DNA of 46,305 nt from the UHGV virus genome UHGV-1364013, one strand, 5' to 3'. The notes under the pieces are model-generated. The model was not told where the DNA came from and ran no database searches. It saw only the letters and a list, made by a program, of their open reading frames with translations. Shown in pieces: positions 1 through 46,305 of the stretch. This DNA is from a virus. A program made the position numbers and the translations under genes. Positions within the stretch are counted from its first letter, which is position 1. Every line of letters begins with the position of its first letter.

Positions 1-1
1 G

Positions 2-541
2 GCAGCGTCCGCCAAGGCCGTAAAGACGGCCTATGATCTGGCGAACAGCAAAGCAAACCTTGGTTTTACGCCCGTGCAGCAGGGCGGCGGAACGGGGCAA
101 AACAACACCAAAATTTATATAGGATCCGCTGGTGTGTCAGGTTTAAAAGCTCAGCAGGGCACAACGGACTTAGGCAATATAGTAACAACCACAGCCGGAA
201 CGACTAGAGCTCCTTCAGCTACTAAAGTTTACGTTGAGAAATTTGGAGAGATGTCTTGGATCTACACTCAGTATGCTAACAGTCCGGCCAACGTATGGTG
301 CCTTCCCGCAAATAGCGACTACGCGCATTTGTGTTCGCCGAGTGTACTTTCTGTTGGTGCATCGCAACTTACCATTACTTCTCCTAACACCCGTATATTC
401 CAAACTAACGGAAGTTTGCCTGCAGGAGGAAGTTGGGTAGTTATAGTTTCCAGAAATGGAAACGGTGTTGTTGCACAACTAGCAGGTGGATCTTCGGTGG
501 ATACTTCTGGTGGAGTCGCCCTAGCAATCAGGGTGCAGTAA
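2..541 (+). CDS. Tail fibre protein, C-terminal part (partial; the ORF is open to the window start)
   Basis: Frame open from nt 2 with no stop before 541. Gly/Thr/Ser-rich beta-type composition. It precedes a tail-fibre assembly gene, and the window ends with a tail-fibre N-terminus. Confidence 0.5.
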   Translation, partial: AASAKAVKTAYDLANSKANLGFTPVQQGGGTGQNNTKIYIGSAGVSGLKAQQGTTDLGNIVTTTAGTTRAPSATKVYVEKFGEMSWIYTQYANSPANVWCLPANSDYAHLCSPSVLSVGASQLTITSPNTRIFQTNGSLPAGGSWVVIVSRNGNGVVAQLAGGSSVDTSGGVALAIRVQ

Positions 542-551
542 AGGAGGACAA

Positions 552-1112
552 ATGAGCTACAACAAAATAGTCCATCGGACCGCTGACGATTCCTACGTCA
601 TCACGAAAAACGGAATGCCCTACCATGTCTATCCCTACTCTGCCGAATTCGCGGAAGAATGGGACGAGGCATTTGCCTATGCCGAGGCGCACCCTGAATG
701 CGTGACCGAAGAAAAGCCCTACGTCCCGCCCGTGCCCACGCTCGAGGAGGCGAAAGCCGCCAAGCTCGCGGAGATCAACGCAGCGGCTGATCAGGCTATG
801 GCCGTGCTCACAGCGACATACCCCGACCGCGAGATCGCCACTTTTGACAAGCAAGAATCTGAGGCTCGCGCCTACGCCGCTGATCCCACGACACCCACTC
901 CGCTCCTCTCCGCCCTGTCACAGGCTCGGGGCGTAGAGCTTCCCGAGCTTGTGCGGCGCGTCATCGCCAAGGCAGACGCTTTTGCCGTGGCCTCGGGCTC
1001 AATCATCGGGCAGAGGCAGGCGCTGGAAGATCGGCTTAATGCCTGCGCGACGCTGGAAGAAGTAGAGGCCCTCACCGTCGCCATCTCCATGCCGGGCGGG
1101 GGAGAAGCATGA
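552..1112 (+). CDS. Tail fibre assembly/chaperone protein
   Basis: SD aaggagga 6 nt upstream. Lies directly downstream of the tail fibre. N-terminus resembles phage tail fibre assembly proteins. Confidence 0.5.
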   Translation: MSYNKIVHRTADDSYVITKNGMPYHVYPYSAEFAEEWDEAFAYAEAHPECVTEEKPYVPPVPTLEEAKAAKLAEINAAADQAMAVLTATYPDREIATFDKQESEARAYAADPTTPTPLLSALSQARGVELPELVRRVIAKADAFAVASGSIIGQRQALEDRLNACATLEEVEALTVAISMPGGGEA

Positions 1113-1204
1113 CCTACGGAAAACGAACCCTGATCGCCATTGACCAGCTCCTCAATACGCTTCTCGGCGGCTGGCCGGACGAAATTTGCTATATTTTATC
1201 CTAG
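1109..1204 (+). pseudogene. 31-aa N-terminal orphan fragment of a small gene split by the HNH cassette (MTYGKRTLIAIDQLLNTLLGGWPDEI...)
   Basis: ATG overlaps the stop of the upstream gene (ATGA coupling). Residues 7-26 are paralogous to the start of the 1856..2095 ORF. Reading ends at a stop in AT-rich cassette DNA. Confidence 0.4.
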
Positions 1205-1244
1205 ATGATATAGTCGCCCATACCTAAACAAAAGGAGAAAAGGT

Positions 1245-1862
1245 ATGGGCACTATGTTAGGAATAGGATGGAATAGAAAATGCGAACATTGCGGGACTAC
1301 TTTCAGGGCATTTTCGCATAAACAGAAATTTTGCTCTGAGGAGTGCGCTTTCCTTGGAAGGCTCAAAAGGATTGACGTTTCTGGATGTATCGAATGGCAA
1401 GGTAACATCAATAATTCTGGATATGGTGTGATGAGCGTCATCCGTGAAGGGAAAAGGAAAATTGTAGGTGTGCATAGATACGCATGGGAGCGAGTACACG
1501 GTAAAATTCCTGATGGGATTTGTGTATGTCACAAATGCGACAACCCTAAGTGTGTCAATATCGACCACCTTTTTATAGGTACAAGGTACGACAATAACCA
1601 TGACCGTTCACTCAAAAATCGTAGCGGAAAGAGGGTTTTTACAGATGAAGAGCGCTATAGGTATTCGTGTATAAACAGTGGAGGAAAAAACAACTCTGCA
1701 AAGCTCACAGAAGAACAAGTCATACAGATAAAAAATCTACGCGGAAAATGTACTAGGAAAGAGATAGCAAAGAAATTCAATGTATCATTGGCTTGCATAA
1801 AAGACATTTTCGGAGGAAAGACGTGGAAATTCCTAGAGGACAATACATCAAAAACGTGCTGA
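1245..1862 (+). CDS. Free-standing HNH homing endonuclease (HNH_3-type) with a C-terminal HTH
   Basis: Motifs HRYAWERVHGKIP...CHKCDNPKCVNIDHLFIGT. N-terminal CxxCG..F..KFCSxxC zinc ribbon. AT-rich island in a GC-rich genome. SD aaaaggagaaaagg. Confidence 0.8.
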   Translation: MGTMLGIGWNRKCEHCGTTFRAFSHKQKFCSEECAFLGRLKRIDVSGCIEWQGNINNSGYGVMSVIREGKRKIVGVHRYAWERVHGKIPDGICVCHKCDNPKCVNIDHLFIGTRYDNNHDRSLKNRSGKRVFTDEERYRYSCINSGGKNNSAKLTEEQVIQIKNLRGKCTRKEIAKKFNVSLACIKDIFGGKTWKFLEDNTSKTC

Positions 1863-2095
1863 TTGCTATAGACCAGCTTTTCAACGCAGCCATAGGCGGA
1901 TATTGCGACGAAAGTCTGTCCTCCCGTGCATGGCGCTGGGCGCGGGACGGGGTGAGAGTATGGCCCCGGCGCGTGGTGGACGGGCTGTTCTTCTGGCAGA
2001 GGGAACACTGCAAAAGCAGTTATGAGAGCGAGAGGGAGGGGAGGCAGTCGCCGCCGGAGTTGCGGGTAAAAGTCCACTCCGTAACCAGTCGTTAG
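1856..2095 (+). CDS. Small hypothetical protein (intact downstream copy of the split gene; GTG start coupled to the HNH stop)
   Basis: GTG at 1856 overlaps the HNH TGA (GTGCTGA). N-terminus LIAIDQLFNAAIGGYCDES parallels the orphan fragment at 1109..1204. Confidence 0.4.
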   Translation: MLIAIDQLFNAAIGGYCDESLSSRAWRWARDGVRVWPRRVVDGLFFWQREHCKSSYESEREGRQSPPELRVKVHSVTSR

Positions 2096-2151
2096 ATATT
2101 GCCACTCGCGAGCCTATTCCATATCCTCCTTTCCAAAGAAGGAGAGACACC

Positions 2152-2382
2152 ATGCCGCTACCGATGCCCGAAGAAGAGGAAAACTTGCGTTGCCCGCACG
2201 GAGAACGTGTTCAAGCGTTGATGCTGTGCTCACTCGACTGTGCCGTGTCGGGTGCTCATCCCGCCCGGAAAGCAAAAGCTGATGGTCGGTTCATCATCAC
2301 GCCGTGGTGGTGCCTGCACAAATGCAGGTGGTTGCCAGAGCACCGGGATGAGATCCGATTCGTGGCGAAGAAGTCGGACTGA
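2152..2382 (+). CDS. Small cysteine-rich hypothetical protein
   Basis: Strong SD aaggagagacacc before the ATG. Followed by a hairpin terminator. Confidence 0.45.
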   Translation: MPLPMPEEEENLRCPHGERVQALMLCSLDCAVSGAHPARKAKADGRFIITPWWCLHKCRWLPEHRDEIRFVAKKSD

Positions 2383-2392
2383 AGACACAAAA

Positions 2393-2432
2393 AAATCCCC
2401 CTCCCGGCGCGAACCGAGAGGGGGATTTTCGC
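2393..2432 (+). terminator. Rho-independent terminator (atccccctc...gagggggat + T-rich tail)
   Basis: 9-bp GC stem followed by TTTTCGCATTC. Confidence 0.5.
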
Positions 2433-2491
2433 ATTCACACAGCATACCGATGCTCACTTTTTTGAGGCGTTGGGAAGACGCTTTTTGCCGT

Positions 2492-2524
2492 CTGCACCAA
2501 GCTGTTTGGTGCAGGATGTTTGTT
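2492..2524 (+). terminator. Hairpin (tgcaccaa/ttggtgca) with a T-rich tail; possible terminator
   Basis: 8-bp stem, then gatgtttgtt. Confidence 0.3.
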
Positions 2525-2536
2525 ACATGCTAAATT

Positions 2537-2578
2537 GACATCCTCCCCCGACTTCAGGCGGGGGAGGATGTCAACCTC
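2537..2578. repeat. Perfect 40-bp palindrome that copies the IS605 right-end hairpin (cccccgacttcaggcggggg core)
   Basis: The core is near-identical to the RE hairpin at 25472-25501 of the full IS. Flanked by ggatgtcaa arms. Confidence 0.6.
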
Positions 2579-2589
2579 CTACGCGGCCC

Positions 2590-2712
2590 GCCTTTTTCTG
2601 TATCTGTCGAGCATACCGGGGTTCTGAGCGAGCTCGCACCGGAATGCGGAAATCACGTCCACATGGTAGGCGTTGATACCTTCCGGGTATTCTGGGGTGG
2701 CGATTTTCTCTA
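2590..2712 (-). pseudogene. Remnant 3' end of an antirepressor (Ant/KilA-C) gene
   Basis: Translation NAYHVDVISAFRCELAQNPGMLDRYRKRRAA matches the C-terminus of the Ant protein at 32571..33374 (KAYHVDVIEAFRLSLKNDLNMLGKYRLRRAA). Bracketed by IS-derived hairpins. Confidence 0.4.
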
Positions 2713-3039
2713 TGGATTGACATCCTCCCCCGCCTGAAGTCGGGGGATTCCCAGCGGAGGCAATCTTGCGATTGCGTCCCTGAGCGGGTTCCTGCTTCAC
2801 CGAGACTGCCCAGAGGAACAAGGCTTGGTTTTCGCCGCAAACATTCCCACGTGGGGAATTTTACGGGTACGAACCAACCGCCTATTCCCCCAGGTCTCAC
2901 CATCTCTCCACAGGCTGACACGGCATGCCCTGCCGCCGTGTCACCTGTTAGCAAACAAAGGCAGGAAAGTCAAAATTCCAGTTAAGGTGCGCCTTATATC
3001 CTCCCCCTAAAGGGCGAGGCTTTACGGCGCTTTGGGTAA
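2711..3039 (-). mobile_element. IS200/IS605-derived MITE/PATE, inverted relative to the full IS; no tnpA or tnpB
   Basis: Reverse-complement RE hairpin at 2712-2747 and reverse-complement LE at 2975-3035, including the ccagcgcgccgtaaag-like end. Reverse-complement TTAC target (GTAA) at 3036-3039. Interior shares cgggttcctgcttca and aattccagttaaggtgcgcc with the full IS. Confidence 0.55.
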
Positions 3040-3113
3040 AACAATGGCTAGTTCAGTTTGTGTTATCCCCGTTGCTTTCATCCCATCGTGAATGGCTTTT
3101 TGTACTGTGGTGT

Positions 3114-3863
3114 TCATCTCCCTTCCTCCACGGCCTTGCGCCTTTTGATCATCTCATCGGCCTTTTTAATCCAGCACAGCTTTCTGAATACGATATCTTG
3201 ACAACGGTGCAGTCCTCTGAGATTACATCCTTCACACCCACCAGTGATGGCTAGCAATCTTGCCAATTCCCATATCCTTGCGGCATTTTTTTCATTGGAG
3301 TTCATCTGTTCTGACTGCCTCGCGAGCGGCTTCCCGCGTCCGAGTTCGTCCTCAAGAGCGTTGACCTTGCGGACGGCGACGGAGGCGGTCGCCATCGCGG
3401 TGGCTGTCTTTTTGTCGCTGATCCATGCTTTGGTGCGGATGGCCTCGTCCCGTTGGCGGCGGATAAGCTCATTCTCTTCAAGCATGTTGGCATATGCGCG
3501 TAATGCCTCTGGGAGAGAGGTTGGGGCGTTTGCTTGGAGGGCCTTTTCCATCTCGTTGAACCGGGCGATGTAGGCAACTTTGAAGGCCATAGCCTTTTCG
3601 CCTGTGTAGCCCATAGTCAAGAGCGTGAAGGCGTCCTTGCTGAGAAGGTAGGACTTGGCCATTCGTGTTCCGATACCCGTTTCAATGGGATACTCGTAGA
3701 GCTCAAAATTGAGCTTTACGAACTTTTCAGGTACTTGCGGCAAGATTGCTTCAATATCCCGCAGCACGTTTTTGTGTTCCTTCTCAAAGCTCTCCGCCAC
3801 CTGCAACGAGGTCACGGCGGGAACGTCCTTTCCGTTGATATTATTCAATGCGATTTCGATCAT
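3114..3863 (-). CDS. Rha-family phage regulatory protein with a C-terminal Cys4 zinc-ribbon module
   Basis: N-terminus LNNINGKDVPAVTSLQVAESFEKEHKNVLRDIEAI is the Phage_pRha signature. C-terminal CEGCNLRGLHRCQDIV...LCW module. Confidence 0.7.
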   Translation of the reverse strand: MIEIALNNINGKDVPAVTSLQVAESFEKEHKNVLRDIEAILPQVPEKFVKLNFELYEYPIETGIGTRMAKSYLLSKDAFTLLTMGYTGEKAMAFKVAYIARFNEMEKALQANAPTSLPEALRAYANMLEENELIRRQRDEAIRTKAWISDKKTATAMATASVAVRKVNALEDELGRGKPLARQSEQMNSNEKNAARIWELARLLAITGGCEGCNLRGLHRCQDIVFRKLCWIKKADEMIKRRKAVEEGR

Positions 3864-3894
3864 ATATGCCTCTTGTCGTTTGAGGTGTTTTCAT

Positions 3895-4389
3895 CTACGC
3901 GGCCCGCTCGTACACCCGCGTCCCGATCTCAGCGATCTGCGGGTCGACCTTTTCGAGCGCATTGCACAGCGTGGTCAGCGTCTTGAGCAGGTTGTGCCAG
4001 TGAAGGCCCCGGAAGTAGGCGGGGCAGGTGTTCCGGGCGTCTTCGAGAAAGGTCAGCCCGGCCCACACCCCAGCGGCCCATTGCGTCCAGCGGGTGGCAT
4101 CGGTGGCTGCCGTCTGAACATCCCCGACGTGCCCGGCAAGGATATGGAACCGGGCATCTAGATCCCGCTTGGCGCCAGCGGAGAGCTTGCGCTTCTGTGT
4201 GTCGTCTCCGCATCGGTCAAGCCAGCGGTTGACCTTCTCGATCTGTTTGCCAAGGTCGCCAAGCTGAGGAAGCGTTTCCGGCTTGAGGAGTGACAGCGCC
4301 ACGGTGATCATGGACAGGGCCAGAACGCAGCGGGTGTGCTGGATTGCTTCGTGCGGGTAGGGGATGATGGGGGTGGTGGGTCTTCGCAT
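3895..4389 (-). CDS. Hypothetical protein
   Basis: SD gaggagaagc before the ATG. Upstream hairpin terminator. Confidence 0.45.
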   Translation of the reverse strand: MRRPTTPIIPYPHEAIQHTRCVLALSMITVALSLLKPETLPQLGDLGKQIEKVNRWLDRCGDDTQKRKLSAGAKRDLDARFHILAGHVGDVQTAATDATRWTQWAAGVWAGLTFLEDARNTCPAYFRGLHWHNLLKTLTTLCNALEKVDPQIAEIGTRVYERAA

Positions 4390-4409
4390 GATGCTTCTCC
4401 TCTATTAAA

Positions 4410-4430
4410 AGAAAAGCCCCTGTTCGGGGC
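4410..4430 (-). terminator. Hairpin agcccctgttcggggct + T-run (minus strand)
   Basis: The reverse complement shows the hairpin followed by ttttctttt. Confidence 0.4.
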
Positions 4431-4738
4431 TACTTCGGTTCGCGGGGTTCGGGGATGGGTCCTGCCCATTCATCGTCTGGTTCTGCTTTCCACTTCACTG
4501 GCAGCGTGATCGACAATATCATTGGCTTGGCGTTTCCGTTTCTGAACCAGTACCAGCCCGGAACCTTCGGCTGCTCTGTCGTCCACGTCATGGCTCGGGG
4601 GAGGGCGTTCCACAATGCGGCGGCCTCTTCTCTGGAACCGCGCTCGCTTGTGGTCAAACATCCCCGCGTGCAGTACAGAATACGTAGGCTCTCGTATCTA
4701 CTCTCATGACCACATCGGAAGCCCCACACGCCGGGCAC
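4430..4738 (-). CDS. Hypothetical protein (GTG start; the N-terminal half looks weak)
   Basis: ORF only. The C-terminal half is protein-like. Confidence 0.3.
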   Translation of the reverse strand: MPGVWGFRCGHESRYESLRILYCTRGCLTTSERGSREEAAALWNALPRAMTWTTEQPKVPGWYWFRNGNAKPMILSITLPVKWKAEPDDEWAGPIPEPREPK

Positions 4739-4748
4739 GGTAGCAACG

Positions 4749-4967
4749 TCAGTTCTTCGGACATGATTCCTCCAGTATTTTTCTGATTGTCATAAGTGAA
4801 TCATCAACATAGAGAAGATCGTTGATAGCGCATTTGAGCAAGTCTTGATACCGTCGATGCTTTCCACATCGTTCCTTCATTTCTCTCAGATGTTCGACGA
4901 TTGCCCCGATTTCCCATTGCCGTTGCTCAAGTTCCGCATCAAGTCCGTTCAGCGCGTGCTCGTTCAT
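4749..4967 (-). CDS. Hypothetical coiled-coil protein (start MNEHALNGL...)
   Basis: ATGA overlap with the upstream zinc-ribbon gene. The upstream in-frame Arg-rich stretch is probably overlap artefact. Confidence 0.4.
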   Translation of the reverse strand: MNEHALNGLDAELEQRQWEIGAIVEHLREMKERCGKHRRYQDLLKCAINDLLYVDDSLMTIRKILEESCPKN

Positions 4968-5152
4968 TTTCCTTCCTCTCCCTTTCTCGGCATCTTGTCC
5001 CATGCATCTTTTGCCCGCTTCTTCGTACTGCGCCACGGGCCACGACATCGGCAATCGAGCGCGGAGCACTCGACGGCGTACCGCCCCGGAGCGACTTTTT
5101 CGCATTGATTCATGGTACATCCGCACGCAGGACATGCTTTCACTATCAGCAT
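4964..5152 (-). CDS. Small zinc-ribbon protein (CPACGC...C.C..C)
   Basis: Cys-rich and compact. Coupled to the next gene. Confidence 0.4.
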   Translation of the reverse strand: MLIVKACPACGCTMNQCEKVAPGRYAVECSALDCRCRGPWRSTKKRAKDAWDKMPRKGEEGK

Positions 5153-5385
5153 TGCGGCCTCCCTTCCTCCACGGCTTTACGCCTTTTAATCATCTCATCG
5201 GCCTTTTTGATCCAGCACAGTTTTCTGGATACGATATCCTGACAACTGTGCAGTCCCCTGAGATTACATCCTTCACATCCGCCAGAGATTGCAAGCAATT
5301 CTGCCAATGCCCATACCATTTCGGCATTTCTTTCATGTTTGGAGTTCATCTTTTCTAGCAGCCTCGCGAGCGGCTTCCCGTACAT
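5146..5385 (-). CDS. Stand-alone Cys4 zinc-ribbon module protein, paralogous to the Rha C-terminal domain
   Basis: About 85% nucleotide identity between 5150-5395 and 3108-3375. CEGCNLRGLHSCQDIVSRKLCWIKKADEMIKRRKAVEEGR. Confidence 0.5.
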   Translation of the reverse strand: MYGKPLARLLEKMNSKHERNAEMVWALAELLAISGGCEGCNLRGLHSCQDIVSRKLCWIKKADEMIKRRKAVEEGRPQC

Positions 5386-6196
5386 CTTCAGGCAACGGCG
5401 GATTCATAGCACCGGAATCGATCTCGGGCAGTAAATCGTCGATATATGCGTTTGCAAGCCAGATACTGAGGACATCCGCTTCCCGATCCAGCCGTTCCAG
5501 TTGAGCCTTGACCTGTTTGTCTACTTCATCGCAATCGTCGATGTGACCAGAACCGCCACACCAAGGGCAGTTATATCTTTCGGAAAAGTCTTCTTCGGTT
5601 ATGTGAGTATGACCGGGCAACGGTGACGGGATTTCCCCGCCCCACGCTGCGGCTGCTACTTCTGACATGGTGACGGCGTGTTTCCGCGATAGTTCCAGTT
5701 CCCGGCACAGCCTAAAAATGGTAGCTGCTGGTCCGAGTTTGTCGAGCTCCGTGGAGTCTCCGAGCATGTCGCCAATGGCGGCGGTTCGGATGTAGTCGAG
5801 TTCTTCGGGGGTGATCATTCTTTTCGGCTCCGTAGCTTGATATGCGTCTTGAAGGACTTCTTCCGACGTCCGCATAAACCATTCTCCGGGACCGCCAGCT
5901 TCCCCGCTTGCCTCTTCGGATAAGTATTTTATCATCTCAACCAGCATCGGCACGGCGTTGCACGCGGCGACGATGTATGCGGCGTTGGCGGTTTGCTCGC
6001 TTTGGAATGGTTCATCCATTCCGGCATTTGGACTACCTCGTTCGATTTTCGCAATGTCGATCATCCCTTCACGTTCTTCGGCAGTGATACATGCGTCATC
6101 TTCATCGAAGCCTTCACCTTCTTTGCATATCCACGGCCCCGGCGTCGCCGCCTTCCTCAGCCGTTCAAGCTCGTCAAGCCATTCCTGTGCGGTCAT
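5333..6196 (-). CDS. Ead/Ea22-like family protein
   Basis: N-terminus AATPGPWI...ACNAVPMLV is typical of Ead/Ea22-like proteins. Confidence 0.55.
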   Translation of the reverse strand: MTAQEWLDELERLRKAATPGPWICKEGEGFDEDDACITAEEREGMIDIAKIERGSPNAGMDEPFQSEQTANAAYIVAACNAVPMLVEMIKYLSEEASGEAGGPGEWFMRTSEEVLQDAYQATEPKRMITPEELDYIRTAAIGDMLGDSTELDKLGPAATIFRLCRELELSRKHAVTMSEVAAAAWGGEIPSPLPGHTHITEEDFSERYNCPWCGGSGHIDDCDEVDKQVKAQLERLDREADVLSIWLANAYIDDLLPEIDSGAMNPPLPEDVREAAREAARKDELQT

Positions 6197-6395
6197 CTTT
6201 CTTCTCCTGCGCGTTGTTCAACACTTCTTCCCAAGCTTGAGGCGTTACTCGTCCGCATGTTTTGCATTCTCTCACCCGACAATACGGGTCGGGACATTCC
6301 CCGATGGGTACTGTCACATAAGCCCTGCACATATACGCCCGCGCAATTGCCTCTTTCGAGCACTGCATGATGGATTCAAGCGTGGTTTCGTTCAT
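6174..6395 (-). CDS. Small cysteine-rich hypothetical protein
   Basis: ORF in the operon with short overlaps. Confidence 0.4.
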   Translation of the reverse strand: MNETTLESIMQCSKEAIARAYMCRAYVTVPIGECPDPYCRVRECKTCGRVTPQAWEEVLNNAQEKKDDRTGMA

Positions 6396-6735
6396 TGTTC
6401 ATCTCCTGCTCAGCTTGTAAATGTGCCATCCTCATCCTGCACCAGTCACCGCAACCTTTGCCCTTGAAATGCTTGGCAGGGCAAAACATCGTCATCCCGT
6501 GGGCGCAAGGTACGTCTTCAATGTCGATATGAAGTGCAATCACCTTCGCCCTCGCCTCGAACTCGGCGGCGTCGCGGTACGATTCAAACGTAACTGTCGT
6601 TTTGTCCCACAGCGGGAAGCCCGCCCTATAGCAGGCGTTCCGCTGGTCTTGGCTGCACCGGAACGGGACTTTGCCGCACCGGGCGCAAGCCTTTTTTCGA
6701 ACCGTGAGCCACTTCCTTTCCTGTTCCGTCAGCAT
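6376..6735 (-). CDS. Hypothetical Cys-rich protein
   Basis: ORF in the operon. Confidence 0.4.
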   Translation of the reverse strand: MLTEQERKWLTVRKKACARCGKVPFRCSQDQRNACYRAGFPLWDKTTVTFESYRDAAEFEARAKVIALHIDIEDVPCAHGMTMFCPAKHFKGKGCGDWCRMRMAHLQAEQEMNNERNHA

Positions 6736-6836
6736 ATTTCACCCCACGCGTTGTTCATGCAGCCGCGCCCCTGCACACCATCCAGACCACCCACACGAAG
6801 AAGGCGACCCACACCCACGTGAGCCGCCTTTCCCAT

Positions 6837-7157
6837 TTATTCCTCGTACAGGATTTCAAGCCCATACGCTTTTGCAGCCGCGTGCTCGATCGTGCATCCA
6901 CGGGCCCGTTCCCAACCTTTGCAGAAGAATGCGGCATGGCACAGACTCATGTTTTCGAGAGACTTCGCCAAAAAACACAGAGGGATTTGGACGACGCCTC
7001 GTTCTTTCATGGATTCTTGCGAATACCATTCATCCGTGAACAGGGTATTCACGATTTCATAGCCTTTGGCTTCAAGCACAGAGATAGCTCGTTCGCGTGC
7101 TTCCCTGATTTCCTCTTCCGTTTTTCCAGCCATAGGCTGTGATAACATTGCTCTCAT
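6837..7157 (-). CDS. DUF4406-like protein (nucleoside 2-deoxyribosyltransferase-like fold)
   Basis: LSQPMAGKTEEEIREARERAISVLEAKGYEIV...CKGWERARGCTIEHAAAKAYGLEI resembles the DUF4406 family. Start chosen at an internal ATG (MRAMLSQ). Confidence 0.45.
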   Translation of the reverse strand: MRAMLSQPMAGKTEEEIREARERAISVLEAKGYEIVNTLFTDEWYSQESMKERGVVQIPLCFLAKSLENMSLCHAAFFCKGWERARGCTIEHAAAKAYGLEILYEE

Positions 7158-7211
7158 GCGTTTATCCTTCCAGCGTGATTCGTATGCGCGGCCCACGGTT
7201 TGGGGTATGAA

Positions 7212-7240
7212 AAGCCCCGCCGGGGGAGGGCGGGGCGTGG
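7212..7240 (-). terminator. Hairpin gccccgcc...ggcggggc + T-run (minus strand)
   Basis: On the minus strand the hairpin is followed by ttttcatacc. Confidence 0.4.
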
Positions 7241-7244
7241 GGTG

Positions 7245-7487
7245 CTATCCTATTGCATCCTGTATCTGCATATCAGCGTTTTCAAGCGAGGAAAGAGCAT
7301 CGTCCATAGCACCGATTGCTGTTTGCATAGCTTCCCCGCGCTCACTGGAGTTTAGGGATTCAGGAAGATTTTCAAATGCCTCTAGCTCCTCGTCCCGAAG
7401 TTCCTCCAACTTTTCCATGATGTCAGAAATCTGATCGCTCAATTTCACGAGTTTATCACGTCTGTTCTTGTTCACATGACTCTCCAA
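7245..7487 (-). CDS. Hypothetical acidic coiled-coil protein
   Basis: ORF between two terminators. Confidence 0.4.
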   Translation of the reverse strand: MESHVNKNRRDKLVKLSDQISDIMEKLEELRDEELEAFENLPESLNSSERGEAMQTAIGAMDDALSSLENADMQIQDAIG

Positions 7488-7517
7488 GAAAAAGGCCCGG
7501 TTTGAGCCGGGCCGGGG
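7487..7517 (-). terminator. Hairpin ggcccgg...ccgggcc + TTTTT (minus strand)
   Basis: 7-bp GC stem followed on the minus strand by tttttctt. Confidence 0.5.
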
Positions 7518-7520
7518 TGG

Positions 7521-8177
7521 TTAGAAAGGCACATCATCATATTCGGACGGGCCTGTGGGGAAAGGCTGTCCGTAGGTATCGGCCTCTGGTGGGGTTTGAA
7601 CCTTCCCCTTTTCTTTTTCTCCAGTTACAGGGCCGTCAGTGATGATTTCCCTACCAGATTTGATCCGTGCGTATTCTTCTTTGTCCGGGGTGATGATAGA
7701 TGTGATGTAGTTATTCCAGTACTTTTTCCCATCCCTTTCGTAAGGCTCTTTACTGATGCCGAGTTTAGCAGGGAATTCCATGCCCTGCATGTCCGTCCAT
7801 TCGGTAAGTTGGCGTCCTCGTATCGCACGGTCGTCAGTGGCTTTGGGATTGATTCCTCTGTGGGCTTCAATGATGGCCCGTATCTGTGCCCCTGAACGAT
7901 TGCAGGTGGTTGTTTGGCCCTCGTTCAAGCGAATGTTTTGATACCCCGTGGGAAGCCATAGGGTATCGTACCATTCCACACCATCATAAAGGCCGCCTGC
8001 AACAGTAAATTTGCACCACAGCCCCAGAAGTCCCGACTTTGCCTGAGCCACGCACGGGGTATCTTGAAGCCCATATTTCGGCGTTTCTATGCTGATACGA
8101 ACCATGACCTTGCTCCCGGCGGGGACAGGCCCATAATTGCGATTCTTTTGTTCGGATTCCATATTGAGATCAAGCAT
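7521..8177 (-). CDS. DUF669-family protein (SSB-like partner of Sak4)
   Basis: NYGPVPAGSKVMVRISIETPKYG...GLYDGVEWYDTLWLP fits the DUF669 pattern. SD ggaggg before ATG 8177. Confidence 0.5.
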   Translation of the reverse strand: MLDLNMESEQKNRNYGPVPAGSKVMVRISIETPKYGLQDTPCVAQAKSGLLGLWCKFTVAGGLYDGVEWYDTLWLPTGYQNIRLNEGQTTTCNRSGAQIRAIIEAHRGINPKATDDRAIRGRQLTEWTDMQGMEFPAKLGISKEPYERDGKKYWNNYITSIITPDKEEYARIKSGREIITDGPVTGEKEKGKVQTPPEADTYGQPFPTGPSEYDDVPF

Positions 8178-9006
8178 GATAAGCGCCCTCCGTGGCGGTT
8201 GAGAGTTGTTCATGGAATGCGGCCCATGTCGGGTCGTTTCCGATAAAGATTTCCGGTTCCAGAGGCCAGCGGCTTTTAGCCTGATATGCCGGGCGCTCTG
8301 CCGTGTAGATAACGCGGTCGCCGCTTCCTGTAGCCTTGGCCTTCTCTCCATCCTTCTTTACGATACGGGCCTTGTAGTTCAGGAAAAGAATCATTTCTGC
8401 CCATTCCATCCACAAAGCGGCCCCGCGCTTGTGAAGTTTAAGGGAGTATCGCTGATACGGCTCCGAGTCCGGTGGGTCGATGGTTACAGGCACAGCATGG
8501 GCGATAGTAACGATGTTCATGCCGCGAAGGGTACGGAGTTTTTCGAGCTTGGCTTGAATTGCCCGCCACACGTCATCAACTTTGACGTATCCTTTCCCGT
8601 ATCCAAAATCCTCAATGTTTTCTTTACCTTCTTTTGTACAGACGTACTGCCATACGATTGGCTCCAGCCAATCGAGGGAGTCAATAATCAGTGTCTTGAA
8701 CTGGTGATCCCCGCGCAATGCGGCTATTGCCGCATCAAGGTCCTGAAGACTAGTAATGAGCTTTGGAAATGTGGGGATGTCCAACGCTGCGGCTCCGTTC
8801 TCTGTCCTGAGCAGAACAGGAGACGGGAACGTCCCGGCAAAGGTGGTTTTGCCGATACCGGGAACCCCGTAGAGGACAATTTTCATCGGCTGAAATCCCT
8901 TACTGCTCACAATGGCGGAAATGTCGAATGGGTTGGTCAGTTCGCTTGCCTCGCATCCCAAAATACTCGCTGCCTGCACCGCCTGTTCTTGGGCTGTCTG
9001 TGTCAT
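8170..9006 (-). CDS. Sak4-like RecA-core ATPase (phage recombination/annealing)
   Basis: Walker A VLYGVPGIGKTT. About 278 aa. SD ggag before ATG 9006. Paired with DUF669. Confidence 0.6.
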   Translation of the reverse strand: MTQTAQEQAVQAASILGCEASELTNPFDISAIVSSKGFQPMKIVLYGVPGIGKTTFAGTFPSPVLLRTENGAAALDIPTFPKLITSLQDLDAAIAALRGDHQFKTLIIDSLDWLEPIVWQYVCTKEGKENIEDFGYGKGYVKVDDVWRAIQAKLEKLRTLRGMNIVTIAHAVPVTIDPPDSEPYQRYSLKLHKRGAALWMEWAEMILFLNYKARIVKKDGEKAKATGSGDRVIYTAERPAYQAKSRWPLEPEIFIGNDPTWAAFHEQLSTATEGAYHA

Positions 9007-9281
9007 TGTGTTTCTCCGGTTAAATGAAGGCCCCGGATACTTCGGGGCCGTAGTATTCGGGTTCATCGGGAATCGTGCGGTCTACGCTTTCCCTCTCCGC
9101 GTCGTACATATCTGCTTCTGGTTTCATCGCATGGCCTCCATCCCGTACAAGATCTGTGGAAGAATGCAGATACCGAGCATGACCGACATAAAGATGATGA
9201 CCGCAGCAACTCTAGCCCGGTCAACCTTCTTTCTAGGCCGTTTCAGTGATACCTTGGCGTGCTTCATGTAAACGTTGGAAA

Positions 9282-9527
9282 TCATGCCGCCACCCCCACC
9301 TTTTCAAGAACAGCGTCGATTCCGCCAGCCTCATCGACAAGGAGGCAGTCCGTGATGGGCCATGTTGGGACAAGTTCGCCATTGTCCCATTCCGCCGCCC
9401 AGAGGTTCCAGCCGTCCCTTGTAGCCTTAAGGAACGACATCACGGCTGCGGGTGAATCGAAAAAGCGTCTGACCGTCCCGCCGTAGAGCGAGTTCCCGGT
9501 TTCGATGCAGAAGAATGTTTGAGCCAT
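9282..9527 (-). CDS. Hypothetical protein
   Basis: SD aggag before ATG 9527. Confidence 0.4.
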   Translation of the reverse strand: MAQTFFCIETGNSLYGGTVRRFFDSPAAVMSFLKATRDGWNLWAAEWDNGELVPTWPITDCLLVDEAGGIDAVLEKVGVAA

Positions 9528-9604
9528 AATCTTTCTCCTACGTTGAAGTTTGGATTGTCCCAATCCCGATCAAAAAGCCCCGATGAATCGGGGCTTCTAC
9601 GGGG

Positions 9605-9787
9605 CTAGGCAGGAATCTTAACCAGAGCGTGCATAAAACCGGGCTTGAAGCGGCTTTTACCGTTGCTTGCCCAACACCATCCAGATGGGCCTCCTGCGGA
9701 TTCGTTCCATACCCATCCATAGGGGAGTCTTTCGAGCTTCATGATTGAAGGGTTATCAAGCTGGCTTTTGCGCTTGCGTGTTTTCAT
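9605..9787 (-). CDS. Hypothetical small basic protein
   Basis: SD aaaggagacgat before the ATG. Confidence 0.4.
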   Translation of the reverse strand: MKTRKRKSQLDNPSIMKLERLPYGWVWNESAGGPSGWCWASNGKSRFKPGFMHALVKIPA

Positions 9788-9864
9788 ATCGTCTCCTTTG
9801 ATTTTCTTGTCTCAATAAAACCCCGGCCGGGGTTCAATGGATATAGACTATTAAATTCCTTCTT

Positions 9865-9966
9865 CTTTTCTCTGCCCAGGCTTGCTTTATCGGCCGGGGG
9901 CTCAAGCTTGCCGCTGGTGTCCAGCTTACGGGCCTTCATCGCGCTGCTTGTCAAAGAACCGTGCGT
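9865..9966. repeat. Copy 1 of the 101-bp direct repeat (contains TTGACA; on the minus strand it encodes MKARKLDTSGK...)
   Basis: Over 90% identical to 11037-11137. Confidence 0.7.
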
Positions 9967-9975
9967 CGCTATGAG

Positions 9976-10203
9976 CTACCAAGCCCTGCACAGCGTCGCC
10001 GGAAAGTCGATTCCGGGGCGCACGCCGAAATATGCGGGCGTCCATTCGGCATCGTCATCCCAAGGTTCAGCCTGAGCCTCTTCTTCGCCGGGAAAGTCGT
10101 TGATGTACTGGCGGGCATCTTCGAGGCAGTCGAGATGTTCGATTTCGATTGCTCCGGTTGATGTCGCGGTCAGAACCGTGCAGGGCGTAGAAAAAGCGGT
10201 CAT
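9976..10203 (-). CDS. Hypothetical acidic protein
   Basis: SD aaggag before ATG 10203. Confidence 0.4.
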   Translation of the reverse strand: MTAFSTPCTVLTATSTGAIEIEHLDCLEDARQYINDFPGEEEAQAEPWDDDAEWTPAYFGVRPGIDFPATLCRAW

Positions 10204-10280
10204 GGCTGTTCTCCTTTGATCTTTCGGGATTGAATCCCAATCCCGGTTGCTACCCCGAAGAATCGGGGCAGGGGCCGGGG

Positions 10281-10994
10281 CTAGGCTGCCTTGATTCCGA
10301 ACCTTCCAATGAGCCATTCCCTACCGAGTTGCGTCCATCTACGGTGGTAGACAACCTTGTCGTTCTCAAGCACTTCCTGCTTGATGTGGACGTATCCGAG
10401 TTCAGCATATTCTGCGTACAGGACATAGGTTCCGTTCTGCTTGTATTGGATGTGCTGTTCACAGAGGACCCGATTGAAGGCTACGGCACTGCGGAATCCG
10501 AGCTCCTTAGCGATTTCTGTTGTGGTGTACGTCTTGCGGACGTGAGAGAGGATAGCGACGCGCTTTTCAGCATTGACGCGTGCCTCGCGTTCTTCCTTGA
10601 GGGCGGTGAGGAGTTGGATACCGAATTCCGGGTTGTCCAGAATCTGATTGACGACATTCTCGGTGGCGTAGATGCCATGCTTGCGGATAGACGGTACGAC
10701 ATCACCAGCAAGCCACTTTTGGAACGGCAAGGCTGTGGGCTTATCCGATCTGGCAAGGAAAAAGTACAGACCGGGCTCGGAAATGATGAGCATTTCCTGT
10801 TCGCCGCCGGGGGTAGCAATCCGATTGCTACCCTTCCATTCATCCGGTACAGCCTGAAAAACGGTTGTCATGTTTGTGCTGGCATACCCCAACGCTACGG
10901 CCACATCCTTCGCCACAAACCACGGTTCGCCATTGTGTTCGACAACGCGAACCTGCCCAAACTCTTCTTTCTGAAACAACATCAGTTCGTTCAT
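10281..10994 (-). CDS. Bro-N/KilA-C antirepressor-like protein
   Basis: MNELMLFQKEEFGQVRVVEHNGEPWFVAKDVAVALGY is a Bro-N domain. The C-terminal ORF6C/KilAC-like region is present. Confidence 0.6.
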   Translation of the reverse strand: MNELMLFQKEEFGQVRVVEHNGEPWFVAKDVAVALGYASTNMTTVFQAVPDEWKGSNRIATPGGEQEMLIISEPGLYFFLARSDKPTALPFQKWLAGDVVPSIRKHGIYATENVVNQILDNPEFGIQLLTALKEEREARVNAEKRVAILSHVRKTYTTTEIAKELGFRSAVAFNRVLCEQHIQYKQNGTYVLYAEYAELGYVHIKQEVLENDKVVYHRRWTQLGREWLIGRFGIKAA

Positions 10995-11036
10995 GCTTGA
11001 TCCTTGGTTGAGGTTGACGTTCCAAAGTCCCTTTTC

Positions 11037-11137
11037 CTTTTCTCTACCCCGGCTTGCTTTATCCGCCGGGGGCTCAGGCTTGCCGCTGGTGTCCAGCTTA
11101 CGGGCCTTCATCGCGCTGCTTGTCAAAGAAACGTGCG
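11037..11137. repeat. Copy 2 of the 101-bp direct repeat
   Basis: See copy 1. On the minus strand it reads in-frame into the Bro-N ORF. Confidence 0.7.
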
Positions 11138-11155
11138 GGCATCCCGCGAAATTCG

Positions 11156-11395
11156 TTATCCGGCGTAAAGCCATTCTGCCTTTGATGCCCAACCGTCTAC
11201 TATCCAAGGCTTTTCGAGGTAGGCATCCTCATCCAGCGGGGCACGCCCGTCATCCTGCGGGCTGTAGTTCTCGGCCTTGACCACCTTGCCGCCATGCTCC
11301 TCCGCGAACTCGCGGGCCTCTTCGAGTGTGTCGCATTCGTCGACGCATTCAGTGCCGTTGATGAAGTTGATCACGAGGTAGGTGGGTGTGGTCAT
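11156..11395 (-). CDS. Hypothetical acidic protein (first gene of the leftward operon)
   Basis: SD aaaggagaat before the ATG. Confidence 0.45.
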   Translation of the reverse strand: MTTPTYLVINFINGTECVDECDTLEEAREFAEEHGGKVVKAENYSPQDDGRAPLDEDAYLEKPWIVDGWASKAEWLYAG

Positions 11396-11574
11396 GGCAT
11401 TCTCCTTTAGGCGTATTTCTCACCCCCTTCCCTGCCGTCGCGTGCTTTCCCGCTCCTGATGGCTTGCGGCTTGCCGTGCTCGGTACTTGTGGGGGATTCC
11501 TCGGAACGGGGCGTTATGGCTACTTTTCGGCTGGTGTGCCGGGTGTGTTCGCTTTCCCCGTTCGTTGTGAAGAC

Positions 11575-11603
11575 AATATATACGTATGCGAATTTTACGT
11601 CAA
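11575..11603 (-). promoter_or_regulatory. Candidate leftward early promoter (TTGACG-17-TATATT) overlapping operator palindrome ATACGTAT (11580-11587)
   Basis: Read on the minus strand. Confidence 0.4.
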
Positions 11604-11689
11604 TCAATAAATTTCATCGAGCCCAAGTTGCTGAGCTTTGACCCCTAAAGCGCGCGACAAGTTCGCCTGACTGACGCCACATTTTTTAC

Positions 11690-11718
11690 TTGCATATAGA
11701 TACGTATATGTATAAACT
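11690..11718 (+). promoter_or_regulatory. Candidate rightward early promoter (TTGCAT-17-TAAACT) with operator palindrome ATACGTAT (11700-11707) in the spacer
   Basis: The -10 ends 7 nt before ATG 11725, implying a leaderless transcript. Confidence 0.45.
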
Positions 11719-11724
11719 TACGCC

Positions 11725-11961
11725 ATGAACACCGAACTTTTCAGAACTCACTTGCGCGAAAGAATGCAGATTACCCGGGCAACCCAGATAGAAGTCGAAG
11801 AAAAGACTGGAGTTTCTCAGGCGTCGATTTCGCGTTTTTTGTCAGGGGCAAGGATTAATTCTGACAACTTGTTCAAGTTATGGGAGTTCGTTTACGAGGG
11901 GCAATTTCCATCCACCCCCAGCACTCCCACCGAACCCGAAGAGGTGAGCCGTGCTGAATAA
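11725..11961 (+). CDS. Small HTH (XRE/Cro-like) transcriptional regulator
   Basis: QIEVEEKTGVSQASISRFLSG is a helix-turn-helix. No SD upstream. Confidence 0.6.
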   Translation: MNTELFRTHLRERMQITRATQIEVEEKTGVSQASISRFLSGARINSDNLFKLWEFVYEGQFPSTPSTPTEPEEVSRAE

Positions 11962-12045
11962 CTTTTTCCTCGCCGTTGCCGTGGCCCTGATCATCGACCT
12001 GATGGAAACGGAGACGGCTGTGCAGCATGAGGGGAGGAAGGGAGA

Positions 12046-12483
12046 ATGCCGATCCTGATTTGCCAACAGTGCGGGCGGATGTTTGAGGTGGCTCCCAGCC
12101 GTGAGCATTCGGCAAGGTACTGCTCAAAGGAGTGCCAGCTTGCCGCCACCCAGAAAAAAGAGGCCAAGTGTGAATGCTGCGGAAAGGAGTTCAATCCCCT
12201 TAACCGCAAGACCCCGCGTTTTTGCTCCCGCATCTGTGCCAGCGCAGCGCAAAGCGGCTTGAGCCGGGAAGCGTATCTCGCAAAAAAAAGCGCGGACAAG
12301 GCAGACCCTCGCGAGGGCAAGCACCTGTGCGCGGGAGTTGCCGGAAAGAGCTGCGGGCGGTGGATCACCGACTACAGATGCCCTCAATGCTGGGAAAAGT
12401 TGCGTAAAGGATCCGACGCTGAGGGGCTTCCCTCATACGAATTTCACGGAAGAAGATCCGGGGGGATGGAATGGGACTGGTAG
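12046..12483 (+). CDS. Zinc-ribbon protein with two CxxCG..F..RFCSxxC repeats
   Basis: SD gaggggaggaaggg before the ATG. Confidence 0.5.
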   Translation: MPILICQQCGRMFEVAPSREHSARYCSKECQLAATQKKEAKCECCGKEFNPLNRKTPRFCSRICASAAQSGLSREAYLAKKSADKADPREGKHLCAGVAGKSCGRWITDYRCPQCWEKLRKGSDAEGLPSYEFHGRRSGGMEWDW

Positions 12484-12801
12484 GGCCGGGCCCCTGCCTT
12501 CACGGTCGGCTTCACCGTGATGGGCGCCGCGTCCTGTGCTTCGCAGATTGGTCGCAAGAATACGGAGTCCCAACGTGGACGGCTCGAAATGGGTTCATCA
12601 AAGACGTGAACTTTTGCCGCCTGTACTGCGAGAAGAGGCCGGACATTGTTGAAGTAGAACTTGAAGGTTTCAAGGCATAAGGCAAAAGAAAAGGCCCGAT
12701 GCGGGAACACCGGGCCAAGGGAAGATGAAACATGCGAATTCATCAGAATGATGGAATGAGTGTGCCAGATGCTAGGCGTTCCGTCAAGGGAAAGGTGTAA
12801 T

Positions 12802-13914
12802 ATGGAACGCGGTTTTTTCAAAATCTATCGAAAAATAGAGGACTCGAAGGCGTGGAGTCGGGGCGCACTGTATCGTGGGCTGATGATTACCCTTCTCCAG
12901 AAGGCGAACTGGAAGCAAGGGTACTTTCACGGGCAAAAAATCCTGCCGGGTCAGCTGGCGTTCAGCGGTGAGTGCCTTGCGGATGAACTCGACATACCCA
13001 GAACTTCGGTTGTTCGCATGTTGCGGAATCTTGAACTTGACGGCTTCCTGACGCGCTCAAACATGAACAACCGATATACGCTTGTAACTATAACAAATTG
13101 GCATAGTTATCAGTCTGTAGAAAACAACTGTGGTCAACCGATGGTCAACCACTGGTCAACCGATGGTCGACCAGTGGACACTATCAAAGAAGGTAAGAAA
13201 GAAAGAATAAATACACCCCCCTTACCCCCCACGGGGGGGAAAGTGTGTGCGGACGAGTACGAACTCAGTTGCGGAACCAGTGCCAACAGCATGGATACCA
13301 GGCCATGTGAGGCCAGTTTGGCCGCAGATGAAATCAAGGCTCAGAGCAGCCTTCAGGCGGGCGGCATGGAACCTAGGCCGTGCTGCCCCCCGAATGGCGA
13401 TGTTACGAACACGTCGGACACCGGTAGCCGCGCCAACAGCATGGACACCAGGCCATGTGAGGCGAAGGGCCGAAAAGCGAAGACACCGCGTATGCCGAAA
13501 GGGGCGGATCTTCCACCGTACACCGAGCAGTTCGAGCGAATTTGGGCCAAATACCCGCGCAAGGATGCCAAGGGGAAGGCTTACAAGGCCTACATGGAGC
13601 TTTTGAAAGCTGGCGCATTGCCGGAAACGGACGACCTCATCGAGCGCATAACGTATCGCAAGTTCGAGCCCGATTGGGAGCGAGAAAACGGGAAATACGT
13701 GCCCTATTTCTCGACATGGCTGCACAATCGTGGCTGGGAAGATGCGGGCTGTTTCAGCGATACGACGCCGGAACAGCGGGCGAGGAATGAAAGGGCTTCC
13801 GCGATTTATGCGAAGTACAACGGCGGGATGTGGAAACCGGGCCTGACTGTCGAGCAGGTGGAGGAGAACTGCGACCGCATGTATGCCGAGCTTGAGGCCG
13901 AGGGGTTGCTGTGA
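12802..13914 (+). CDS. Replication initiator/replisome organiser (O-like N-terminal domain)
   Basis: N-terminus MERGFFKIYRKIEDSKAW...LQKANW is a phage replisome-organiser type. Internal iterons present. SD gggaaagg before the ATG. Confidence 0.5.
   Translation: MERGFFKIYRKIEDSKAWSRGALYRGLMITLLQKANWKQGYFHGQKILPGQLAFSGECLADELDIPRTSVVRMLRNLELDGFLTRSNMNNRYTLVTITNWHSYQSVENNCGQPMVNHWSTDGRPVDTIKEGKKERINTPPLPPTGGKVCADEYELSCGTSANSMDTRPCEASLAADEIKAQSSLQAGGMEPRPCCPPNGDVTNTSDTGSRANSMDTRPCEAKGRKAKTPRMPKGADLPPYTEQFERIWAKYPRKDAKGKAYKAYMELLKAGALPETDDLIERITYRKFEPDWERENGKYVPYFSTWLHNRGWEDAGCFSDTTPEQRARNERASAIYAKYNGGMWKPGLTVEQVEENCDRMYAELEAEGLL
13131..13215. repeat. Four tandem 12-bp iteron-like repeats (GGTCAACCGATG-type) followed by an AT-rich stretch, inside the initiator gene
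   Basis: tggtcaaccgatggtcaaccactggtcaaccgatggtcgaccagtgg, then aagaaggtaagaaagaaagaataaata. Confidence 0.45.
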
Positions 13915-15701
13915 TGGCCGCCCGTTGTCTTGAATCCGCGCTCAGGTTGCAGGCGATGGGATGCAGCGTCATTCCGCTCGTTCCGCAGTCAAAGCGCCCA
14001 TTGGCAAAGGCTCTTCCCGGCGGAAAATGGGAAGAATTTCAGCATAGGATACCCACGCCTGAAGAAATCCGCGGCTGGTTTGAAATCGAGCCCAACGCAA
14101 ATATCGCACTGGTATGCGGCGAAGTTTCGGGCGTGGTGGCGATCGATGTCGACGGGCCGAAGGGTCAAGCGTGGTTCAAGTCTCATATGCCGCCCCCCAA
14201 CTGGTACCAAATGACTTCGGCAAAGGACAAGTTCCACGCGTTCTATCAGCATCCCGGCGGGGGAAGGCGTATTCCTCCGTCCGTCTCGCTGGTGAACGAT
14301 GAAATCGACGTGCGCGGGGATGGCTCCTATGTCGTGTTTGCTCCGTCGATACACCCTTCCGGGGCGGAGTATCGGGCGCATCAGCTTGATGGCTTTTCCG
14401 GCATAGATTCCCTTGTCCCCCTGCCGGATATCCAGCTGGTTCGAGTGGGTGAAGATAAATACGAGGTCAAAGAAGTCCAGGATGGTTCGGCGACGGATCA
14501 TGATGCTGACGTTCAAAAGGGCGGTAGAAATCAGGCGATTACCAGTCTTTGCGGGAGGATGTACGCCAGGGGGCTGCGGGGGGAAGAGGTTTTGCTGTAT
14601 GCGCAGGCATGGAACCGTGCGCACTGCAAACCACCGTTGCCGGACACGGAAGTGAACACGATTGTGCGGAGCATGGCTTCGACACACAGGAACAGAAACC
14701 CACAGAAGCTCAACGCAGGGGGGGTATCCCGCTGGGTTGCCATGTCTTCGGGCGAGTTTTGCATTGCAGATATTTACCGCGATCTTGGCATCCTGAAAGC
14801 CGAAGACAGGGAACTGTGCCAGCAGGAACTTCGGGAGCTTCTTTCTCGTGGGGAAATCGAGCCCTGCGGGAAACGCTCCGGATGGTATCGCAAGCGTGAA
14901 AGCGGATTGGAAGTCATAGACCTTGTACAAGAGGAAACCCCACCGTTGGATTTGTGGCTCCCCTTTGGACTTCACAGAATGTGCTTTGTCCAGCCCCGGA
15001 ATATCATCGTGATCGCTGGCGAAACAAACTCGGGGAAGACGGGCCTGCTTTTCAATTTTTGCTACATGAACAGGCACAAGCACAAGATCCGCTATCTCTC
15101 TTCTGAAATGACGCCGAATGAAATCAGGGGACGCATAGAACGTTTTGGGCTTGCGGTTGAAGAATGGTCGAAATTTACAACGTTTATTCAGCGTTCCAAT
15201 CATTTTCATGATGCCATAGACCCAAATGGCATCAATATTGTTGATTTCTTGGAAGTTTATGAAGATTTTTCGAAAATAGGGGGAGACATCAAAAAGATTT
15301 TTGATCGTCTTCAAAATGGAATCGCAATCATTACGATTCAGAAGAAGAAAGGGGAGATGTTCGGAAGAGGTGGGGAATTCACTCTCGAAAAAGCAAGACT
15401 CGGCATTTCTCTTTTCACGCACGGGCATCTCCCAAACGGCATAGTTGGAAGCATGAAGGTGACCAAATGCAAGAACTATAGATCAGGATTCAATCCTGAA
15501 GGAAGAGAACAGTTCTTTAGGCTGCTTGATGGTTATTTTTATGACTCCTCACCTATTCAGGAGATACCGGATTACAACCCACATTTGGTTTTTTGGGCTG
15601 AAAAAGACAGGAAACGCCTCATTGATTCAATCGGCGATTACTGCAAGCAGATTGCAGAGATTCAAAAGACGCAAGAAATAATAGATTTTTACGGAGAATG
15701 A
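13911..15701 (+). CDS. Bifunctional primase-polymerase (Prim-Pol + PriCT-1) fused to a RecA/DnaB-like P-loop helicase domain
   Basis: SVIPLVPQSKRP...ALVCGEVSGVVAIDVDG is Prim-Pol. AITSLCGRMYARG is PriCT. IIVIAGETNSGKTGLLF is Walker A. The start overlaps the upstream stop (GTGATGG). Confidence 0.65.
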   Translation: MMAARCLESALRLQAMGCSVIPLVPQSKRPLAKALPGGKWEEFQHRIPTPEEIRGWFEIEPNANIALVCGEVSGVVAIDVDGPKGQAWFKSHMPPPNWYQMTSAKDKFHAFYQHPGGGRRIPPSVSLVNDEIDVRGDGSYVVFAPSIHPSGAEYRAHQLDGFSGIDSLVPLPDIQLVRVGEDKYEVKEVQDGSATDHDADVQKGGRNQAITSLCGRMYARGLRGEEVLLYAQAWNRAHCKPPLPDTEVNTIVRSMASTHRNRNPQKLNAGGVSRWVAMSSGEFCIADIYRDLGILKAEDRELCQQELRELLSRGEIEPCGKRSGWYRKRESGLEVIDLVQEETPPLDLWLPFGLHRMCFVQPRNIIVIAGETNSGKTGLLFNFCYMNRHKHKIRYLSSEMTPNEIRGRIERFGLAVEEWSKFTTFIQRSNHFHDAIDPNGINIVDFLEVYEDFSKIGGDIKKIFDRLQNGIAIITIQKKKGEMFGRGGEFTLEKARLGISLFTHGHLPNGIVGSMKVTKCKNYRSGFNPEGREQFFRLLDGYFYDSSPIQEIPDYNPHLVFWAEKDRKRLIDSIGDYCKQIAEIQKTQEIIDFYGE

Positions 15702-15702
15702 T

Positions 15703-15990
15703 ATGTGTGAAGCAAAAACGTTCAAAGAGCTCATGGATGCTGTTTTTGACCTTTGTGAAGAAAGAATAGAGGTAAATAGGACGATCAATATCGTTGGCGA
15801 TCTCATCGTCATCGATAGGCCGAATGAATGGAAATATGAAATTCCCCTCAAGGATTGCGAGACAATCTGCGGCGCACTCAGTTGGATTTTCCATATGCAG
15901 GAAAAAACATGGGTCACACAGCCAATGGCTAAACGGATTGCAGCATTGATATGTGAGCATAACGGTCAAGAGTTTTGGGGAGGGAATTGA
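15703..15990 (+). CDS. Hypothetical protein (AT-rich island)
   Basis: SD ggagaatgat before the ATG. Confidence 0.4.
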   Translation: MCEAKTFKELMDAVFDLCEERIEVNRTINIVGDLIVIDRPNEWKYEIPLKDCETICGALSWIFHMQEKTWVTQPMAKRIAALICEHNGQEFWGGN

Positions 15991-16079
15991 TGCTCAGTAT
16001 CCGCTGGTTTTTGAAGGGCTGCATCGTATCCGCCGCATGTCATGGGGCTATCGGGCCAAAAACCGCGCATTGGCTTTTG

Positions 16080-16419
16080 TCTGTCCTTGGGCTGGTTCAT
16101 GTTTGAGTGCCCAAGGTATTGTGAAATCTTCGGCCCCGGTGCGTGTGTTGGGGTATTTGACAAAAAGGAGTGTGTGGTCAACAACCCCTGCCTAAAGGCA
16201 GAGGCTTGATAAAAGCCTTGGTTGACTAGCCTCAGACCGCCCAAAAGGCGGACTACGTTGGTTGGGAATGCATAGGCACCGCGGGATGACAATCCTAGTC
16301 CCGCGCTCTGCGGTTCGCGGTTAAAAGCTCTGAGAGGTAGGAGCGGTGCCGCGAACAGGTAAACCCCTTCCAACATTGGCGAAGGATTACAACCGGTCGC
16401 AAGACCGAGGAGACAAATC
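16080..16419 (+). ncRNA. Structured non-coding region (many G.U-compatible hairpins, nested long-range pairing); candidate ncRNA
   Basis: Stems: ccttgggc/gcccaagg; ctgcc-taaa-ggcag; aggctt-gata-aagcct; ccgcc-caaaa-ggcgg; cgcggga/tcccgcg nested inside ggcaccgc/gcggtgcc. No convincing ORF. Confidence 0.35.
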
Positions 16420-16902
16420 TTGAGAGTATTTGTTTTAAACAAACGAGGGCAACCGCTGATGCCGTGCTCACCGGCAAAAGCGATGAGCACATACAGGGAA
16501 GAATCGTTGTCGGAAACACTGCAAGACATGTCCGACCGTTTCGGAAAGCCCTTTGTCCGGCACATGATTGAACGCTTCGCGGGTATAACTCTTATTATTC
16601 CCGTCAAAAGCCGGAAGACGCGGCTAGCTCGGGAATTGTGCACCTTCTTGGGGCAGGATGCCCTTTCCGACTTTCTGCACACCTATGGCGGTACGAGAAT
16701 CTATATCCCCACTTTGCGCCGGGCGAAGATCCGCGCACGGGACATGGACATCAACGCCGAGCGGGACGAGTTGGCTCGCAAGGGGCTGAGTGAAAGAGCG
16801 CTTGTCGCCAGGCTCGCCACGCTGCACGGGCTTTCCGAACGGCAGGTGTGGCGCATTTTAAAACAGCCGAGAACCTCGGACAACAGGGAGGCGGCGTCAT
16901 GA
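16420..16902 (+). CDS. Mor/C-family late transcriptional activator with an N-terminal 20-aa RRXRR/PLMP-like segment (TTG start)
   Basis: C-terminus YGGTRIYIPTLRR...ELARKGLSERALVARLATLHGLSERQVWRILKQ is Mor-like. N-terminus (L)RVFVLNKRGQPLMPCSPAKA. SD gaggag 7 nt before the TTG. Confidence 0.5.
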   Translation: MRVFVLNKRGQPLMPCSPAKAMSTYREESLSETLQDMSDRFGKPFVRHMIERFAGITLIIPVKSRKTRLARELCTFLGQDALSDFLHTYGGTRIYIPTLRRAKIRARDMDINAERDELARKGLSERALVARLATLHGLSERQVWRILKQPRTSDNREAAS

Positions 16903-17330
16903 CGGTCTTACGCTTCACCTTGTCCTGCACGCCCACGGCACAGGCCCGAGTCCGCCACGCCGTCCGCTGCGGGCACAGCGTGGCCTACAAGTCTGCCGGG
17001 CAGAAGAGCGCGGAAGCCGTGCTTGATGATCTTCTTTCGAAGCGCGCCCCGGAAAAGCCGCTGGAAGGCCCTCTCGCGCTCGAATTTATCGCGGGGATGC
17101 CGATACCTGCGTCGACCCCGAAAAAACAACGAGAGGCCATGTTACGCGGCGAAATCGCCCATACGAAGAAGCCGGACCTCGACAACATGGCGAAGCAGCT
17201 CAAAGACGCCATGACGCGCGCGGGGTTCTGGGGGGATGATAAGCAGGTGGTGGCCCTACGCTGTTCAAAACGCTACGCCGCCGTCCCGCATTGGGAGGTA
17301 GCCGTGTACACACAGGAGGAAGCGCAATGA
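16896..17330 (+). CDS. rusA: RusA-family Holliday junction resolvase
   Basis: KKPDLDNMAKQLKDAMTRAGFWGDDKQVVAL...K is the RusA motif. SD gggagg before the ATG. Confidence 0.7.
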   Translation, partial: VMTVLRFTLSCTPTAQARVRHAVRCGHSVAYKSAGQKSAEAVLDDLLSKRAPEKPLEGPLALEFIAGMPIPASTPKKQREAMLRGEIAHTKKPDLDNMAKQLKDAMTRAGFWGDDKQVVALRCSKRYAAVPHWEVAVYTQEEAQ

Positions 17331-17509
17331 ATGAACGGAAATTGCTGCTCGGCTGGAAGCGCATTACGGAGTACACCGGAATTAGTCGCCTGCTCATGAT
17401 CCGCTACGCCTACCCCGTCCACGATTGCGATAGGGCAACTCATCTCGGGTACGGCGTATGCGCTTATACCGACGAGCTTGACGCGCACAGGGAGGCTATC
17501 AGTGCATAA
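17327..17509 (+). CDS. Small hypothetical (HTH-like) protein
   Basis: ATGAATG overlap with the rusA stop. Confidence 0.3.
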   Translation: MNERKLLLGWKRITEYTGISRLLMIRYAYPVHDCDRATHLGYGVCAYTDELDAHREAISA

Positions 17510-17762
17510 CATCGACATCACGATACTTGGTGAACAGGCTCTTGCGGCACTCATGCAGCGGCTGTCGGAAGCACGCGGGAAGCACCCTGTTTTCGCGGAG
17601 GGCAAATACCATGCGCTCGGCGTTATCGGGGGGGAGTACCGTGAGCTTGTACACGCCGTTGAGCACGAAACTCCGGAGCGTATCCGCGACGAAGCCCTCG
17701 ATGTAGCTGTGACCGCACTGCGGCTATGGCTTGGGGAACACAAGGTTGGTGCTCATGAGTGA
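17502..17762 (+). CDS. MazG-like nucleotide pyrophosphohydrolase (small)
   Basis: HPVFAEGKYHALGVIGGEYRELVHAVEHE...DEALDVAV is MazG-type. SD gggagg before the GTG. Confidence 0.4.
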   Translation: MHNIDITILGEQALAALMQRLSEARGKHPVFAEGKYHALGVIGGEYRELVHAVEHETPERIRDEALDVAVTALRLWLGEHKVGAHE

Positions 17763-18123
17763 CGTGTGGGTGAGCCAGTTCGAACTGTCAGAGGCCATCG
17801 GTGACGTGGGGGCGGTCATCCTCTGCGCACAGTGCGGTGGATGTTCATACTTTATCCCCCGGAAGCCCACAGGTTTTCTTCTGGAGTTGCTTGGTCGGCA
17901 GCGTATGGCGGCCCTCTGCACCGAATTTGGGGGGATGCAGATCGTCGTGCCCAACCTGCGCCGTGGTGAACCGTTCAAAGGACGTATCCTGTCCCGTCTG
18001 GAAGCAGGGGAGAAGCCGGACGCCATCGCCGAAGCCCTTGGCGTGACCACCAGGTACGTCCGTCGGCTCAAAAAGCAGCTTTGCGGGAACCCGGAACCAC
18101 AGCAGCAATATCGGCTGTTGTAG
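17755..18123 (+). CDS. Mor/C-family late transcriptional activator (second paralogue)
   Basis: EFGGMQIVVPNLRRGEPFKGRILSRLEAGEKPDAIAEALGVTTRYVRRLKKQL. Confidence 0.55.
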   Translation: MSDVWVSQFELSEAIGDVGAVILCAQCGGCSYFIPRKPTGFLLELLGRQRMAALCTEFGGMQIVVPNLRRGEPFKGRILSRLEAGEKPDAIAEALGVTTRYVRRLKKQLCGNPEPQQQYRLL

Positions 18124-18126
18124 AAT

Positions 18127-18139
18127 CTTGTTCACGGTG
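18127..18139 (+). promoter_or_regulatory. Conserved motif CTTGTTCACGGTG (copy 1), upstream of the lysis cassette; candidate late-promoter activator site
   Basis: Identical 13-mers occur at 25842-25854 and 33381-33393 (TTTGTTCACGGTG). Confidence 0.45.
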
Positions 18140-18188
18140 ATCCTCTCTTGTTCTCCTGTGAGAGAGTGGACGTAGGAGGATTTTCTTT

Positions 18189-18575
18189 ATGGCTGTTCTT
18201 CCCTTGCGTCACTTCTCCCCGGTCGAGTTCCGCTGCAAGTGCGGGTGCGGCGCGGGCATGGAGAAGATGGACGCCGACCTGCTCCAGATGCTCGACGAGG
18301 CCCGCGATCTGGCGGGCATCCCGTTCCCCCTTTCTTCCGCCTACCGCTGCCCGAAGCACAACAAGGCGGTCGGCGGTGTGCCCACCTCAGCGCACACTCG
18401 CGGCTATGCCGTGGATATCCGCTGTGTGGATTCCCATTCCCGTTTCGTCATGCTGCAAGCCCTGCTTGAGGCCGGATTCCGGCGCATCGAGCTGGCTCCG
18501 ACATGGATTCATGTGGACAACGACCCCGACAAGCCGCGCGACGTGGCCTTTTACCAGCATGGAGGCAAGTACTGA
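18189..18575 (+). CDS. Endolysin, peptidase M15 (L-Ala-D-Glu/D-Ala-D-Ala peptidase type)
   Basis: FSPVEFRCKCGCG...SAYRCPKHNKAVGGVPTSAHTRGYAVDI...HVD is the Peptidase_M15 zinc-site signature. Confidence 0.7.
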   Translation: MAVLPLRHFSPVEFRCKCGCGAGMEKMDADLLQMLDEARDLAGIPFPLSSAYRCPKHNKAVGGVPTSAHTRGYAVDIRCVDSHSRFVMLQALLEAGFRRIELAPTWIHVDNDPDKPRDVAFYQHGGKY

Positions 18576-18865
18576 TGGAAGCGACCGTGATTGATTTCAT
18601 CCTTTCGACCTTGATGAGCCTTTCCGCGCAGTATCCCGACGCGGCATGGATCATCACCGCCCTGAGTGTGCTCATGACTGTGTGCGGCCTATGCGCCGTG
18701 GCCACCGTATGGATGCCTGTCCCCAAGGAACCGGCGGGGCTGTATGCCGCCGTGTACCGCTGGGCCCACGCCCTTGCCGCACACTTCGGGCAGAACAAGG
18801 GCGCCGTGGCTGACGGCAAGGCCCCGGAAGTTCAGCAGGCCGTGAAGCAGGTCATGGGGAAGTGA
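18575..18865 (+). CDS. Holin-like small membrane protein
   Basis: Two hydrophobic segments. ATG overlaps the endolysin stop (TGATGG). Confidence 0.4.
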   Translation: MEATVIDFILSTLMSLSAQYPDAAWIITALSVLMTVCGLCAVATVWMPVPKEPAGLYAAVYRWAHALAAHFGQNKGAVADGKAPEVQQAVKQVMGK

Positions 18866-19149
18866 TGTGGACGCGTGGGCGGCTTTTCTCTCGGCTCTCT
18901 TGCAGCTGGGCCTGCGCCTGCTGGAAAAGGCGGACGCGGCCCGCGCTGCTGAGTTCCGCCGTAGTGTTGCTTCTGATGGTGCCGGGGTGCTCATATCTCA
19001 GCTCAACCCAGGAAGTGCCGGCGCTTCCAGTCCTGACAAGCCTGCAACGTCTGGAACTGAACGGGACGCCGGGCGTGTGGATGGACAGCAGTGACGCCGG
19101 ACGCCTTGCGCAGTGGATATACGATGTGACGGGGGAGGCAGGCCGATGA
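18862..19149 (+). CDS. Spanin-like lipoprotein candidate (KRRTRPALLSSAVVLLLMVPGC). It overlaps an alternative-frame ORF 18867..19094 whose N-terminus is hydrophobic and coiled.
   Basis: Lipobox-like VPGC. Overlapping-frame arrangement recalls Rz/Rz1. Confidence 0.3.
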   Translation: MMWTRGRLFSRLSCSWACACWKRRTRPALLSSAVVLLLMVPGCSYLSSTQEVPALPVLTSLQRLELNGTPGVWMDSSDAGRLAQWIYDVTGEAGR

Positions 19150-19613
19150 ATCAGGTAGGGAAGGAAGGCGCTGACCATGCCTCCGAATACATCGAAGCCG
19201 TGCGCGGGACGTGGCCGCTTATATCCCTCGCCGGGGCTATCGCACTGGCCTCTGCGCTGCATCAGCTCAAGCGTGGGTACAAACAGCGTACGCGGGCGCA
19301 GAAGGCCGTCACCGTGCTCCTGAACGCCGTTTTAACTACGTCCCTTGCCGTGGGTTGCGTTCTGCTGCTTCCGCTTGCCGTGCCCGACGTGACGCCGGAA
19401 ATGCAGATTGCCGGAGCCGTGGTGCTTGCCGGTCTCGGCGGGGAGACGGTCAAACAGTGGATTCTGAAGCGTCTCGGGTTGTCCGTGGTGGACCTCATGA
19501 ACCCGGACGACATCAACGACATCCGCAAGACCATGGACCCGGAGACGCGGAAGAAACATGCTGAACAATGCCCCTTCCGGGAAGACGAGTGTGCCCATCA
19601 TGAAGAGCGGTAA
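19146..19613 (+). CDS. Membrane protein (2-3 TM) in the lysis cassette
   Basis: ATGA overlap with the preceding ORF. Hydrophobic segments. Confidence 0.4.
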   Translation: MNQVGKEGADHASEYIEAVRGTWPLISLAGAIALASALHQLKRGYKQRTRAQKAVTVLLNAVLTTSLAVGCVLLLPLAVPDVTPEMQIAGAVVLAGLGGETVKQWILKRLGLSVVDLMNPDDINDIRKTMDPETRKKHAEQCPFREDECAHHEER

Positions 19614-19626
19614 TATTTTTCTTTAT

Positions 19627-19670
19627 CCAGCGCGCCGTAAAACCTCTCCCTTCAGGGGGAGGATATAAAG
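19627..19670. repeat. Solo IS605 left-end (LE) hairpin copy after TTAT: ccagcgcgccgtaaaacctctcccttcagggggaggatataaag
   Basis: About 85% identical to the LE of the full IS at 23742-23790. Its ggagga provides the SD for terS. Confidence 0.55.
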
Positions 19671-20224
19671 TGGGAGTTGTGAGCATGGCGTCAAGATTTG
19701 ATTGGGAATCCATCCGTGCCGAGTACGAAGTAGGGGCGAGCCAGTCCGATCTGTCCAAGCGTTACGGTGTGAGCCGGACAGCCATCCAAAAGCGCATCCG
19801 GGCCGAGGGCTGGGTGCAGGACATTTCCGGCACCGTGAACCGCATGGCGGAGGCCAAGGTTGTGGGCGTGGTTGCAGGCTGCAACCCTCAAAAAAAGGCC
19901 GAAGCCTTGGACCGCGCCGCCGAAGCCAAGGCCGCCGTCATCACCCGCCACCAACGGGAGTGGGATCGACATCAGGCCCTCATTGATGAGGCGTTGTCCC
20001 TGGGCAGCTTCGACAAGGCCAAGCTCGCCAAAATCACAGCCGAGACGATCAAGATCCGGCAGGAGGGCGAGCGCAAGGCGTGGGGCATCGTTGACAAAGC
20101 CGCGTTGGATCACACTTCATCCGACGGTTCGCTATCTCAGCGTCCGGTGGATCTCTCGCACCTCTCTCCGGACGAGCTGCTTCGCCTGACAAAGGAAGCC
20201 TTCAAAACGCCGGATCATGAGTAG
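19670..20224 (+). CDS. terS: Terminase small subunit (HTH-containing); alternative ATG start at 19685
   Basis: Lies directly upstream of terL. N-terminal HTH LSKRYGVSRTAIQKRIR. Stop overlaps the terL start. Confidence 0.5.
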   Translation: MGVVSMASRFDWESIRAEYEVGASQSDLSKRYGVSRTAIQKRIRAEGWVQDISGTVNRMAEAKVVGVVAGCNPQKKAEALDRAAEAKAAVITRHQREWDRHQALIDEALSLGSFDKAKLAKITAETIKIRQEGERKAWGIVDKAALDHTSSDGSLSQRPVDLSHLSPDELLRLTKEAFKTPDHE

Positions 20225-23200
20225 CCCCGCCATCCTTTCCGATATCCGGAAGGCGCTGGCCCGGAGCTGTCTCGCGGCCTTCGTGCGCTACACCATGCCC
20301 GGCTACCGCATGGGATGGGTGCATGAGGAAATCTGTTCCGAGCTGGACGCCTTCCTTGCCGATGTCGTAGCTGGACGTTCCCCGCGCCTCATGCTGACCA
20401 TGCCCCCGCGACATGGGAAACTGTGCGCTGATGATACTCCTGTTTTGACGGTTGATGGGTGGAAAACTCATGGTGCGCTTAAGGTTGGTGATTATGTATT
20501 TCACCCAAGTGGCAAACCTGTGAGGGTTGTTGCTGTGGGCGAGAAAAATTTTGCCACTCATTCTGTTGTTTTTACCAATGGCGACATAATAGATGTGCAC
20601 CTTGATCATGAGTGGCGGGTGTATGACAGGACTAAACCCGGATATAGAACAGTTGAGACACGATACTTTGTGGAGCCAAGCAAAAAAACTAAGGCGCTTA
20701 GGAAGCTGGATAGCGGTATCCCAGACACCAGAGGGCACAGGTATTTGTATCAGGTGGACACAGCTGATGCTCCCCAATGGCCTGCCGTAGAACACGTTAT
20801 CCCGCCATACGTTTTGGGCGTGTGGTTAGGTGATGGAACGTCAATCGCGCCCAGAATAAACATGGCTCCTGATGACGCTTGTGTCGTCAAAATGGAGTTT
20901 GAACGACTAGGTGTGCCAATAACTGGAACATGGGTGCATAGAGATACTGGAGTTGAAACTTTTTCATTTGCCAGCGGCGTGAAAAATAGAAGAAATATAT
21001 TTTCGCAGGCTCTAAAAGATGCTGATCTGCTAAAAAATAAACATATTCCTAATGAGTACAAGCATGATAGCCTAGAAAACAGGCTTGACTTGCTTGCTGG
21101 ACTTATTGATACGGATGGTCATTTTGATAGAAAGACAAACAGATATCGTTTTACAACATCCAATGAGCTGTTAGCGCATGATGTAGAAGAATTGGCCATG
21201 CTATGCGGGTTTGTAGCGCATACAAATATCCCAGCACTAGATAATCGGGAAAGAACGATTAAAAATAAGTCACAGGTTTATGTGGTGTCATTTTTCTTTT
21301 CCGGTGTAGTTGTCCCGTGCAGACTTGAACGGAAAAAAGTTAATAAAACGTTTTCTTCTCTGCGTCGGCGCGTATCCATCAAATGTGTACGAGCGCTAGA
21401 GTCGCCTAAAATGGGGAATTGTATTCAGGTGGATAGTCCAGATGGCTTATATTTAGTTGGCAAACACCTTACGATAACCCACAATAGCGAGCTGGCCTCC
21501 CGCCGCTTCCCGGCCTACGCCTTGGGCCGCTACCCCGATCTATCCGTCATTTCAACGAGCTACGCCGCCGACCTGTCCTCGCGCATGAACCGCGATGTTC
21601 AGCGTGTCATCGACAGCCCGGAATACCGGGAACTCTTCCCGGGAACAGCCCTTTACGGCAAGAATATCCGCACCGTCGGGAACGGCTCTTATCTCCGCAA
21701 CTCGGATATCTTCGAAATCGTGGGGCACGCTGGCTGCTACCGTTCCGCTGGCGTGGGCGGCGGCATCACGGGCATGGGTGGGCATATCGTCATCGTCGAC
21801 GACCCGTTCAAGGACCGGGCGTCCGCCGATTCCCCGACCATCCGCCAGAACGTCTGGGACTGGTACACGTCCACGTTGTACACGCGCCTCGCGCCCGGTG
21901 GAGGGGTGCTCATCATCAACACTCGCTGGCACATGGCTGACCTTTCCGGGCGGCTGCTTGAGGCCGCCGCACGGGGGGAGGGCGACCACTGGCGCGTGGT
22001 AAACTTCCCGGCCATCGCCACGGAGGATGAGCCGCACCGCAAGGCAGGTGAAGCCTTACACCCTGAACGCTACCCGTTGGAGCAGCTTCTTGCCATCAAG
22101 AAAGCCCTCGGCACACGCGACTGGGAGGCCCTGTACCAGCAGCGGCCTACGCCAGACGGCGGCGCCATCTTCAAATCCGAGTGGCTGCGGTTCTGGCTCC
22201 CCAAAGACCTGCCGGAGCAGTTCGACCAGCTCCTTATCTCGTGGGATATGACGTTCAAGGACGGCGACGATACCGACTTTGTTGTGGGGCAGGTGTGGGG
22301 CCGCAAGGGGGCAGACCGCTACCTCCTCGATCAGGTCCGGCGGCGCATGGGATTTACGGACACGGTCGCCGCGTTCCGGGAGCTCGCCGCCAAATGGCCC
22401 GGCGCAGCCCGCAAGCTGGTGGAAGACAAGGCCAACGGCCCGGCGGTCATCGACGCGCTGAAACACGCCGTGCCCGGTATCATCCCCGTGGAGCCGGACG
22501 GCAGCAAGACGGCTCGCGCCCATGCTGTGACCACGTTCTTCGAGGCCGGGAACGTCCTTATCCCGCACCCTGAGCATTGCCCGTGGGCGCGGGAGTACGT
22601 CGCGGAACTGACGCAGTTCCCCGGAGCGCCCCACGACGATCAATGTTTTGCTGCAGGCACTTTAGTTGCGACTTTGCGAGGGGGTATCCCAATTGAAAAA
22701 GTAAAGGAAGGTGATTTTGTTGTGACTCCTCAAGGGTTTAGGCGTGTGTTGTTCGCTGGAAAAACCGGAGAGTCTGTGTTATTGTATCGACATGGAATTT
22801 TTGCAACTGCGAATCATCCGTTCATGAAAACCAGTGGAGAAGTTTGCAAATTTGCAGAAATAGAAAAGTCTGAACTTGTTCACATGACTATAAGGGAGTT
22901 GCTAGTATGGATATTCCGAAAAGAGTTGAATTTAATGGCGTCACCTATGCCCTCATGGCAGGGGGGAAATACTATCTTAGTCAGTCAAAAACAAACGCAG
23001 GTGGGAAAAATCCGAAGGGGCTTCATGTCGCTATTTGGGAATACTACAGTGGCAAGAAAGTCCCTAAAGGGTATGAGATTCATCACAAAGATGGTAATAC
23101 ACATAACAACAATTTTGACAACCTTGAGTGTTTATCACGTTGTGAACACCGCAAAACGGTTAAGCAAAACAAAGAAAAATGCCGTAAGCACCTTGAAGAA

Positions 23201-23717
23201 GTACGCCCTCTTGCTACTGAGTGGCACAGGAGCGAAGAAGGCCGTGCATGGCATCGAGAGCAAAGCAGGAAGGCATACGCAAAAAGAGAGTATACTGAGC
23301 ATGTTTGTGAGTACTGCGGCAAGACGTATAAAACGCGCCATACGGGAAAAAACCGCTTCTGTTCCCATAATTGTGAAATCAAATGGCGATATCACAATGA
23401 ATACGAGCTTGCCGAGGGTGTGTGCCAATGGTGCGGCAAACCGTTCACATACAAGACCGGAACCTGCAGAAAAAACAAAGTACGTAAATTCTGCAGCAAG
23501 TCTTGCAGCACAAGCCACTTCAACGCCCAACGCCGTGCCAGTGTATAACCTCACCGTAGAGGGCGAGCACCTTTATTTTGCTAATGGGGTGCTCGTCCAC
23601 AATTGTGACGCCACCACGCAGGCCCTCCGCGACTTCGATACCAAGCGGCCCATGTGCATCGACACCCGGATACTGCGCCAGCCGCGCATGGAGTTGAGGC
23701 GCATTGGGGGGATTTGA
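20217..23717 (+). CDS. terL: Terminase large subunit precursor with two inteins (mature protein about 493 aa)
   Basis: Exteins carry the P-loop PRHGK(L|S), the ATPase motif VIVDDPFKD and the nuclease domain. Intein boundaries are C...THN|S and C...VLVHN|C. Confidence 0.8.
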   Translation: MSSPAILSDIRKALARSCLAAFVRYTMPGYRMGWVHEEICSELDAFLADVVAGRSPRLMLTMPPRHGKLCADDTPVLTVDGWKTHGALKVGDYVFHPSGKPVRVVAVGEKNFATHSVVFTNGDIIDVHLDHEWRVYDRTKPGYRTVETRYFVEPSKKTKALRKLDSGIPDTRGHRYLYQVDTADAPQWPAVEHVIPPYVLGVWLGDGTSIAPRINMAPDDACVVKMEFERLGVPITGTWVHRDTGVETFSFASGVKNRRNIFSQALKDADLLKNKHIPNEYKHDSLENRLDLLAGLIDTDGHFDRKTNRYRFTTSNELLAHDVEELAMLCGFVAHTNIPALDNRERTIKNKSQVYVVSFFFSGVVVPCRLERKKVNKTFSSLRRRVSIKCVRALESPKMGNCIQVDSPDGLYLVGKHLTITHNSELASRRFPAYALGRYPDLSVISTSYAADLSSRMNRDVQRVIDSPEYRELFPGTALYGKNIRTVGNGSYLRNSDIFEIVGHAGCYRSAGVGGGITGMGGHIVIVDDPFKDRASADSPTIRQNVWDWYTSTLYTRLAPGGGVLIINTRWHMADLSGRLLEAAARGEGDHWRVVNFPAIATEDEPHRKAGEALHPERYPLEQLLAIKKALGTRDWEALYQQRPTPDGGAIFKSEWLRFWLPKDLPEQFDQLLISWDMTFKDGDDTDFVVGQVWGRKGADRYLLDQVRRRMGFTDTVAAFRELAAKWPGAARKLVEDKANGPAVIDALKHAVPGIIPVEPDGSKTARAHAVTTFFEAGNVLIPHPEHCPWAREYVAELTQFPGAPHDDQCFAAGTLVATLRGGIPIEKVKEGDFVVTPQGFRRVLFAGKTGESVLLYRHGIFATANHPFMKTSGEVCKFAEIEKSELVHMTIRELLVWIFRKELNLMASPMPSWQGGNTILVSQKQTQVGKIRRGFMSLFGNTTVARKSLKGMRFITKMVIHITTILTTLSVYHVVNTAKRLSKTKKNAVSTLKKYALLLLSGTGAKKAVHGIESKAGRHTQKESILSMFVSTAARRIKRAIREKTASVPIIVKSNGDITMNTSLPRVCANGAANRSHTRPEPAEKTKYVNSAASLAAQATSTPNAVPVYNLTVEGEHLYFANGVLVHNCDATTQALRDFDTKRPMCIDTRILRQPRMELRRIGGI
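20424..21485 (+). mobile_element. Intein 1 (354 aa) with a LAGLIDADG homing-endonuclease domain, inserted in the terminase Walker-A loop
   Basis: Starts CADDTPVLTVDGW. Contains LDLLAGLIDTDGHF. Ends ITHN followed by +1 Ser. AT-rich relative to its flanks. Confidence 0.75.
22644..23603 (+). mobile_element. Intein 2 (320 aa) in the terminase nuclease domain
   Basis: Starts CFAAGTLVATLRGGIPIEKVKEGDFVVT. Ends GEHLYFANGVLVHN followed by +1 Cys. AT-rich. Confidence 0.7.
22907..23548 (+). CDS. HNH endonuclease ORF nested out-of-frame inside intein 2
   Basis: HHKDGNTHNNNFDNLECLSRCEHRKT is an HNH motif. C-terminal CxxCGK..RFCSxxC repeats. Frame offset +2 relative to terL. Confidence 0.65.
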   Translation: MDIPKRVEFNGVTYALMAGGKYYLSQSKTNAGGKNPKGLHVAIWEYYSGKKVPKGYEIHHKDGNTHNNNFDNLECLSRCEHRKTVKQNKEKCRKHLEEVRPLATEWHRSEEGRAWHREQSRKAYAKREYTEHVCEYCGKTYKTRHTGKNRFCSHNCEIKWRYHNEYELAEGVCQWCGKPFTYKTGTCRKNKVRKFCSKSCSTSHFNAQRRASV

Positions 23718-23810
23718 GGCTGCGTGGGACCCACGCGTTACCCAGCGCGCCGTAAAGCCTCGCCCTTCAGGGCGGGGATATAAGGCGCACCTTAACTGGA
23801 ATTTTTGCCT

Positions 23811-24227
23811 TTAATTGGGCGTTCGTTGAGCTTCGATATACTGCCGCAGGACAGAGATAGGCGCTCCTCCGCAGCTTCCAGCAAAATAACTTGGCGACCA
23901 GAGTGAACCGCCCCAGAGTTTTTTCTGGATCGAAGGATAGCCTTTCTTGCGAATCAGCCTGCTGGATACGCCTTTCAGGCTGTTGACCAAAGACGAAATG
24001 GCTACTTTTGGAGGATAGACGACAAGCAGATGAACATGATCGTCTTCCCCGTCAAATTCAATAAGTTCCGCCTCAAAATCACGGCAAACACTGGCAAATA
24101 TTTCCTTCAAGTCGTCAAGAATGACCTTTGTGAAGACGCCATAGCGATACTTTGTAACAAAGACCAAATGGGCATGAAGAAGGAATACGCAGTGTCTTCC
24201 AGTACGAATATCGTTGACTTTTTTCAT
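23811..24227 (-). CDS. tnpA: IS200/IS605 Y1 HUH transposase TnpA
   Basis: HUH motif HVHLLV and catalytic Tyr region SPSYF. 138 aa. Confidence 0.85.
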   Translation of the reverse strand: MKKVNDIRTGRHCVFLLHAHLVFVTKYRYGVFTKVILDDLKEIFASVCRDFEAELIEFDGEDDHVHLLVVYPPKVAISSLVNSLKGVSSRLIRKKGYPSIQKKLWGGSLWSPSYFAGSCGGAPISVLRQYIEAQRTPN

Positions 24228-24241
24228 AGGCCAACTATGAT

Positions 24242-25450
24242 TTGGCTATGGAAAGATTGCAAGCCTACAAGTTCCAGCTCCGCCCCAAAGCTGAGCAGGA
24301 AAGCCTCATGCGGCGTTTTGCCGGATGTTGTCGTTTCCTTTGGAACAAGGCGCTTGCATTGGAAAAAGAGACCTATGAAAAGGAAGGGAAGCGTCTGGGG
24401 TTTTCCTTGCTCTGCGAAGCCCTTCGGGACTGGAAGAAGGAAAACGACACATCTTTTCTTGCTGAAGCCCATTCTCAAATTCTGCAACAAGCGTTGAAAG
24501 ATCTCGATAGGGCCTACAAAAATTTCTTTGCCAGGCGTGCGGATTTTCCGCGTTTCAAGAGAAAGGGGGTTCATGACGCCTTTCGCTATCCGCAAGGTTT
24601 CAAGCTCGATGAAGGCAACAGTCGCATATTTCTACCTAAAATTGGGTGGGTACGCTACCGCAACAGTCGTAAAATAGAGGGAACACCGAAACAGGTGACA
24701 GTTTCTTTGTCCGCAGGGAAATGGTTTGTTTCTATTCAGACGGAACGAGAAATTCTTGAACCGGTGCATCCTTCGCAAAATATTGTTGGCATAGACATGG
24801 GAGTTGCGCGTTTTGCAACGCTCTCCGATGGTTCTTGCATCAAACCGCTGCACAGTTTCCGAAAGCATGAAAAGAAGCTGGCAAAGCTGCAACGCAAATT
24901 GGCAAAACGAGTGAAGTTTTCCGCCAGCTGGCAGAAGCTCAAAGCCAAAATACAGCGCCTGCACCGTACAATAGCCAATGTACGCAACGATTTTCTGCAC
25001 AAGACAACAACGATGATCAGCAAAAACCACGCTCTTGTCGTGATTGAAGATTTGAAAGTGCGGAATATGTCGCGTTCGGCTTCCGGTACGCTTGAAGTTC
25101 CGGGCAAAAATGTGCGCGCCAAGTCCGGCTTGAACAAGTCCATACTGGATCAGGGATGGTTCGAGTTTCGGCGGCAGCTTGAGTACAAGTTGAAATGGCT
25201 GGGTGGAAAGCTGGTTGTCATACCTCCGCAGTATACCAGTCAGACATGCAGTCATTGTGGATGCGTAGACAGAGCAAACAGACCAACGCAGGCGAAATTC
25301 AAATGTACGGCCTGCGGATTTGAATGTAACGCCGACCATAATGCGGCGTTGAACATTCTGGCGGCCGGGCAGGCCGTGACAGCCTGTGGAGCGGGAAGGG
25401 CTCAAGCGCCCGCATTGAAGCAGGAACCCGCCTATGGCGCGGCTCGTTAG
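24242..25450 (+). CDS. tnpB: TnpB (OrfB_IS605; RuvC-like RNA-guided nuclease with a Zn ribbon)
   Basis: RuvC motifs GIDMG, VIEDLKV and NADHNAALNI. Zn ribbon CSHCGC...CTACG. Confidence 0.85.
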   Translation: MAMERLQAYKFQLRPKAEQESLMRRFAGCCRFLWNKALALEKETYEKEGKRLGFSLLCEALRDWKKENDTSFLAEAHSQILQQALKDLDRAYKNFFARRADFPRFKRKGVHDAFRYPQGFKLDEGNSRIFLPKIGWVRYRNSRKIEGTPKQVTVSLSAGKWFVSIQTEREILEPVHPSQNIVGIDMGVARFATLSDGSCIKPLHSFRKHEKKLAKLQRKLAKRVKFSASWQKLKAKIQRLHRTIANVRNDFLHKTTTMISKNHALVVIEDLKVRNMSRSASGTLEVPGKNVRAKSGLNKSILDQGWFEFRRQLEYKLKWLGGKLVVIPPQYTSQTCSHCGCVDRANRPTQAKFKCTACGFECNADHNAALNILAAGQAVTACGAGRAQAPALKQEPAYGAAR

Positions 25451-25841
25451 AGCCGCTACCGATAGGAATCCCCCGACTTTAGGCGGGGGAGGATGTCAAC
25501 CCAGTACTATGTAGCCTGCTGTAATGGTAGACTATTTTTTTTGAAATCGTAACCCCTCCGTACCTTGACTTCTTCCAGCTTTTGTGCTGTTCTTTTTTCA
25601 CGGTGCTTCAAAACACCTTCGCTGGCGGTAGCCAACCCCGAAACGTGGCCTTTTTTGTGCCCTGTCAAGACTTGTATCCTCTTGGCTGTGGTGTATCCTA
25701 CGGACATTGACTCCGGGTGTGGGCTAATACAATACCGATTCGTCGGGAATATGCCCGCTGTCCAGCGACAGTTTTGAGCACCCGGAGTTTTGCTATTTTG
25801 GCGGCTCCAATGAAAGGTGTCCGACATCCATGCACCCGAAC

Positions 25842-25854
25842 CTTGTTCACGGTG
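25842..25854 (+). promoter_or_regulatory. Conserved motif CTTGTTCACGGTG (copy 2), 34 nt upstream of the portal start; TAGCAT -10-like 24 nt downstream
   Basis: See copy 1. Confidence 0.45.
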
Positions 25855-25887
25855 TGTTTTCTTCTTCGCTCATAGCATGATGCCCCC

Positions 25888-27432
25888 ATGAGCAAGAAGC
25901 GCACTTATCGACACGCCACCTCCATACCCCAAGTGCAACCGTCGCGTCGTCTGAATCTCTCCCCGGACGTGCGCGACGGCCTTGCTCAATCCTTGCCGCC
26001 TACGCCCGACGACATCAGCCGGTTGTACGGCCCTGCGAAGACGCTCGGCGCGCCCGAAGATGTGCAGCTTGCGATGGATGCGCGGCTTGCGGATTCCGGC
26101 GTCTATTCCCTGCTCCAGCACTCGCTTGAGCTTGGGGTCGGGATTGCGCCGCAATTCATGGGCTACGGCGTCCTCCAGAACCTTGCCCAGAACGGCCTGA
26201 TCCGTGCCTGCGTCGAGACGGTATCCGACGATATGACCCGAGCATGGATTGAGTTCAAGCGCGAAGGGGAGGGCGGCGACGAGTCATTGCTCACCGACCT
26301 TGCGCAGGCGTGCAATAGGTTCGCACTGCAACGCCTTTTCCATGAGGCGACCGAGCTTGTGGGGTACGAGGGCGGGGCCTTCCTTTTCATCGACACCGGG
26401 TCCGTCGGCCAAGAGCTGGAACGCCCGCTGAACGTCAGCCCGTATTCCGCCGAACTCAGGCCCGGCGGCGTGCTGCGCTTCGTCGTCATCGACCCCGTGA
26501 ACGTCTTCCCCGGCGACTACAACAGCCTTTCACCGCTTGAGCCGGACTACTTCCGCCCGCGCTGGTGGTGGGTGCTCGGGCAGCGGGTGCACGCCTCGCG
26601 CCTCATCCGATTGGTTGCAAACGAATGCCCGGTGCTGCTGCGGCCCGCCTACAATTTTTTGGGCATCCCGCAGGCGCAGATCCTCTGGGATTACGTCCTG
26701 CATTTTCAGGAATGCCGCGCCGCCGAAGCCCGGCTACTGACCAAGTTTTCGCTGACCGTCTTCAAGACGAAGATGGAAGATATCCTGTACGCGTCCGGGG
26801 GCACGGCACAGATCGATGCCCGCATCCGGTACATGATCCAGTCCATGACCAATGACGGCGTGCTTGCCGTCGACAAGGAATCGGAAGACGTGGTCAAGCT
26901 GGAAACCCCGCTTTCCGGCGTGACCGACATCGTGCGCCAGTCCCTTGAAATCCTCGCTGCCCTGAACCGAACCCCTGCGGTCAAGCTGCTTGGCATCAGC
27001 CCGTCAGGGTTCAATGCCACGGGCGAATCGGACATCCGCAACTACTATGACCATGTCAGGAGCCAGCAGGAGAAAGTCCTGCGCGACGGCATCAAGAAGG
27101 CGCTCGACTGTATCCAGCTCTACCTGCGCGGAACCATCGACCCGTCCGTGACGTTCGACTTCGCACCCCTTGGCGAAGAAGACAGAGCGGCCCTTGCGAC
27201 GCTCCAGAAGACCAAGGCAGACACCATCGCCGTCTACATGGATCGGGACATTATCTCTCAAGAAGAGGCCCGGCAGTCCCTTGCCAGTGACCCGGACAGC
27301 GGCTTCTCCGACATAGACCCGGCGGAAGTGCCGCAGGGCAACGGAATGCCCGACGCCCTGCCGGAAGCCGGGGAAGGGGGCTTGATGCCCGACATCGACG
27401 ACGTGGACAAGGCAGGGGCCGTCTATGGCTAA
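25888..27432 (+). CDS. Portal protein (Mu gp29/DUF935-like)
   Basis: 514 aa. Positioned between terL and the Mu-F-like gene. C-terminal acidic tail. Confidence 0.6.
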   Translation: MSKKRTYRHATSIPQVQPSRRLNLSPDVRDGLAQSLPPTPDDISRLYGPAKTLGAPEDVQLAMDARLADSGVYSLLQHSLELGVGIAPQFMGYGVLQNLAQNGLIRACVETVSDDMTRAWIEFKREGEGGDESLLTDLAQACNRFALQRLFHEATELVGYEGGAFLFIDTGSVGQELERPLNVSPYSAELRPGGVLRFVVIDPVNVFPGDYNSLSPLEPDYFRPRWWWVLGQRVHASRLIRLVANECPVLLRPAYNFLGIPQAQILWDYVLHFQECRAAEARLLTKFSLTVFKTKMEDILYASGGTAQIDARIRYMIQSMTNDGVLAVDKESEDVVKLETPLSGVTDIVRQSLEILAALNRTPAVKLLGISPSGFNATGESDIRNYYDHVRSQQEKVLRDGIKKALDCIQLYLRGTIDPSVTFDFAPLGEEDRAALATLQKTKADTIAVYMDRDIISQEEARQSLASDPDSGFSDIDPAEVPQGNGMPDALPEAGEGGLMPDIDDVDKAGAVYG

Positions 27433-28207
27433 GGTCATCCGCGCCATCAAGCCCAACGCGGGCATCCGGGCGAAATACCGGAAGCGGCTGGTGTCGCTTC
27501 TCGACGAGATGCAGCGTTCCGTCGTGTGGTGGCTGCGCGCCGAGTACAGGAAGCAGGAAACCCGCATAGCACAGGATGCGTCCCCGGCGAGTGACCTGCA
27601 AGACCGCCTCAAGAGCCTGTTCCGGTACTGGACGAAGCGGTGGAGGGAAAGCGCGGAGAGTTTTGCACGGGAGTTCGTGGGCAGTACGAGGCGGCGCACG
27701 GAAGCCAGCATGAGGCAGGCCCTCAAAGATGCGGGCTTCACTGTGAGGATGGAGGGAAGCAGGGCCATGAGCGACGTGGCGCGGGCCCTCTTTGAGGAAA
27801 ATGTCAACCTCATCAAGTCTATTCCGCAGCACTATTTTACGGAAGTGACGGGGCTTGTACAGCGATCCGCCAGCATGGGTCGGGACGTGGCCTTTCTTAC
27901 CGACGAACTGCACAAGCGGTACGAGATCACCCGGCGCCGGGCCGAATTTATCGCACGCGACCAGTCCAACAAGGCGACCGAGGCCCTTAAGCGGGTACAG
28001 GACAAGGAACTCGGCATCACCGAAGGCATCTGGGTACATGTGCCGGGAAAGAAAACGAGCCGCCATACCCACCAGCTCATGAATGGGAAAAAGTTCGTCA
28101 TCACGGAAGGTCTTTACGACTCTGACGTGAAGCGCAAAGTGCTTTGCGGTGAGCTTCCGGGGTGCCAATGCACGTACCGGGCCGTTATTCCTGAATTTGG
28201 AGACTAG
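27425..28207 (+). CDS. Head morphogenesis protein (Mu F/SPP1 gp7 family)
   Basis: C-terminus HTHQLMNGKKFV...PGCQCTY fits Phage_Mu_F. Confidence 0.65.
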   Translation: MAKVIRAIKPNAGIRAKYRKRLVSLLDEMQRSVVWWLRAEYRKQETRIAQDASPASDLQDRLKSLFRYWTKRWRESAESFAREFVGSTRRRTEASMRQALKDAGFTVRMEGSRAMSDVARALFEENVNLIKSIPQHYFTEVTGLVQRSASMGRDVAFLTDELHKRYEITRRRAEFIARDQSNKATEALKRVQDKELGITEGIWVHVPGKKTSRHTHQLMNGKKFVITEGLYDSDVKRKVLCGELPGCQCTYRAVIPEFGD

Positions 28208-29941
<1,734 letters not shown>

Positions 29942-29951
29942 GAGGCACACC

Positions 29952-30590
29952 ATGCCTTTGCAGTCCCAAGTCAATCTCTCCGTCGCTCCCGGCGTTGCGG
30001 GCGATAAAGCGACGCCCGACCAGAGCATCTACACCCCGCTCAACCCTCTGGCGGCGGTGGCCCTCCCTGTGGGGCGCTTCGTCTTCCCTGTCGTGGATTC
30101 CGGCGTGATCGACAACACGCAGGCCACCAACGTTGCGGGCACCGCCACAGCCGTGCTCGGCTTCGTGGAGCGCGTCATCAACTACGTGAACTATGAAATT
30201 TTTTCTGACGGCACCCTGACCGTCCCGGCAGGCTCGAACCTCACCGTGGCCGTGAAGGGCGACTATTGGGCCGTTTCCACGACCAAGGCCACGGTGGGGC
30301 AGGCCGTCCTTGCCTCCACCGCCGACGGTTCAATCAGCACCGGGACCCCCGACGCCACGCACCTCGATACGGGGTGGGTCGTCAAGACGCCCGGCGAAAT
30401 CGGGGAACCGATCATCATCAGCAATTGGGGACAGGCCGCAGCGGCGGGATCCGGCGGCGACACCTCGAACCTGATGCAGAAAGATTTCAGCAACGCCACC
30501 GGAGCGCTCGGCGTGGCCAACGGCGGAACTGGCGCAACCACTGCGGAACAGGCCCGCACCAACCTCGGCGCAGCCGCCGCCGGAGCGTAG
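29952..30590 (+). CDS. Head-module structural protein (decoration-like) with a C-terminal LGVANGGTGATTAEQARTNLG motif
   Basis: Strong SD aggaggcacacc before the ATG. Confidence 0.4.
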   Translation: MPLQSQVNLSVAPGVAGDKATPDQSIYTPLNPLAAVALPVGRFVFPVVDSGVIDNTQATNVAGTATAVLGFVERVINYVNYEIFSDGTLTVPAGSNLTVAVKGDYWAVSTTKATVGQAVLASTADGSISTGTPDATHLDTGWVVKTPGEIGEPIIISNWGQAAAAGSGGDTSNLMQKDFSNATGALGVANGGTGATTAEQARTNLGAAAAGA

Positions 30591-30600
30591 GAGGTACTAC

Positions 30601-31614
30601 ATGAATCCGACTTTTGAACAGGCCAAGCGCTACGGCTTTATCTTCCCGGGCGCCCGCATGTGGGTAACTCCGGAGAACCGCGCCCGCATTGCGCAGGACG
30701 CCGCGCTCATCACTACTCCGAACACGACCGTCCCCGCCGAGCTTCTGGCGTATATCGACCCGATGGTCATCGAAATCCTGACCGCGCCCCGGCGCGCCCG
30801 TGAAATCTTCGGTGAAGAGAAGAAGGGCGACTGGACGACCCCGTACATGAAGTGGCGCGTTGATGAAATGACCGGAAAGACCGAGCCATATTCCGACTAT
30901 GCCAACGGCACGACTTCGGGCGTGAACTCCGAATGGCAGACCCGCGTGCAGTACGTCTTCCAGACGTCCATCACTTACGGCGACTTTGAAGTGGACATGT
31001 CGAGCACGGCCAAGGTCAATCTCGCTGCCTCCAAGCAGCGCGCGGCCGCCAACGTCATCGACATCGACCAGAACCGTTTCTACCTGCTCGGCGTCGCCGG
31101 GAAGGAAATCTACGGTATCCTCAACGATCCGAACCTCCCTGCTGCGATCACCGCAGGGGCCACGGGCACGGGCGGCTCCACGAAATGGGCCGACAAGACC
31201 ACGGTGCAGATCTACAATGACGTCCTCGCCCTGTTCGCGCAGCTTTCCGAGCAGTCCAGCGGTCTCATTGACAAGGACACGCCCCTCAAGCTCTGCCTCT
31301 CCCCCGAACTGGCCGTTCGCCTCGGCGCGGCTACCGATTTCAACGTGTCCGTGCTGGATATGTTGAAGCGGTACTTCACCCGCATTGACATCGTGACCGT
31401 CCCCGAGCTGCACAGCATGACCGCCGGGGAAACCATGTTCCTCATCGCCCCCGAAGTGAACGGGCAGCGATCCGGCACGCTGGCCTTCGGAGAAAAGATG
31501 CGTGCTGGACGCGTCGTGCCCGACCTGTCCAGCTTCCGCCAGAAGTTCGTCGGCACCACCTACGGCGGCATCGTGCTCATGCCCTTTGCCTTTGCGCAGA
31601 TGACAGGCATGTAA
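30601..31614 (+). CDS. Major capsid protein
   Basis: 337 aa. Position and composition fit. Followed by a strong terminator. Confidence 0.55.
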   Translation: MNPTFEQAKRYGFIFPGARMWVTPENRARIAQDAALITTPNTTVPAELLAYIDPMVIEILTAPRRAREIFGEEKKGDWTTPYMKWRVDEMTGKTEPYSDYANGTTSGVNSEWQTRVQYVFQTSITYGDFEVDMSSTAKVNLAASKQRAAANVIDIDQNRFYLLGVAGKEIYGILNDPNLPAAITAGATGTGGSTKWADKTTVQIYNDVLALFAQLSEQSSGLIDKDTPLKLCLSPELAVRLGAATDFNVSVLDMLKRYFTRIDIVTVPELHSMTAGETMFLIAPEVNGQRSGTLAFGEKMRAGRVVPDLSSFRQKFVGTTYGGIVLMPFAFAQMTGM

Positions 31615-31637
31615 AGCTGCTGCCTTCCCCCCATGCG

Positions 31638-31685
31638 AAAGCCCCAACCGTTAAACAGGCGGTTGGGGCTTTCTTTACATCTTTG
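31638..31685 (+). terminator. Rho-independent terminator (gccccaaccg...cggttggggc + TTTCTTT)
   Basis: 10-bp GC stem plus a T-run after the capsid gene. Confidence 0.6.
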
Positions 31686-31768
31686 GGCTCTGCTCAGTAA
31701 TGATAACTTCTGTCCTCTACATGCAAAAAGTAAGCAGAAATGCGCCTCGGTGTTCTGATAGTCGTTCT

Positions 31769-31797
31769 TTGACAAGGGAATAGGGAAAGGATAGAAA
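31769..31797 (+). promoter_or_regulatory. Sigma-70-like promoter TTGACA-17-TAGAAA
   Basis: Perfect -35 and a 17-bp spacer. Confidence 0.4.
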
Positions 31798-31834
31798 ACC
31801 GCTGTGGGGCACTCTCCTGAAAGGAGGGTACTCC

Positions 31835-31921
31835 ATGCGACACTTCCTCCGGGACGTCGCTGTCCAAGTGATTGGCGGCGTCATTGTGGCTGTGGTGATT
31901 CGGTTCATGCTGAACCAATAA
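31835..31921 (+). CDS. 28-aa hydrophobic peptide (MRHFLRDVAVQVIGGVIVAVVIRFMLNQ)
   Basis: SD aaaggagggtactcc before the ATG. Single TM helix. Own promoter and terminator. Confidence 0.4.
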   Translation: MRHFLRDVAVQVIGGVIVAVVIRFMLNQ

Positions 31922-32000
31922 CGCAGTTGCCCCGGTAGGAGGTGCGAACTCCAACCGGGGCGCAAACTTGAGATGATCAATCTCGGGAGGGTGTCCCACG

Positions 32001-32041
32001 GGGCGGCAGGTGTGTCACCACTTGCCGCCCTTCCCTTTTTC
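32001..32041 (+). terminator. Rho-independent terminator (gggcggcagg...cttgccgccc + TTCCCTTTTT)
   Basis: Stem plus T-run. Confidence 0.5.
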
Positions 32042-32111
32042 AATAGCCATTCCCGTGCTCGGGGTCAAGGGCTATCCTAGCATCAACCTGTTTGCCGTCT
32101 TCGCGGCACGG

Positions 32112-32555
32112 ATGGCAAGACGCATATCATCAAGCAAGGAAGAATTTGGAAAGGTCCGTGTCGTCATGCAGGGCGAAAACCCGTGGTTTGTGGCGAGCGA
32201 CGTGGCGAAGGCTTTGGGTTATGAGCGCCCTAACGATGCTGTAAATGCGCATTGCAAAAAAGTCAGTAAATTCAGCTACGGTAATTCGCCGCAGGGGGCT
32301 ACGCCCTACAACATCATCCCCGAGTCCGACGTATACCGCCTCGTGATGCGGTCGAACCTTCCGAAGGCCGTGGAGTTTCAGGACTGGATTTGCGAAGAGG
32401 TCATCCCCTCCATCCGCAGGTCCGGCGCGTATGTGGCGAGCACGAAAGAAAGCCCCCGTTCCTTGACAGGTCCGGGGGCTCATGCTATCAGAAAGTTGCG
32501 AGCTCAACTGACAGCGTGTCAGCCGGGGCGTCGTATTTACGAAAACCTCAACTGA
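32112..32555 (+). CDS. Bro-N domain protein
   Basis: EEFGKVRVVMQGENPWFVASDVAKALGY is a Bro-N domain. Confidence 0.5.
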   Translation: MARRISSSKEEFGKVRVVMQGENPWFVASDVAKALGYERPNDAVNAHCKKVSKFSYGNSPQGATPYNIIPESDVYRLVMRSNLPKAVEFQDWICEEVIPSIRRSGAYVASTKESPRSLTGPGAHAIRKLRAQLTACQPGRRIYENLN

Positions 32556-32570
32556 CAAGGAGACAATACC

Positions 32571-33374
32571 ATGTCGCAGTCAAATGTCAAGCTTTTTGAG
32601 AAAGAAGAATTTGGTAAGTTGCGTGTTATTTTGTGCAACGGTGAGCCGTGGTTTGTGGCGCGGGATGTATGCGCCGTCCTCGGGACGGAGACGCGGGATC
32701 TGCCGGACATTCTGGAGCACGACGAGCAACGCCCTATTGTCGATATTATCCACACTCTTAATGATTCCACAGGATTGCGACGCGATAGCCGTATCATTTC
32801 AGAACCGGGCCTGTATTCCCTCATCCTGCGTTCCCGCAAGCCCGAAGCCAAGGCGTTCAAGCGGTGGGTGACGCATGAGGTCATCCCCTCCATCCGCAAG
32901 ACGGGCGGGTATCTGGCAACGAAACCCGACGATACCCCCGAAGCCATCCTTGCCCGCGCCGTGCTGGTCGCGCAGGACACCATCAGGCGCATCGAAGCCG
33001 AGCGCGACGAGGCGATCCGCACCAAGGCCGAAATCGGTTCACGCCGCGAGGCTACCGCGATGGCAACCGCCTCCGCCGCCGTGCGCAAGGCTGCGGCTCT
33101 TGAGAACGAACTTGGGCGGGGCAGGGACTACAAGTCCGTGAAGGGCATCCCGTGGTTCCTTGACGTCTTCGCAGATACGCCCGCCGCGTATTCCGTAGCA
33201 GGCCGCAAGCTTTCCGACATGTCCCGGCGCATGGGATACAACATCCGGGAAATCGAGGACAGCCGTTTCGGGAGCGTCAAGGCGTACCACGTCGACGTGA
33301 TCGAAGCCTTCCGGCTGTCCCTGAAAAACGACCTGAACATGCTGGGCAAGTACCGCCTTCGCCGTGCCGCATAG
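32571..33374 (+). CDS. Antirepressor (Bro-N + KilA-C/Ant C-terminal)
   Basis: EEFGKLRVILCNGEPWFVARDV. SD caaggagacaatacc before the ATG. The C-terminus is shared with the remnant at 2590-2712. Confidence 0.6.
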   Translation: MSQSNVKLFEKEEFGKLRVILCNGEPWFVARDVCAVLGTETRDLPDILEHDEQRPIVDIIHTLNDSTGLRRDSRIISEPGLYSLILRSRKPEAKAFKRWVTHEVIPSIRKTGGYLATKPDDTPEAILARAVLVAQDTIRRIEAERDEAIRTKAEIGSRREATAMATASAAVRKAAALENELGRGRDYKSVKGIPWFLDVFADTPAAYSVAGRKLSDMSRRMGYNIREIEDSRFGSVKAYHVDVIEAFRLSLKNDLNMLGKYRLRRAA

Positions 33375-33380
33375 CCGAAC

Positions 33381-33393
33381 TTTGTTCACGGTG
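33381..33393 (+). promoter_or_regulatory. Conserved motif TTTGTTCACGGTG (copy 3), upstream of the connector/tail block; TGTCAT -10-like 24 nt downstream
   Basis: See copy 1. Confidence 0.45.
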
Positions 33394-33448
33394 ATTTCGT
33401 CCCGGCTCTTTTGTCATGATGACCAAAACAACGGAGGGATACAGAGAT

Positions 33449-33862
33449 ATGGCCAGACCCAAAAAGAATACCGCCCCGGAAACAACGCAGGCGACGAAGA
33501 CGGATACCGTAATGGTCGCCTTGAACCGGACGACCGGGATCACGTTCCCCATGCCCGACGGACGCAAAGTGCTCATCGAAGGCAACGCCGCCAGCCTGCG
33601 CGGAAAGGAAAAGGGCGTGCTGCCCGTGGGCGCGTTCGGGCTGACGCGGGTAAACGCCGACGATTGGGCGTACATTGAAAAGACCTATGGCCCGTACATG
33701 GAAATCTTCAAGTCCGGGCTCATCTTCGCGCAGGCGCGCAAGGCCGACGCCGTGGACGAGGCCGACGAAAGGGCGGAACTGCGCAACGGGTTGGAGCCCG
33801 TGGATGTGGAGAACGACCCCAAGGCGCAGACCGAACCGCTCCAGAGCAAGGCGGGGTTCTAA
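33449..33862 (+). CDS. Hypothetical head/neck protein
   Basis: SD ggaggga before the ATG. Confidence 0.4.
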   Translation: MARPKKNTAPETTQATKTDTVMVALNRTTGITFPMPDGRKVLIEGNAASLRGKEKGVLPVGAFGLTRVNADDWAYIEKTYGPYMEIFKSGLIFAQARKADAVDEADERAELRNGLEPVDVENDPKAQTEPLQSKAGF

Positions 33863-33865
33863 ACC

Positions 33866-34297
33866 GTGGCTGTTGTTGTCTTTGACCCGCAGGAGTTCCG
33901 GGAGGCCTATCCGCGCTTCGTCGATCCGAAGACCGGGCAGCCCCTCCTGACCGATGCACAGCTTCGGCAGGCGTTCGACGTCGCCTGTCTGCTCTTGGAC
34001 AACACAAACTCATCCCCGGTTCCCTACGACCCGGCCCACGGCGTCATGATCCGCAAGACGCTGCTGTACCTCCTCGTCTGCCATCTGGCGACGCTGGCCT
34101 TGTGGCCGATGGGACAGGCCGGGCCGGTAGCTTCGGCGACGGAAGGAACTGTCAGCATCAGCTTCTCCGTGCCCACGGCGACGGGGAAGGCGTTCTACAA
34201 CCAGACACCGTGCGGACAGACGTTTTGGCAGGCCATCCAGCCCTATGCCGTAGGCGGGCGCTACTATGCCGCCCGGTATTGGCATCCGTGGGGGTAA
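33866..34297 (+). CDS. DUF4054-like head-tail connector protein
   Basis: FDPQEFREAYPRF...LLYLLVCHLATL resembles DUF4054. GTG start. Confidence 0.45.
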   Translation: MAVVVFDPQEFREAYPRFVDPKTGQPLLTDAQLRQAFDVACLLLDNTNSSPVPYDPAHGVMIRKTLLYLLVCHLATLALWPMGQAGPVASATEGTVSISFSVPTATGKAFYNQTPCGQTFWQAIQPYAVGGRYYAARYWHPWG

Positions 34298-34860
34298 TGG
34301 TGTCCGGAGAACTCGAAAAGCTGCTCAAGCGGTACATTACCCCCGATATCGTCGTGAAGGCCGGGGTGCTCGAAAATGCGACGCGGGGCGAAGGTGGTAC
34401 TCCCGTCGCAGAGTATGCGGCGTACAACGAATACGGCGCAACAATCGAAATCCCTGAGCGGACGCAAACCTTGTACTTCAAGCGGAAGCGTGACGGCAGC
34501 GTCGGGAATCGGTTCGTGAAGAAGGGCAAAAGCGATTTTGCGCAGGATGCGACGGTCAAAGCCCACACCGTCACCATCCCCTCCCGGCCTTTCCTGCGCT
34601 CAACGCTCGATGCCAAGGCGGATGCATGGTGCGATAACCTCGCGGAAGCGTTGGAAGCCGGACGGACGCCGAAAGAGGCGATGCGGCTTGTGGGACGCCG
34701 CATGGCAGACGACATTCAGGCGACGATTAAGAGCAATATGCCCCCGGACAACGCCGAATCCACCAAGCGCCGCAAGAACGCCAAGGGCGCGGGAAAGGGG
34801 ACGCTCATCGATTCCGGAAGCCTGCTCAAGTCCATCGATTACGAGGTAGTCAAAAGATGA
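34297..34860 (+). CDS. Putative virion morphogenesis/neck protein
   Basis: taATGg overlap. Position in the module. Confidence 0.35.
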   Translation: MVSGELEKLLKRYITPDIVVKAGVLENATRGEGGTPVAEYAAYNEYGATIEIPERTQTLYFKRKRDGSVGNRFVKKGKSDFAQDATVKAHTVTIPSRPFLRSTLDAKADAWCDNLAEALEAGRTPKEAMRLVGRRMADDIQATIKSNMPPDNAESTKRRKNAKGAGKGTLIDSGSLLKSIDYEVVKR

Positions 34861-35288
34861 ATCTCCATGAACTTGTGCGTCCGCTTATCGGCATCGTGAA
34901 CCCTTTTCAGTCGGTCGTGATTCTCGTCTCCACAGGCTTCACCGTAAACGCGCAGTATGAGCAGGTCCCGGCATGGGCCCCCGCCGTTGAAGTCATGGCG
35001 CAGCCGCAGCCTGTCTCCGACAAGACGCTGCAATTTCTCGTGCAGCAGCGCCAGAACACGATCTGGCACGACTTTTATCTTTCAGGGGACTGGTCGGCCC
35101 TTGATCGTCCGGCGGAGCAGGGCGGCGATCTTCTCTACTGGGATGGCGCCGAGTGGCAGGTAGATCAAGTTCTGGAGCGCTGGAATCCCACGGCGGGCTG
35201 GACGAAAATCCGGTGCGTGAAGCTCCGGGAAACCGCGCCGCCGGAAATCGGGGCCACGGAACCGCCCAAAGGGGGAGACGATGAGTGA
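34857..35288 (+). CDS. Hypothetical neck/tail completion protein
   Basis: Overlapping start. Position in the module. Confidence 0.35.
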   Translation: MNLHELVRPLIGIVNPFQSVVILVSTGFTVNAQYEQVPAWAPAVEVMAQPQPVSDKTLQFLVQQRQNTIWHDFYLSGDWSALDRPAEQGGDLLYWDGAEWQVDQVLERWNPTAGWTKIRCVKLRETAPPEIGATEPPKGGDDE

Positions 35289-35766
35289 CGGCATCCTCGT
35301 GCAGGCCCTCGGCGATTTTTGTAAGCGTTACCTCGGCGATTCCGCCGTTGTTGTACGCGGCTACGTCAACCGCGTGAGCAAGCCGAAGACGAAAAGCTAC
35401 GTGCTCATCACCCCGATGACCATGACGCGCCTCTCGACGAACCTGCACCAGACCGAGTGCGGCGGGGAGGCCATCGTGCAGCCGCAGCGCCGCCGTGTCC
35501 AGCTTGACGTCTACGGCCCGACCGCCGCCGACCGTGCCCAGACGCTCGCAACGCTCCTACGCGACGGCGTCGGGTGCCGCTTCCTCCGGACCTACGGGAT
35601 CGCCCCCCTGTACGTCGAAGACCCGCAGGATATGACACAGGCGGAAGGGGACGAGCAGTACAACCCCCGCTTCATGCTCAACGTGCTGGTTCAGGCAAAC
35701 CGCGTTGAACACGTTGAGATGGATACTTTTACCGACGCGGAACTTTCCGTGCATCCGCTGGCATAG
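35281..35766 (+). CDS. Hypothetical tail completion protein
   Basis: Overlapping start. Position in the module. Confidence 0.35.
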   Translation: MSDGILVQALGDFCKRYLGDSAVVVRGYVNRVSKPKTKSYVLITPMTMTRLSTNLHQTECGGEAIVQPQRRRVQLDVYGPTAADRAQTLATLLRDGVGCRFLRTYGIAPLYVEDPQDMTQAEGDEQYNPRFMLNVLVQANRVEHVEMDTFTDAELSVHPLA

Positions 35767-35784
35767 CAAACACAGGAGGGCGCA

Positions 35785-37290
35785 ATGAGCGTCAATGCCG
35801 ACAAACTGGTTCAAATCATCCCCCGCATCATCGAGGGCGGCACGCCGGGCCTGACCTTCGCCGGGCTCATCCTTTCGCAGTCCGAGCTTTTGCCCGCAGG
35901 CCGGGTCGTGCAGTTCGCCAGCGCGCAGGCTGTGGCGAATTACTTTGGATCGCTTTCGGAAGAGGCAAGCATGGCTTCCATGTACTTTTCCGGCTACGTG
36001 AATACGACGAGCCTCCCGGACAAGATTTTCTTTGCCCGGTACAACGGCGAGTCCGTGGGCGCATGGCTGCGCGGTGCGAAATATACGGGCAATCTCGCCG
36101 TGTTGCAGGCCGTCACCAACGGCGCGATGGTCATTTCCATCGACAACACGCCGCACACGCTTTCCTCCGTGGATTTGTCCGCTGCGACCAGCTTCTCGCA
36201 GGTTGCGGAGGCGATCCAGACCGCGCTCACGACGGCGGGCGCGACCGGGGCGAAGGTGACGTACTCCAGCCAGACTGGGGCGTTCCAGATCGACAGCCCG
36301 ACGACCGGGGCAAGTTCCGCCGTGGCCTTTCCGACGCCGCCGGAAGTCGGGACCGACCTCGGCGCACTGCTTCTGCTCACCGAACAGTCCGGTGCCGTCC
36401 AGTCCGTAGGCATGGCCGCGCAGACGCTCCCCGACTGCATGACCAACGTGCTCCTGTACGCCCGCGACTGGGTGACGTTCTCAACGGTATGGGAGCCCGA
36501 GCTTGACGATAAGATCGCGCTCGCACAATGGTGCGCCGGGTATGACACACGTTTCGCCTATGTGATGTGGGATACCGACAACGCCGCGCAGGTCGCGGGT
36601 TCCACGGCCTCGGCGGGGTATCAGATCGCCAAGGTGCTCGAACTCGACGGTACGGTTCCCGTGTTCAACACGCCTGAGCTCGCCGCGTGGGTCATGGGCA
36701 CGGCGGCCTCCATCAACTTTGAAGAGACGAACGGACGGCTCACCTTCGCCTTCAAGCATGGCGAAGGGCTTGCCGTAACCTGCGACAACGACGAGAACTA
36801 TGATGCGCTGATCGCCAACGCCTACAACTGCTATGCGGACTTCGCCACGGCCTCCAGCCAGTTCAAGTTTTTCCAGAATGGGCAGGTTTCCGGCAAATGG
36901 GGCTGGCTCGACACCTACCTTGACGCCATCGCCATCAAAGACGGCCTCCAGCTTAACCTCCTTGATCTGTTCAAGGCCGTAACGTGCATCCCCTACAACG
37001 AGAGCGGCTACGGCATGATCCGCACGGCATGTCTCGACACCATCACGCGGTTTCTCGACTTCGGGGCTATCCGCACGGGCGTGACCCTCTCGAACACCCA
37101 AAAGGTGCAGCTCCTCGCGGAAATCGGGCTGGACGTTTCCCAGACGCTTGAAACGCAGGGCTGGTACATGCAGGTCAAGGACCCCGGCGCGACCGTACGC
37201 GGACAGCGCCAGTCCCCCGAATGTAAATTCTACTACATGGACGGCGGCAGCGTGCAGCAAATCGTCATGCCCGCCACGGCCATTCAGTGA
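35785..37290 (+). CDS. Tail sheath protein (DUF3383-like)
   Basis: 501 aa. SD acaggagggcgca before the ATG. Precedes the tube gene. Confidence 0.55.
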   Translation: MSVNADKLVQIIPRIIEGGTPGLTFAGLILSQSELLPAGRVVQFASAQAVANYFGSLSEEASMASMYFSGYVNTTSLPDKIFFARYNGESVGAWLRGAKYTGNLAVLQAVTNGAMVISIDNTPHTLSSVDLSAATSFSQVAEAIQTALTTAGATGAKVTYSSQTGAFQIDSPTTGASSAVAFPTPPEVGTDLGALLLLTEQSGAVQSVGMAAQTLPDCMTNVLLYARDWVTFSTVWEPELDDKIALAQWCAGYDTRFAYVMWDTDNAAQVAGSTASAGYQIAKVLELDGTVPVFNTPELAAWVMGTAASINFEETNGRLTFAFKHGEGLAVTCDNDENYDALIANAYNCYADFATASSQFKFFQNGQVSGKWGWLDTYLDAIAIKDGLQLNLLDLFKAVTCIPYNESGYGMIRTACLDTITRFLDFGAIRTGVTLSNTQKVQLLAEIGLDVSQTLETQGWYMQVKDPGATVRGQRQSPECKFYYMDGGSVQQIVMPATAIQ

Positions 37291-37304
37291 TGATGAGGTA
37301 AAAC

Positions 37305-37754
37305 ATGGCTGACAACTTCGGCAACATGACGATTACAGCGGCAAATTGCACGCTTTTCCTGACGGTTCCCGGGCTCTACGACAGCCCCGTGCAGATCGAG
37401 GGGTTCAGCACCGACGCAATGGTCAGCGTGGCCACGAATACCCCCGTCGTCGCGGAAAAGGGCGTTGACGGGCATACCTCCTTCGGGTGGGTGCCGACCA
37501 ACAAGGAAGTCACAATCACTCTCGCGGCGGACAGTCCGAGCCGCCAGATCATGGAAGACTGGGCGACGTATCAGGAAACCGCCCGGGAAGTGATGCTCTG
37601 CAATGCCGAGTTCGCCATGCCGAGCATCAACCGGAAGATCACCGGGAAGCGGGGCGGCCTCACCTCCGTGCAGTCCAGCCCCAACGCCGCTCAGACCTTG
37701 CAGGCGAGTGCCTTCGTCATCACCTTTGACCAGTGGACCGCGAGTCCGCTTTAA
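37305..37754 (+). CDS. Tail tube protein
   Basis: 149 aa, lying between sheath and chaperone. Confidence 0.5.
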   Translation: MADNFGNMTITAANCTLFLTVPGLYDSPVQIEGFSTDAMVSVATNTPVVAEKGVDGHTSFGWVPTNKEVTITLAADSPSRQIMEDWATYQETAREVMLCNAEFAMPSINRKITGKRGGLTSVQSSPNAAQTLQASAFVITFDQWTASPL

Positions 37755-37769
37755 ACCGTGGAGGCCGTC

Positions 37770-38267
37770 ATGCTTAACGAAAAGATCATTGCCATCGACA
37801 AGGGCCGCGACGCCGGGAAGACCTTCAAGGTCAAGGAAATGCCCGTCACCAAGCTGGAAAAATGGGCCGCCCGTGCGCTGCTCGCCGTCTTCGGTTCCGA
37901 GATGCCCGCCGACATCCGGACGCTTTCAGCGTCTTCGAACACCGCCGCGCTGCTTTCCGCCGGGCTCCGGGGGCTCTCGGGGCTCCGGTGGGAACAGGCC
38001 GAACCGCTCTATGACGAGCTTCTCGGGCAAATCTACCGCGTCCCGAACCCCGGAAAGCCCGATGATGCTATCCGTCTCACTCCGCAAAACCTCGACGCCC
38101 ATGTCGAGGACGTGGGCACGATCTACCGCCTGCGTTGGGAGGCCATCGCCGTCTGTCTGGATTTTTTGCAGGGCGGCGAGGACTTGACCTCCCGCCTGTT
38201 GCAGATCCTCAACCCCTCGGGCTCCGGGACTACGCAAACCTCCCCGGATGCGTCGGCATCCCGGTAA
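37770..38267 (+). CDS. Tail assembly chaperone (G-like)
   Basis: SD ggagg before ATG 37770. The 3' end overlaps the -1 frame ORF. Confidence 0.5.
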   Translation: MLNEKIIAIDKGRDAGKTFKVKEMPVTKLEKWAARALLAVFGSEMPADIRTLSASSNTAALLSAGLRGLSGLRWEQAEPLYDELLGQIYRVPNPGKPDDAIRLTPQNLDAHVEDVGTIYRLRWEAIAVCLDFLQGGEDLTSRLLQILNPSGSGTTQTSPDASASR

Positions 38268-38398
38268 GCCGGAACCTCGCGACGCTGCACGAGATGCAGA
38301 CAGTATACGGCCTGTCCGATGCTTACGAGATGCTAGAAATCATCGCCGTGGACGGCCACAACCAACGCCTCTGGAGTAAATTCCATGAACGCAGGTGA
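38162..38398 (+). other. Predicted -1 programmed frameshift extension (GT-like product); slippery heptamer T_TTT_TTG at 38162-38168
   Basis: The ORF in frame -1 relative to G runs up to the tape-measure start. The heptamer is in the correct zero-frame phase (gaT TTT TTG). Confidence 0.4.
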
Positions 38399-40193
38399 AC
38401 TCGTCGTTTCCCTCATCCTCTCCGCAGGGGCTTTCAAAGCTCAAGTGCAGAACGCCCAAAAAGGACTGGACGGCGTGCAGGCCGCAGCCGTTGACGCGGG
38501 GCGCGCGACATATGACGCAGGCGTCAAGGGGGCCCAAGGGCTTGGTCAGTCTGCCGATGCCGCCTCTTCGTTGCAGGCCGCCTTTGAAGAAGCCGTGCAA
38601 AAAGGCCGCGAAATCAGCGAGGTGACGAAAGAGTATCAGCGGATGCGCGAGGAGCTTATCCGCACCGGAGCGTCTAAGACCCGTCTCGACGCACTCGATG
38701 ATGCGGCAAGGAAACTTGGCGTCTCGTTGAAAGAAACGGGGGATAAGGGCGCACTCAGCTTTGAGCGGCTCAAGGGAACACTCACGAAAGTTCTTGGGGT
38801 AATCGGTGGCGTTGCCTTTATCAAAAGTCAGCTCACGGAGTTTACCGACGCAGCCCTTGAAGTAGATACGGCGAGCAAGACTCTGGGGATGGACATCAAA
38901 GAGTTCCAAGGCTGGCAGAATGCAGCGGAAAAAGTCGGGCTTGAGACGCAAGATCTGGTTCAGCTTTTCGGTGACGTCAGCGACAGGATGTATGACGCTG
39001 TTCTCCATGACTCTGGTCCGTTCAAGGATGCCGTTGACGATATTGGAATCTCGCTCAAAGGCGTTAAGGAAGGGGCCACTTCATCCGCGGATATGCTTTT
39101 GCAATTTGCCAGAGCTGTAGAAAAGATGCCGAAAGACAAAGCGCACGGCCTTCTCACTCAGTACGGCTTCGATCCTGAAAGCATCAAACTCATCATGATG
39201 GGAGAAAAAGAGCTTGAAAAGCTGATCAAAACGGGAAAGGAGAAGGCCCGTTTTGACAAACGAGATATTGAGAACGCACAGAAGCTACGGGAAGCGCAAC
39301 AGCGTCTTAATGCAGCTTGGCGCACCATCTCAGCCCTTTTCGCCAGCACCGTCTCCCCTGCGATCACGTTTTTGACGAACCTGCTCGGCGATCTCCTCGG
39401 GTGGGTGAAAGAAAACAAGCAGTTCGTGATCGTCTTCTTTACGGCGTTAGCCGGGGTCATTACGACGCTCATGCTCCCGGCGTTGAGCGCGATGGCGACG
39501 GCGGCATGGGCTGCGATTGCGCCGTTTACGCCGCTGATCGCAATAGTAGGTGCGGTTGCGTTGGTTATCGACGATCTCATTACCTACATCAACGGCGGAG
39601 AATCCGCACTTTCCGCGCTCTGGTCGGTGTTTGGAACCGGCGACGAAATCGGGGCTCGTTTCAAGGCTATTTGGGAAGGCATCAAAAGTATCCTCGGGGG
39701 CGTCTGGGATGCGCTTTCAGGGGTCGCCAAGCTCTTCAACTCCGTCCTTACGCTGGACGGAAAAGGCGTTATTGAAGCCCTCAAAACGATCTGGGGAGGC
39801 ATCTCCAAAATCAACGATGTGCTTGTCGAAATGCTGAATTGGGTAGCCCAGAAGCTCTACAACTTGCTTCCCGACTGGATCAAGGATTGGCTCGGCGGCG
39901 ATGAGTCTTCGCGCCCGGAAGAAACGAAGGCCGAGGCCAAGCCCGGCGGCGTCGCCGATTCGATGCGGGTTGGTGATGTCCGCCCGTCTATTCTGCCGCC
40001 GCAGGTGCGCGCCGGGGATGCGCGTCCGGGAAACGTGAGCAACGTCAACAATTCTCGTCAGATGACGTCAACCACCAATGTGGGTGAGGTCAAGGTCTAC
40101 ACGCAGGCTACGGATGCGGAGGGGATGGCCGAAGGAGTGGTTCCGGCACTTCGTAATCAGACCGCGCAGGCAGACAGCGCATTCGGGTACTGA
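38385..40193 (+). CDS. Tape measure protein
   Basis: 602 aa. Ala/Gln-rich coiled N-terminus and a central hydrophobic block. Follows the G/GT pair. Confidence 0.7.
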   Translation: MNAGELVVSLILSAGAFKAQVQNAQKGLDGVQAAAVDAGRATYDAGVKGAQGLGQSADAASSLQAAFEEAVQKGREISEVTKEYQRMREELIRTGASKTRLDALDDAARKLGVSLKETGDKGALSFERLKGTLTKVLGVIGGVAFIKSQLTEFTDAALEVDTASKTLGMDIKEFQGWQNAAEKVGLETQDLVQLFGDVSDRMYDAVLHDSGPFKDAVDDIGISLKGVKEGATSSADMLLQFARAVEKMPKDKAHGLLTQYGFDPESIKLIMMGEKELEKLIKTGKEKARFDKRDIENAQKLREAQQRLNAAWRTISALFASTVSPAITFLTNLLGDLLGWVKENKQFVIVFFTALAGVITTLMLPALSAMATAAWAAIAPFTPLIAIVGAVALVIDDLITYINGGESALSALWSVFGTGDEIGARFKAIWEGIKSILGGVWDALSGVAKLFNSVLTLDGKGVIEALKTIWGGISKINDVLVEMLNWVAQKLYNLLPDWIKDWLGGDESSRPEETKAEAKPGGVADSMRVGDVRPSILPPQVRAGDARPGNVSNVNNSRQMTSTTNVGEVKVYTQATDAEGMAEGVVPALRNQTAQADSAFGY

Positions 40194-40194
40194 C

Positions 40195-40752
40195 ATGGCA
40201 TTCGGCGCGCTCCCGCCGGGACAGCCCGGCAACTGGTCGATTTTCGATAAAGACGGCGCCAAGGCCCTCGACTTCGACACGTTCTTTTCCTGCTCGATCA
40301 AGGCCGAGAACAAAATCGGTTCCAACCCCGTCGAGAAAGGGAGTTTCGCGGATTACAACAAGGTCGCTTCTCCCACGGCGGTGTCGGTCGTGCTGGGCCG
40401 CACTGGGAAGAGCGACGAGCTTGCGGCTTTTCTGGAGGCGCTGGACAAGCTGGCGGAAAGTACCGATCTCGTGAGCATCGTTACCCCGGAAAAGACGTTT
40501 CTCGACTACAACCTCGTCTCCTACGACTACGACCGCAAGGCTGAAAACGGCGTGGACAGGCTGCTTGTGGGGCTCATGCTGCAAGAGATCCGGCAGGTCG
40601 AGCCGCAGTACAGCAACGAAACGATAAAGCCAATCAGTAAAGCGCAGGCAAAGAATCCGACCGACGCAAGCACCACGGATGCCGGGAAACAACAGGGGCA
40701 GACGACGCAAAAAAGCACACTGAAAAAGCTAGGCGAGGGGATTTTCGGATGA
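40195..40752 (+). CDS. Hypothetical tail/baseplate protein
   Basis: TGAcATG. Position in the module. Confidence 0.35.
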   Translation: MAFGALPPGQPGNWSIFDKDGAKALDFDTFFSCSIKAENKIGSNPVEKGSFADYNKVASPTAVSVVLGRTGKSDELAAFLEALDKLAESTDLVSIVTPEKTFLDYNLVSYDYDRKAENGVDRLLVGLMLQEIRQVEPQYSNETIKPISKAQAKNPTDASTTDAGKQQGQTTQKSTLKKLGEGIFG

Positions 40753-41051
40753 TGACCGTACCGCTCCGACAGGAGCCGAACCAGAGCCTCCAGATTGTGC
40801 TTGGGGAACAGAACTGCACCCTCCGGTTCATCTCCCGAGGCGTGAACCTGTACTGCGACCTTGCTGTCGACCAGACGGTCATCTGGTCTGGGGTCATCTG
40901 CCGTAACCTCGTCGGCTTGAAGCTGTACGACTATCTCGCCTTCCGGGGGCAGCTCTACTTTGTCGATATGCAAGGCGAAGAGGATCCGCACTGGTCGGGC
41001 CTCGGCGACCGATTCCAGCTCGTTTATGTCGAAGAAGGGGAAACGCTGTGA
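40749..41051 (+). CDS. Hypothetical baseplate protein
   Basis: Overlapping start. Confidence 0.35.
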   Translation: MMTVPLRQEPNQSLQIVLGEQNCTLRFISRGVNLYCDLAVDQTVIWSGVICRNLVGLKLYDYLAFRGQLYFVDMQGEEDPHWSGLGDRFQLVYVEEGETL

Positions 41052-41950
41052 ACACGAGCTTCACCCAAAAGCTGCTTGAAGCGCACATCACGCTCGCCAA
41101 GGGCGGCTTCAACACGGTTACCGGGCAAGGTGCGAACACCAAGATCATCCGGCTCGGCATGGATGTGGACATCCAGAAGCCCGGCGGGAAAGAGAAGAAC
41201 AAGGCCAAGGTCAAAATTTTCAACATGCCCTTGGCGGATATGGAGACACTGACGACGCTGGCGTTCAAGCCGTTGCAGGCGTCGAAAAACCGTATCGCCG
41301 TGTATGCGGGCGATGAAGAGCACGGGATGTCTCTGGCGTTCTCCGGCGATATCGTAAGCGCCGTCCCGAACTTCAACGCGGCACCGGACCCCTCTTTCGA
41401 TATCGAGTGCATCACGGGATACGTCGCCAGCATCACGCCCGTGCCGCCGTTGACGGCGCAAGGCTCGCAGGACGTGGCCACGCTTATGCAGGGACTCGCA
41501 AAGCAGATGGAGCTTGCCTTCGTCAACCGCGGCGTCTCCGTCTCCCTGCGCAACGTGGCCCTCGTCGGCGGCCCGATGGAACAGGCGCAGCAGCTTGCCC
41601 ACGATGCCCGCATCGATCTTATCGTCGACGACGGCGAGATGGTCATCTCCCCGCTTGCGACGCTTCGCAGCGATGACGGCGGCTCGACGCCCGTCTGGTC
41701 CGCGAAAAGCGGCATGATTGGCTATCCGAGCTTCGACAACGAAGGCGTGACGGTGAAAGGCATCTACGAGCCGAAGCTCCAGATCGGCGGCCCGGTGCGT
41801 ATTGAGAGCATCGTCCCCCGCGCATCCGGCCTCTGGCAGATCGTAAGCCTGAGCCACAAATTGCAGGCAGGCTATCCCGGAGCAACGCAGTGGGTAAGCC
41901 AGATCAAGGCAAGCTATCCCGGCGCGAAGCCGAAGAAGGACAAGAAATAA
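41048..41950 (+). CDS. Putative baseplate hub protein
   Basis: Position before the gpV-like spike. Confidence 0.35.
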   Translation: MNTSFTQKLLEAHITLAKGGFNTVTGQGANTKIIRLGMDVDIQKPGGKEKNKAKVKIFNMPLADMETLTTLAFKPLQASKNRIAVYAGDEEHGMSLAFSGDIVSAVPNFNAAPDPSFDIECITGYVASITPVPPLTAQGSQDVATLMQGLAKQMELAFVNRGVSVSLRNVALVGGPMEQAQQLAHDARIDLIVDDGEMVISPLATLRSDDGGSTPVWSAKSGMIGYPSFDNEGVTVKGIYEPKLQIGGPVRIESIVPRASGLWQIVSLSHKLQAGYPGATQWVSQIKASYPGAKPKKDKK

Positions 41951-42672
41951 TGCAGGGACAACGCGGCCTCTCGACAAATTCCAGCGAGTACAACGCGCAG
42001 GACTTCATGATCAGCCAGATGCTCGGGCGCATCGCCACGGCTGAACCCGTGCGTGTGGTCGCCGTCTCCGGCTCGGGCGTCTCCCCGGTGGGCTTCGTCG
42101 ACGTGCAGCCTCTCGTCAACCTCGTGACGGGCGAACAGAAGGCGCAGGAGCAGAGCGTGCTCTTCAAGCTCCCGTACTTGCGTATCCAGGGCGGGAAAAA
42201 CGCCCTCGTCATCGACCCGCAGCCGGGCGACATCGGCCTCGCCGTCTACGCCATGCGCGACACGGAATCACTCAAAGAGAGCCGGGGAGCGGACGGGACC
42301 GTCAATCCTGGGTCAGCCCGTGCCATGAGCAAAGGCGACGGCTTCTATCTCGGAGGTTTCTTGAACGCCGCGCCTGAACGCTATGTGCTGGTCGACGACG
42401 AGGGCGTCACCATCGAAGGAGTGGCCAAACTGACGATGCACGGGGAAACTTCCGTCCTGACGGCGGAAAATGGACTCACCATCAACGCCGACGTGCGCAT
42501 CAACGGCTCTCTAACATGGACGGGCACGGCGCAGGGCGACGGCGGTCCGGCCCGGTTCTCCGGCGGCCTCACGAACGCGGGAGGGACGGTTGAGAGCAAC
42601 GGTAAGGTCTTGGAAACCCATGTTCATACCGGGGTCGAGTCCGGTTCCGGCATATCCGGACAACCACAGTAA
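41950..42672 (+). CDS. Baseplate spike protein (gpV-like)
   Basis: taATG overlap. VRVVAVSGSGVSPVGFVDVQP...GDIGLAVY fits the phage_base_V pattern. Confidence 0.5.
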   Translation: MQGQRGLSTNSSEYNAQDFMISQMLGRIATAEPVRVVAVSGSGVSPVGFVDVQPLVNLVTGEQKAQEQSVLFKLPYLRIQGGKNALVIDPQPGDIGLAVYAMRDTESLKESRGADGTVNPGSARAMSKGDGFYLGGFLNAAPERYVLVDDEGVTIEGVAKLTMHGETSVLTAENGLTINADVRINGSLTWTGTAQGDGGPARFSGGLTNAGGTVESNGKVLETHVHTGVESGSGISGQPQ

Positions 42673-42683
42673 CGGGGGGTGTT

Positions 42684-43457
42684 ATGCCTGATTTTCAGTA
42701 CCAGCCGCCTACAGGACCGCTGTCCGGCAGCGAATTCGAGCGACAAACCACACGGTTCTTTTGGCAAGTGCAGGGAGCCGCAGACGCAGCACAGTCTACC
42801 GCAATAGCTGCACAGATCACTGCAAACGAGGCGATCGAGCGAGCTCAAGCCTCAAACCTTGTCTACGGAAAGACCACGCAGGCCGACACGGGCGGCGTGA
42901 TCACCGTGAAAGATGTGGCGATTGGTGGGGATCTCGGGGATCTGGCGAGCGCGCGGGGACAGATTGGTAATTCCAAAGCACAGGGGTCGCACGATTTTTC
43001 ATCCGGGATGCTCAGTGAAAAACCGGGCATGTACACAGCAATGAACTTTGGTTCCACAAACGTTCCGTTCACTGGGCCTTTTGCAGAAATGATCTTGGGG
43101 ACGCCTACATACAGAGGGTCCCTTTTGATAACTTCTGGACGTCATAGTTTCCCCCGCGCCGCTATCAGTGCTATCGATATGGGAGAGGGGGGAGGATTCA
43201 GCGGATACACTCGCCTTATTACCGAACAGCAAATCGGCGACGGACTCACAAACACCAACGGGATCATCTCCGTGCCTGAGTATGACGGCGCGACGGCATC
43301 GACCGCCGGAACGTCTGGCCTCGTACCGCCCGCAGCCGCCGGGCAAGCCAACTACGTGCTCTGTGGCGATGGAGAATGGCGGGACATAGCGACGCTTGTC
43401 GCCGCTGCGCAGGCTCGGCTTGCCGAATCTGTAAAAGCGGAAGAAGGGGCTTTATGA
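42684..43457 (+). CDS. Hypothetical baseplate/tail protein
   Basis: ORF in the module. Confidence 0.35.
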   Translation: MPDFQYQPPTGPLSGSEFERQTTRFFWQVQGAADAAQSTAIAAQITANEAIERAQASNLVYGKTTQADTGGVITVKDVAIGGDLGDLASARGQIGNSKAQGSHDFSSGMLSEKPGMYTAMNFGSTNVPFTGPFAEMILGTPTYRGSLLITSGRHSFPRAAISAIDMGEGGGFSGYTRLITEQQIGDGLTNTNGIISVPEYDGATASTAGTSGLVPPAAAGQANYVLCGDGEWRDIATLVAAAQARLAESVKAEEGAL

Positions 43458-43888
43458 ATTTCCGAGCGGTTCTGAATATCCGCGCGCTGTCTAATATTCG
43501 TGATGAAGTGCAAGCAACTGCCGAAGTGGTAGATTCGGGGCTCCTATCATTACGTCTTAATGGACAGTGGGATTTGACGCTCTCCGTAGGGGGCAATCTT
43601 GCTTCGGCAGGGGGGACTATGCGCATCGTGCAGGATGTCGCATCGTATGTACACACATTCCAAGGAGAACCGTACTACGCGCAGCAAGACGGAATCCCGT
43701 ACTTCATGCGCGAGCTTGGTTCCCTCCCTCCCGCCGAGCTCGTGCGGGCGCGCTCGAATGCCCGTGCGCTTGAAGTCCCCGGCGTAGCGCAGGCTGATAC
43801 GCAGCTTTCTCGGCTTGAAAAACGCATCTTGAGCGGGACGATCCGCATCACCACGGAAACGGGGGAAACCGCAGATGTCGCAGTCTAG
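43454..43888 (+). CDS. Putative baseplate wedge protein (gp25/W-like)
   Basis: ATGA overlap. Sits just before the J-like gene. Confidence 0.3.
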   Translation: MNFRAVLNIRALSNIRDEVQATAEVVDSGLLSLRLNGQWDLTLSVGGNLASAGGTMRIVQDVASYVHTFQGEPYYAQQDGIPYFMRELGSLPPAELVRARSNARALEVPGVAQADTQLSRLEKRILSGTIRITTETGETADVAV

Positions 43889-45131
43889 CATCGATTTTAC
43901 CGAAAACGGCCCGGTCGTCCCCGATACCGCGACCGTTCGGGACACTGTCGAAACGAATTGGCAGGCGGCATTCGACAATCGGCTGAACCCGGATCCGGCT
44001 ACGCCGCAGGGACAGCTCATTGCCTCAGAAACGGCTATCGTGCAGGACAAGAACAGCCAACTTTTGTTCCTCGCGAATATGTTCAACCCCGAGACTGCGG
44101 AGGGTATCTATCAAGACGCGCTCGCCAAAATCTACTTCCTGACCAGGCAGCCTGCACGCTCCACAGTTGTTCCGTGTGTCTGTACGGGGCTTCCCGGTAC
44201 AGTCATTCCCGGCATCGGCAGCGACGCCCCGGCGCTCGCGAAAGATGCGGACGGGAATGTTTTGATCTGCCAGACAGGAGGCACGATCCCGCAGTCCGGC
44301 AGCATCGTTTTGGAGTTCGCCTGTCAGGTTCCGGGGCCGATTGAAATCCGGCAGGGAACCGTGACTACGATTGTACGTACCATCCCCGGGTGGGATACGA
44401 TCACAAACGCCGATGGGATCACCGGACAAAACGTCGAGAGCCGGGCCGCGTTCGAGTCCCGGCGCTACGCCAGCGTCGCGAAGAACGCCCGGAGCGTCGC
44501 CGCCGCCGTCTATGCCAACGTCGGCGATCTGGATGGCGTGCTTGATGTCTGTGTGCGCGAGAACAAAACCAGCGCGCCGCTTGAAGTGCAGGGCGTTACG
44601 CTCAAGCCGCACTCAATCTATGTGGCGGTCGTCGGCAGCGCGACGGATAGTGATATTGCTGAGGCCATTTACGCCCGTTGTTCAGCCGGATGTGATTACA
44701 ACGGCAACACCAGCGTCACTGTGACCGATCCGGTAACCGGAGCGGTCGAGACGGTACTCTTTGAGCGCCCGGAATCGCTCCCGGTGGGCATTCAGGTGGC
44801 TATCCGCAAAAATGCCTCAATGCCGAGCAACGTCGAAGAACTCATTAAAGCTGCCGTTGTCGCCGAATTCTACGGAGAAACCGCCGACGCCTGCGGAAAT
44901 ACGGGTCAGCGCGTTCATATCGGGGATACCGTGTATGCAAGCCGCTTTTATTCAGCCGTGCTCGGAACGGGTGTCACCGACTTGGTGAGTATCGAAATCG
45001 CGGCGCCCGTCGGCGAAGGCTCCCCACCAACATGGGGCGACTACATCACCATCAATATAGATGAAGCCCCCACGCTCGTCTCCGATAACGTCACTGTAAC
45101 TATCATCGAAACGAGGTCGGGCCGTGGATAA
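43875..45131 (+). CDS. Baseplate J-like protein
   Basis: 418 aa. N-terminus resembles the Baseplate_J family. Confidence 0.6.
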   Translation: MSQSSIDFTENGPVVPDTATVRDTVETNWQAAFDNRLNPDPATPQGQLIASETAIVQDKNSQLLFLANMFNPETAEGIYQDALAKIYFLTRQPARSTVVPCVCTGLPGTVIPGIGSDAPALAKDADGNVLICQTGGTIPQSGSIVLEFACQVPGPIEIRQGTVTTIVRTIPGWDTITNADGITGQNVESRAAFESRRYASVAKNARSVAAAVYANVGDLDGVLDVCVRENKTSAPLEVQGVTLKPHSIYVAVVGSATDSDIAEAIYARCSAGCDYNGNTSVTVTDPVTGAVETVLFERPESLPVGIQVAIRKNASMPSNVEELIKAAVVAEFYGETADACGNTGQRVHIGDTVYASRFYSAVLGTGVTDLVSIEIAAPVGEGSPPTWGDYITINIDEAPTLVSDNVTVTIIETRSGRG

Positions 45132-45789
45132 CTGGCGCGAAACGATACTTTCGCAGTACGACAACTCTGAACGGCTGCTGGCGCTCATCGAATCGATGAA
45201 TGCCGTCATTGAGCCCACGGCGGATATTGCGGCGTTCTATGAGTCCGTCTTTGACCCAGAAACGGCATTCGGATGGGGGCTTGACGTGTGGGGACGCATC
45301 GTCGCCATTCCGCGTACGCTTGAAGTAGAGGCGACGGACATCAAGCCGTTCGGTTTCTCCGGTTCAAACCTCAGCAACTTTGGGCACGGTCCTTTTGCAT
45401 ATGAGAGCAAATCGAACACGTTCATACTTCAAGATAACGCATATCATCTTTTGATCTGGATGAAAGCAGCTTCGAACATCACCGACGGCAGCCTCCTAGA
45501 TTTGAACAAGATCGTTCATTGGCTTTTCTCGGATCGCGGTCATATTGCCGTCGTGCATGTCGGAACGATGAAAATACGCTACGTTATCGGCTTCAAGCTC
45601 CAGCCATACGAGCGTGCGCTTCTCCTGCGCGATGACGTTCCCCCAAAGCCTGCGGGCGTCGGCTATGACGTCTATCAAGTCATCCCGAAACATACCTTCG
45701 GTTTCGCCGGATCCGGCGGTCAGAATTTCAACAACGGCGTTTTTCAGCCGTATGGAGGCCCTGTAGATGCCTATTCCCTCGACTCCTAG
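45124..45789 (+). CDS. Tail protein I-like (DUF2313)
   Basis: YDNSERLLALIESMN...ETAFGWGLDVWGRIVAIPR matches DUF2313. Confidence 0.5.
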   Translation: MDNWRETILSQYDNSERLLALIESMNAVIEPTADIAAFYESVFDPETAFGWGLDVWGRIVAIPRTLEVEATDIKPFGFSGSNLSNFGHGPFAYESKSNTFILQDNAYHLLIWMKAASNITDGSLLDLNKIVHWLFSDRGHIAVVHVGTMKIRYVIGFKLQPYERALLLRDDVPPKPAGVGYDVYQVIPKHTFGFAGSGGQNFNNGVFQPYGGPVDAYSLDS

Positions 45790-46305
45790 CATCATGCCCA
45801 ACGTCTTGGGATATGCAGCGGATACCGTGCAGATCCCTGAGACGACCCCGACAGGTCAAGGTATTCCTTCTTTCCGGGATCTCTTTCCGTTCATCACGCA
45901 GGTCGACCCGGACGCGGGCGGCGTCATGGTTGAAAGAGCGTGGATGAACGCGCTTTTCAACTTGCTTGGTCAACACGCCTTTTTCCAACAATCCGGATGC
46001 GTCTACCCGTGGCAAGCTACGCTGAACTATATCGCGGGCTCTCATGTCAAAGGAAGTGATGATGTCGAGTACATCGCGTTGCAACCTTCCGGGCCAGATG
46101 TATCGGGAACTGGAGCAAAAGACCCTGCACAGCAAGCAAACCGCGCGTACTGGGTTTCGCTTGAATCTTTTGTCTCCGGCGACTTTGTTCCAAATTCGCG
46201 GCGGGTCATCGCCGGAACGGGGCTCACTGGCGGCGGGCCGCTCTCCACTGACGTGACTCTCGCGGCGAAGCTCACGGACAGCGTGAGTCTGGCGGATTCG
46301 ACGAC
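45768..46305 (+). CDS. Tail fibre protein, N-terminal part (partial; open to the window end)
   Basis: No stop through 46305. RVIAGTGLTGGGPLSTDVTL is a fibre-type repeat. Confidence 0.5.

What the first reader, a model, noticed from the sequence alone, without database searches (positions are those of the whole stretch)
1109..2095. HNH homing-endonuclease cassette splits a small gene and carries a diverged duplicate of the gene's 5' coding end
A 31-aa fragment (MTYGKRTLIAIDQLLNTLLGGWPDEI...) is translationally coupled to the tail-fibre chaperone. An AT-rich cassette follows (own SD, HNH_3 gene 1245-1862). The full remainder of the gene then restarts with a paralogous N-terminus (LIAIDQLFNAAIGGYCDES..., about 70% nucleotide identity) at a GTG overlapping the HNH stop. 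The duplicated, diverged target segment is what is expected if the HEG arrived with co-converted donor flanks and protects the resident allele from recleavage. The host gene stays expressible through coupling to the HEG.
Basis: partly seen in the sequence, partly recalled or inferred. Interest (0 to 1): 0.6.

Follow-up and report, generated by a model that had tools for sequence, protein, structure and literature searches.

The report
Homing endonuclease carrying replacement gene start
A selfish nuclease gene has inserted into a small phage gene next to the tail-fibre genes, and it brings a recoded, probably cut-resistant copy of the gene's first 25 codons, so the gene stays whole while the element spreads among related gut phages.

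Summary
Window 1185-1913 is a 729-nt insertion after codon 25 of a conserved 76-87-aa phage gene (phrog_3342). A near-isogenic filled/empty pair (L005/L105) defines it to the base.

The insert holds:
- a promoter-like site;
- an RNA hairpin that pairs the nuclease start codon;
- an I-HmuI-like HNH gene (1245-1862);
- a GGAGG plus GTG start (1823) inside the HNH 3' end;
- a recoded copy of codons 3-25 (GGYCDES in place of GGWPDET).

The old codons 1-25 remain as a 31-aa remnant ORF (1109-1204).

The cassette is 98-100% identical in eight other contigs whose flanks are only 25-94% identical. All 21 HEG-junction protein clusters carry YCDE, against 5 of 99 HEG-free clusters. HNH lineages down to 57-61% identity mostly keep the same fragment-HEG-gene layout.

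Corrections:
- The downstream gene is essentially complete, not a remainder.
- Its start is more likely GTG 1823 than GTG 1856.
- The duplicate is 60-65% identical in DNA, not 70%.
- It is built into the element, not a co-converted flank.

Cleavage and resistance are inferred, not shown. The closest analogues are yeast WHO/FBA1 elements and fungal mitochondrial HEGs.

The parts
552..1112 (+). Tail-fibre assembly chaperone gene. It is the left neighbour, not part of the mobile cassette. Its stop overlaps the start of the remnant ORF (ATGA at 1109-1112).
   Evidence: phrog_2618 at E 1e-37. The equivalent genes in relatives carry Pfam DUF4376 or HI1402_helical. This gene is hypervariable among HEG+ loci: 25-85% identity over its last 150 nt.
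1109..1184 (+). Resident 5' end of the small gene (codons 1-25 plus 1 nt, GGWPDE type), left behind upstream of the insertion. It probably serves as the left homology arm for homing.
   Evidence: It matches family HMM positions 1-25 (E 5.6e-11). It is collinear and near-identical with the HEG-free alleles L006 and L105 up to GACGAAA. It is polymorphic among HEG+ loci (67-100% identity) while the cassette is not.
1109..1204 (+). 31-aa remnant ORF: 25 resident codons, then 6 codons (ICYILS) and a TAG supplied by the cassette.
   Evidence: The same ORF with the same ICYILS* tail is present in L001, L002, L003, L005, L016-18 and L108.
1185..1915 (+). Mobile homing cassette: a 729-nt insertion (1185-1913) plus 2 converted bases (GT, 1914-1915).
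   Evidence: The filled/empty comparison of L005 vs L105 gives a gap of exactly 729 nt and CC->GT. Window vs L006 shows the same empty site. Over 1185-1924 the cassette is 740/740 identical to L001-L003, 728/740 to L016 and 724/740 to L005, with divergent flanks.
1186..1214 (+). Promoter-like site at the left edge of the cassette: -35 TTGCTA, 17-nt spacer, extended -10 TGATATAGT.
   Evidence: Consensus scan; hits are not enriched over shuffles in this region. The same -35 / 17-18 nt / TGATATAGT-or-TGATATAAT layout is readable in diverged cassettes L109, L111 and L113. The 60-nt leader shows 0/60 changes between the window and L108, against a synonymous divergence of 0.235 in the HNH ORF.
1199..1262 (+). 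RNA hairpin. Its 10-bp inner stem pairs the HNH start codon (AUG 1245-1247), and the SD (GGAG 1234-1237) sits in the 15-nt loop. The -10 element lies in the 5' arm.
   Evidence: MFE -27.9 kcal/mol, z -4.6, 0 of 200 shuffles fold as well. The inner stem is kept in 5 of 6 lineages, with one compensatory C-G to G-C change in L113. The regulatory role is inferred by analogy with T4 HEGs (PMC2988022).
1245..1862 (+). HNH homing endonuclease gene (205 aa): N-terminal CxxC..CxxxC zinc ribbon, HNH_3 catalytic core, C-terminal helix-turn-helix.
   Evidence: Pfam HNH_3 at E 2e-13 and PHROG endonuclease families. H96, C98, D99, N100, C103, H108 and N117 are invariant in 55 homologues. The AF2 model has pLDDT 88 and its best PDB fold hit is I-HmuI 1U3E. 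pN/pS is 0.16 against the L108 copy.
1812..1825 (+). SD GGAGG (1812-1816), a 6-nt spacer, then GTG 1823: the probable translation start of the restored small gene, nested in the HNH 3' coding end in another frame.
   Evidence: Read directly from the sequence. Gene callers start the homologues P0001-P0008 here (MEIPRGQYIKNV..). The same position is ATG in L108 and TTG in L109, L111 and L113, always 6 nt after GGAGG.
1823..2095 (+). Restored, essentially full-length small gene (90 aa from GTG 1823), PHROG 3342 family, function unknown. It is a chimera of the cassette-borne 5' end and the resident 3' part.
   Evidence: It covers family HMM positions 2-76 at E 5.8e-48 and phrog_3342 at E 4.8e-21. 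From about 1976 onward it is near-identical to the HEG-free L006 allele.
1844..1913 (+). Recoded duplicate of codons 3-25 (YIKNVLIAIDQLFNAAIGGYCDE), carried by the cassette. Presumed nuclease-resistant version of the target.
   Evidence: It is 42/70 nt identical to 1115-1184; of 23 codons, 6 differ synonymously and 9 non-synonymously. It is 81% identical to the natural YCDE-type allele L011 and 60-61% to WPDE-type alleles. YCDE is found in 21/21 HEG-junction clusters and 5/99 HEG-free clusters.
1914..1975 (+). Variable right-hand tract. It is dense in differences from the HEG-free L006 allele, and its similarity to other HEG+ loci ends at different points. Probably co-converted donor sequence.
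   Evidence: Window vs L006. Identity with L005 ends at about 1923, with L016 at about 1926 and with L001-3 at about 1950.

Best explanation
This is a free-standing HNH homing endonuclease cassette that has homed into the coding sequence of a conserved small phage gene, after codon 25 (..GGC TGG CCG GAC GAA A^). The gene lies immediately downstream of the tail-fibre chaperone gene.

Shown by the sequence comparisons:
- The element is a discrete 729-nt insert.
- It carries its own leader, the HNH gene, an SD and start codon nested in the HNH 3' end, and a recoded copy of codons 3-25 of the target gene.
- The insertion therefore regenerates a full-length gene downstream. The displaced resident codons 1-25 remain upstream as a 31-aa remnant.
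- The cassette is nearly invariant across phage backgrounds whose flanks differ widely, and it is joined to at least 20 different 3' alleles.

Inferred:
- The nuclease cuts or nicks HEG-free alleles at or near the GGWPDET-coding sequence.
- Repair then copies the cassette from an HEG+ genome. The resident 5' fragment serves as the left homology arm and the gene body as the right arm.
- Neither junction of the filled site is cleavable. The left junction lacks the 3' half-site. At the right junction the 5' half-site is recoded: GGCTGGCCG becomes GGATATTGC, which changes WP to YC.
- Because both homology arms come from the target gene itself, the element does not depend on the hypervariable tail-fibre and chaperone genes to its left.
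- HNH expression is probably restrained on read-through late transcripts by a hairpin that pairs the start codon. Transcripts from the cassette's own promoter would start inside the hairpin's 5' arm and so relieve this, as in phage T4 HEGs.
For: - Empty-site definition: L005 vs L105 differ by exactly 729 nt plus CC->GT, within 97-100% identical flanks. Window vs L006 shows the same site.
- Horizontal spread: the cassette is 98-100% identical in L001-3, L005 and L016-18. In the same loci the chaperone end is 25-85% identical, the fragment 67-100% and the downstream gene 61-94%.
- Abundance: the exact HNH protein is on 90 contigs.
- Many independent junctions: the 21 HEG-junction protein clusters have 20 distinct 3' parts. 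Each is 70-100% identical to some HEG-free allele.
- Association with the recoded segment: YCDE in 21/21 vs 5/99 clusters, Fisher p 5e-19.
- Target conservation: GGWPDETLSSR is among the most conserved stretches of the family.
- A working nuclease gene: HNH_3 match; catalytic and zinc residues invariant; best PDB fold hit is I-HmuI; pN/pS 0.16.
- Deep conservation of the layout: HNH lineages at 83, 76 and 61% identity keep chaperone / WPDE-type (L112: YAD) fragment / HEG / complete gene with YCDE (L109, L111) or WSDE (L112). In the 57% lineage L113/114 (FCDE gene) only a possible degenerate 41-aa fragment was seen by eye, not by the HMM.
- Nested start: GTG, ATG or TTG 6 nt after GGAGG in five lineages.
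- Leader: 0/60 changes against synonymous divergence of 0.235; hairpin z -4.6 with one compensatory change.
- Not an intron: no Rfam intron match even at E up to 10.
Against: - No cleavage assay exists. The target site, the type of cut (double-strand break or nick) and the resistance of YCDE alleles are all inferred.
- Free-standing phage HEGs often cut hundreds of bases from their insertion point (PMC2988022), so the cut site need not be at the junction.
- The closest IMG/VR relative (L025, 57% identity) has the HEG upstream of a complete small gene with no fragment. The fragment is therefore not indispensable to every member.
- 5'-end fragments of this gene also arise without any HEG: the L006 50-aa ORF.
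- The promoter scan is not enriched over shuffles.
- Hairpin covariation rests on a single compensatory event.
- All relatives come from metagenome assemblies. Some variants, such as the frameshifted HEGs, could be assembly errors.
Confidence: 0.76

Rival explanations
1. The HNH gene is an ordinary intergenic free-standing HEG lying upstream of a complete gene, as in L025. It cuts at some other, possibly distant, site. On this view the 31-aa fragment is a neutral scar of one old illegitimate insertion that is simply inherited with the element. The YCDE segment is just the allele of the original donor and has nothing to do with immunity.
For: - L025 has HEG plus a complete gene and no fragment.
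- The downstream copy covers nearly the whole family profile, positions 2-76.
- Natural HEG-free YCDE alleles exist: L011, 81% identical to the cassette copy.
- T4 free-standing HEGs cut far from their genes (PMC2988022).
Against: - The fragment/junction architecture is kept in HEG lineages as diverged as 61% identity, with the break always after ..PDE or ..AD.
- Fragment sequences vary with the recipient background while the cassette does not. L001 and L003 share identical flanks yet differ at 11/76 positions in the fragment. That points to recombination within the fragment at each transfer.
- Right-hand identity ends within 2-40 nt of the duplicate. This places repair tracts, and probably the cut, at this spot.
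Confidence: 0.13
2. The fragment is an ordinary truncated paralogue created by shuffling of tail-fibre modules. The conserved 5' end of the small gene acts as a recombination linker between fibre/chaperone cassettes. The HNH gene is an unrelated passenger that happens to lie there.
For: The HEG-free prophage L006-L009 has a 50-aa ORF that starts MIYRKCNLISFDQFINILL. It is coupled to a first chaperone gene and followed by a second fibre+chaperone set and then the intact gene.
Against: - In 9 close HEG+ loci the junction is identical to the base, and the inserted DNA is only the 729-nt HEG cassette. In the diverged lineages L109-L112 the break falls at the same codon.
- The near-isogenic pair L005/L105 differs by nothing else.
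- YCDE is tied to the HEG at p 5e-19.
Confidence: 0.05
3. The HNH protein is a domesticated phage nuclease, for example a packaging-associated or anti-competitor nuclease, and not a mobile element. Its patchy distribution reflects gain and loss of an accessory gene.
For: - Many phage HNH proteins work with terminases (PMC3592412 abstract).
- pN/pS of 0.16 shows selection for protein function.
Against: - It lies far from the terminase gene (20217-23717).
- Its fold and domain order resemble I-HmuI.
- Its composition is AT-rich and foreign to the phage.
- Presence or absence at one exact site in near-identical genomes, together with a recoded target copy, is the signature of homing.
Confidence: 0.04
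4. The insert is a self-splicing intron, or otherwise removed at the RNA or protein level, that joins the 25-codon fragment to the gene body. Formally, 1186-1914 begins after a U and ends in a G.
For: - The insert length is a multiple of 3.
- The boundaries U1185 and G1914 fit the group I rule.
Against: - There is no group I or group II intron match in Rfam at E up to 10.
- Only about 110 nt lie outside the HNH ORF, too little for a ribozyme core.
- The insert carries an in-frame copy of the 5' codons with its own SD and start, which splicing would make pointless.
- A stop codon at 1202 and a separate ORF rule out an intein.
Confidence: 0.02

Closest known systems
WHO ('weird HO') homing elements next to FBA1 in Torulaspora and Lachancea yeasts (Coughlan et al. 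2020; summarised in PMC7282806)
   Same: - The nuclease gene sits beside its target gene.
- Homing recombines the target with a nuclease-resistant donor version of one end of the gene.
- The displaced end remains as a fragment on the other side of the nuclease gene.
The logic is the same: carry a resistant replacement end and leave the old end as a relic.
   Different: - WHO nucleases are intein-derived LAGLIDADG enzymes with a zinc finger, in eukaryotic nuclear genomes. They replace the 3' end of FBA1.
- Here the nuclease is an HNH (I-HmuI-like) enzyme in a phage. It replaces the 5' end, so it must also supply an SD and a start codon, which are nested in its own ORF.
Free-standing HEGs in fungal mitochondrial genomes with partial duplication of the neighbouring gene (atp6, cox1, atp9; PMC7487136). 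From my own knowledge, also the Allomyces macrogynus atp6/ORF360 hybrid gene (Paquin et al. 1994).
   Same: Insertion of the HEG is accompanied by a partial duplicate of the host gene. One copy becomes a pseudogene fragment and the other completes the gene.
   Different: - Those are GIY-YIG or LAGLIDADG enzymes in organelle genomes, and usually involve the 3' end.
- No evidence was offered there for a conserved cassette with nested translation signals that spreads across many backgrounds.
Intronless homing by T-even phage free-standing HEGs (SegF, SegG, SegB, MobE; PMC2988022)
   Same: - A free-standing phage HEG spreads by break repair with co-conversion of flanking markers.
- It targets a conserved neighbouring gene.
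- Translation is controlled by a hairpin with a promoter inside it.
   Different: - The T4 HEGs sit between genes and replace the recipient's flanks without duplication.
- Here the element lies inside the ORF and carries a recoded duplicate of the displaced coding end.
Genes in pieces made by HEG insertion: mobE in Aeh1 nrdA, mobA in T4 gene 60/39 (PMC2988022 section 17)
   Same: An HNH HEG has inserted within a phage coding region without an intron or intein.
   Different: - Those insertions split the protein into two polypeptides that must reassemble.
- Here the downstream ORF alone covers the whole family profile (positions 2-76), and the upstream piece is redundant.
I-HmuI / I-HmuII, HNH homing endonucleases of Bacillus phages SPO1 and SP82
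   Same: - Best structural match (1U3E, Foldseek E 9.5e-4, probability 1.0).
- HNH core followed by a helix-turn-helix DNA-binding module.
- Phage-borne.
   Different: - I-HmuI is encoded in a group I intron and nicks one strand.
- Sequence identity is only 14%.
- The protein here has an extra N-terminal zinc ribbon and is not in an intron.

Membership tests
Free-standing HNH homing endonuclease gene (Pfam HNH_3, I-HmuI-like) | Intact HNH / His-Me finger catalytic core with its zinc-binding cysteines | tested here: met
   Pfam HNH_3 at E 2e-13, 50 bits against a cut-off of 24.8. H96, C98, D99, N100, C103, H108 and N117 are invariant in 55 homologues.
Free-standing HNH homing endonuclease gene (Pfam HNH_3, I-HmuI-like) | Modular build: catalytic domain plus a separate DNA-binding domain | tested here: met
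   The AF2 model has pLDDT 87.8. The best PDB match is I-HmuI 1U3E over 189 columns. The C-terminal helices match GerE/LiaR-type HTH domains only weakly (E 0.6 or higher).
Free-standing HNH homing endonuclease gene (Pfam HNH_3, I-HmuI-like) | Presence/absence polymorphism at one exact site in otherwise near-identical genomes | tested here: met
   L005 vs L105: a 729-nt indel in 97-100% identical flanks. Window vs L006.
Free-standing HNH homing endonuclease gene (Pfam HNH_3, I-HmuI-like) | Element far more conserved than its flanks across different genomes (horizontal spread, co-conversion tracts) | tested here: met
   The cassette is 98-100% identical against 25-94% for the flanks. The right-hand tract ends at variable points between 1915 and 1950. 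There are 20 distinct 3' alleles among 21 HEG-junction clusters.
Free-standing HNH homing endonuclease gene (Pfam HNH_3, I-HmuI-like) | Recognition sequence absent or altered in the HEG-bearing allele | tested here: inconclusive
   The intact empty-site sequence is missing at both junctions, and the duplicate is recoded (WP to YC). The true recognition sequence is unknown.
Free-standing HNH homing endonuclease gene (Pfam HNH_3, I-HmuI-like) | Site-specific cleavage or nicking of the HEG-less allele, and super-Mendelian inheritance | not testable with these tools
   This needs purified protein and phage crosses.
Group I / group II intron-encoded HEG | Ribozyme core flanking the ORF | tested here: not met
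   No intron family was matched in Rfam 15 at E up to 10 over 900-2700. Only about 110 nt of the insert lie outside the ORF.
Intein | In-frame insertion with Hint splicing domains and no internal stop | tested here: not met
   There is a TAG stop at 1202-1204, the HNH ORF is separate with its own SD, and there is no Hint match.
WHO-type 'replacement-end' homing element | Nuclease gene flanked on one side by the functional target gene (variant end, resistance untested) and on the other by a relic of the displaced end | tested here: met
   The order fragment 1109-1184 / HNH / full gene 1823-2095 is present in the close HEG+ loci and in the 83%, 76% and 61% HNH lineages. In the 57% lineage L113/114 the fragment is uncertain.
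WHO-type 'replacement-end' homing element | Intein-derived LAGLIDADG nuclease with a zinc finger; FBA1 as target; yeast nuclear genome | tested here: not met
   The nuclease is HNH_3, the target is a PHROG 3342 phage gene, and the genome is a phage. It works like a WHO element but is not a member.
Genes-in-pieces created by HEG insertion (Aeh1 nrdA/mobE type) | Two ORFs encoding non-overlapping parts that must reassemble | tested here: not met
   The downstream ORF alone covers family HMM positions 2-76. The fragment (positions 1-25) is redundant with it.

The most novel reading that the evidence does not exclude
This may be a long-lived family of self-contained phage homing cassettes that home into an open reading frame without an intron or intein. 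They would do so by carrying a recoded, nuclease-immune replacement for the displaced 5' coding end, with the replacement's SD and start codon embedded in the nuclease ORF. The old 5' end would be kept as a portable left homology arm.

Both arms then come from the target gene, so the element can hop between phages whose adjacent tail-fibre and chaperone (host-range) modules share no homology. It would mark, and may set, the boundary at which those modules are exchanged. The two diverged direct repeats also offer a route to HEG-free but immune alleles, as the L014 patch suggests.
Probability: 0.5. Interest if true: 0.7.

Novelty: new variant of a known kind. Interest (0 to 1): 0.58.

Why it matters
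Homing endonuclease genes are thought to survive inside genes only when an intron or intein removes them, or when the split protein can reassemble. This locus shows a third solution in phages: the element repairs the damage it causes by bringing a recoded copy of the coding end it displaces, with translation signals nested in its own ORF.

- The same design was previously described for yeast WHO elements and some fungal mitochondrial HEGs. Its appearance in phages suggests convergent evolution of a general strategy.
- It gives a natural pair of alleles predicted to be sensitive (WPDET) and resistant (YCDES), which makes mapping of HNH specificity straightforward.
- It lies at the edge of the host-range (tail-fibre) module in abundant human-gut Desulfovibrionaceae phages; one family member is annotated in Bilophila wadsworthia. 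Nuclease-driven recombination there could affect host-range evolution.
- For annotation pipelines, it explains a recurrent 31-aa ORF and the odd MEIPRGQYIKNV N-termini.

Tried and rejected
- Megablast of window 1-3000 against INPHARED phages: no match.
- GTDB genome scan with the HNH protein: only distant relatives (31-41% identity) in unrelated taxa, and no host assignment.
- IMG/VR scan: 80 loci, of which only L025 has the small gene beside the HEG.
- Pfam and NCBIfam: nothing for the small gene, the chaperone or the 76-aa downstream gene.
- AlphaFold model of the small protein: low confidence (pLDDT 62.6; four short helices). BFVD matches are all uncharacterised phage proteins, so no function was assigned.
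- phmmer of the HNH protein against PDB sequences: nothing at E 0.01 or below. The fold search was needed instead.
- Rfam scan for an intron or other RNA in 900-2700: only sub-threshold noise.
- RNA structure around the nested start (1790-1880): no more stable than shuffles, z +1.5.
- DNA-level repeat significance: 42/70 against the best chance match of 36/70, so I do not use DNA identity alone as evidence.
- L014 as a simple HEG-deletion product of an L108-type locus: rejected because their N-terminal segments differ. L014 does carry a patch identical to the cassette copy, about 70 nt from GACCAG to about window 1935. That leaves patch conversion, or HEG loss from another donor, as open possibilities.
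- 8-nt match TTGCTATA between the left edge (1186-1193) and the copy (1864-1871): considered as a microhomology clue but judged compatible with chance.
Full report

Yes.
- The chaperone-like gene 552-1112 (phrog_2618, E 1e-37) ends in an ATGA overlap with a 31-aa ORF, 1109-1204 (MTYGKRTLIAIDQLLNTLLGGWPDE-ICYILS*).
- A 205-aa ORF at 1245-1862 matches Pfam HNH_3 (E 2e-13) and many PHROG endonuclease families.
- GC drops from 0.62-0.69 to 0.34-0.45 over the insert.
- A third frame then reads ..YIKNVLIAIDQLFNAAIGGYCDESLSSR.. to the stop at 2095.

Both small ORFs belong to one family, PHROG 3342 (function unknown). The fragment matches profile positions 8-32 and the downstream ORF matches 14-85. 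With an HMM built from 76-88-aa homologues, the fragment covers positions 1-25 (E 5.6e-11) and the downstream ORF covers 2-76 (E 5.8e-48). Nothing else in the window matches.

The best chance match is 36/70.

**2. The uninterrupted gene and the exact insert.**

A protein search with the downstream ORF found 273 relatives. Most are 76-87-aa proteins that begin MTYGKRTLIAVDQLLNTLLGGWPDETLSSR... In HEG-free contigs the gene is coupled by ATGA directly to a tail-fibre chaperone gene carrying DUF4376 or HI1402_helical.
- L006 is a prophage in a 3.48-Mb contig and is near-identical to the window on both sides. It lacks window 1185-1914.
- L005 (HEG+) and L105 (HEG-) are 97-100% identical in their flanks. 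They differ by a gap of exactly 729 nt after GACGAAA, plus CC->GT.

The element is therefore window 1185-1913 (+GT). Its last 70 nt are the diverged copy of the 70 nt that precede the insertion point.

**3. The cassette is mobile.**

The same fragment / HNH / gene order, with the identical ICYILS* junction, occurs in L001-L005, L016-L018 and L108.

Identity between the window and these loci:

| Segment | Identity |
|---|---|
| Cassette, window 1185-1924 | 740/740 (L001-3), 728/740 (L016), 724/740 (L005) |
| Last 150 nt of the chaperone gene | 25-85% |
| 76-nt fragment | 67-93% |
| Next 134 nt of the gene | 61-94% |

- Identity on the right ends at about 1915 (L005 vs its empty partner), about 1923-1926 (L005, L016) or about 1950 (L001-3). 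These look like repair tracts of variable length.
- L001 and L003 share identical flanks and cassette but differ at 11/76 positions in the fragment. Exchange therefore also happens within the fragment.
- The exact HNH protein is recorded on 90 contigs.
- Among the 120 listed family clusters, 21 begin with the HEG-junction peptide (MEIPRGQYIKNV..). These have 20 different 3' parts, each close to some HEG-free allele.
- All 21 carry GGYCDE[ST]. Of the 99 HEG-free clusters, 86 carry WPDE and only 5 carry YCDE (Fisher p 5e-19).
- GGWPDETLSSR lies in the most conserved part of the protein, which is the kind of site HEGs favour.

**4. The nuclease.**

Catalytic and zinc residues are invariant across 55 homologues. 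The AF2 model is confident (pLDDT 87.8), and its best PDB match is the HNH homing endonuclease I-HmuI (1U3E). I-PpoI follows, and the C-terminal helices resemble GerE-type HTH domains only weakly (E 0.6 or higher).

Against the 92%-identical L108 copy, pN/pS is 0.16, so the protein is under purifying selection. Two frameshifted variants at A-runs (P0149, P0150) may be decaying copies or assembly errors.

No intron is detectable, and the ORF is not in frame with the host gene. It is therefore a free-standing HEG.

**5. Expression signals carried by the cassette.**

(a) *Start of the small gene.* GGAGG (1812-1816) lies 6 nt before GTG 1823, inside the HNH 3' end. Gene callers start the homologues there. 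The same position is ATG in L108 and TTG in L109, L111 and L113, always after GGAGG.

(b) *Leader.* The 60-nt leader shows 0/60 changes between the window and L108, although synonymous divergence in the ORF is 0.235 (binomial p about 1e-7). It contains a -35 / 17 nt / extended -10 site (TTGCTA..TGATATAGT, 1186-1214). That layout is recognisable in the diverged cassettes L109 (TGATATAAT), L111 and L113.

(c) *Hairpin.* A hairpin at 1199-1262 has dG -27.9 and z -4.6. Its inner stem pairs the HNH AUG, and the SD sits in the loop. The stem is kept in 5 of 6 lineages, with one compensatory change.

The -10 element lies in the hairpin's 5' arm. Transcripts from this promoter would therefore lack most of that arm, whereas read-through late transcripts would fold. 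This matches the layout described for T4 I-TevI, segB and mobE (PMC2988022). The regulatory reading is inference.

**6. Age and origin.**

HNH relatives at 83% (L109), 76% (L111), 61% (L112) and 57% (L113/114) identity all lie after a fibre chaperone gene and before a complete small gene.

| Locus | Fragment | State in the complete gene |
|---|---|---|
| L109 | ..GWPDE-NPIG* | YCDE |
| L111 | ..GWPDE-G* | YCDE |
| L112 | ..GYAD-G* | WSDE |
| L113 | possible degenerate 41-aa ORF (seen by eye, not by the HMM) | FCDE |

The layout is thus a durable property of the element family, not a one-off accident. L025 (57%, an AT-rich phage) has the HEG between the chaperone gene and an SCDE-type gene with no fragment. 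This may be the ancestral intergenic state, or a later loss.

The cassette's copy is 81% identical to a natural HEG-free YCDE allele (L011) and 60-61% to WPDE alleles. The recoded end probably derives from a YCDE-type gene in front of which the HEG once sat.

L014 is HEG-free. It carries a patch of about 70 nt identical to the cassette copy, between divergent flanks. This is consistent with conversion to the immune allele without the HEG, or with HEG loss.

**7. Mechanism.**

Shown:
- a discrete 729-nt insert at one site;
- its contents;
- its spread across backgrounds;
- its tie to the recoded segment;
- restoration of a full-length ORF.

Inferred:
- The nuclease cuts or nicks WPDET-type alleles near the junction.
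- The left break end pairs with the fragment, and the right end pairs with the gene body.
- Synthesis across the donor copies the HEG together with the recoded end.
- Both junctions of the product lack the intact site.
- The arrangement frees the element from needing homology in the hypervariable fibre and chaperone genes.

**8. Comparison with known systems.**

Functionally this is the mirror image of the yeast WHO/FBA1 elements and of fungal mitochondrial HEGs with partial atp6/cox1/atp9 duplications. In family terms it is a phage free-standing HNH HEG of the intronless-homing kind. It differs from the T4 cases, which are intergenic with no duplication, and from genes-in-pieces, where the halves do not overlap.

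My literature searches found no phage example of a HEG carrying a recoded replacement coding end. The library is incomplete, so I rate this a new variant of a known kind.

**9. Verdict.**

Confidence that this is a homing cassette with a built-in replacement 5' end is about 0.8. Confidence in the specific cut site and the immunity claim is about 0.6-0.7, pending biochemistry.

Noticed in passing
window 20217-23717 (+): The large terminase ORF is 1166 aa, about twice the usual size. Besides Terminase_6N (aa 425-659) and Terminase_6C (aa 674-812), Pfam finds LAGLIDADG_3 (aa 290-338), Hint_2 (aa 810-847) and a below-cut-off Intein_splicing match (aa 861-1129, 23.4 bits against a cut-off of 35.8). 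There are probably two inteins, one with a LAGLIDADG homing endonuclease, so this phage carries several homing elements.
   Followed up: partly
window 2534-2574 and 2716-2747; also L108 and L014 just after the small gene's stop: There are two copies of a roughly 40-nt near-perfect palindrome, TTGACATCCTCCCCCG..CGGGGGAGGATGTCAA (31-nt arms, 100% complementary between copies). They lie in the non-coding stretch after the 76-aa gene and its terminator (2391-2430). The same element follows the small gene in the relatives L108 and L014. Its function is unknown; it could be a terminator, a protein-binding site or a small mobile repeat.
   Followed up: no
window 46305 -> 1: The tail-fibre ORF runs off the end of the window (..SVSLADST) and continues in frame at base 1 (TAASAKAVKTAYDLANSK..). 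The window is therefore a circularly permuted, probably complete, myovirus-like genome of about 46.3 kb: portal, protease, major head protein, sheath, tape measure, baseplate. The exact chaperone protein is also recorded on a 46,360-bp JGI contig.
   Followed up: partly
L006 664-816 (also L007, L008, L009): In the HEG-free prophage, a 50-aa ORF coupled to a first DUF4376 chaperone gene starts MIYRKCNLISFDQFINILL. This is an AT-rich N-terminal fragment of the same small gene. It is followed by a second fibre+chaperone set and then the intact gene. The 5' end of this gene is thus a recurrent recombination junction even without a HEG.
   Followed up: partly
L014 about 3030-3100 (HEG-free allele P0043): A patch of about 70 nt (GACCAGCTTTTCAACGCAGCCATAGGCGGATATTGCGACGAAAGTCTGTCCTCCCG) is 100% identical to the cassette's recoded copy, between divergent flanks and with no HEG. 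It is a candidate footprint of HEG loss, or of conversion to the immune allele without HEG acquisition.
   Followed up: partly
proteins P0149 (73 aa) and P0150 (170 aa), members of the window HNH cluster: These are frameshifted HNH variants at A-runs (window equivalents about 1455-1465 and 1683-1690), each on 4 contigs. They are either decaying HEG copies or homopolymer assembly errors.
   Followed up: no
L112 2470-2500: In the 61%-identity HEG lineage the leader differs, but a short stem (CAACTC..GGAGTTG) would pair the SD itself. This is a different sequence solution to the same apparent translational masking (read; not folded).
   Followed up: no
window 2152-2382 (+): A 76-aa Cys-rich ORF (CPHG..C..C..WWCLHKC) follows the small gene. 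It is conserved, 100% identical over its first 47 nt and the preceding intergenic region, in the HEG-free prophage L006, where it is the last phage gene before bacterial flagellar-export genes. It has no family match in Pfam, PHROGs or NCBIfam.
   Followed up: no
protein P0140 (167 aa; cluster of P0005): This is a variant in which the small gene reads through into a further 85-90 residues, on 5 contigs. It is a possible fusion or a lost stop codon.
   Followed up: no

Follow-up and report, generated by a model that had tools for sequence, protein, structure and literature searches.

The genome of an uncultured phage (UHGV virus genome UHGV-1364013; the whole stretch of 46,305 nt analysed is called the window below) carries on its minus strand a protein-less element with the ends of an IS200/IS605-family insertion sequence (IS), next to the 3′ end of an anti-repressor gene and a palindrome that resembles the right end of the same IS family. 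The question raised by this locus is whether these are parts of one event or traces of several, and what each of them is. We found that the interval consists of three separate things: a miniature element of the PATE type (palindrome-associated transposable element), here called the MITE; a remnant of a Rha/Ant gene; and an older palindrome, here called SYM. The MITE, the junction-joining ant remnant and SYM are likely to be three independent products of IS200/IS605-family activity that lie side by side on the minus strand. Megablast and blastn searches of the region against public phage genomes gave no match and no close isolate; the best match of the portal protein was 45% identical, to Burkholderia phages. 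Rfam found nothing inside the MITE, its matches in the window being HEARO and sRNA-Xcc1 only, both located elsewhere. The features are listed in Table 1.

Table 1. Positions in the window of the features of the locus and of the resident IS (LE, left end; RE, right end)
Feature	Position	Strand	Basis or remarks
SYM palindrome, 40 bp	2535–2574		reads as two IS right termini (each ending TCAA) back to back with one common hairpin
Rha/Ant-family anti-repressor 3′ remnant, last 45 codons (IEKIATPEYPEGINAYHVDVISAFRCELAQNPGMLDRYRKRRAA) and stop	2579–2716	minus	intact orthologues
Predicted omega-RNA guide segment, TCCATAGAGAAAATCG, 16 nt directly 3′ of the TCAA end	2701–2716	minus	
Protein-less IS200/IS605-family element (PATE/MITE), 319 bp	2717–3035	minus	ends, BLAST, alignment to resident IS
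MITE RE	2717–2757	minus	TCAA 2717–2720 (read 2720..2717), hairpin 2727–2746
Omega-RNA-like structured region (putative)	about 2717–2945	minus	homology and fold
82-nt stem insertion inside the omega-RNA-like region	about 2822–2905	minus	alignment to full elements
MITE LE with subterminal imperfect hairpin	2972–3035	minus	
Truncated HTH (XRE-like) gene, 27 native codons (MNTTVQKAIHDGMKATGITQTELAIVL), then into MITE LE	3022–3117	minus	intact homologues
TTAC target / transposon-adjacent motif (TAM) abutting LE	3036–3039 (read 3039..3036)	minus	part of the HTH gene, not of ant
Chimeric Rha gene: ant codons 1–178 (Phage_pRha domain) and 71-aa foreign tail, fused at about 3330	3114–3863	minus	
Full-length autonomous partner IS	23742–25499	plus	TTAC 23738–23741 before LE; RE hairpin 25470–25489, TCAA ending 25499
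tnpA of resident IS	23811–24227	minus	
tnpB of resident IS	24242–25450	plus	

The ends of the MITE were compared with those of the full-length IS resident in the same window by self-BLAST of the window and MAFFT, both used in place of a global alignment with cheap gap extension, which had given spurious fragments when run over the MITE and the whole IS. In the self-BLAST, 2972–3039 matched 23805–23738 (92.6% over 68 bp, E = 2e-23), 2713–2799 matched 25503–25416 (79.8% over 89 bp, E = 3e-14) and 2906–2937 matched 25391–25360 at 90.6%. LE is 92–93% identical to that of the resident IS over 64–68 nt, and identity over the last 41 nt of RE is 93%. These values are far above chance, so that the two IS ends proposed in a preliminary description of the locus held up in the alignment to the full IS. 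The end chemistry is of the IS608 type, with TTAC directly before LE and, at the other end, 10 nt from the RE hairpin to the close of the terminal TCAA (AGGATGTCAA after the RE stem); the hairpins of both ends fold as expected. In IS608 the TCAA end lies 10 nt 3′ of the foot of the RE hairpin (PMC3201880). The MITE lacks terminal inverted repeats and a target-site duplication, as the IS200/IS605 family requires, and each of its junctions matches a separate empty site. The ORF list of the window shows no transposase ORF within the element, in agreement with the preliminary description. Its ends, the TTAC and TCAA motifs, the absence of genes and the presence of copies elsewhere confirm it as an IS605-family MITE. 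The limits given before, 2711–3039, do contain the element together with the TTAC at 3036–3039, but the exact limits are narrower (Table 1). The interior, which had been taken for a deletion derivative of the full IS, is not a simple one, since it contains an 82-nt insertion and the shared blocks are only about 80–90% identical to the resident IS.

The closest relatives of the MITE are not the resident IS but copies in two other phage contigs, L028 (97.9% identical) and L030 (100% identical), which are located at other sites with other flanks; a second MITE lineage was found in L038. The TAM of the family is TTAC/TTAT, as deduced from the LE junctions and from a clean pair of filled (L137) and empty (L140) sites of a full-length relative, in which the empty site equals the TAM plus the right flank. 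In the resident IS, tnpA and tnpB are divergently arranged as in ISfinder descriptions of IS605. Its TnpA matches the full-length Y1_Tnp profile (E = 4e-43), with the HVH and SYF motifs visible, and its TnpB resembles ISDra2 TnpB (E = 1e-53), with the D/E/D motifs present as GIDMG, IEDL and NADHNAA; to judge from these features, both proteins appear intact. The MITE would have moved as single-stranded DNA by the Y1 transposase TnpA acting in trans, for example from the 23742–25499 copy. A solo LE-like sequence of a related IS subfamily is also located at 19626–19668 on the plus strand, preceded by TTAT, with the small-terminase gene just downstream.

The two flanks of the MITE belong to different genes. 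The RE junction corresponds to the ant target TTAC·TCCATAG (the point marks the junction), for which the empty site TTAC·TCCATAGAG, in the context GGTTAC·TCCATAGAGAAAATC, is present in L053 and L149, and the homology between the window and L053 stops exactly at 2716. The DNA between SYM and the MITE is indeed the end of an Ant-like gene, as had been described, and comprises the last 45 codons and the stop; it is 88–98% identical to the intact genes in L053 and L149. Intact Rha/Ant orthologues, which the preliminary description had proposed to look for in related phages, were found in L053 and L149, both with the empty site, and also in L027. The 45 residues of the remnant also form the C-terminus of the proteins of L053 (198 aa shown) and L027 (263 aa), which match Phage_pRha, phrog_518, phrog_4936 and anti-repressor phrogs; the 45-aa fragment alone gave no family match. 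The LE junction corresponds to a target in an HTH gene, TTAC·GCAGCAG. The empty site reads TTAC·GCAGCAGAG in L147 and L148, and also ATTGTTTTAC·GCAGCAGAG in intact homologues, appearing as CTAGCCATTGTTTTAC·GCAGCAGAGCG in L147 and L148; intact HTH homologues of about 100 aa are found in L145–L148, with an ORF79-HTH module in L146.

Because the RE flank is the ant target and the LE flank is the target in the unrelated HTH gene, we conclude from the flanking sequences that the present MITE copy joins two different insertion sites. Its LE flank is not ant but is formed by the first 27 codons of the HTH gene. The earlier proposal that it inserted into, or deleted most of, the anti-repressor gene is correct in that the RE junction lies exactly at the ant TTAC, but ant codons 1–178 persist at 3330–3863 and only about 38 ant codons are missing. 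The 71-aa tail to which codons 1–178 are fused is paralogous to ORF 5146–5385, and the fusion junction at about 3330 shows the microhomology GGGAAGCCGC.

The 3′ 230–255 nt of the MITE are homologous to the tnpB-3′/RE region that encodes the omega-RNA scaffold in full elements. In the TnpB omega-RNA (reRNA) of ISDra2, the scaffold consists of the tnpB 3′ end and RE, the guide is the DNA just outside RE, and the TnpB target is the TAM-flanked empty site (Karvelis 2021, PMC8612924; Meers 2023). The conserved blocks GGCGGCAGGGCATGCC..GCCTGTGGAG and GAAGCAGGAACCCGC in the omega-RNA-like region are common to the MITE and five sequences from the window and three contigs, namely two full-IS 3′ ends, the L038 MITE and two L002 copies. 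The RNA fold of the MITE has an MFE of −116.5 kcal/mol (z −5.8), and RNAalifold of 10 sequences, with the variable stems poorly aligned and the RE DNA hairpin included, gave 17 pairs, 7 of which show compensatory changes. By analogy with the known architecture of TnpB omega RNA, the guide would be located at 2701–2716. Its sequence, TCCATAGAGAAAATCG, is identical at 16/16 positions to the TTAC-flanked, MITE-free ant allele of L053 and at 15/16 to that of L149; within the window, no copy but the one adjacent to RE is exact, and every other site has at least 3 mismatches. No sigma-70-like promoter was found in or near the MITE, which is oriented in sense with the Rha and HTH reading frames upstream of it. 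Read-through transcripts would give an omega RNA with a 16-nt guide after TCAA, and this guide would aim TnpB at TTAC-flanked MITE-free ant alleles, such as those of the relatives L053 and L149, following the standard homing/retention logic of TnpB, here between co-infecting phages. The earlier suggestion of a guide RNA for TnpB in trans gains from the retention of an RE-proximal region homologous to the omega-RNA-encoding 3′ region and from the intact-looking TnpB and TnpA in the same window. With the 82-nt insertion and about 80% identity over the RE-proximal 87 nt, recognition by the resident TnpB is therefore only putative.

SYM lies 4 nt after the ant stop codon and has the sequence TTGACATCCT-CCCCCG-ACTTCAGG-CGGGGG-AGGATGTCAA, with perfect arms of 16 bp. 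The preliminary description had recognised a stand-alone 40-bp palindrome built on the RE hairpin, and it is real, but it lies 2 bp to the left of the 2537–2576 given there and its 8-nt centre is not palindromic. In the window, CCCCCG-N8-CGGGGG is found 3 times and GGATGTCAA 4 times, versus 0.3–0.4 expected. The SYM DNA hairpin has a folding energy of −20.7 kcal/mol (z −8.5), that of a normal RE being −9.1. The same SYM with the same ant-side junction is present in L053 and L149, both without the MITE, so SYM is older than and independent of the MITE, and the view that palindrome and MITE bracketed the gene remnant in one event had to be given up. Three relatives that lack SYM (L133, L134 and L138) become divergent from the window exactly at the edge of SYM, where they show no TTAC.

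All SYMs have ..ATCCT before the hairpin where normal REs have GGAAT (GGAAG or AGAAT in a few), a comparison that covered all normal REs sampled. A functional RE of the IS608 type has a guide tetranucleotide (GR) 5′ of the hairpin foot that is free to pair with TCAA (CR); in SYM, both GR and CR fall within the 16-bp stem. In IS608, CR lies 10 nt 3′ of the hairpin foot and removal of GR abolishes the robust synaptic complex (PMC3201880). SYM should be inert for TnpA, because the guide position and TCAA are locked in the 16-bp stem when single-stranded. With the 5′ guide tetranucleotide missing and TCAA buried in the stem, SYM is a fossil and not a spare RE.

SYM forms a class of 76 copies, found in phage contigs and in 69 stretches from diverse bacteria and archaea. 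The range includes Desulfovibrio, Enterobacteriaceae plasmids, Streptomyces, Chlamydiae, cyanobacteria and archaea, with outer arms (GGATGTCAA) that do not differ between phyla, and about 10% of the sampled phage contigs that carry this RE have a SYM. The boundary is sharp at TTGA/TCAA, beyond which palindromy is at the level of chance (55/14/6 observed versus 56/14/5 expected). None of 150 flanks has TTAC or TTAT abutting SYM, and both an insertion of SYM as a unit 3′ of a TAM and a precise replacement of an IS that kept the TAM were rejected on this count. Seven of the eight stretches from a viral scan with reduced arms were full SYMs and the remaining one looks unrelated; with the chance-level extension past TCAA, this also led us to reject the palindrome boundary as a random template-switch endpoint. 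An enterobacterial SYM locus (L092), compared with E. coli genomes, proved to be an intergenic, unannotated palindrome in IS-rich plasmid DNA, and no empty-site allele of it was found among the E. coli genomes; the one annotated record examined, an E. coli plasmid, leaves SYM unannotated. In the literature we found nothing specific on RE palindromes that are solo or symmetric.

The likeliest route to the two-site MITE copy would be homologous recombination between two MITE copies, with one-ended strand transfer by TnpA as an alternative route. Together with the second, microhomology junction at about 3330, this would have cost ant its 38 codons and fused codons 1–178 to the foreign tail. The presumed parents, a MITE in the HTH gene with the RE flank GCAGCAG and a MITE in ant with the LE flank GGTTAC, were absent from the viral scan with the RE pattern and were not found in one metagenome scan with the SYM-ant junction as sole query. 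This absence would also fit a single insertion of the MITE into ant whose LE-side flank was later swapped by an unrelated illegitimate deletion or insertion, with neither a second MITE nor a transposase, and the microhomology junction at about 3330 records illegitimate joining in this region. A random breakpoint would rarely fall where the LE junction does, however, exactly after the TTAC of a bona fide empty target known from L147 and L148. Furthermore, a related IS in L001 and L014 has a common left flank and different, TAM-adjacent right flanks, the differences between the L028 and window MITEs are concentrated within ~40 nt at the start of LE, and the hairpin in the LE of the window MITE is a hybrid of two subfamily types. 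We therefore consider a single insertion very improbable and prefer recombination between two copies. The MITE could also be only a parasite mobilised by TnpA, one that makes no functional omega RNA and whose RE-proximal structure serves end recognition at the DNA level. The absence of an internal promoter, the 82-nt insertion relative to full elements and the fact that some of the conserved pairing belongs to the RE DNA hairpin, needed by TnpA itself, all fit such a parasite. Yet conservation extends about 230 nt upstream of RE, against the roughly 45–56 nt of RE for IS608 TnpA (PMC3201880), and includes the blocks common to tnpB-encoding relatives; the very stable fold and the sense orientation behind expressed-looking genes also speak for an RNA. 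A purely parasitic MITE thus seems somewhat unlikely, and we favour a candidate omega-RNA gene.

As for the origin of SYM, it can be described as two IS right termini, each ending exactly at TCAA, on a single RE hairpin, with a mirror image of the 3′ tail standing where a functional RE has its 5′ guide tetranucleotide (GGAAT). Long inverted repeats are known to be unstable, and palindromes to stimulate deletions between direct repeats (slipped mispairing of the Glickman-Ripley or Sinden type). SYM would most likely have arisen in this way by collapse of two inverted IS or MITE copies with their REs outward: because the RE hairpin is nearly its own reverse complement, such a pair has a direct repeat of roughly 20 bp located 10 bp inside each outer end, and slippage or recombination across this repeat would leave exactly the 40-mer. 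In L054, SYM stands in the place of a tnpB IS, its right flank being the same as that of the normal RE of this IS in L001, L044, L047 and L057, and both SYM flanks follow the TAM of this IS family (TCAT) on opposite strands in SYM-less relatives. This allelic series (L014, L001, L054) is the one resolved case from which the inverted-pair origin is drawn, and an inverted pair before collapse was not seen; SYM probably formed by such a collapse of inverted IS copies. A single RE could instead have been converted by hairpin-templated strand switching (quasi-palindrome 'correction') and deletion of the IS body, with no second inverted copy. Loop flips between the window and L053 at the same site and in 4 of ~60 normal REs indicate that intrastrand template switching does act at the RE hairpin, and a TGAC microhomology is possible at the left junction of L054. 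Against this, no arm stops anywhere but at the IS terminus TCAA, past which palindromy is at chance level; the single reduced-arm stretch that is not a full SYM is seemingly unrelated; an in-register switch would keep tnpB attached, yet 74 of the 76 SYMs are solo, with no tnpA or tnpB within 2.5 kb; and on the opposite strand a TCAT TAM directly adjoins the left breakpoint in L054 (p about 1/256). Strand switching is on these grounds an unlikely origin. It is still harder to see in SYM, rather than an inert scar, something functional or mobile, be it a minimal element mobilised by TnpA, a hairpin selected for bidirectional termination or for mRNA stabilisation, or a linker for recombination. 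Several genomes do have multiple copies (five in Desulfovibrio sp. Dsv1, three identical ones in a Chlamydiae MAG), SYM sits between convergent genes and can supply TGA stop codons (L028, L149), and it coincides with mosaic breakpoints in three related phages. But the hairpins of the five Dsv1 copies differ, so these are not recent copies of one another; the flanks show no abutting TAM and no conserved target motif; the guide tetranucleotide is lost and TCAA lies in the stem. An intrinsic terminator is unsupported by the terminator scan, which did not call SYM; only three T's follow it, and true terminators lie nearby at 2391–2430 and 2491–2515. A functional SYM is accordingly highly improbable in our view, and the collapse of inverted copies remains the preferred explanation.

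The systems closest to the locus are all known. IS608/IS605 of Helicobacter pylori, with its 'peel-and-paste' single-strand transposition, shares with the elements described here the insertion 3′ of TTAC, subterminal imperfect hairpins at both ends, AAAG and GGAAT-type tetranucleotides 5′ of the hairpins, a TCAA right cleavage site exactly 10 nt 3′ of the RE hairpin foot, and an encoded Y1 (HUH) TnpA and TnpB, in the window those of the resident IS; the MITE differs in being gene-less, in residing in a phage and in having its two junctions from separate target sites. PATE-like IS605 elements that encode no protein have been described before (PMC10055086). PATEs and the PATE-like ISGst of Geobacillus stearothermophilus are short, protein-less and keep the IS200/IS605 LE and RE, as the MITE does; their mobilisation is presumed to occur in trans, and omega-RNA sequence is present in some of them (PMC3119063; PMC10055086). 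The MITE is thus a further example of this known class, set apart by its location in a phage anti-repressor gene, by the 82-nt stem insertion in the scaffold and by being a recombinant of two insertions, whereas the type of its neighbour SYM was not found described. Although the window TnpB is a close homologue of that of ISDra2, the putative RNA gene of the MITE is uncoupled from tnpB, so that TnpB would act in trans, and its likely targets would be alleles in competing phages and not the sister chromosome. SYM resembles REP/BIME sequences with their RAYT (TnpA-REP) (PMC3479197) in being a short hairpin that stands alone outside genes, often at their 3′ ends, and is related to what Y1 HUH transposases use as substrates; unlike these, it is made from the exact terminus of the RE of a tnpB-type IS, has 1–5 copies per genome and has arms identical across phyla. 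For the step from two inverted IS copies to the 40-bp SYM we propose slipped-mispairing deletion, as inferred from the L014, L001 and L054 series.

The copy that joins two target sites documents dispersed MITEs as recombination substrates that remodel phage genes, and here an anti-repressor was cut short and fused to foreign sequence. Rather more tentatively, SYM may exemplify an undescribed and very widespread class of IS200/IS605 solo palindromes with a specific formation pathway (inverted-IS collapse or an aberrant TnpA reaction), which may act as portable homology or breakpoints that make phage mosaic junctions, while MITE recombination may shuffle phage gene modules and the MITE omega RNA may let TnpB cut the MITE-free alleles of competitors. 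If the origin and effects of SYM are confirmed, it would serve as a marker of past IS605 activity and of recombination junctions. The MITE offers a natural case of a gene-less element with an apparent TnpB guide-RNA gene aimed at a phage regulatory gene, with TnpB elsewhere in the same phage, and TnpB homing or exclusion between co-infecting phages would thereby be open to direct test.

The window is the genome of an uncultured tailed phage encoding Rha/Ant genes, a Lar-like gene and HNH genes. Public phage genomes contained no close isolate and no nucleotide match, and the best portal match among them was 45% identical. A complete IS200/IS605-family element lies between the terminase and portal genes. 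Its TnpB is closely related to that of ISDra2 (E 1e-53), with the three RuvC motifs retained, and its right-end (RE) hairpin reads CCCCCG-ACTTTAGG-CGGGGG, followed by AGGATGTCAA. Comparison of a filled and an empty site of a full-length relative (L137 and L140; L-numbers denote other sequence stretches compared with the window) revealed the junction GGGGCCTTTAT|TGAGATATG, that is, a clean insertion without duplication, and a transposon-adjacent motif (TAM) of TTAC/TTAT.

Coordinates of the palindrome, the IS-derived elements and neighbouring phage features in the window
Feature	Position	Strand	Remarks
Free-standing HNH_3 homing-endonuclease-like ORF	1245-1862	plus	205 aa; near the studied region; another selfish element
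Palindrome (SYM)	2535-2574		40 bp
Gene-less element (MITE)	2717-3035	minus	319 bp
HEARO (IscB/IsrB omega-RNA) Rfam match	16177-16393	plus	full-length; 141 bits, E 2e-29
ORF 3' of HEARO match	16420-16902		
Solo LE-like sequence	19622-19668	plus	87% identity to MITE LE
Large terminase gene (terL)	20217-23717		1166 aa
terL part absent from related phage L028	22644-23606		
HNH-like ORF inside terL insert	22907-23548		other frame
TTAC abutting LE of full IS	23738-23741		
Full-length IS	23742-25499		
tnpA	23811-24227	minus	full-length Y1_Tnp match, E 4e-43
tnpB	24242-25450	plus	OrfB_IS605, Cas12f1-like TNB, HTH
sRNA-Xcc1 Rfam match	25711-25795	plus	53.4 bits, threshold 53
Portal gene	25888-27432		

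The solo left-end (LE)-like sequence is preceded by TTAT, not TTAC, and its hairpin shows compensatory changes (CCTCTCCC/GGGGGAGG); it lies directly upstream of the small-terminase ORF with no RE partner close by. The terL translation contains two apparent intein-like inserts (boundaries C...HN|S and C...HN|C). The sRNA-Xcc1 match, barely at the gathering threshold, is located in the 390-bp spacer from the full IS RE to the portal gene. The ORF 3' of the HEARO match starts with MRVFVLNKRGQPLMPCSPAKA, which we take to resemble the IscB/IsrB PLMP N-terminus, and continues with unrelated sequence. Together they look like a degenerate IscB-type element, and the phage therefore appears to carry the remnants of a second OMEGA system.

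Self-BLAST of the window matched the MITE LE with its TTAC (2972-3039) to 23805-23738 (92.6% over 68 bp, E 2e-23), the MITE RE (2713-2799) to 25503-25416 (79.8% over 89 bp, E 3e-14), and 2906-2937 to 25391-25360 (90.6%). The element reads TTAC(3039..3036)|3035...2717 with GGATGTCAA as its final bases, and ORF inspection of its 319 bp found no transposase ORF. The window contains three occurrences of the RE hairpin motif and four of the GGATGTCAA tail, where 0.3-0.4 would be expected. These matches and the motif excess confirm the observation in the preliminary description of IS ends without a transposase beside a palindrome; its interpretation as a whole was supported in part. The MITE interior was taken there to derive from the full IS by deletion; it instead carries an 82-nt insertion and is ~80-90% identical in the blocks shared with the resident IS. 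The nearest relatives are copies in other phage contigs (L028, 97.9% over 327 bp; L030, 100% over 277 bp), whose flanks differ from those of the window, and L038 carries a second, 364-bp MITE lineage. As in the end chemistry of IS608 (target tetranucleotide TTAC, TCAA end, tetranucleotides 5' of the hairpin feet; PMC3201880), TTAC is external to LE, TCAA lies 10 nt 3' of the RE hairpin foot, and AAAG (LE) and GGAAT (RE) lie 5' of the hairpin feet. PATE-like IS605 elements without genes are already known (PMC10055086; PMC3119063), and with its IS608-type ends the MITE is therefore a further example of this kind.

The two ends of the MITE adjoin different genes. L053, from a related phage, is 88% identical to window 2135-2716; the alignment stops exactly at 2716, where L053 runs on into an intact Rha/Ant anti-repressor gene (ant) across the empty target GGTTAC|TCCATAGAGAAAATC. 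The same intact-ant arrangement was found in L149 (98% identity), and full-length Rha/Ant proteins (L027, 263 aa) match Phage_pRha and Rha/anti-repressor PHROGs. Window 2579-2716 is thus the final 45 codons of ant (IEKIATPEY...RKRRAA), in agreement with the Ant-like gene end previously noticed between palindrome and MITE. The DNA beyond LE is not ant: 3040-3117 holds the 5'-terminal 27 codons of a gene for an XRE-like HTH protein, and its intact homologues in L145-L148 (...CTAGCCATTGTTTTAC|GCAGCAGAGCG...) provide a second bona fide TTAC empty site. Upstream of the HTH codons, 3114-3330 is a paralogue of ORF 5146-5385 and is joined to ant codon 178 at ~3330 via GGGAAGCCGC microhomology; L146 carries the same ORF79-HTH module. 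With junctions at ~3330 and at the MITE RE, ant is split three ways: codons 1-178 are kept and fused to a foreign 71-aa tail, ~38 codons (RYKSVKAIPWLL...STDLGY) are missing, and the last 45 are stranded behind the MITE. Most of the gene was therefore not deleted, contrary to one possibility raised earlier. The paralogous ORFs (3118-3200 versus 5159-5241, 91.6% over 83 bp; similarity over ~70 aa) encode a small Cys-rich protein, one copy followed by the HTH gene and the other by the Lar-like gene, and represent a duplicated module within the early region.

A single element that takes its LE junction from one target and its RE junction from another is the textbook outcome when two copies recombine. 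Here, one MITE copy in the HTH gene target and one in the ant target would have recombined to give the present chimeric copy. The seven differences between the window MITE and the L028 copy are clustered in the first ~40 nt of LE, and the LE hairpin is of hybrid type, combining an IS-type left arm (CCTCGCCC) with a right arm (GGGGGAGG) like that of L038 and the solo LE at 19626; both are consistent with junctions from two insertions. Alternatively, strand transfer of RE alone into the TTAC of ant may have produced the same structure; neither parent of a chimeric MITE was found in the RE-motif viral scan or in the metagenome scan, which covered the SYM-ant junction. A related tnpB-only IS bears the same signature between L001 and L014: the left flanks agree exactly, and the right flank is displaced by 1.5 kb and again preceded by the family TAM.

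Over its 3' ~255 nt the MITE aligns with tnpB-encoding relatives from the tnpB 3' end to RE, with invariant blocks including GGCGGCAGGGCATGCC..GCCTGTGGAG, GAAGCAGGAACCCGC and RE. A hairpin between these blocks retains pairing with changed sequence (GCGGCTC/GAGCCGC in the IS, GCAATC/GATTGC in the MITE). RNAalifold on 10 related sequences gave 17 consensus pairs, 7 with compensatory changes, which is only suggestive of a conserved RNA structure because the variable stems align poorly and the RE DNA hairpin accounts for one of the helices. For the MITE RNA the computed folding energy is -116.5 kcal/mol (shuffles -89 ± 4.7; z -5.8). A promoter scan found no sigma-70-like promoter in the MITE; the element does, however, directly follow the Rha-chimera and HTH reading frames in the same orientation, and could plausibly be transcribed by read-through. 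If it follows the organization known for TnpB systems, its guide would comprise the 16 nt 3' of TCAA, TCCATAGAGAAAATCG (2716..2701). L053 (16/16) and L149 (15/16) have TTAC-preceded TCCATAGAGAAAATCG in their intact ant genes; in the window the RE-adjacent copy is the only exact one, every other site having at least 3 mismatches. The unproven suggestion that the MITE could supply TnpB with a guide RNA in trans thus agrees with every test that could be applied.

The palindrome, which lies 2 bp further left than the 2537-2576 first assigned to it, has perfect 16-bp arms and an asymmetric 8-nt centre. Its ant-side junction, TCAA|CCTCCTACGCGG, 4 nt past the ant stop, is the same in L053 and L149, in which SYM is present and the MITE absent. 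SYM is therefore older than the MITE insertion and independent of it, rather than one of two elements bracketing a remnant. Its distal flank is common to L053 and unrelated in L149, and in ant-bearing L133, L134 and L138 homology with the window ends exactly at the SYM boundary. L028 has another SYM between the terminase and portal genes, in the intergenic region that holds the full IS in the window, and here the stop codon of the terminase gene comes from the SYM. SYMs are thus found at mosaic or deletion junctions, of which they may or may not be the cause. Two SYMs at unrelated positions occur in L149 (1968-2011 and 13859-13898), one of them occupying almost all of the space between two convergent stop codons, and on the contig shared by L011 (3000-3039) and L053 (8092-8131).

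Functional REs have the form GGAAT-hairpin-AGGATGTCAA, whereas SYM is TTGACATCCT-hairpin-AGGATGTCAA: a mirror copy of the 10-nt 3' tail, TCAA cleavage site included, stands 5' of the hairpin and takes the place of the guide tetranucleotide. As ssDNA, SYM is predicted to form a 16-bp stem (-20.7 versus -9.1 kcal/mol for a normal RE) that buries both the guide position and TCAA. Loss of the guide tetranucleotide abolished the robust synaptic complex of IS608 (PMC3201880), and from the two together we infer that SYM would be inert for TnpA.

IMG/VR was scanned for the RE motif, and 6 of the 61 stretches obtained had the symmetric form (five contigs; L006, L011, L028, L038, L053 and L054), as did the window, at different sites; a shortened-arm scan returned the same six and one further, apparently unrelated palindrome. 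A one-genome-per-species scan yielded 69 SYM stretches from very diverse taxa (Desulfovibrio, Enterobacter/Klebsiella plasmid DNA, Streptomyces, Chlamydiae, cyanobacteria, Halorubrum, Methanomassiliicoccales) with lineage-specific inner hairpins. tnpA/tnpB were absent within 2.5 kb for 74/76 SYMs. The boundary is sharp, complementarity past TTGA/TCAA being 55/14/6 observed versus 56/14/5 expected by chance. None of 150 flanks ended in TTAC or TTAT, which excludes both insertion of SYM as a unit and precise replacement of an IS with the TAM kept; both sides look like RE-side junctions. The same palindrome type with identical flanks occurs in Klebsiella/Enterobacter contigs (L092 3208-3247, L067, L109) and many E. 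coli plasmids; in the one annotated record examined (NZ_CP151001.1, at position ~90.5 kb; L131 ~1581-1620) it is unannotated and lies in IS-rich DNA, with fecI on one side and a transposase fragment on the other.

One case bears on the origin of SYM. L014 carries a tnpB-only IS (TAM TCAT) followed by a 1.5-kb segment; in L001, L044, L047 and L057 the RE of this IS lies against TGTTTTCTGG, which is preceded by ..CACTCAT in L014. In L054 a SYM lies against the same TGTTTTCTGG, the IS and 230 bp to its left are missing, and the left breakpoint (bottom strand) is preceded by GGGTCAT in L001 and L014. Both L054 junctions therefore lie at TAM sites on opposite strands (p ~1/256 for the second), the outcome expected of a pair of inverted IS copies whose REs face outward. 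Since the RE hairpin is nearly identical to its own reverse complement, such a pair would have a direct repeat of ~20 bp, located 10 bp inward from each outer end. Slippage or recombination over this repeat, which the foot of a long and unstable inverted repeat would promote, would leave the exact 40-mer with the loop in either orientation. Loop orientation does differ between the window and L053 SYMs. The main rival is hairpin-templated strand switching at a single RE, and no uncollapsed inverted IS pair was seen. Collapse of an inverted IS pair is the best explanation, held tentatively at a little under an even chance and with one resolved case.

Throughout the tnpB-only family (L014 1454-4575, L001 4510-6128, L054 3941-3980, L048, L021), the TAM (TCAT) and RE end (TCAA) differ by one base, and all endpoints of RE-adjacent deletions are preceded by TCAT. 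Because TAM and transposon end are nearly identical, TnpB may possibly target its own element next to RE.

Our literature search found no published description of solo palindromes of the SYM type, and that so widespread a structure should lack one moderately raises the interest of the palindrome.

Follow-up and report, generated by a model that had tools for sequence, protein, structure and literature searches.

A decayed ISC/IscB element with a full-length HEARO omega RNA joined in frame to the mor gene of a Bilophila wadsworthia phage

HEARO RNA is reportedly the omega RNA of the nuclease IscB (Weinberg et al.; Altae-Tran et al., 2021). ISC transposons, the elements that carry iscB genes, insert at N|ATGA targets without target duplication, begin with a 5'-GTCA terminus and possess subterminal hairpins (Kapitonov, Makarova and Koonin, 2016; PMC4810608). 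About 1.5% of iscB genes are located near a tnpA gene (Meers et al., 2023). The locus described here lies in the virus genome UHGV-1364013, of which a stretch of 46,305 nucleotides was analysed as a whole (hereafter the window), and it compares closely with these elements. It is a decayed example of a known ISC/IscB element with a HEARO omega RNA and constitutes no novel system. The element has defined borders and is polymorphic among related phages, its RNA scaffold is intact, its nuclease gene and far end are lost, and what is left of it is fused in frame to the phage gene mor. We consider it highly probable, at close to nine chances in ten, that the 306 nt at 16177-16482 on the plus strand are what is left of an ISC/IscB insertion sequence (IS200/IS605 superfamily) that entered at an N|ATGA target and was shortened by a later deletion.

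Empty sites, borders and the RNA scaffold

Relatives of the phage were gathered by searching viral contigs with the Mor part of the downstream gene, which yielded 17 loci. The site is empty in 11 related B. wadsworthia phage or prophage sequences (L001-5, L007-11 and L130), where it reads ...AAGGAGTGTGTG|ATGAGC..., and the 306 nt are thus absent from the same position in all of them. The Mor of the window is 96-99% identical to that of 11 related contigs, with the same ATG start, and in 10 of the 11 close relatives GA(C/T)GAAAAGGAGTGTGTG directly abuts ATGAGCAC, the start of mor. In the window, 16177-16482 is placed exactly between those two flanks, duplicated target bases are absent, and the DNA on either side lines up with the relatives at 99% identity. 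The empty-site comparison sets the 5' border at 16176/16177, which coincides with position 1 of the HEARO model, and the filled and empty sites together reveal the N|ATGA target, the lack of duplication and the 5'-GTCA terminus by which ISC elements are recognized. The segment 16080-16176 is native phage sequence that also occurs in element-free relatives and may be coding. The host was found by genome scan to be B. wadsworthia, and the prophage of strain ATCC 49260 has an empty site. When 4.7 kb around the site were compared with GenBank phages, the matches were confined to the insert and came from two unannotated gut contigs.

The RNA scaffold was identified in a covariance-model search, in which Rfam HEARO (RF02033) covered 16177-16393 on the plus strand from model position 1 to 211 of 211 with 141.1 bits (E 1.7e-29), against a gathering score of 83 bits. 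This is the highest HEARO score of the 15 copies scored, and the copies adjoining intact IscB genes reach 138.3 and 123.9 bits. The 5' end of the omega RNA is at the same time the transposon end, 5'-GTCAA, with GTCAAC at model position 1. Folding of the plus strand gave z = -4.22, with 0 of 200 shuffles equally good, against z = -2.68 for the minus strand in the same kind of shuffle comparison, and compensatory changes were found by RNAalifold in 18 of 58 consensus pairs across 19 distinct copies, among them pairs of the 3' stem-loop described next. Directly downstream, a 3' stem-loop of the omega RNA with the sequence CGGTC-GCAA-GACCG (16394-16407, plus strand) lies outside the Rfam model and includes four pairs with compensatory changes among the copies, for instance GGCC/GGCC, GACC/GGTC and AGCC/GGCT; RF02033 has been described as lacking downstream structural elements (Meers et al., 2023).

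The initial annotation, made from the letters alone, had described a highly structured non-coding region of some 340 nt at this place, had suggested that it be searched with omega-RNA models and folded on both strands, and had pointed to hairpins whose G.U pairs are possible on the plus strand only. Both checks favour a plus-strand RNA and several conserved G-U pairs are indeed strand-specific, whereas the extent had to be reduced to about 232 nt (16177-16407). The long-range helix ggcaccgc...gcggtgcc that had also been proposed was not recovered, being absent from the Rfam consensus, from the RNAalifold consensus and from the minimum free energy structure; its 3' arm pairs with GGTTCGCGG instead, and both arms are invariant in the 19 copies. 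Relative to four intact relatives, the scaffold of the window carries one private substitution, at loop position 16289, and none of its pairs is broken at the variable positions. The RNA is therefore undecayed, but with a single private substitution the stub is also young, so that its integrity leaves selection for the RNA unproven. A promoter-like site was searched for on the plus strand and none was found, and the omega RNA would arise solely through read-through, within the leader of mor.

The iscB stub and the translation of mor

The scaffold leads into an IscB translation-initiation region on the plus strand (16407-16422), which consists of the Shine-Dalgarno (SD) sequence GAGGAG at 16407-16412, a 7-nt spacer and a TTG codon at 16420-16422. 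The same SD sequence and TTG stand ahead of the intact IscB open reading frames (ORFs) of 420-430 aa in L044, L051 and L052-L056. The TTG opens the first 21 codons of iscB (LRVFVLNKRGQPLMPCSPAKA; 16420-16482, plus strand), which represent a PLMP/RRXRR N-terminus and are 81% identical in tblastn to residues 1-21 of the intact IscB of L051. Residues 3-23 of the ORF correspond to positions 1-21 of the Pfam RRXRR profile with E 0.0019, a match that stays below the cutoff because just 21 residues are left. No further IscB-like coding sequence was found in the window, where tblastn with a 428-aa IscB recovers residues 1-21 alone, and the RuvC domain, the arginine-rich bridge helix, the HNH domain and the C-terminal domains are all absent from the window ORF, which is consequently no IscB. 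The far transposon end (...GGAGG..CCTCC CCTGC..GCAGG TTTCCGCGCCGAATTTCT) is likewise absent from the window, and the stub, having no far-end hairpins, is no longer a mobile element. A Y1 transposase could not be expected to move it in this state, and it would be inert unless a compatible IscB were supplied by another element.

Downstream of the stub lies mor (16483-16902, plus strand), encoding a Mor/C-family late-gene activator of 139 aa (Pfam Mor, PF08765), and the neighborhood consists of a Prim-Pol/helicase gene (13911-15701; Pfam Prim-Pol and PriCT_1), small ORFs and an ORF-poor stretch that precedes mor. The fused iscB-mor ORF extends from 16420 to 16902 and encodes 160 aa beginning with (L)RVFVLNKRGQPLMPCSPAKA. 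Its residues 69-154 match the Mor domain with 40.2 bits against a gathering score of 24.9, and a hint of HTH_23 is seen at residues 127-150. An IscB-like N-terminus was found in none of the Mor homologues, since the close relatives, ten in number, start at the ATG and 24 of 24 database homologues (PF08765) span the 139-aa Mor part alone.

The original SD sequence of mor, AAGGAG at 16165-16170, stands 6 nt before the ATG in empty sites. In the window it is 306 nt away and the ATG at 16483 has no SD sequence, while the SD sequence and TTG of IscB are intact and in frame with mor. Given this distance, Mor is most likely made from the IscB initiation region with 21 extra residues, or else from one of the in-frame ATG codons at 16459, which would give 8 extra residues, and 16483. 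A further complication is presented by the native sequence just upstream of the insertion point (16108-16176, plus strand), which is conserved in the empty-site relatives and there abuts the ATG of mor. Gene callers extend the Mor of these relatives into it (...CPRYCEIFGPGACAGVFDEKECV|MSTYREE), its 69 nt are open and in the mor frame in 12 of 13 relatives, and 6 of its 10 variable columns fall at codon position 3. It may thus supply Mor with a Cys-rich extension, in frame at the N-terminus, for which these patterns are suggestive, not decisive; among the more distant homologues, Mor has 139 aa. If such a long isoform exists, the element split a longer mor ORF at an internal Met codon and not between the SD sequence and the start.

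For the origin of this arrangement we propose that the element would have inserted, in a B. wadsworthia phage, at an N|ATGA whose ATG was the start codon of mor. The omega-RNA end (5'-GTCAA...) would have faced upstream, so that 16 nt of the preceding phage DNA became the guide. A later deletion would then have removed everything from iscB codon 22 through the far transposon end and, in the same event, brought the ATG of mor into frame directly behind iscB codon 21. The right end of this deletion falls within 1 nt of the boundary between element and target, which is unexpected from a random deletion. Base 16482 is G in the window and A in all four intact relatives. One possible explanation is an abortive copy-repair event, and another is aberrant cleavage of the far end by the transposase.

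Related copies, start codons and the guide

Copies of the element were retrieved with a motif internal to the RNA, which gave 34 more viral loci, and with an IscB N-terminal query, which gave 78. Four other sites in gut phages hold the intact elements L052-L055, which share 94-96% identity with the 306 nt of the window and continue into a 430-aa IscB and then a two-hairpin far end; the intact IscB relatives match Pfam RRXRR over positions 1-174 of 174 and also HNH. A second, longer remnant is present at the identical mor position in L006 (on the same contig as L028), where an insert of 695 nt comprises the scaffold, 38 iscB codons, a frameshift and an internal deletion, 115 C-terminal codons and the far end. 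The flanks of L006 and the window are 98.8-99% identical and the shared part of the element is 85% identical, the element of L006 being closest to the intact L056 and that of the window to L052-55. A single ancestral insertion common to both is therefore unlikely: either this N|ATGA was reached by two element lineages, or recombination exchanged one of them for the other. Contig 3300045988_149840, a mosaic relative of the window phage, carries both L055 and L056, and these two intact IscB elements belong to the two lineages whose remnants sit at mor.

The central proposal of the initial annotation, that a decayed IscB/HEARO element persists fused to a late-gene regulator after an RRXRR/PLMP-type start, agrees with the full-length HEARO match, with the RRXRR start preceding a Mor domain, with the empty sites and with the intact relatives elsewhere. 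It had also suggested that related phages be inspected for a full IscB at this position; in those collected here the site is either empty or occupied by the longer remnant of L006, and the intact 430-aa IscB is found at other positions.

The intact IscB ORFs of L052-L056 have no stop codon of their own and, after reading through the far-end hairpins, end on a TGA sharing bases with the target ATG (...GAATTTCT|ATGA and ...GATTTTTG|ATGA). An overlap of TGA and ATG is the classic arrangement for termination-reinitiation. Because the IscB stop overlaps the target ATG in this way, the downstream gene may be expressed by translational coupling, which would keep it active in intact members of the window's lineage, and the deletion in the window would have exchanged this coupling for a direct fusion. 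The mini-element L018 has a 24-codon ORF that begins at the IscB TTG and ends at a TGATG of this kind. Across the family, ATGA follows the far end at 49 of the 51 distinct insertion sites having ATG and an ORF of at least 50 codons follows the insertion at 39 of 51 sites, compared with 34% of control ATGA sites (p 8e-10). Where the upstream flank is known, an SD-like motif is located 3-12 nt before the insertion at 12 of 23 sites, compared with 16% of controls (p 5e-5). Insertions are thus enriched at gene start codons and lie in the orientation of the gene, probably because phage genomes tolerate little else. This pattern agrees with the published orientation bias (Meers et al., 2023), and the N|ATGA target is itself already published (PMC4810608). 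No mention of the start-codon or stop-overlap aspect, or of IscB with translational coupling, was found in the literature searched.

Copies of 320-360 nt that keep both ends and have no ORF were also encountered (L018, L020, L021, L035, L045, L047 and others), and since one internal-deletion variant occurs at at least three sites, it moves as a unit resembling the PATEs of Meers et al. (2023). A first census of these mini-elements was biased, its query motif lying inside the RNA; a census begun from a far-end motif is free of this bias, and it returned several mini-elements with a complete scaffold together with decayed copies in which the scaffold is truncated at the 5' side (L040), cut at about nt 76 (L151) or gone, the far end alone being left (L147). 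These three are broken at different points, and the breakpoints of decay accordingly vary. Selective retention of the omega RNA in the window was considered and not adopted, in view of the youth of the stub and of the RNA-less or truncated copies elsewhere.

The guide position of the omega RNA comprises the 16 nt of flanking target DNA before the element (CAAAAAGGAGTGTGTG; 16161-16176, plus strand). These 16 columns are unconserved in the 19 copies and homology begins sharply at 16177. In 12 loci of related phages the guide sequence is matched at the vacant mor site, where ATGA comes next. Against the vacant mor sites of siblings 14-15 of its 16 positions match, the mismatches are TAM-distal alone and the TAM ATGAGC is present, whereas a second match within the window was not found. 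In the reverse direction, the minus strand of the window contains at 10989-11014 a vacant target of the sibling mini-element L018/L008, with a 20-nt guide match at 11014-10995 and the TAM ATGAAC at 10994-10989. The L018/L008 flank agrees with the window site at 20 of 20 positions plus ATGAAC, and in the alignment with L018 a 315-nt insert stands exactly at this site. The TAM is here the start of a Bro-N-like gene, whose ORF begins MNELMLFQKEEFGQVRVVEHNGEPWFVAKDV.

There is hence a reciprocity in which the guide of the window corresponds to the vacant mor start of relatives, the guide of a relative corresponds to the vacant Bro-N start of the window, and a third relative has the IscBs. It can be speculated that these are reciprocal orphan omega RNAs split from their nuclease, which would serve RNA-guided homing or marker exclusion among sibling phages in a family adapted to start codons. 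We hold this to be decidedly unlikely. If it were true, guide and nuclease would reside on separate genomes, and insertion at a start codon would be rendered harmless through stop/start coupling.

Alternative readings and comparison with described systems

A narrower form of this idea is that the orphan omega RNA still guides an IscB provided by a co-resident or co-infecting phage and that the vacant mor of siblings (GACGAAAAGGAGTGTGTG-ATGAGC) is cut as a result, which would either copy the stub into these siblings by non-restorative homing or exclude competitors. Such activity in trans would be in accord with a scaffold that is as intact as those beside intact IscB genes (141 bits compared with 138 and 124, and no broken pair), with the 14-15 of 16 guide match next to ATGAGC in sibling vacant sites, with the two intact IscB elements of both relevant lineages on contig 3300045988_149840, and with the vacancy of the window itself at the L018/L008 site, where 20 of 20 guide positions and the TAM are present; homing into co-infecting phages and marker exclusion have been discussed in a review (PMC13565253). 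On the other hand, IscB is absent from the window, a single private substitution makes the integrity of the scaffold a matter of youth and not of demonstrated selection, the truncated or missing omega RNAs of L040, L147 and L151 fit random decay, and the data searched contain the window allele only once. We regard both the trans-guided cutting and the spread or exclusion that would follow from it as unlikely. Co-option of the structured RNA as a cis-acting leader, by which mor would be regulated through transcript stability, attenuation or translation initiation, is in our estimation very improbable. The RNA does form the 5' leader of an essential late-gene activator and brings that gene's sole nearby ribosome-binding site, and no separate plus-strand promoter-like site was found, yet mor is expressed in its absence by 10 of 12 closely related phages, the arrangement is a singleton, and the RNA has the structure of its transposon family and shows no change specific to mor, its one private substitution lying in a loop.

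The singleton status also bears on whether the iscB-mor junction is an assembly artefact, generated from a repeat that occurs at several sites in co-assembled phages. The element is indeed multi-copy in the phage population and the junction has been seen once only; a search for the exact junction gave 0 matches in viral contigs and 6 in metagenomes, all of them unrelated chance matches, so that neither the viability of the allele nor the absence of an assembly error has independent confirmation. The two sides of the junction, however, share at most 1-2 nt and hence no k-mer repeat that could have caused a mis-join, the left border is a canonical element end at a verified target, and the flanks are collinear with those of the relatives at 99% identity, in view of which we judge an artefact to be most improbable. 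The initial annotation had further named a replication origin for the adjacent Prim-Pol/helicase as an alternative, and had noted that an N-terminus shared with other Mor proteins would reduce the fusion to an ordinary Mor extension. The helicase gene at 13911-15701 is nearby, but close relatives whose upstream DNA is 98.8% identical, helicase gene included, do without the 306 nt, which excludes the origin; an ordinary extension is ruled out by relatives that start at the ATG and by homologues that uniformly lack the N-terminus; and the RNA belongs, over its full length, to a curated family of transposon RNAs. The chance that either of these two applies is practically nil.

We contend that the remnant of an ISC/IscB insertion, as which we read 16177-16482, is of value as part of a natural series that includes the empty site, intact elements, mini-elements, the 695-nt decay product and the 306-nt stub. 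This series documents the entry and decay of IscB in phage genomes and indicates that a host gene can adopt the initiation region of a transposon. The strong start-codon bias of this gut-phage IscB clade is potentially of use to the transposon and genome-editing fields, and the TGA/ATG overlap in one lineage suggests a coupling that makes insertion non-disruptive. Guide RNAs that persist without their nuclease also make trans action between co-infecting phages directly testable.

Among described systems, the RNA is nearest to the HEARO family (RF02033), with which it shares a match to the whole model with the same helices and pseudoknot, a position upstream of the IscB start codon on the same strand, and a 5' end coinciding with the end of the transposon, in front of which stands a variable guide derived from the flanking DNA. 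It differs in that the nuclease gene of the window copy is down to 21 codons and the RNA has become the leader of an unrelated phage gene. The resemblance to phage homing endonuclease genes (PMC13565253) is a functional analogy alone, namely a filled allele directing cleavage of the vacant allele, whereas recognition here would be RNA-guided and the nuclease would be on another genome, all of which is hypothetical. PATEs (Meers et al., 2023, Extended Data Fig. 2) are paralleled by L018, L020, L021, L035 and L047, which keep both ends and are protein-less; the PATE-like copies in this family mostly have a complete omega RNA, and the window copy, which is without one end, is no PATE. With GstIscB of ISGst (Meers et al., 2023) the element has in common a TAM, TTCAT, that is the reverse complement of ATGAA, as well as co-orientation with the neighboring gene and a presumed dependence on read-through transcription, while ISGst is intact and active in the Geobacillus chromosome and the present elements belong to Bilophila phages. 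The likeness to ISC transposons (PMC4810608) includes the 5'-GTCA end, insertion directly 5' of ATGA without target-site duplication, subterminal hairpins at both ends of intact copies and a mostly non-autonomous nature. From these the window copy departs by the loss of its far end and of nearly all of iscB, and the phage-borne clade departs in that its ATGA is preferentially a gene start codon, with the stop codon of IscB overlapping the target ATG in the lineage to which the window belongs.

Stop codons of IscB and a vacant target in the window

The IscB reading frames of L052-L055 (the intact lineage that matches the remnant before mor), of L056 (a second intact lineage) and of L064 carry no stop codon of their own, and end on a TGA overlapping the target gene's ATG, as either ATGA or TGATG. 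In other lineages (L044, L051, and L058), the IscB stop lies 27-51 nt short of the element end. Dozens of more distant IscB genes, with an N-terminus 62-70% identical, were found in gut viral contigs of 30-270 kb (L065-L129), several of which harbor two IscB copies each; ATGA also directly follows most of the far ends (those opposite the omega RNA) of these elements.

A vacant target for a mini-element, that is, a short IscB-family element with both ends and no IscB gene, is present in the window at 10989-11014 on the minus strand, where a 20/20 guide match is combined with the TAM ATGAAC. The mini-element with this guide resides on the sibling phage contig 3300045988_162154 (L008/L018), and the vacant site falls where a Bro-N-like gene has its start codon.

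The mor gene and its surroundings

In relatives with an empty site, the frame corresponding to window 16108-16176 (+) is open and continuous with mor, its product is a Cys-rich peptide (CPRYCEIFGPGACxGVFDxKECV), and its substitutions are biased to the third codon position. This open frame may represent a long Mor isoform. ATGs are located upstream of it at 16042 and 16099. In the window itself, the frame enters the omega RNA for 11 codons and is stopped by a TGA at 16207-16209.

Downstream, the end of mor overlaps rusA (16899-17330) at the stop codon, and a second, weaker Mor-like/HTH_23 gene (17731-18123, +) lies 0.8 kb 3' of mor. Next come a peptidase M15 endolysin (18189-18575) and, from 19670, a terminase-small-like ORF.

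Other RNA matches and GC-rich palindromes

Besides HEARO, Rfam returned sRNA-Xcc1 (RF02221) at window 25711-25795 (+), covering the full model with 53.4 bits, a very slight margin over the gathering score of 53. The phage's structural/late region contains this match. A C4 antisense RNA (RF01695), the P1/P7-type immunity RNA, was matched at 7399-7484 (-) of the viral contig L035 (59.4 bits vs 45), which has a mini IscB element as well.

A GC-rich palindrome (TTGACATCCTCCCCCG...CGGGGGAGGATGTCAA) is present twice in the window, at 2534-2574 and 2718-2750, and the first copy is 100% identical to 41 nt of L056 outside its IscB element. The two copies could be operators, terminators or transposon-end relics; both resemble the subterminal hairpin of IscB elements (CCCCTGCCTGAAGGCAGGGG).

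Follow-up and report, generated by a model that had tools for sequence, protein, structure and literature searches.

A 13-bp sequence, CTTGTTCACGGTG, recurs ahead of late gene blocks in a viral genome of 46,305 nucleotides (the window, as we call the whole stretch of DNA analyzed here), and it raises two questions: whether it is part of the promoters from which these genes are transcribed and, if so, which protein reads it. A preliminary description had proposed a late-promoter element for Mor/C-like activators, in parallel to phage Mu. In the literature that we searched, no description of this box or of late promoters from Bilophila or Desulfovibrio was found.

Pfam and PHROG scans show the window to be a 46-kb phage genome in which a PrimPol replicase is combined with structural genes of the E217 myovirus type. 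Its host is Bilophila wadsworthia, as strain ATCC 49260 carries a prophage (NZ_JNJP01000012) with a 98% identical Mor2, the second of two Mor-like proteins encoded in the window. A Mu-like phage could be ruled out, as the replication module consists of PrimPol and RusA with no transposase. B. wadsworthia is a medically relevant gut sulfidogen, and we know of almost no phage biology or genetic tools for it.

Three copies of the box precede three late gene blocks

The genes and boxes of the window are arranged as follows, with the boxes preceding the lysis/packaging, head, and connector/tail blocks.

Leftward early arm: Rha, AAA_24 ATPase and Bro/ANT genes (Pfam and PHROG scans)
Rightward early arm: PrimPol primase-helicase (13911-15701), Mor1, RusA, a small ORF and Mor2
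16483..16902, + strand: Mor1, 139 aa, Mor-family paralog (Pfam Mor, 40.2 bits against a cut-off of 24.9)
17755..18123, + strand: Mor2, 122 aa, Mor/C-like HTH protein (phrog_836, "late transcriptional activator," 1e-13)
18123..18139, + strand: box copy 1 (G AATC TTGTTCACGGTG), which shares its first base with the end of the Mor2 stop codon, upstream of the endolysin gene
18189..18575, + strand: endolysin (Peptidase_M15_3), first gene of the lysis/terminase late unit
Downstream of the endolysin: lysis accessory genes, TerS and an intein-bearing TerL (20217-23717)
24242-25450: TnpB insertion element, between TerL and box 2
25838..25854, + strand: box copy 2 (G AACC TTGTTCACGGTG), upstream of the portal gene
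25888..27432, + strand: portal protein (PF06381, 1.7e-80), first gene of the head unit
Downstream of the portal: MuF, DUF2213, cement protein, major capsid protein (to 31614) and two Bro-N cargo genes
33377..33393, + strand: box copy 3 (G AACT TTGTTCACGGTG), 3 nt past the stop codon that ends a Bro-N cargo gene, ahead of the connector/neck/tail operon
33470..33862, + strand: first connector/tail gene (phrog_2085), its start codon with a Shine-Dalgarno (SD) sequence conserved in relatives
Downstream of phrog_2085: DUF4054, E217-type collar, neck (terminator), sheath, tube and baseplate

The 13-mer is exact at 18127-18139 and 25842-25854, and the copy at 33381-33393 differs in one base (TTTGTTCACGGTG); every copy lies on the + strand. 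The common flanks reported for it are real, so that the conserved unit is the longer G-AAYY-TTGTTCACGGTG at the three intervals listed. The first late gene had been placed 30 to 60 nt downstream, which is right for the endolysin (50 nt, ATG 18189) and the portal (34 nt, ATG 25888) but not for the connector gene, which starts 77 nt away (ATG 33470).

The 12-mer core, TTGTTCACGGTG, has three exact copies in the window (18128, 25843 and 33382), all on the + strand and all in ORF-free gaps, which make up ∼8.7% of the window and hold all three boxes. Motif copies scattered through coding regions had been named as one pattern that would refute a promoter element, and the scan of the window showed no such scatter. 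The next best match to the core, with one mismatch, lies at 25594 (16-mer window 25590-25605) in the noncoding tail of the TnpB insertion element, while the remaining ones have at least two mismatches and fall in ordinary coding sequence on either strand. The copy at 25590-25605 is probably unrelated to the promoter boxes: it belongs to the 3′ noncoding part of the insertion sequence (IS), with whose variants it is conserved, and a −10 is missing at 21 nt.

Repetition on its own says little here, as dinucleotide shuffles of the window hold a mean of 0.76 12-mers present three times, and the triple 12-mer alone is therefore not significant; a scan allowing up to two mismatches returned 5 matches against 1.4 expected. 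The significance of the box comes instead from its identical flanks, the strand that it shares with the genes behind it, its ORF-free location and its conservation in relatives.

A conserved −10-like hexamer lies at a fixed distance from the box

No sigma-70 consensus promoter or −35 was found at the three box sites, in agreement with the earlier remark that a good −35 is missing. The usual layout is instead the box, a pyrimidine-rich spacer of 21 to 22 nt, a weak −10 (nAnnnT), 6 nt and an A. The hexamers previously pointed out 24 nt after TTGTTC are present (TAGCAT at 25873-25878 and TGTCAT at 33412-33417), but a better −10 register lies 3 nt further downstream, and we prefer this CATNAT register because it is common to all promoter classes in the comparison. 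The −10 assignments and start sites below are predictions made in this way.

18162..18167, + strand: predicted lysis −10, GAGAGT, spacer 22; predicted +1 at A 18174, the first base of the SD AGGAGG
25876..25881, + strand: predicted portal −10, CATGAT, spacer 21; predicted +1 at 25888, the A of the portal ATG
33415..33420, + strand: predicted connector −10, CATGAT, spacer 21; predicted +1 at A 33427, followed by the SD GGAGGG and ATG 33470

At the lysis promoter (copy 1) the −10 is weaker than at the other copies and the spacer is longer by one base, and the alleles of this hexamer in relatives (GAGAGT at 22 nt, CAGAGT and GAGGGT at 21 nt) are each followed by 6 nt and AGGAGG. At the portal, the hexamer (CATGAT or CATTAT) and its 6-nt distance to the ATG are conserved and the spacer sequence varies; the connector CATGAT is likewise invariant across five spacer variants. 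Two cargo genes complete the series, a Bro-like one with CATCAT at 21 nt and a second one with TATCCT at 22 nt. What is preserved across all of these promoter classes is A-11 and T-7 (A2 and T6 of the hexamer), the most critical positions of a −10.

The 16-mer also occurs 44 times in viral contigs unrelated to this family, and these occurrences served as controls. A2 and T6 are found together at spacer 21 in 70% of 23 independent family promoters versus 14% of the controls, and at spacer 21 or 22 in 87% versus 18%. Pyrimidines make up 79% of the first 15 spacer nucleotides in family promoters and 49% in controls, and the seventh base after the hexamer is an A in ∼90% of the family promoters. 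This A, the predicted +1, falls within the SD AGGAGG at the lysis promoter, within CCAAAACA in the Bro and connector leaders and within the ATG of the portal. With the −10 so assigned, the box would span approximately −49 to −34, centered at ∼−41.5 with a spacer of 21 or at −42.5 with a spacer of 22.

No SD was found upstream of the portal ATG, and together with the conserved 6-nt distance between hexamer and ATG this predicts a leaderless portal mRNA. Two other readings of the region were set aside. Sigma-54 and ECF promoter patterns did not fit on inspection by eye, and a structured lysis-leader RNA pairing an anti-SD CCTCC with the SD AGGAGG found no support in the window, where the minimum free energy is no better than that of shuffles (z = −0.08); the consensus hairpin has −9.5 kcal/mol and modest covariation.

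The box is retained in related Bilophila phages while its flanks are replaced

We gathered ∼90 related loci by a pattern scan of IMG/VR and a scan with the Mor2 protein. As would suit a late-promoter element, the motif is kept in these relatives, always before late or cargo genes and with exchanged surroundings: the box GAAYYTTGTTCACGGTG is invariant across ∼90 related contigs in which both flanks are fully replaced. The exact core occurs in 52 distinct sequence contexts among 89 related loci, and all 52 lie upstream of five gene classes, namely, the endolysin (with three leader alleles), the portal, a Bro-like cargo gene, a second cargo gene and the connector. The Bro-like cargo copy is located 861 to 876 bp upstream of the connector copy, and a contig of the Bilophila family (L063) added a sixth context, with the core TTGTTCACGGTA before another cargo gene. 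Some of the cargo genes that have a box in front of them are not present in the window.

The sequences upstream of the box are unrelated to one another and may be a classical terminator (gccccgaaaggggcttttcttttg) ∼10 nt before the box, an IS end or the stop codon that closes terL or a Bro gene. For box 2, homology to the window starts at 25836/25837 in at least 12 loci, 1 to 2 nt before the box, whatever lies upstream. The gap between terL and the portal is a hot spot for cargo. Where the window has the TnpB IS, L141 has a ParA-like gene, L144 an endonuclease and L149 no insert, and the box adjoining the portal is retained whatever the gap contains. The box after the Mor2 stop is conserved in all relatives, including those whose Mor2 is 68 to 78% identical; these have an endolysin of another family (PF00959) and carry an identical 16-mer both after Mor2 and before the portal.

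Such breakpoints could also be expected if the box were a recombination or module-boundary sequence, the target or end of a mobile element (the TnpB IS or a HEARO) or a chance repeat, with no role in transcription. Homology breaks do coincide with the box, a three-copy 12-mer is not rare alone, and the TnpB element ends ∼25 nt upstream of copy 2. That end, however, leaves the box outside the IS, and relatives without the IS have the box, as do those with other cargo or without any insert between terL and the portal, so that we rejected the box as part of the IS or as its guide or target. The strict co-orientation with genes and the conserved −10 that keeps a fixed distance from the box, including in distant phages whose flanks are unrelated, speak against a boundary or chance repeat too, and the breakpoints are no argument against a promoter since conserved promoters are expected as mosaic joints. 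We consider a sequence with no part in transcription to be extremely improbable, and a late-promoter element to be very likely what the box is.

Several features of Mor2 support a place in the Mor/C family

Two Mor-family genes had been noted upstream of copy 1, and both assignments hold, Mor1 by its Pfam Mor match and Mor2 by its match to phrog_836. The Mor2 of the window scores 18.9 bits against Pfam Mor (PF08765), below the cut-off of 24.9, and 8 of its 11 orthologs match that family at an E value of <0.01, the best at 1.1e-7. Its layout is that of the Mor/C family, whose members have about 120 to 140 aa, an N-terminal region for dimerization, a β-strand linker of the GG-x-x-(I/V)-x-(I/V)-P type and a C-terminal HTH; Mor2 itself has 122 aa. 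The motif GGCSYFIP aligns with GGRQFYIP of Mu C, a second motif reads GGMQIVVP, and the C-terminal HTH (HTH_23, 25 bits), whose recognition helix GVTTRYVRRL is invariant, aligns with the HTH of Mu Mor. Membership of Mor2 in the Mor/C family is thus supported by PHROG 836, the Pfam matches of its orthologs, the GGxxxxxP linker and the C-terminal HTH.

The similarity to the Mu proteins themselves is remote. Profile alignment of Mor2 by hhalign gave a probability of only 9% for Mu C and 24% for Mu Mor, and with an AF2 model of the Mor2 monomer (pLDDT 74.9; a monomer tests the fold poorly, since Mor itself is an intertwined dimer or tetramer) the Mu Mor structure 1rr7 came at rank 26 (E value of 1.3, TM of 0.27 to 0.34). 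A Foldseek search of this monomer model against the PDB gave no match at an E value of <0.1, and a sequence search of Mor1 and Mor2 against the PDB gave no matches.

Mor1 and Mor2 are paralogs (hhalign E value of 2.4e-4; 28 to 32% identity by tblastn), and Mor1 matches Mor2-like genes at an E value of ∼1e-5. Mor1, RusA, the small ORF and Mor2 are translationally coupled, which leaves no room for a Mu-like middle promoter between Mor1 and Mor2.

Distant phages with Mor2-like proteins carry a similar box

A hidden Markov model of the Mor2 orthologs retrieved 923 cluster representatives at an E value of ≤1e-3, which are ∼120 aa long and 33 to 55% identical and mostly have the helix GVTERYVR. We fetched 13 viral and 71 metagenomic loci encoding Mor2-like proteins independently of the box. 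Many of these loci, whose Mor2-like proteins are 36 to 55% identical, contain TTCAGGGTG followed by 21 nt, CAnnnT, 6 nt and an A. The box stands shortly after the stop of the Mor2-like gene in L237 (+15), L224 (+12), L171 (+18) and L185 (+46), followed in these four by 21 nt, (C/T)Annnn, 6 nt and AGGAGG, and further downstream of that gene in L229, L240 and L179; in L179 it lies at +334, before a homolog of the M15 endolysin. Later late genes are preceded by the box, 21 nt, CAT(G/T)(C/G)T, 6 nt and ATG in L176, L178, L193, L218, L227 and L185; the portal layout of the window, with CAnnnT 21 nt after the box and 6 nt before the ATG, recurs in L176, L178, L185 and L218, and such copies are again predicted to give leaderless mRNAs. 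The distant loci have unrelated spacer sequences.

Four distant loci (L185, L184, L224 and L171) have a box that is perfectly palindromic, CACCCTGAA-N4-TTCAGGGTG or ACCCTGAA-N4-TTCAGGGT, with arm and spacer lengths that differ from those of Mu, a symmetry to be expected of a site for a dimeric or tetrameric HTH protein. The dyad of the window box is weak (ACCtTGt / tCAcGGT, 5 of 7 pairs, ∼5% by chance) and its left half is variable (AAYY); compared with the distant palindromes, the right half is kept and only the inner GAA of the left half.

Position 8 of the core is a C in the Bilophila group, which has the helix GVTTRYVRRL, and a G where the helix is GVTERYVR, in at least four subfamilies. 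As a single evolutionary switch, this covariation of base and helix is suggestive only. It would offer a natural specificity pair (C with VTTRY and G with VTERY) for the study of how the Mor/C family reads DNA.

Two loci depart from this pattern: L172 and L180 have the helix GVTERYVR, yet the sequence after their genes is much less similar to the box, with 8/12 and 4/12 core matches. A clean SD-sequestering hairpin of 11 to 13 bp with a T-run is seen in L172 and L180. No repeated boxes were found in L171 and L180, which can be explained by the fact that their late genes form one uninterrupted operon. Among the nearest annotated phages, megablast found one unannotated 211-bp match and tblastn found only gp6 of EBPR siphovirus 4, at 32% identity; downstream of gp6 there is a palindrome, CGGAC-N4-GTCCG, with no clear box architecture.

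Hairpins raise the further possibility that the box is a repressor operator, or a termination or insulator signal, that keeps the late genes off or blocks read-through. In L185, L171 and L176/L178 the box, or a surrounding hairpin with a T-run, resembles an intrinsic terminator, and a classical terminator precedes the box by ∼10 nt in many Bilophila relatives. No hairpin can form, however, from the box of the window or of its close relatives, since the left half is not complementary to the right one. Such a role alone would also leave unexplained why a −10-like hexamer is conserved at a fixed spacing, with an A at +1, and the genes past the terminators need a promoter where no other is present. 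A purely negative signal therefore seems to us improbable.

Mor2 is the candidate reader of the box

Mor1 is absent from L147 and L148, in which the whole rightward early operon is covered, and from all distant box-keeping loci, and in many lineages the gene directly preceding the first box is Mor2-like. For these two reasons we take Mor2 as the candidate binder, and Mor1 is probably dispensable for the box. The preliminary description had credited both Mor/C-like proteins; the comparison favors Mor2, as relatives without Mor1 keep the box.

The promoter architecture itself is silent on the identity of the binder, and the element could be read by another factor, be it Mor1, a Mor1/Mor2 hetero-oligomer, Rha, Bro/ANT, a 384-aa HTH protein or an alternative host sigma factor for which the box would be an extended −35. 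Mor1 is after all a genuine Pfam Mor protein, with its gene 850 nt upstream, and the nearly asymmetric box of the window would likewise fit a sigma factor or a monomer. Against Mor1 and its hetero-oligomer stands the pattern of absence just described. As for a sigma factor, no sigma-factor domain was found in the ∼50 ORFs of the window that were scanned, 16 to 17 invariant bp far exceed the length of a −35 element, and the 21 nt that separate the box from a −10 bearing A-11 and T-7 are in keeping with sigma-70 aided by an activator rather than with ECF or sigma-54 geometry. The perfect palindromes of distant relatives and the Mor2-like gene that always directly precedes the first box in many lineages again point away from another reader, which we judge unlikely.

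The recurrence of the box architecture with Mor2-like proteins, often right after their gene, makes a Mor2 binding site at about −49 to −34 the best explanation, and we consider it probable that the box is the activator site of the late promoters and that Mor2 binds it. The original proposal of a late-promoter element for a Mor/C-like activator is thus supported by architecture, conservation and synteny, from which we infer binding and activation.

A possible mechanism, in comparison with Mu and other late switches

In the mechanism that we propose, the 16- to 17-bp G-AAYY-TTGTTCACGGTG would be the upstream site at which the activator binds to the late promoters in a temperate B. wadsworthia myovirus. 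Mor2 would be made at the end of the early rightward operon and accumulate, and would then recruit host RNA polymerase to three late units, namely, lysis and terminase, head, and connector and tail, with extra late units before cargo genes in relatives. With the box centered at ∼−41.5, Mor2 may act as a class II activator that substitutes for the −35 contact, and promoter activity would depend on TTCACGGTG in the box. Separate promoters would be needed because the late region is broken by cargo (the TnpB element and Bro genes) and by terminators.

In phage Mu, Mor and C bind a 16-bp imperfect dyad centered at −43.5 that replaces the −35 of promoters with a −10 and no −35; the element consists of two 5-bp inverted repeats around a 6-bp spacer, and there are four dispersed late promoters (PMC2582627, PMC4390567). 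A cryo-EM preprint describes binding as a tetramer with contacts to alphaCTD, sigma region 4 and the beta flap (10.1101/2025.05.02.651988).

The parallel drawn previously with Mu holds for the order of activator, box and endolysin, as Mu has C, a terminator, Plys and an SAR endolysin; it fails for the phage itself, which is not Mu-like. As with C and Mor, a small Mor/C-family HTH activator would be made at the end of the preceding transcription phase; as with C, Plys and lys, the activator gene is followed by its first putative target promoter and then by the endolysin; and as with Plys, PI, PP and Pmom (via C) and Pm (via Mor), dispersed promoters would serve the lysis, head and tail blocks. 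A conserved element of ∼16 bp that would overlap or replace the −35 and a recognizable −10 are also shared. Unlike Mu, the phage is nontransposable and has PrimPol, RusA and the E217-type myovirus module, the sequence of its box is unrelated to the C and Mor boxes of Mu, and the dyad is very imperfect in the window. The predicted box center of ∼−41.5 differs from the −43.5 of Mu, the portal mRNA is predicted to be leaderless, and there is no Mor-to-C cascade and no separate middle promoter between Mor1 and Mor2. Mor2 itself, with its two GGxxxxxP motifs, has remote similarity to both Mu proteins.

Small phage activators that drive packaging, morphogenesis and lysis operons from promoters without a −35 are also known from other temperate phages, as Ogr/Delta of P2/P4 and as the RinA/ArpU/LtrC families of Gram-positive phages (PMC3753634, PMC3152322), which resemble the putative Mor2 system in this respect. 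They belong to other protein families and have other site architectures, and they usually act at one promoter upstream of terS, whereas here there are three to five dispersed promoters with one long invariant box. By analogy, the box and Mor2 would be a new example of the known late-gene switch of phage Mu and not a new kind of system, one that would extend the Mu Mor/C paradigm to nontransposable phages.

A broader reading, which we offer tentatively and hold to be possible rather than probable, would join several of these features in an undescribed, widespread type of regulon in gut phages of Desulfovibrionaceae. About 900 clusters at 50% identity make up a divergent Mor2-like subfamily, which would read TTCA(C/G)GGTG exactly 21 nt from a minimal −10, and the same module would be a terminator or insulator (by its palindrome and T-run, in some lineages), a launcher of leaderless late mRNA (with the portal ATG at +1) and a portable joint that gives cargo late expression.

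The pair of activator and box provides a testable model for the timing of lysis and virion production in a common family of Bilophila prophages and could serve as a ready-made inducible promoter and activator for the genetics of Desulfovibrionaceae. Its signature (box, 21 nt, nAnnnT, 6 nt, A) may also help to annotate late operons and late cargo in hundreds of gut phage contigs related to this one. For annotating and engineering phages of Desulfovibrionaceae this should be useful, while to a specialist it will be unsurprising. One further candidate, a 24-bp tandem array with GTTCACGGTG in L055, L085, L115 and L118, proved to be a coding repeat (GGTVNxIC) in an unrelated contig.

Predicted leaderless starts and hairpins at the late box

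The ATG of the portal gene (window 25876-25890 region) has no Shine-Dalgarno (SD) sequence and lies exactly 6 nt downstream of the predicted -10, so that the predicted +1 coincides with the A of the start codon. The same layout, box-21-CAnnnT-6-ATG, is also found before other late genes in four distant phages (L176, L178, L185, and L218). Given the missing SD, the position of the predicted +1, and the recurrence of the layout in distant phages, the late mRNAs of portal and of these other late genes are predicted from sequence to be leaderless.

At the box preceding the endolysin gene, an ATCCTC in the pyrimidine tract immediately after the box can base-pair with GAGGAT, the SD of the endolysin (window 18140-18181); when this fold was tested against shuffled sequences, it was no better than the shuffles. 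A second type of Bilophila wadsworthia prophage (L172, 8395-8432; L180) carries a clean hairpin of 11-13 bp that masks the SD, with a T-run after it. This hairpin shows compensatory changes and holds in its loop a -10-like CAGTGT/CATTGT, and a late start within it would escape termination as well as SD masking. In distant relatives (L185, 9355-9400; L171, 16150-16185; L184; L224), the box is perfectly palindromic, CACCCTGAA-N4-TTCAGGGTG, and T8-9 comes after it; it thus also resembles an intrinsic terminator. A single element may both halt transcription arriving from upstream and seed the late promoter that comes next.

Box-like sequences and mobile elements

Inteins and a mobile element lie in and after the large terminase gene, terL:

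~20420-21483, LAGLIDADG intein in terL
~22643-23655, Hint/intein-splicing intein in terL
24242-25815, TnpB (IS605 OrfB) element between terL and portal

With its two inteins, the terL product (window 20217-23717) reaches 1166 aa. Many relatives are without one or both, and the alignments of these relatives skip from 20420 to 21483 and stop at 22643.

A near-copy of the late box, TTCTTTTTTCACGGTG (25590-25605), differs from it at one core position. It falls within the non-coding 3' part of the TnpB element and is kept in variant copies of the element among relatives. A -10 was sought 21 nt after this near-copy and is absent; the near-copy probably has nothing to do with the late box. There is a borderline match to sRNA-Xcc1 (25711-25795; 53.4 bits, cut-off 53), which stops 15-20 nt short of the homology breakpoint at 25810/25815 and is probably the omega-RNA or the right end of the element. 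Hairpin-forming repeats, GGGGAGGATGTCAA, occur both at 25469-25500 and at 2535-2740; the left arm may thus hold a second IS remnant.

A pattern scan also returned a 24-bp tandem array of 16 copies that includes GTTCACGGTG (L055, 4269-4657; also L085, L115, and L118). The array was ruled out as a set of binding sites: the contig is from an unrelated virus, and there the 24-bp unit codes for a protein repeat of eight residues, GGTVNxIC.

A HEARO element upstream of Mor1

A 305-bp HEARO RNA element (window 16177-16481; Rfam RF02033, the IscB/IsrB omega-RNA; 141 bits) interrupts the start region of the Mor-family gene Mor1, its insertion point lying exactly between SD and ATG. Two related loci, L002 and L139, are without it at Mor1, their homology to the window skipping from 16176 to 16482, and carry a reverse HEARO copy at another place. 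The 3' end of the element contributes an SD, a TTG (16420), and a stretch of 21 codons, in frame with Mor1, that matches the IscB N terminus (PF14239, RRXRR), so the window is predicted to encode an IscB-fragment::Mor1 fusion.

Separately, a box-like sequence, GAAATCTTCGGCCCCGGTG, occurs at 16123-16141, ∼45 nt before the original SD of Mor1, with GAAATTTTTGGTCCCGGTG as its counterpart in one relative. Both of its ends match those of the late box, which is 2 nt shorter. The resemblance may be coincidental, or the sequence could act as a weak or autoregulatory site.

Repeats near the Bro-N genes

A direct repeat of ∼65 bp (9894-9958 and 11066-11130) lies on both sides of a leftward Bro-N/ANT gene (10281-11207). 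One segment of it, TTCTTTGACAAG, with a TTGACA -35-like core, is found again on the + strand ahead of a 28-codon hydrophobic ORF and two rightward Bro-N genes:

31765-31776, + strand, further copy of TTCTTTGACAAG
31835-31921, hydrophobic ORF
32000-32031, strong terminator

The shared TTCTTTGACAAG with its TTGACA suggests a sigma-70 promoter common to the cargo genes.

What the first reader, a model, noticed from the sequence alone, without database searches (positions are those of the whole stretch)
20217..23717. Terminase large subunit carries two inteins: a LAGLIDADG intein in the P-loop and a second intein in the nuclease domain
Two canonical Cys...HN|(S/C) intein units (20424-21485 and 22644-23603) interrupt terL. 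Both are AT-rich islands in a gene of about 62% GC. Removing them restores a terminase of about 493 aa. Intein 1 sits inside the Walker-A loop (PRHGKL|C...THN|SELAS) and carries LLAGLIDTDGHF. Terminase is a known intein hotspot, but two inteins with different endonuclease types in one gene, next to an IS605 copy, make this a dense selfish-element pile-up at the packaging locus.
Basis: partly seen in the sequence, partly recalled or inferred. Interest (0 to 1): 0.7.

Follow-up and report, generated by a model that had tools for sequence, protein, structure and literature searches.

The report
Terminase gene with two inteins
A phage DNA-packaging gene carries two self-splicing protein inserts, and the second hides its own DNA-cutting enzyme gene in a shifted reading frame, a rare layout that proves to be widespread in phage terminases.

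Summary
The 1166-aa ORF 20217-23717 is a Terminase_6 large subunit interrupted by two AT-rich inteins. Closely related alleles with either site empty show that removing both gives a 491-aa terminase.

- Intein 1 is not a canonical Cys1 intein. It starts one codon earlier, at Leu (20421-21485, 355 aa). It is a class 3 (Trp/Cys/Thr, "WCT") intein with an in-frame LAGLIDADG endonuclease, at the classic P-loop site GK|S.
- Intein 2 (22644-23603) is a class 1 intein at the nuclease motif HDDQ|C with no in-frame endonuclease. Instead a 213-aa HNH gene (22907-23548) lies in the other forward frame, with its own AAGGGAG-N8-ATG. It fills the space between splicing blocks B and F.

The overlap is conserved. 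In 68 distinct related loci (GC 27-58%) the intein frame has 0 stops, against 1457 in the third frame. dN/dS is about 0.1-0.2 in the HNH frame and about 1 in the intein frame. At least 356 viral loci encode a relative of the HNH, and 78 of the 80 examined are nested. The nested loci checked all lie in terminases.

Free-standing relatives sit just downstream of terL in other phages. Out-of-frame endonucleases in inteins were described in 2025-26 for other nuclease families. This is therefore a new, large member of a known but rare kind.

The parts
20217..23717 (+). terL precursor ORF, 1166 aa. After removal of both inteins it gives a 491-aa Terminase_6-type large terminase.
   Evidence: Homologues P0001-P0120.
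20217..20420 (+). N-extein (residues 1-68), ending in the Walker-A sequence PPRHGK.
   Evidence: Intein-free alleles P0013/14/15/34 read PPRHGK|SELASRR. The blastn junction is 20420|21483.
20421..21485 (+). Intein 1, 355 aa, class 3 (WCT), at the P-loop site GK|S. It starts with Leu and ends THN; the +1 residue is Ser. It has an in-frame LAGLIDADG endonuclease.
   Evidence: Class 3 definition: PMC2807308. Pfam LAGLIDADG_3 scores 28.6 bits and Hom_end 21.4 bits.
20607..20615 (+). Intein 1 block B, His-Glu-Trp. Trp65 is the W of the WCT triplet.
   Evidence: At least 90% conserved in 46 unique site-a inteins. Coordinates.
20814..20840 (+). First LAGLIDADG motif of intein 1 (LGVWLGDGT).
21090..21119 (+). 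Second LAGLIDADG motif of intein 1 (LLAGLIDTDG).
21414..21431 (+). Intein 1 block F, GNCIQV. Cys334 is the presumed class 3 nucleophile.
   Evidence: G.CIQV is at least 90% conserved. Coordinates.
21486..22643 (+). Middle extein (386 aa): the rest of the ATPase domain plus the RNase-H-like nuclease domain, ending in PHDDQ.
   Evidence: Pfam Terminase_6N covers residues 425-659 and Terminase_6C residues 674-812 of the precursor.
22644..23603 (+). Intein 2, 320 aa, class 1. It has Cys1, block B T..H (ATANHPF), block F VYNLTVEG and block G VLVHN, with Cys at +1. Residues about 86-299 are a linker with no domain of its own.
   Evidence: In the AF2 model the Hint parts score pLDDT 83-93, and most of the linker scores below 50, apart from a predicted helix at residues 136-194 (pLDDT 68-86). 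The best fold matches are all inteins or Hint domains.
22892..22898 (+). Shine-Dalgarno-like AAGGGAG, 8 nt upstream of the HNH start codon. It lies inside the intein coding sequence.
   Evidence: An SD-like motif is present in 41 of 68 related loci, against a 22% background.
22907..23548 (+). HNH homing-endonuclease gene, 213 aa, HNH_3 / I-HmuI-like, with two C-terminal CxxC...C...C zinc-ribbon motifs. It lies in the frame offset by 2 from terL and entirely inside intein 2.
   Evidence: Pfam HNH_3 E 1.3e-15. AF2 mean pLDDT 87.9. Best PDB fold match is I-HmuI. dN/dS is 0.09-0.23 in this frame.
23604..23717 (+). C-extein (37 aa plus stop), starting with Cys+1 (CDATTQALRD). Empty alleles have Val at this position.
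23743..25835 (.). Neighbouring IS200/IS605 insertion (not part of the inteins), inserted after TTAC 23739-23742. It comprises tnpA 23811-24227 (-), tnpB 24242-25450 (+) and a probable guide-RNA region.
   Evidence: Pfam Y1_Tnp, OrfB_IS605 and Cas12f1-like TNB. Absent in L008 and L085. Rfam sRNA-Xcc1 at 25711-25795. Sequence. The ends are approximate.

Best explanation
terL is translated as a 128-kDa precursor that must excise two inteins to yield the 491-aa packaging ATPase-nuclease.

Intein 1 (20421-21485) is a class 3 intein in the P-loop.
- It has no N-terminal nucleophile. Its block F Cys334 is expected to attack the Lys68-Leu69 bond.
- The N-extein is then passed to Ser+1, and Asn355 cyclises.
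- Its in-frame LAGLIDADG domain is the homing nuclease.

Intein 2 (22644-23603) is a class 1 intein placed just after the nuclease motif HDDQ.
- Its splicing domain is a mini-intein (about 88 N-terminal and about 20 C-terminal residues).
- The loop between them is about 210 codons that encode nothing useful in the terL frame. They only have to stay free of stop codons.
- The same DNA, read in the frame shifted by 2, is a complete HNH homing-endonuclease gene.
- That gene is translated separately, from its own Shine-Dalgarno sequence and ATG inside the terL message.
- The free HNH protein is expected to cut intein-less terL alleles in co-infecting phages, so that repair copies the intein plus the HNH gene into them.

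Shown here: the anatomy, the empty-site alleles, conservation of the overlap, purifying selection on the HNH frame only, and the folds.

Inferred: splicing chemistry, internal initiation, the cleavage target and homing.

The likely origin is a free-standing HNH gene of the kind found just downstream of terL in other phages, which invaded a mini-intein.
For: Anatomy and domains.

Empty sites in alleles with 96-98% identical exteins:
- P0013/14/15/34 lack intein 1 and P0011 lacks intein 2.
- At DNA level the junction is window 20420|21483.

Class 3 features of intein 1, from 46 unique homologues:
- Position 1 is L/E/Q/N/A.
- HEW, G.CIQV and THN|S are at least 90% conserved.
- These match the definition in PMC2807308.

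Recent mobility of intein 1: it is 99-100% identical in exteins that are only 63-76% identical (P0016, P0017).

Overlap in intein 2:
- In the window there are 0 stops in the terL frame and 21 in the third frame.
- Six divergent loci have the same layout.
- 78 of 80 viral loci are nested, always at the same frame offset.
- 68 unique nested ORFs have 0 stops in the intein frame and 1457 in the third frame.
- Synonymous-permutation P values are 0.06 down to below 5e-5 per locus.

Selection:
- Amino-acid identity is 33-79% in the HNH frame and 14-55% in the linker frame.
- Third-position variability is 0.61, against about 0.40 at the other positions.
- dN/dS is 0.09-0.23 in the HNH frame and 0.5-1.8 in the intein frame.

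Folds:
- HNH model pLDDT is 87.9, and its best match is I-HmuI.
- In the intein-frame model only the Hint parts are uniformly confident, and they match solved inteins.

Initiation:
- AAGGGAG-N8-ATG in the window.
- SD-like motif in 41 of 68 loci, against a 22% background.
- A stop immediately before the ATG in some loci.

Site and host specificity:
- HDDx|C in 52 of 62 loci, and the +1 residue is Cys in 62 of 62.
- All hosts sampled are terminases.

Free-standing relatives lie next to terL in phages PAE1, CL2 and Shemara and in locus L036.
Against: - No experiment shows splicing, HNH expression or cleavage.
- Within the window alone, the stop-free terL frame is only modestly improbable (P about 0.007-0.016). 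The HNH protein has few codon pairs that could make a stop in that frame, so the case rests on comparative data.
- 27 of 68 loci, mostly AT-rich ones, have no obvious SD.
- The fold match of the HNH model to I-HmuI is weak overall (E 0.096, TM 0.24-0.29).
- Pfam Intein_splicing scores below its cut-off for intein 2 (25.1 against 35.8 bits), and Hint_2 is just at its cut-off.
- Part of the linker is predicted as a fairly confident long helix, so it may not be entirely inert.
Confidence: 0.8

Rival explanations
1. The HNH domain is made as a fusion with the N-terminal part of intein 2, by programmed ribosomal frameshifting from the terL frame into the HNH frame. It would not come from independent initiation.
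For: - The HNH frame is open for 11 codons upstream of the ATG in the window (22874-22906).
- It is open for longer in some relatives (L001, L012).
- 27 of 68 loci lack a clear SD.
Against: - In several loci a stop codon in the HNH frame lies directly before, or within a few codons of, the start (L002, L030, L069).
- A start codon at the conserved M(E/D)(I/V)(P/Q) position is almost universal, and an SD-like motif is enriched there at about three times background.
- Free-standing homologues begin at the same residue.
- No slippery heptamer was looked for or seen.
Confidence: 0.07
2. The out-of-frame HNH ORF is a dead relic. The terL frame stays open only because terminase is essential, and the HNH frame is open by inertia.
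For: - Selection on terL would by itself remove stops from the intein frame.
- Mini-inteins without the HNH region exist at the same site (P0083, P0096).
Against: - The HNH frame is intact in 68 unique loci spanning 27-58% GC. It has dN/dS of 0.09-0.23 and 30 invariant residues, including the HNH and zinc ligands.
- In the same DNA the intein frame evolves at dN/dS of about 1.
Confidence: 0.04
3. Intein 1 is an ordinary class 1 intein starting at Cys (20424). Splicing would then leave an extra Leu in the Walker-A loop (GKLS).
For: - Cys is present at that position in 31 of 46 homologues.
- Three WCT inteins with an N-terminal Ser or Cys are known (PMC2807308).
Against: - Empty alleles read GK|S with no Leu, and the DNA insertion is 355 codons.
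- The Cys is replaced by L/I/V/F in 15 of 46 homologues, whereas the block F Cys is conserved.
- A GKLS P-loop would disrupt the GK[ST] motif (established knowledge of Walker-A motifs).
Confidence: 0.04
4. Insert 2 is an artefact (two compensating frameshift errors around an in-frame HNH intein), or a self-splicing intron that carries an HNH ORF.
For: Group I introns commonly carry HNH ORFs, and a single assembly can contain indel errors.
Against: - The same two-frame layout occurs in more than 100 independent assemblies and in cultured phage genomes such as Clostridium phage phiCDHM19.
- The terL frame has no stop in any of 68 loci.
- Hint blocks A, B, F and G are in the terL frame.
- Rfam finds no intron at 20000-23800.
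Confidence: 0.01

Closest known systems
Class 3 (WCT) inteins in ATPase P-loops. The prototype is the mycobacteriophage Bethlehem DnaB intein; examples also occur in phage terminase large subunits (Tori et al. 2010, PMC2807308; Kelley et al. 2016, PMC5050341).
   Same: Intein 1 has a non-nucleophilic first residue, the Trp(B)/Cys(F)/Thr(G) triplet, Ser+1, insertion between the invariant Lys and the Ser/Thr of the Walker-A motif, and a LAGLIDADG endonuclease.
   Different: Nothing essential differs. The host is a Terminase_6-type TerL of a 56%-GC uncultured phage rather than an actinophage. A non-conserved Cys at intein position 2 imitates a class 1 start.
[quoted passage not shown]
   Same: A separate endonuclease ORF on the same strand, in 'frame 3' relative to the intein, between the splicing blocks. 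The intein frame is kept open. The proposed origin is invasion of an intein by a free-standing endonuclease gene.
   Different: - The endonuclease family differs: HNH_3 / I-HmuI-like with two zinc ribbons. There was no Endonuclease_7 hit. tblastn found none of the phages that paper names for this architecture (Angelicase, Affeca, Keitabear, Sedona); one actinophage, Tetrasphaera phage TJE1, does carry the HNH nested in terL.
- The insertion site is in the terminase nuclease motif HDD.
- The family is far larger and taxonomically broad.
- A Shine-Dalgarno sequence is often present.
Cyanobacterial dnaX intein with an out-of-frame (+2 ORF) LAGLIDADG endonuclease (Phillips et al., bioRxiv 10.64898/2026.09.14.751524; first noted by Gorbalenya 1998, as cited there).
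   Same: A broadly distributed intein whose endonuclease is in an overlapping frame. dN/dS is low in the endonuclease frame and raised in the intein frame across the overlap. Mini-intein alleles coexist.
   Different: The nuclease is LAGLIDADG rather than HNH. The host gene is cellular rather than a phage terminase.
[quoted passage not shown] 2025, PMC11855218).
   Same: [quoted passage not shown] Its stop codon lies at the very end of the insert.
   Different: ShiLan has no detectable splicing domain and no RBS, and it uses a GTG start. Here the HNH lies inside a bona fide Hint-domain intein that can remove the junk peptide.
Fractured genes: split inteins with a free-standing endonuclease gene between the halves (Dassa et al. 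2009, PMC2677866).
   Same: A free-standing-type endonuclease gene occupies the position of the intein's endonuclease domain.
   Different: The host gene here is not split. One continuous ORF runs through the endonuclease gene in another frame, so splicing is in cis.

Membership tests
Class 3 intein (intein 1) | The first intein residue is not Cys, Ser or Thr. | tested here: met
   Boundary fixed by intein-free alleles (GK|SELAS) and by the 1065-nt DNA insertion. Residue 1 is Leu. Across 46 homologues it is L/E/Q/N/A.
Class 3 intein (intein 1) | WCT triplet: Trp in block B (position 12), Cys in block F (position 4), Thr in block G (position 5). | tested here: met
   HEW (Trp65), GNCIQV (Cys334) and ITHN (Thr353) are each at least 90% conserved in 46 homologues. 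Block positions were assigned by motif context, not by a curated block alignment.
Class 3 intein (intein 1) | Ser or Thr at +1 and a C-terminal Asn. | tested here: met
   THN|S in 46 of 46.
Class 3 intein (intein 1) | Splicing through a block F Cys branched intermediate. | not testable with these tools
   Needs mutagenesis and biochemistry.
LAGLIDADG homing endonuclease domain (intein 1) | Two LAGLIDADG motifs in frame between the splicing blocks. | tested here: met
   LGVWLGDGT and LLAGLIDTDG are present. Pfam LAGLIDADG_3 scores 28.6 bits (cut-off 22.5) and Hom_end 21.4 bits (cut-off 21.1).
Class 1 intein (intein 2) | Cys/Ser at position 1, block B T-x-x-H, blocks F and G, terminal Asn, and a nucleophile at +1. 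| tested here: met
   - C1, T55..H58, VYNLTVEG, VLVHN and Cys+1 are present.
- C1, T, H, N and Cys+1 are invariant or nearly invariant in the relatives.
- Hint_2 scores 33.2 bits in the precursor (cut-off 28.4), while Intein_splicing is below its cut-off.
- The AF2 Hint parts match solved inteins with probability 0.97-1.0.
Class 1 intein (intein 2) | A precise empty site in homologues. | tested here: met
   P0011, P0012, P0016-18, P0034 and others read HDDQ|VDATTQ without the insert. The +1 residue differs: Val in empty alleles, Cys in occupied ones.
[quoted passage not shown] | A complete endonuclease ORF in another frame, between the splicing blocks, with the intein frame uninterrupted. | tested here: met
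   Window. 68 unique relatives have 0 stops in the intein frame and 1457 in the third frame. The HNH start lies a median of 88 aa after the intein start, and the HNH stop a median of 19 aa before the intein end.
[quoted passage not shown] | Purifying selection acts on the endonuclease frame, not on the intein frame, within the overlap. | tested here: met
   dN/dS is 0.09-0.23 against 0.5-1.8. The codon-position pattern agrees.
HNH (His-Me finger) homing endonuclease, HNH_3 / I-HmuI-like | An HNH motif with conserved His and Asn residues, and the matching fold. | tested here: met
   - Pfam HNH_3 scores 57.1 bits (cut-off 24.8).
- H59, H60, N67, N68, N72 and H81, and eight Cys residues, are invariant in 26 sequences.
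- The AF2 model has pLDDT 87.9, and its best PDB match is I-HmuI at a weak E of 0.096.
HNH (His-Me finger) homing endonuclease, HNH_3 / I-HmuI-like | Site-specific cleavage of the empty allele, and homing. | not testable with these tools
   Only indirect evidence is available. The same intein is found in terL exteins of different identity, and three sites are variably occupied among phages 88-99% identical in DNA.
Split intein / fractured gene | The host gene is broken into two ORFs flanking the endonuclease gene. | tested here: not met
   terL is one continuous ORF through the HNH gene.
Group I/II intron with an HNH ORF | A ribozyme structure, with the host frame interrupted. | tested here: not met
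   No Rfam intron match in 20000-26000 at E up to 0.1. The host frame is never interrupted.

The most novel reading that the evidence does not exclude
The HDD-site terminase inteins are a large and ancient lineage in which the homing endonuclease has apparently always been a separate, overlapping, independently translated HNH gene.
- At least 798 protein clusters at 50% identity carry the linker-frame translation.
- The lineage occurs in many bacterial phyla, in CPR bacteria and in MAGs labelled archaeal, and in at least three terminase Pfam families.
- Free-standing sister genes sit just downstream of terL.

Together these would make it the clearest natural series for the 'free-standing endonuclease invades a mini-intein' origin of mobile inteins. 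It would also be a stable two-gene partnership rather than a transient intermediate.
Probability: 0.45. Interest if true: 0.7.

Novelty: new member of a known kind. Interest (0 to 1): 0.55.

Why it matters
For annotation:
- The HNH gene is invisible to standard gene callers. GenBank records such as Clostridium phage phiCDHM19 annotate only terL. In one metagenomic contig the caller dropped terL instead.
- Reading intein 1 as class 1 would mis-predict the mature P-loop.

For biology:
- The family gives hundreds of independent examples of a protein-coding overlap in which one frame is constrained only to avoid stop codons.
- It includes a ready-made series of free-standing HNH next to terL, HNH nested in an intein, and mini-intein. 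This series can test how inteins acquire endonucleases.
- It can also show whether internal translation starts inside a heavily translated late gene can support homing.

For tools:
- It offers a compact class 1 splicing domain that tolerates a loop of about 210 residues that is mostly predicted to be unstructured.
- It also offers a terminase-targeting HNH nuclease family.

Tried and rejected
- megablast of terL against cultured phages found no match.
- phmmer of the mature TerL against PDB sequences found no hit. Assigning HDD as a nuclease catalytic motif therefore rests on the extent of Pfam Terminase_6C and on general knowledge.
- The look-up of encoding contigs for two NCBI-named HNH proteins (P0163, P0218) found nothing on record.
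The nearest genome hit for the HNH is an uncultured Sutterella MAG at 53%, so the host remains unknown.
- The stop-avoidance test on the window alone is weak (P 0.007-0.016), so I moved to comparative data.
- My first regex for C-terminal junctions missed most loci, because the penultimate residue is often Ser or Gly rather than His. This was fixed.
- Rejected explanations: sequencing frameshifts, an intron, a split intein, and a class 1 reading of intein 1 (see the rival explanations).
- I tested whether the actinophage EndoVII-like out-of-frame endonucleases belong to the same family. tblastn at E up to 1e-3 did not find the phages named for them.

Full report
**1. The observation**

The window has a single 1166-aa ORF at 20217..23717 (+).
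- Pfam finds Terminase_6N (precursor residues 425-659) and Terminase_6C (674-812).
- It finds LAGLIDADG_3 and Hom_end inside the first insert, and Hint_2 plus a sub-threshold Intein_splicing match in the second.
- The two inserts are AT-rich islands, with GC 0.44 and 0.45 against 0.65 for the flanking terL sequence.
- Context: a probable small-terminase ORF lies upstream (19670-20224, no Pfam hit). An IS200/IS605 element follows terL, and then the portal gene (25888-27432).

**2. Homologues and empty sites**

A search with the precursor returned 1880 relatives. Mapping extein and intein segments onto the best 120 shows four insertion sites in this terminase family.
- Site a is the P-loop, where intein 1 sits.
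- Site b lies around extein residue 157-169.
- Site c lies around residue 218-221.
- Site d is at residue 458, where intein 2 sits.

Proteins with 96-98% identical exteins lack intein 1 (P0013, P0014, P0015, P0034) or intein 2 (P0011, P0012). They align straight through the junctions.

At DNA level, viral contigs L008 and L009 join window 20420 directly to 21483. L008 instead carries a 1017-nt insert at site b. Three sites are thus variably occupied among phages 88-99% identical in DNA.

Intein 1 is 99-100% identical in terminases whose exteins are only 63-76% identical (P0016, P0017). That is the signature of recent horizontal spread.

**3. Intein 1 is class 3, not a canonical Cys1 intein**

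- Empty alleles read PPRHGK|SELASRR. The window reads PPRHGK-LCADD...ITHN-SELAS.
- The insert is therefore 355 codons starting at Leu (20421), as the 1065-nt DNA gap confirms.
- In 46 unique site-a inteins, position 1 is L/E/Q/N/A and never Cys, Ser or Thr. The Cys at position 2 is replaced by L/I/V/F in 15 of them.
- His-Glu-Trp in block B, G-x-Cys-Ile-Gln-Val in block F and Thr-His-Asn|Ser are at least 90% conserved.
- This is exactly the definition of class 3 inteins: a non-nucleophilic first residue, the Trp/Cys/Thr triplet, and Ser or Thr at +1. They are usually found in ATPase P-loops, including those of phage terminases (Tori et al., PMC2807308).
- Kelley et al. (PMC5050341) call the Lys|Thr position the classic P-loop intein site.

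Intein 1 with its two in-frame LAGLIDADG motifs is thus an ordinary member of a known class. The mature terminase is 491 aa. This matches P0013, which is 811 aa, or 491 + 320.

**4. Intein 2 and its hidden gene**

Intein 2 (22644-23603) has a class 1 signature: Cys1, block B T..H (ATANHPF), block F VYNLTVEG, block G VLVHN and Cys+1. It sits right after the conserved PHDDQ motif at the end of the RNase-H-like nuclease domain. Empty alleles have Val where the occupied allele has Cys+1.

Its central 210 or so residues match no domain in the terL frame. In the frame offset by 2, however, there is a 213-aa ORF (22907..23548).
- It has a strong HNH_3 match (E 1.3e-15).
- It has an ATG preceded by AAGGGAG at a spacing of 8 nt.
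- Its TAA stop falls one codon into block F.
- The third forward frame has 21 stops over the same stretch. The terL frame has none.

**5. Is the overlap more than chance?**

In the window alone the evidence is modest.
- Synonymous-codon permutation of the HNH ORF gives a stop-free terL frame in 1.6% of trials, and codon-order shuffling in 0.7%.
- Only 14 of 212 adjacent residue pairs could encode a stop in that frame.

The comparative evidence is decisive.
- Six divergent intein-2 homologues (25-43% identity, GC 29-55%) all show the same layout. Per-locus permutation P values run from 0.06 to below 5e-5.
- An alignment of called HNH homologues (A1) retrieved 356 loci encoding a relative in IMG/VR. 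In 78 of the best 80, the HNH ORF is nested at the same frame offset inside a 750-1250-aa ORF.
- These ORFs are terminases 21-98% identical to the window's extein. The junction is HDDx|C in 52 of 62 and the +1 residue is Cys in 62 of 62.
- Over 68 unique nested ORFs (GC 27-58%), the intein frame has 0 stops and the third frame 1457.
- A profile of the linker as read in the terL frame finds 798 clusters at 50% identity (206 at E up to 1e-10) among 1.84 billion representatives.
- Among 54 of the best-scoring of these proteins scanned with Pfam, the only host domains found were terminase families: Terminase_6, Terminase_3 and the T7-like RNase H domain.
- In one-genome-per-species contigs, 42 of 66 loci are nested (41 at the same offset) and 24 are free-standing. 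They span Proteobacteria, Firmicutes, Bacteroidota, Cyanobacteria, Acidobacteria, CPR and MAGs labelled archaeal.

**6. Which frame is under selection?**

- Across the overlap, HNH-frame amino-acid identity is 33-79%, against 14-55% in the intein frame.
- Nucleotide differences per HNH codon position are 0.42, 0.39 and 0.61.
- Nei-Gojobori estimates give dN/dS of 0.09-0.23 in the HNH frame and 0.5-1.8 in the intein frame.
- AlphaFold2 models the HNH protein confidently (mean pLDDT 87.9). Its best solved-structure match is the HNH homing endonuclease I-HmuI, though weakly.
- The intein-frame model is confident only in the Hint parts (residues 1-90 and 298-320, pLDDT 83-93). These match solved inteins with probability 0.97-1.0.
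- Most of the linker scores below 50. The exception is one long helix that mirrors the conserved HNH core. That helix is unexplained.

**7. How it most likely works**

Shown here:
- the anatomy and the empty sites;
- conservation of the overlap and frame-specific selection;
- the folds.

Inferred:
- the precursor splices twice, by class 3 chemistry at the P-loop and class 1 chemistry at HDDQ|C;
- the HNH protein is made separately by internal initiation;
- it cuts empty terL alleles and so drives homing of the intein plus HNH unit.

Internal initiation is favoured for four reasons.
- An SD-like motif lies 7-17 nt upstream in 41 of 68 loci, against a 22% background.
- There is a recurring TTAAAGGAGTT context.
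- In some loci a stop codon in the HNH frame directly precedes the ATG.
- Free-standing homologues start at the same residues.

A frameshift fusion remains possible but unlikely.

Free-standing relatives lie between terL and the portal gene in Pseudomonas phage PAE1, Lactobacillus phage CL2, Salmonella phage Shemara and locus L036. Site d is only 37 codons from the terL stop. The simplest origin is therefore capture of a mini-intein by a terL-adjacent free-standing HNH gene. Mini-inteins exist at site d (P0083, P0096).

**8. Comparison with what is known**

- Out-of-frame or antisense endonucleases inside inteins were noted by Gorbalenya in 1998, as cited. They were revisited only recently.
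- Gosselin et al. (bioRxiv 2025) list four non-canonical architectures in actinophage inteins. These are in-frame HNH, antisense LAGLIDADG, antisense VSR-like, and out-of-frame ('frame 3') endonuclease VII-like, and some occur in terminases. They propose invasion by free-standing endonucleases.
- Phillips et al. (bioRxiv 2026) show an out-of-frame LAGLIDADG in the cyanobacterial dnaX intein with the same dN/dS pattern. They call broadly distributed examples rare.
- Arsenault et al. 2025 describe an out-of-frame HNH insertion in phage methylases that lacks any splicing domain.
- I found no description of an out-of-frame HNH_3-type gene inside a bona fide intein, nor of inteins at the terminase HDD site. 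Kelley et al. found that all mycobacteriophage TerL inteins lie in the ATPase domain.
- tblastn of the HNH against 50,697 phage records found none of the phages Gosselin et al. name for the EndoVII-like architecture.
- It did find nested, unannotated copies in Clostridium phages phiCDHM19 and phiCD119, Acinetobacter phage Highwayman, Tetrasphaera phage TJE1, a Rhodobacteraceae phage and Vibrio phages.
- The literature library is incomplete, so prior description elsewhere cannot be excluded.

**9. Verdict**

- The two-intein observation is real, but it is ordinary for this terminase family.
- Intein 1 was mis-classified and mis-bounded by one codon.
This arrangement defines a large, terminase-specific and apparently undescribed family.
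- It works like the recently reported non-canonical inteins, so I file it as a new member of a known (rare) kind.
- Interest is moderate to good for specialists in mobile elements and overlapping genes.

Noticed in passing
window 23739-25835: An IS200/IS605 element (tnpA 23811-24227 on the minus strand, tnpB 24242-25450 on the plus strand) is inserted right after a TTAC (23739-23742) between terL and the portal gene. It is absent from the close relatives L008 and L085, which join window 23655 to 25836 directly. A GC-rich hairpin follows the TTAC.
   Followed up: partly
window 25711-25795 (+) and 25383-25426 (+): An Rfam sRNA-Xcc1 match sits just at the gathering score (53.4 against 53 bits). 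A sub-threshold RAGATH-18 match overlaps the 3' end of tnpB. Both are probably the TnpB-associated guide RNA or the right end of the IS.
   Followed up: no
L009:4298-5185: A near-identical phage has a different cargo at the same terL-portal junction: a 295-aa ORF that looks like an ORF6N/antirepressor-type protein. Together with the IS here and the free-standing HNH genes in other phages, this makes the junction an insertion hot spot.
   Followed up: no
L008:1369-2386; proteins P0012, P0015, P0016, P0034, P0051, P0116: The same terminase family has further intein sites. Site b is equivalent to window 21780/21792, and site c lies near extein residue 220. One protein carries up to three inteins (P0116, 1436 aa). 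Mini-inteins occur at site a (P0042-P0046, about 145 aa) and at site d (P0083, P0096).
   Followed up: partly
window 23049-23225 (intein 2 residues 136-194, terL frame): The 'junk' linker contains a hydrophobic stretch (FITKMVIHITTILTTLSVYHVV...) that AlphaFold2 predicts as one long helix with pLDDT 68-86. Yet this frame evolves at dN/dS of about 1. It mirrors the conserved HNH core, so the prediction may be an artefact.
   Followed up: no
L007:2346-4814; L088 (NC_028996.1) 443-2842: Annotation pipelines mishandle the overlap. In L007 the gene caller dropped the 822-aa terL and called the HNH plus antisense ORFs. In Clostridium phage phiCDHM19 only terL is annotated and the nested HNH is missing.
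   Followed up: yes
L147; alignment A4: There are two oddities in the family. In one genome locus the HNH relative is nested at the other frame offset (+2). One of 54 proteins carrying the linker-frame translation also has an in-frame HNH_3 hit.
   Followed up: no
window 23604-23606 versus empty alleles (P0011 and others): The +1 residue of intein 2 is Cys in all 62 occupied alleles. In closely related empty alleles the same position is Val (HDDQ|VDATTQ). Homing must therefore co-convert this codon, or only a subset of alleles can be invaded.
   Followed up: partly
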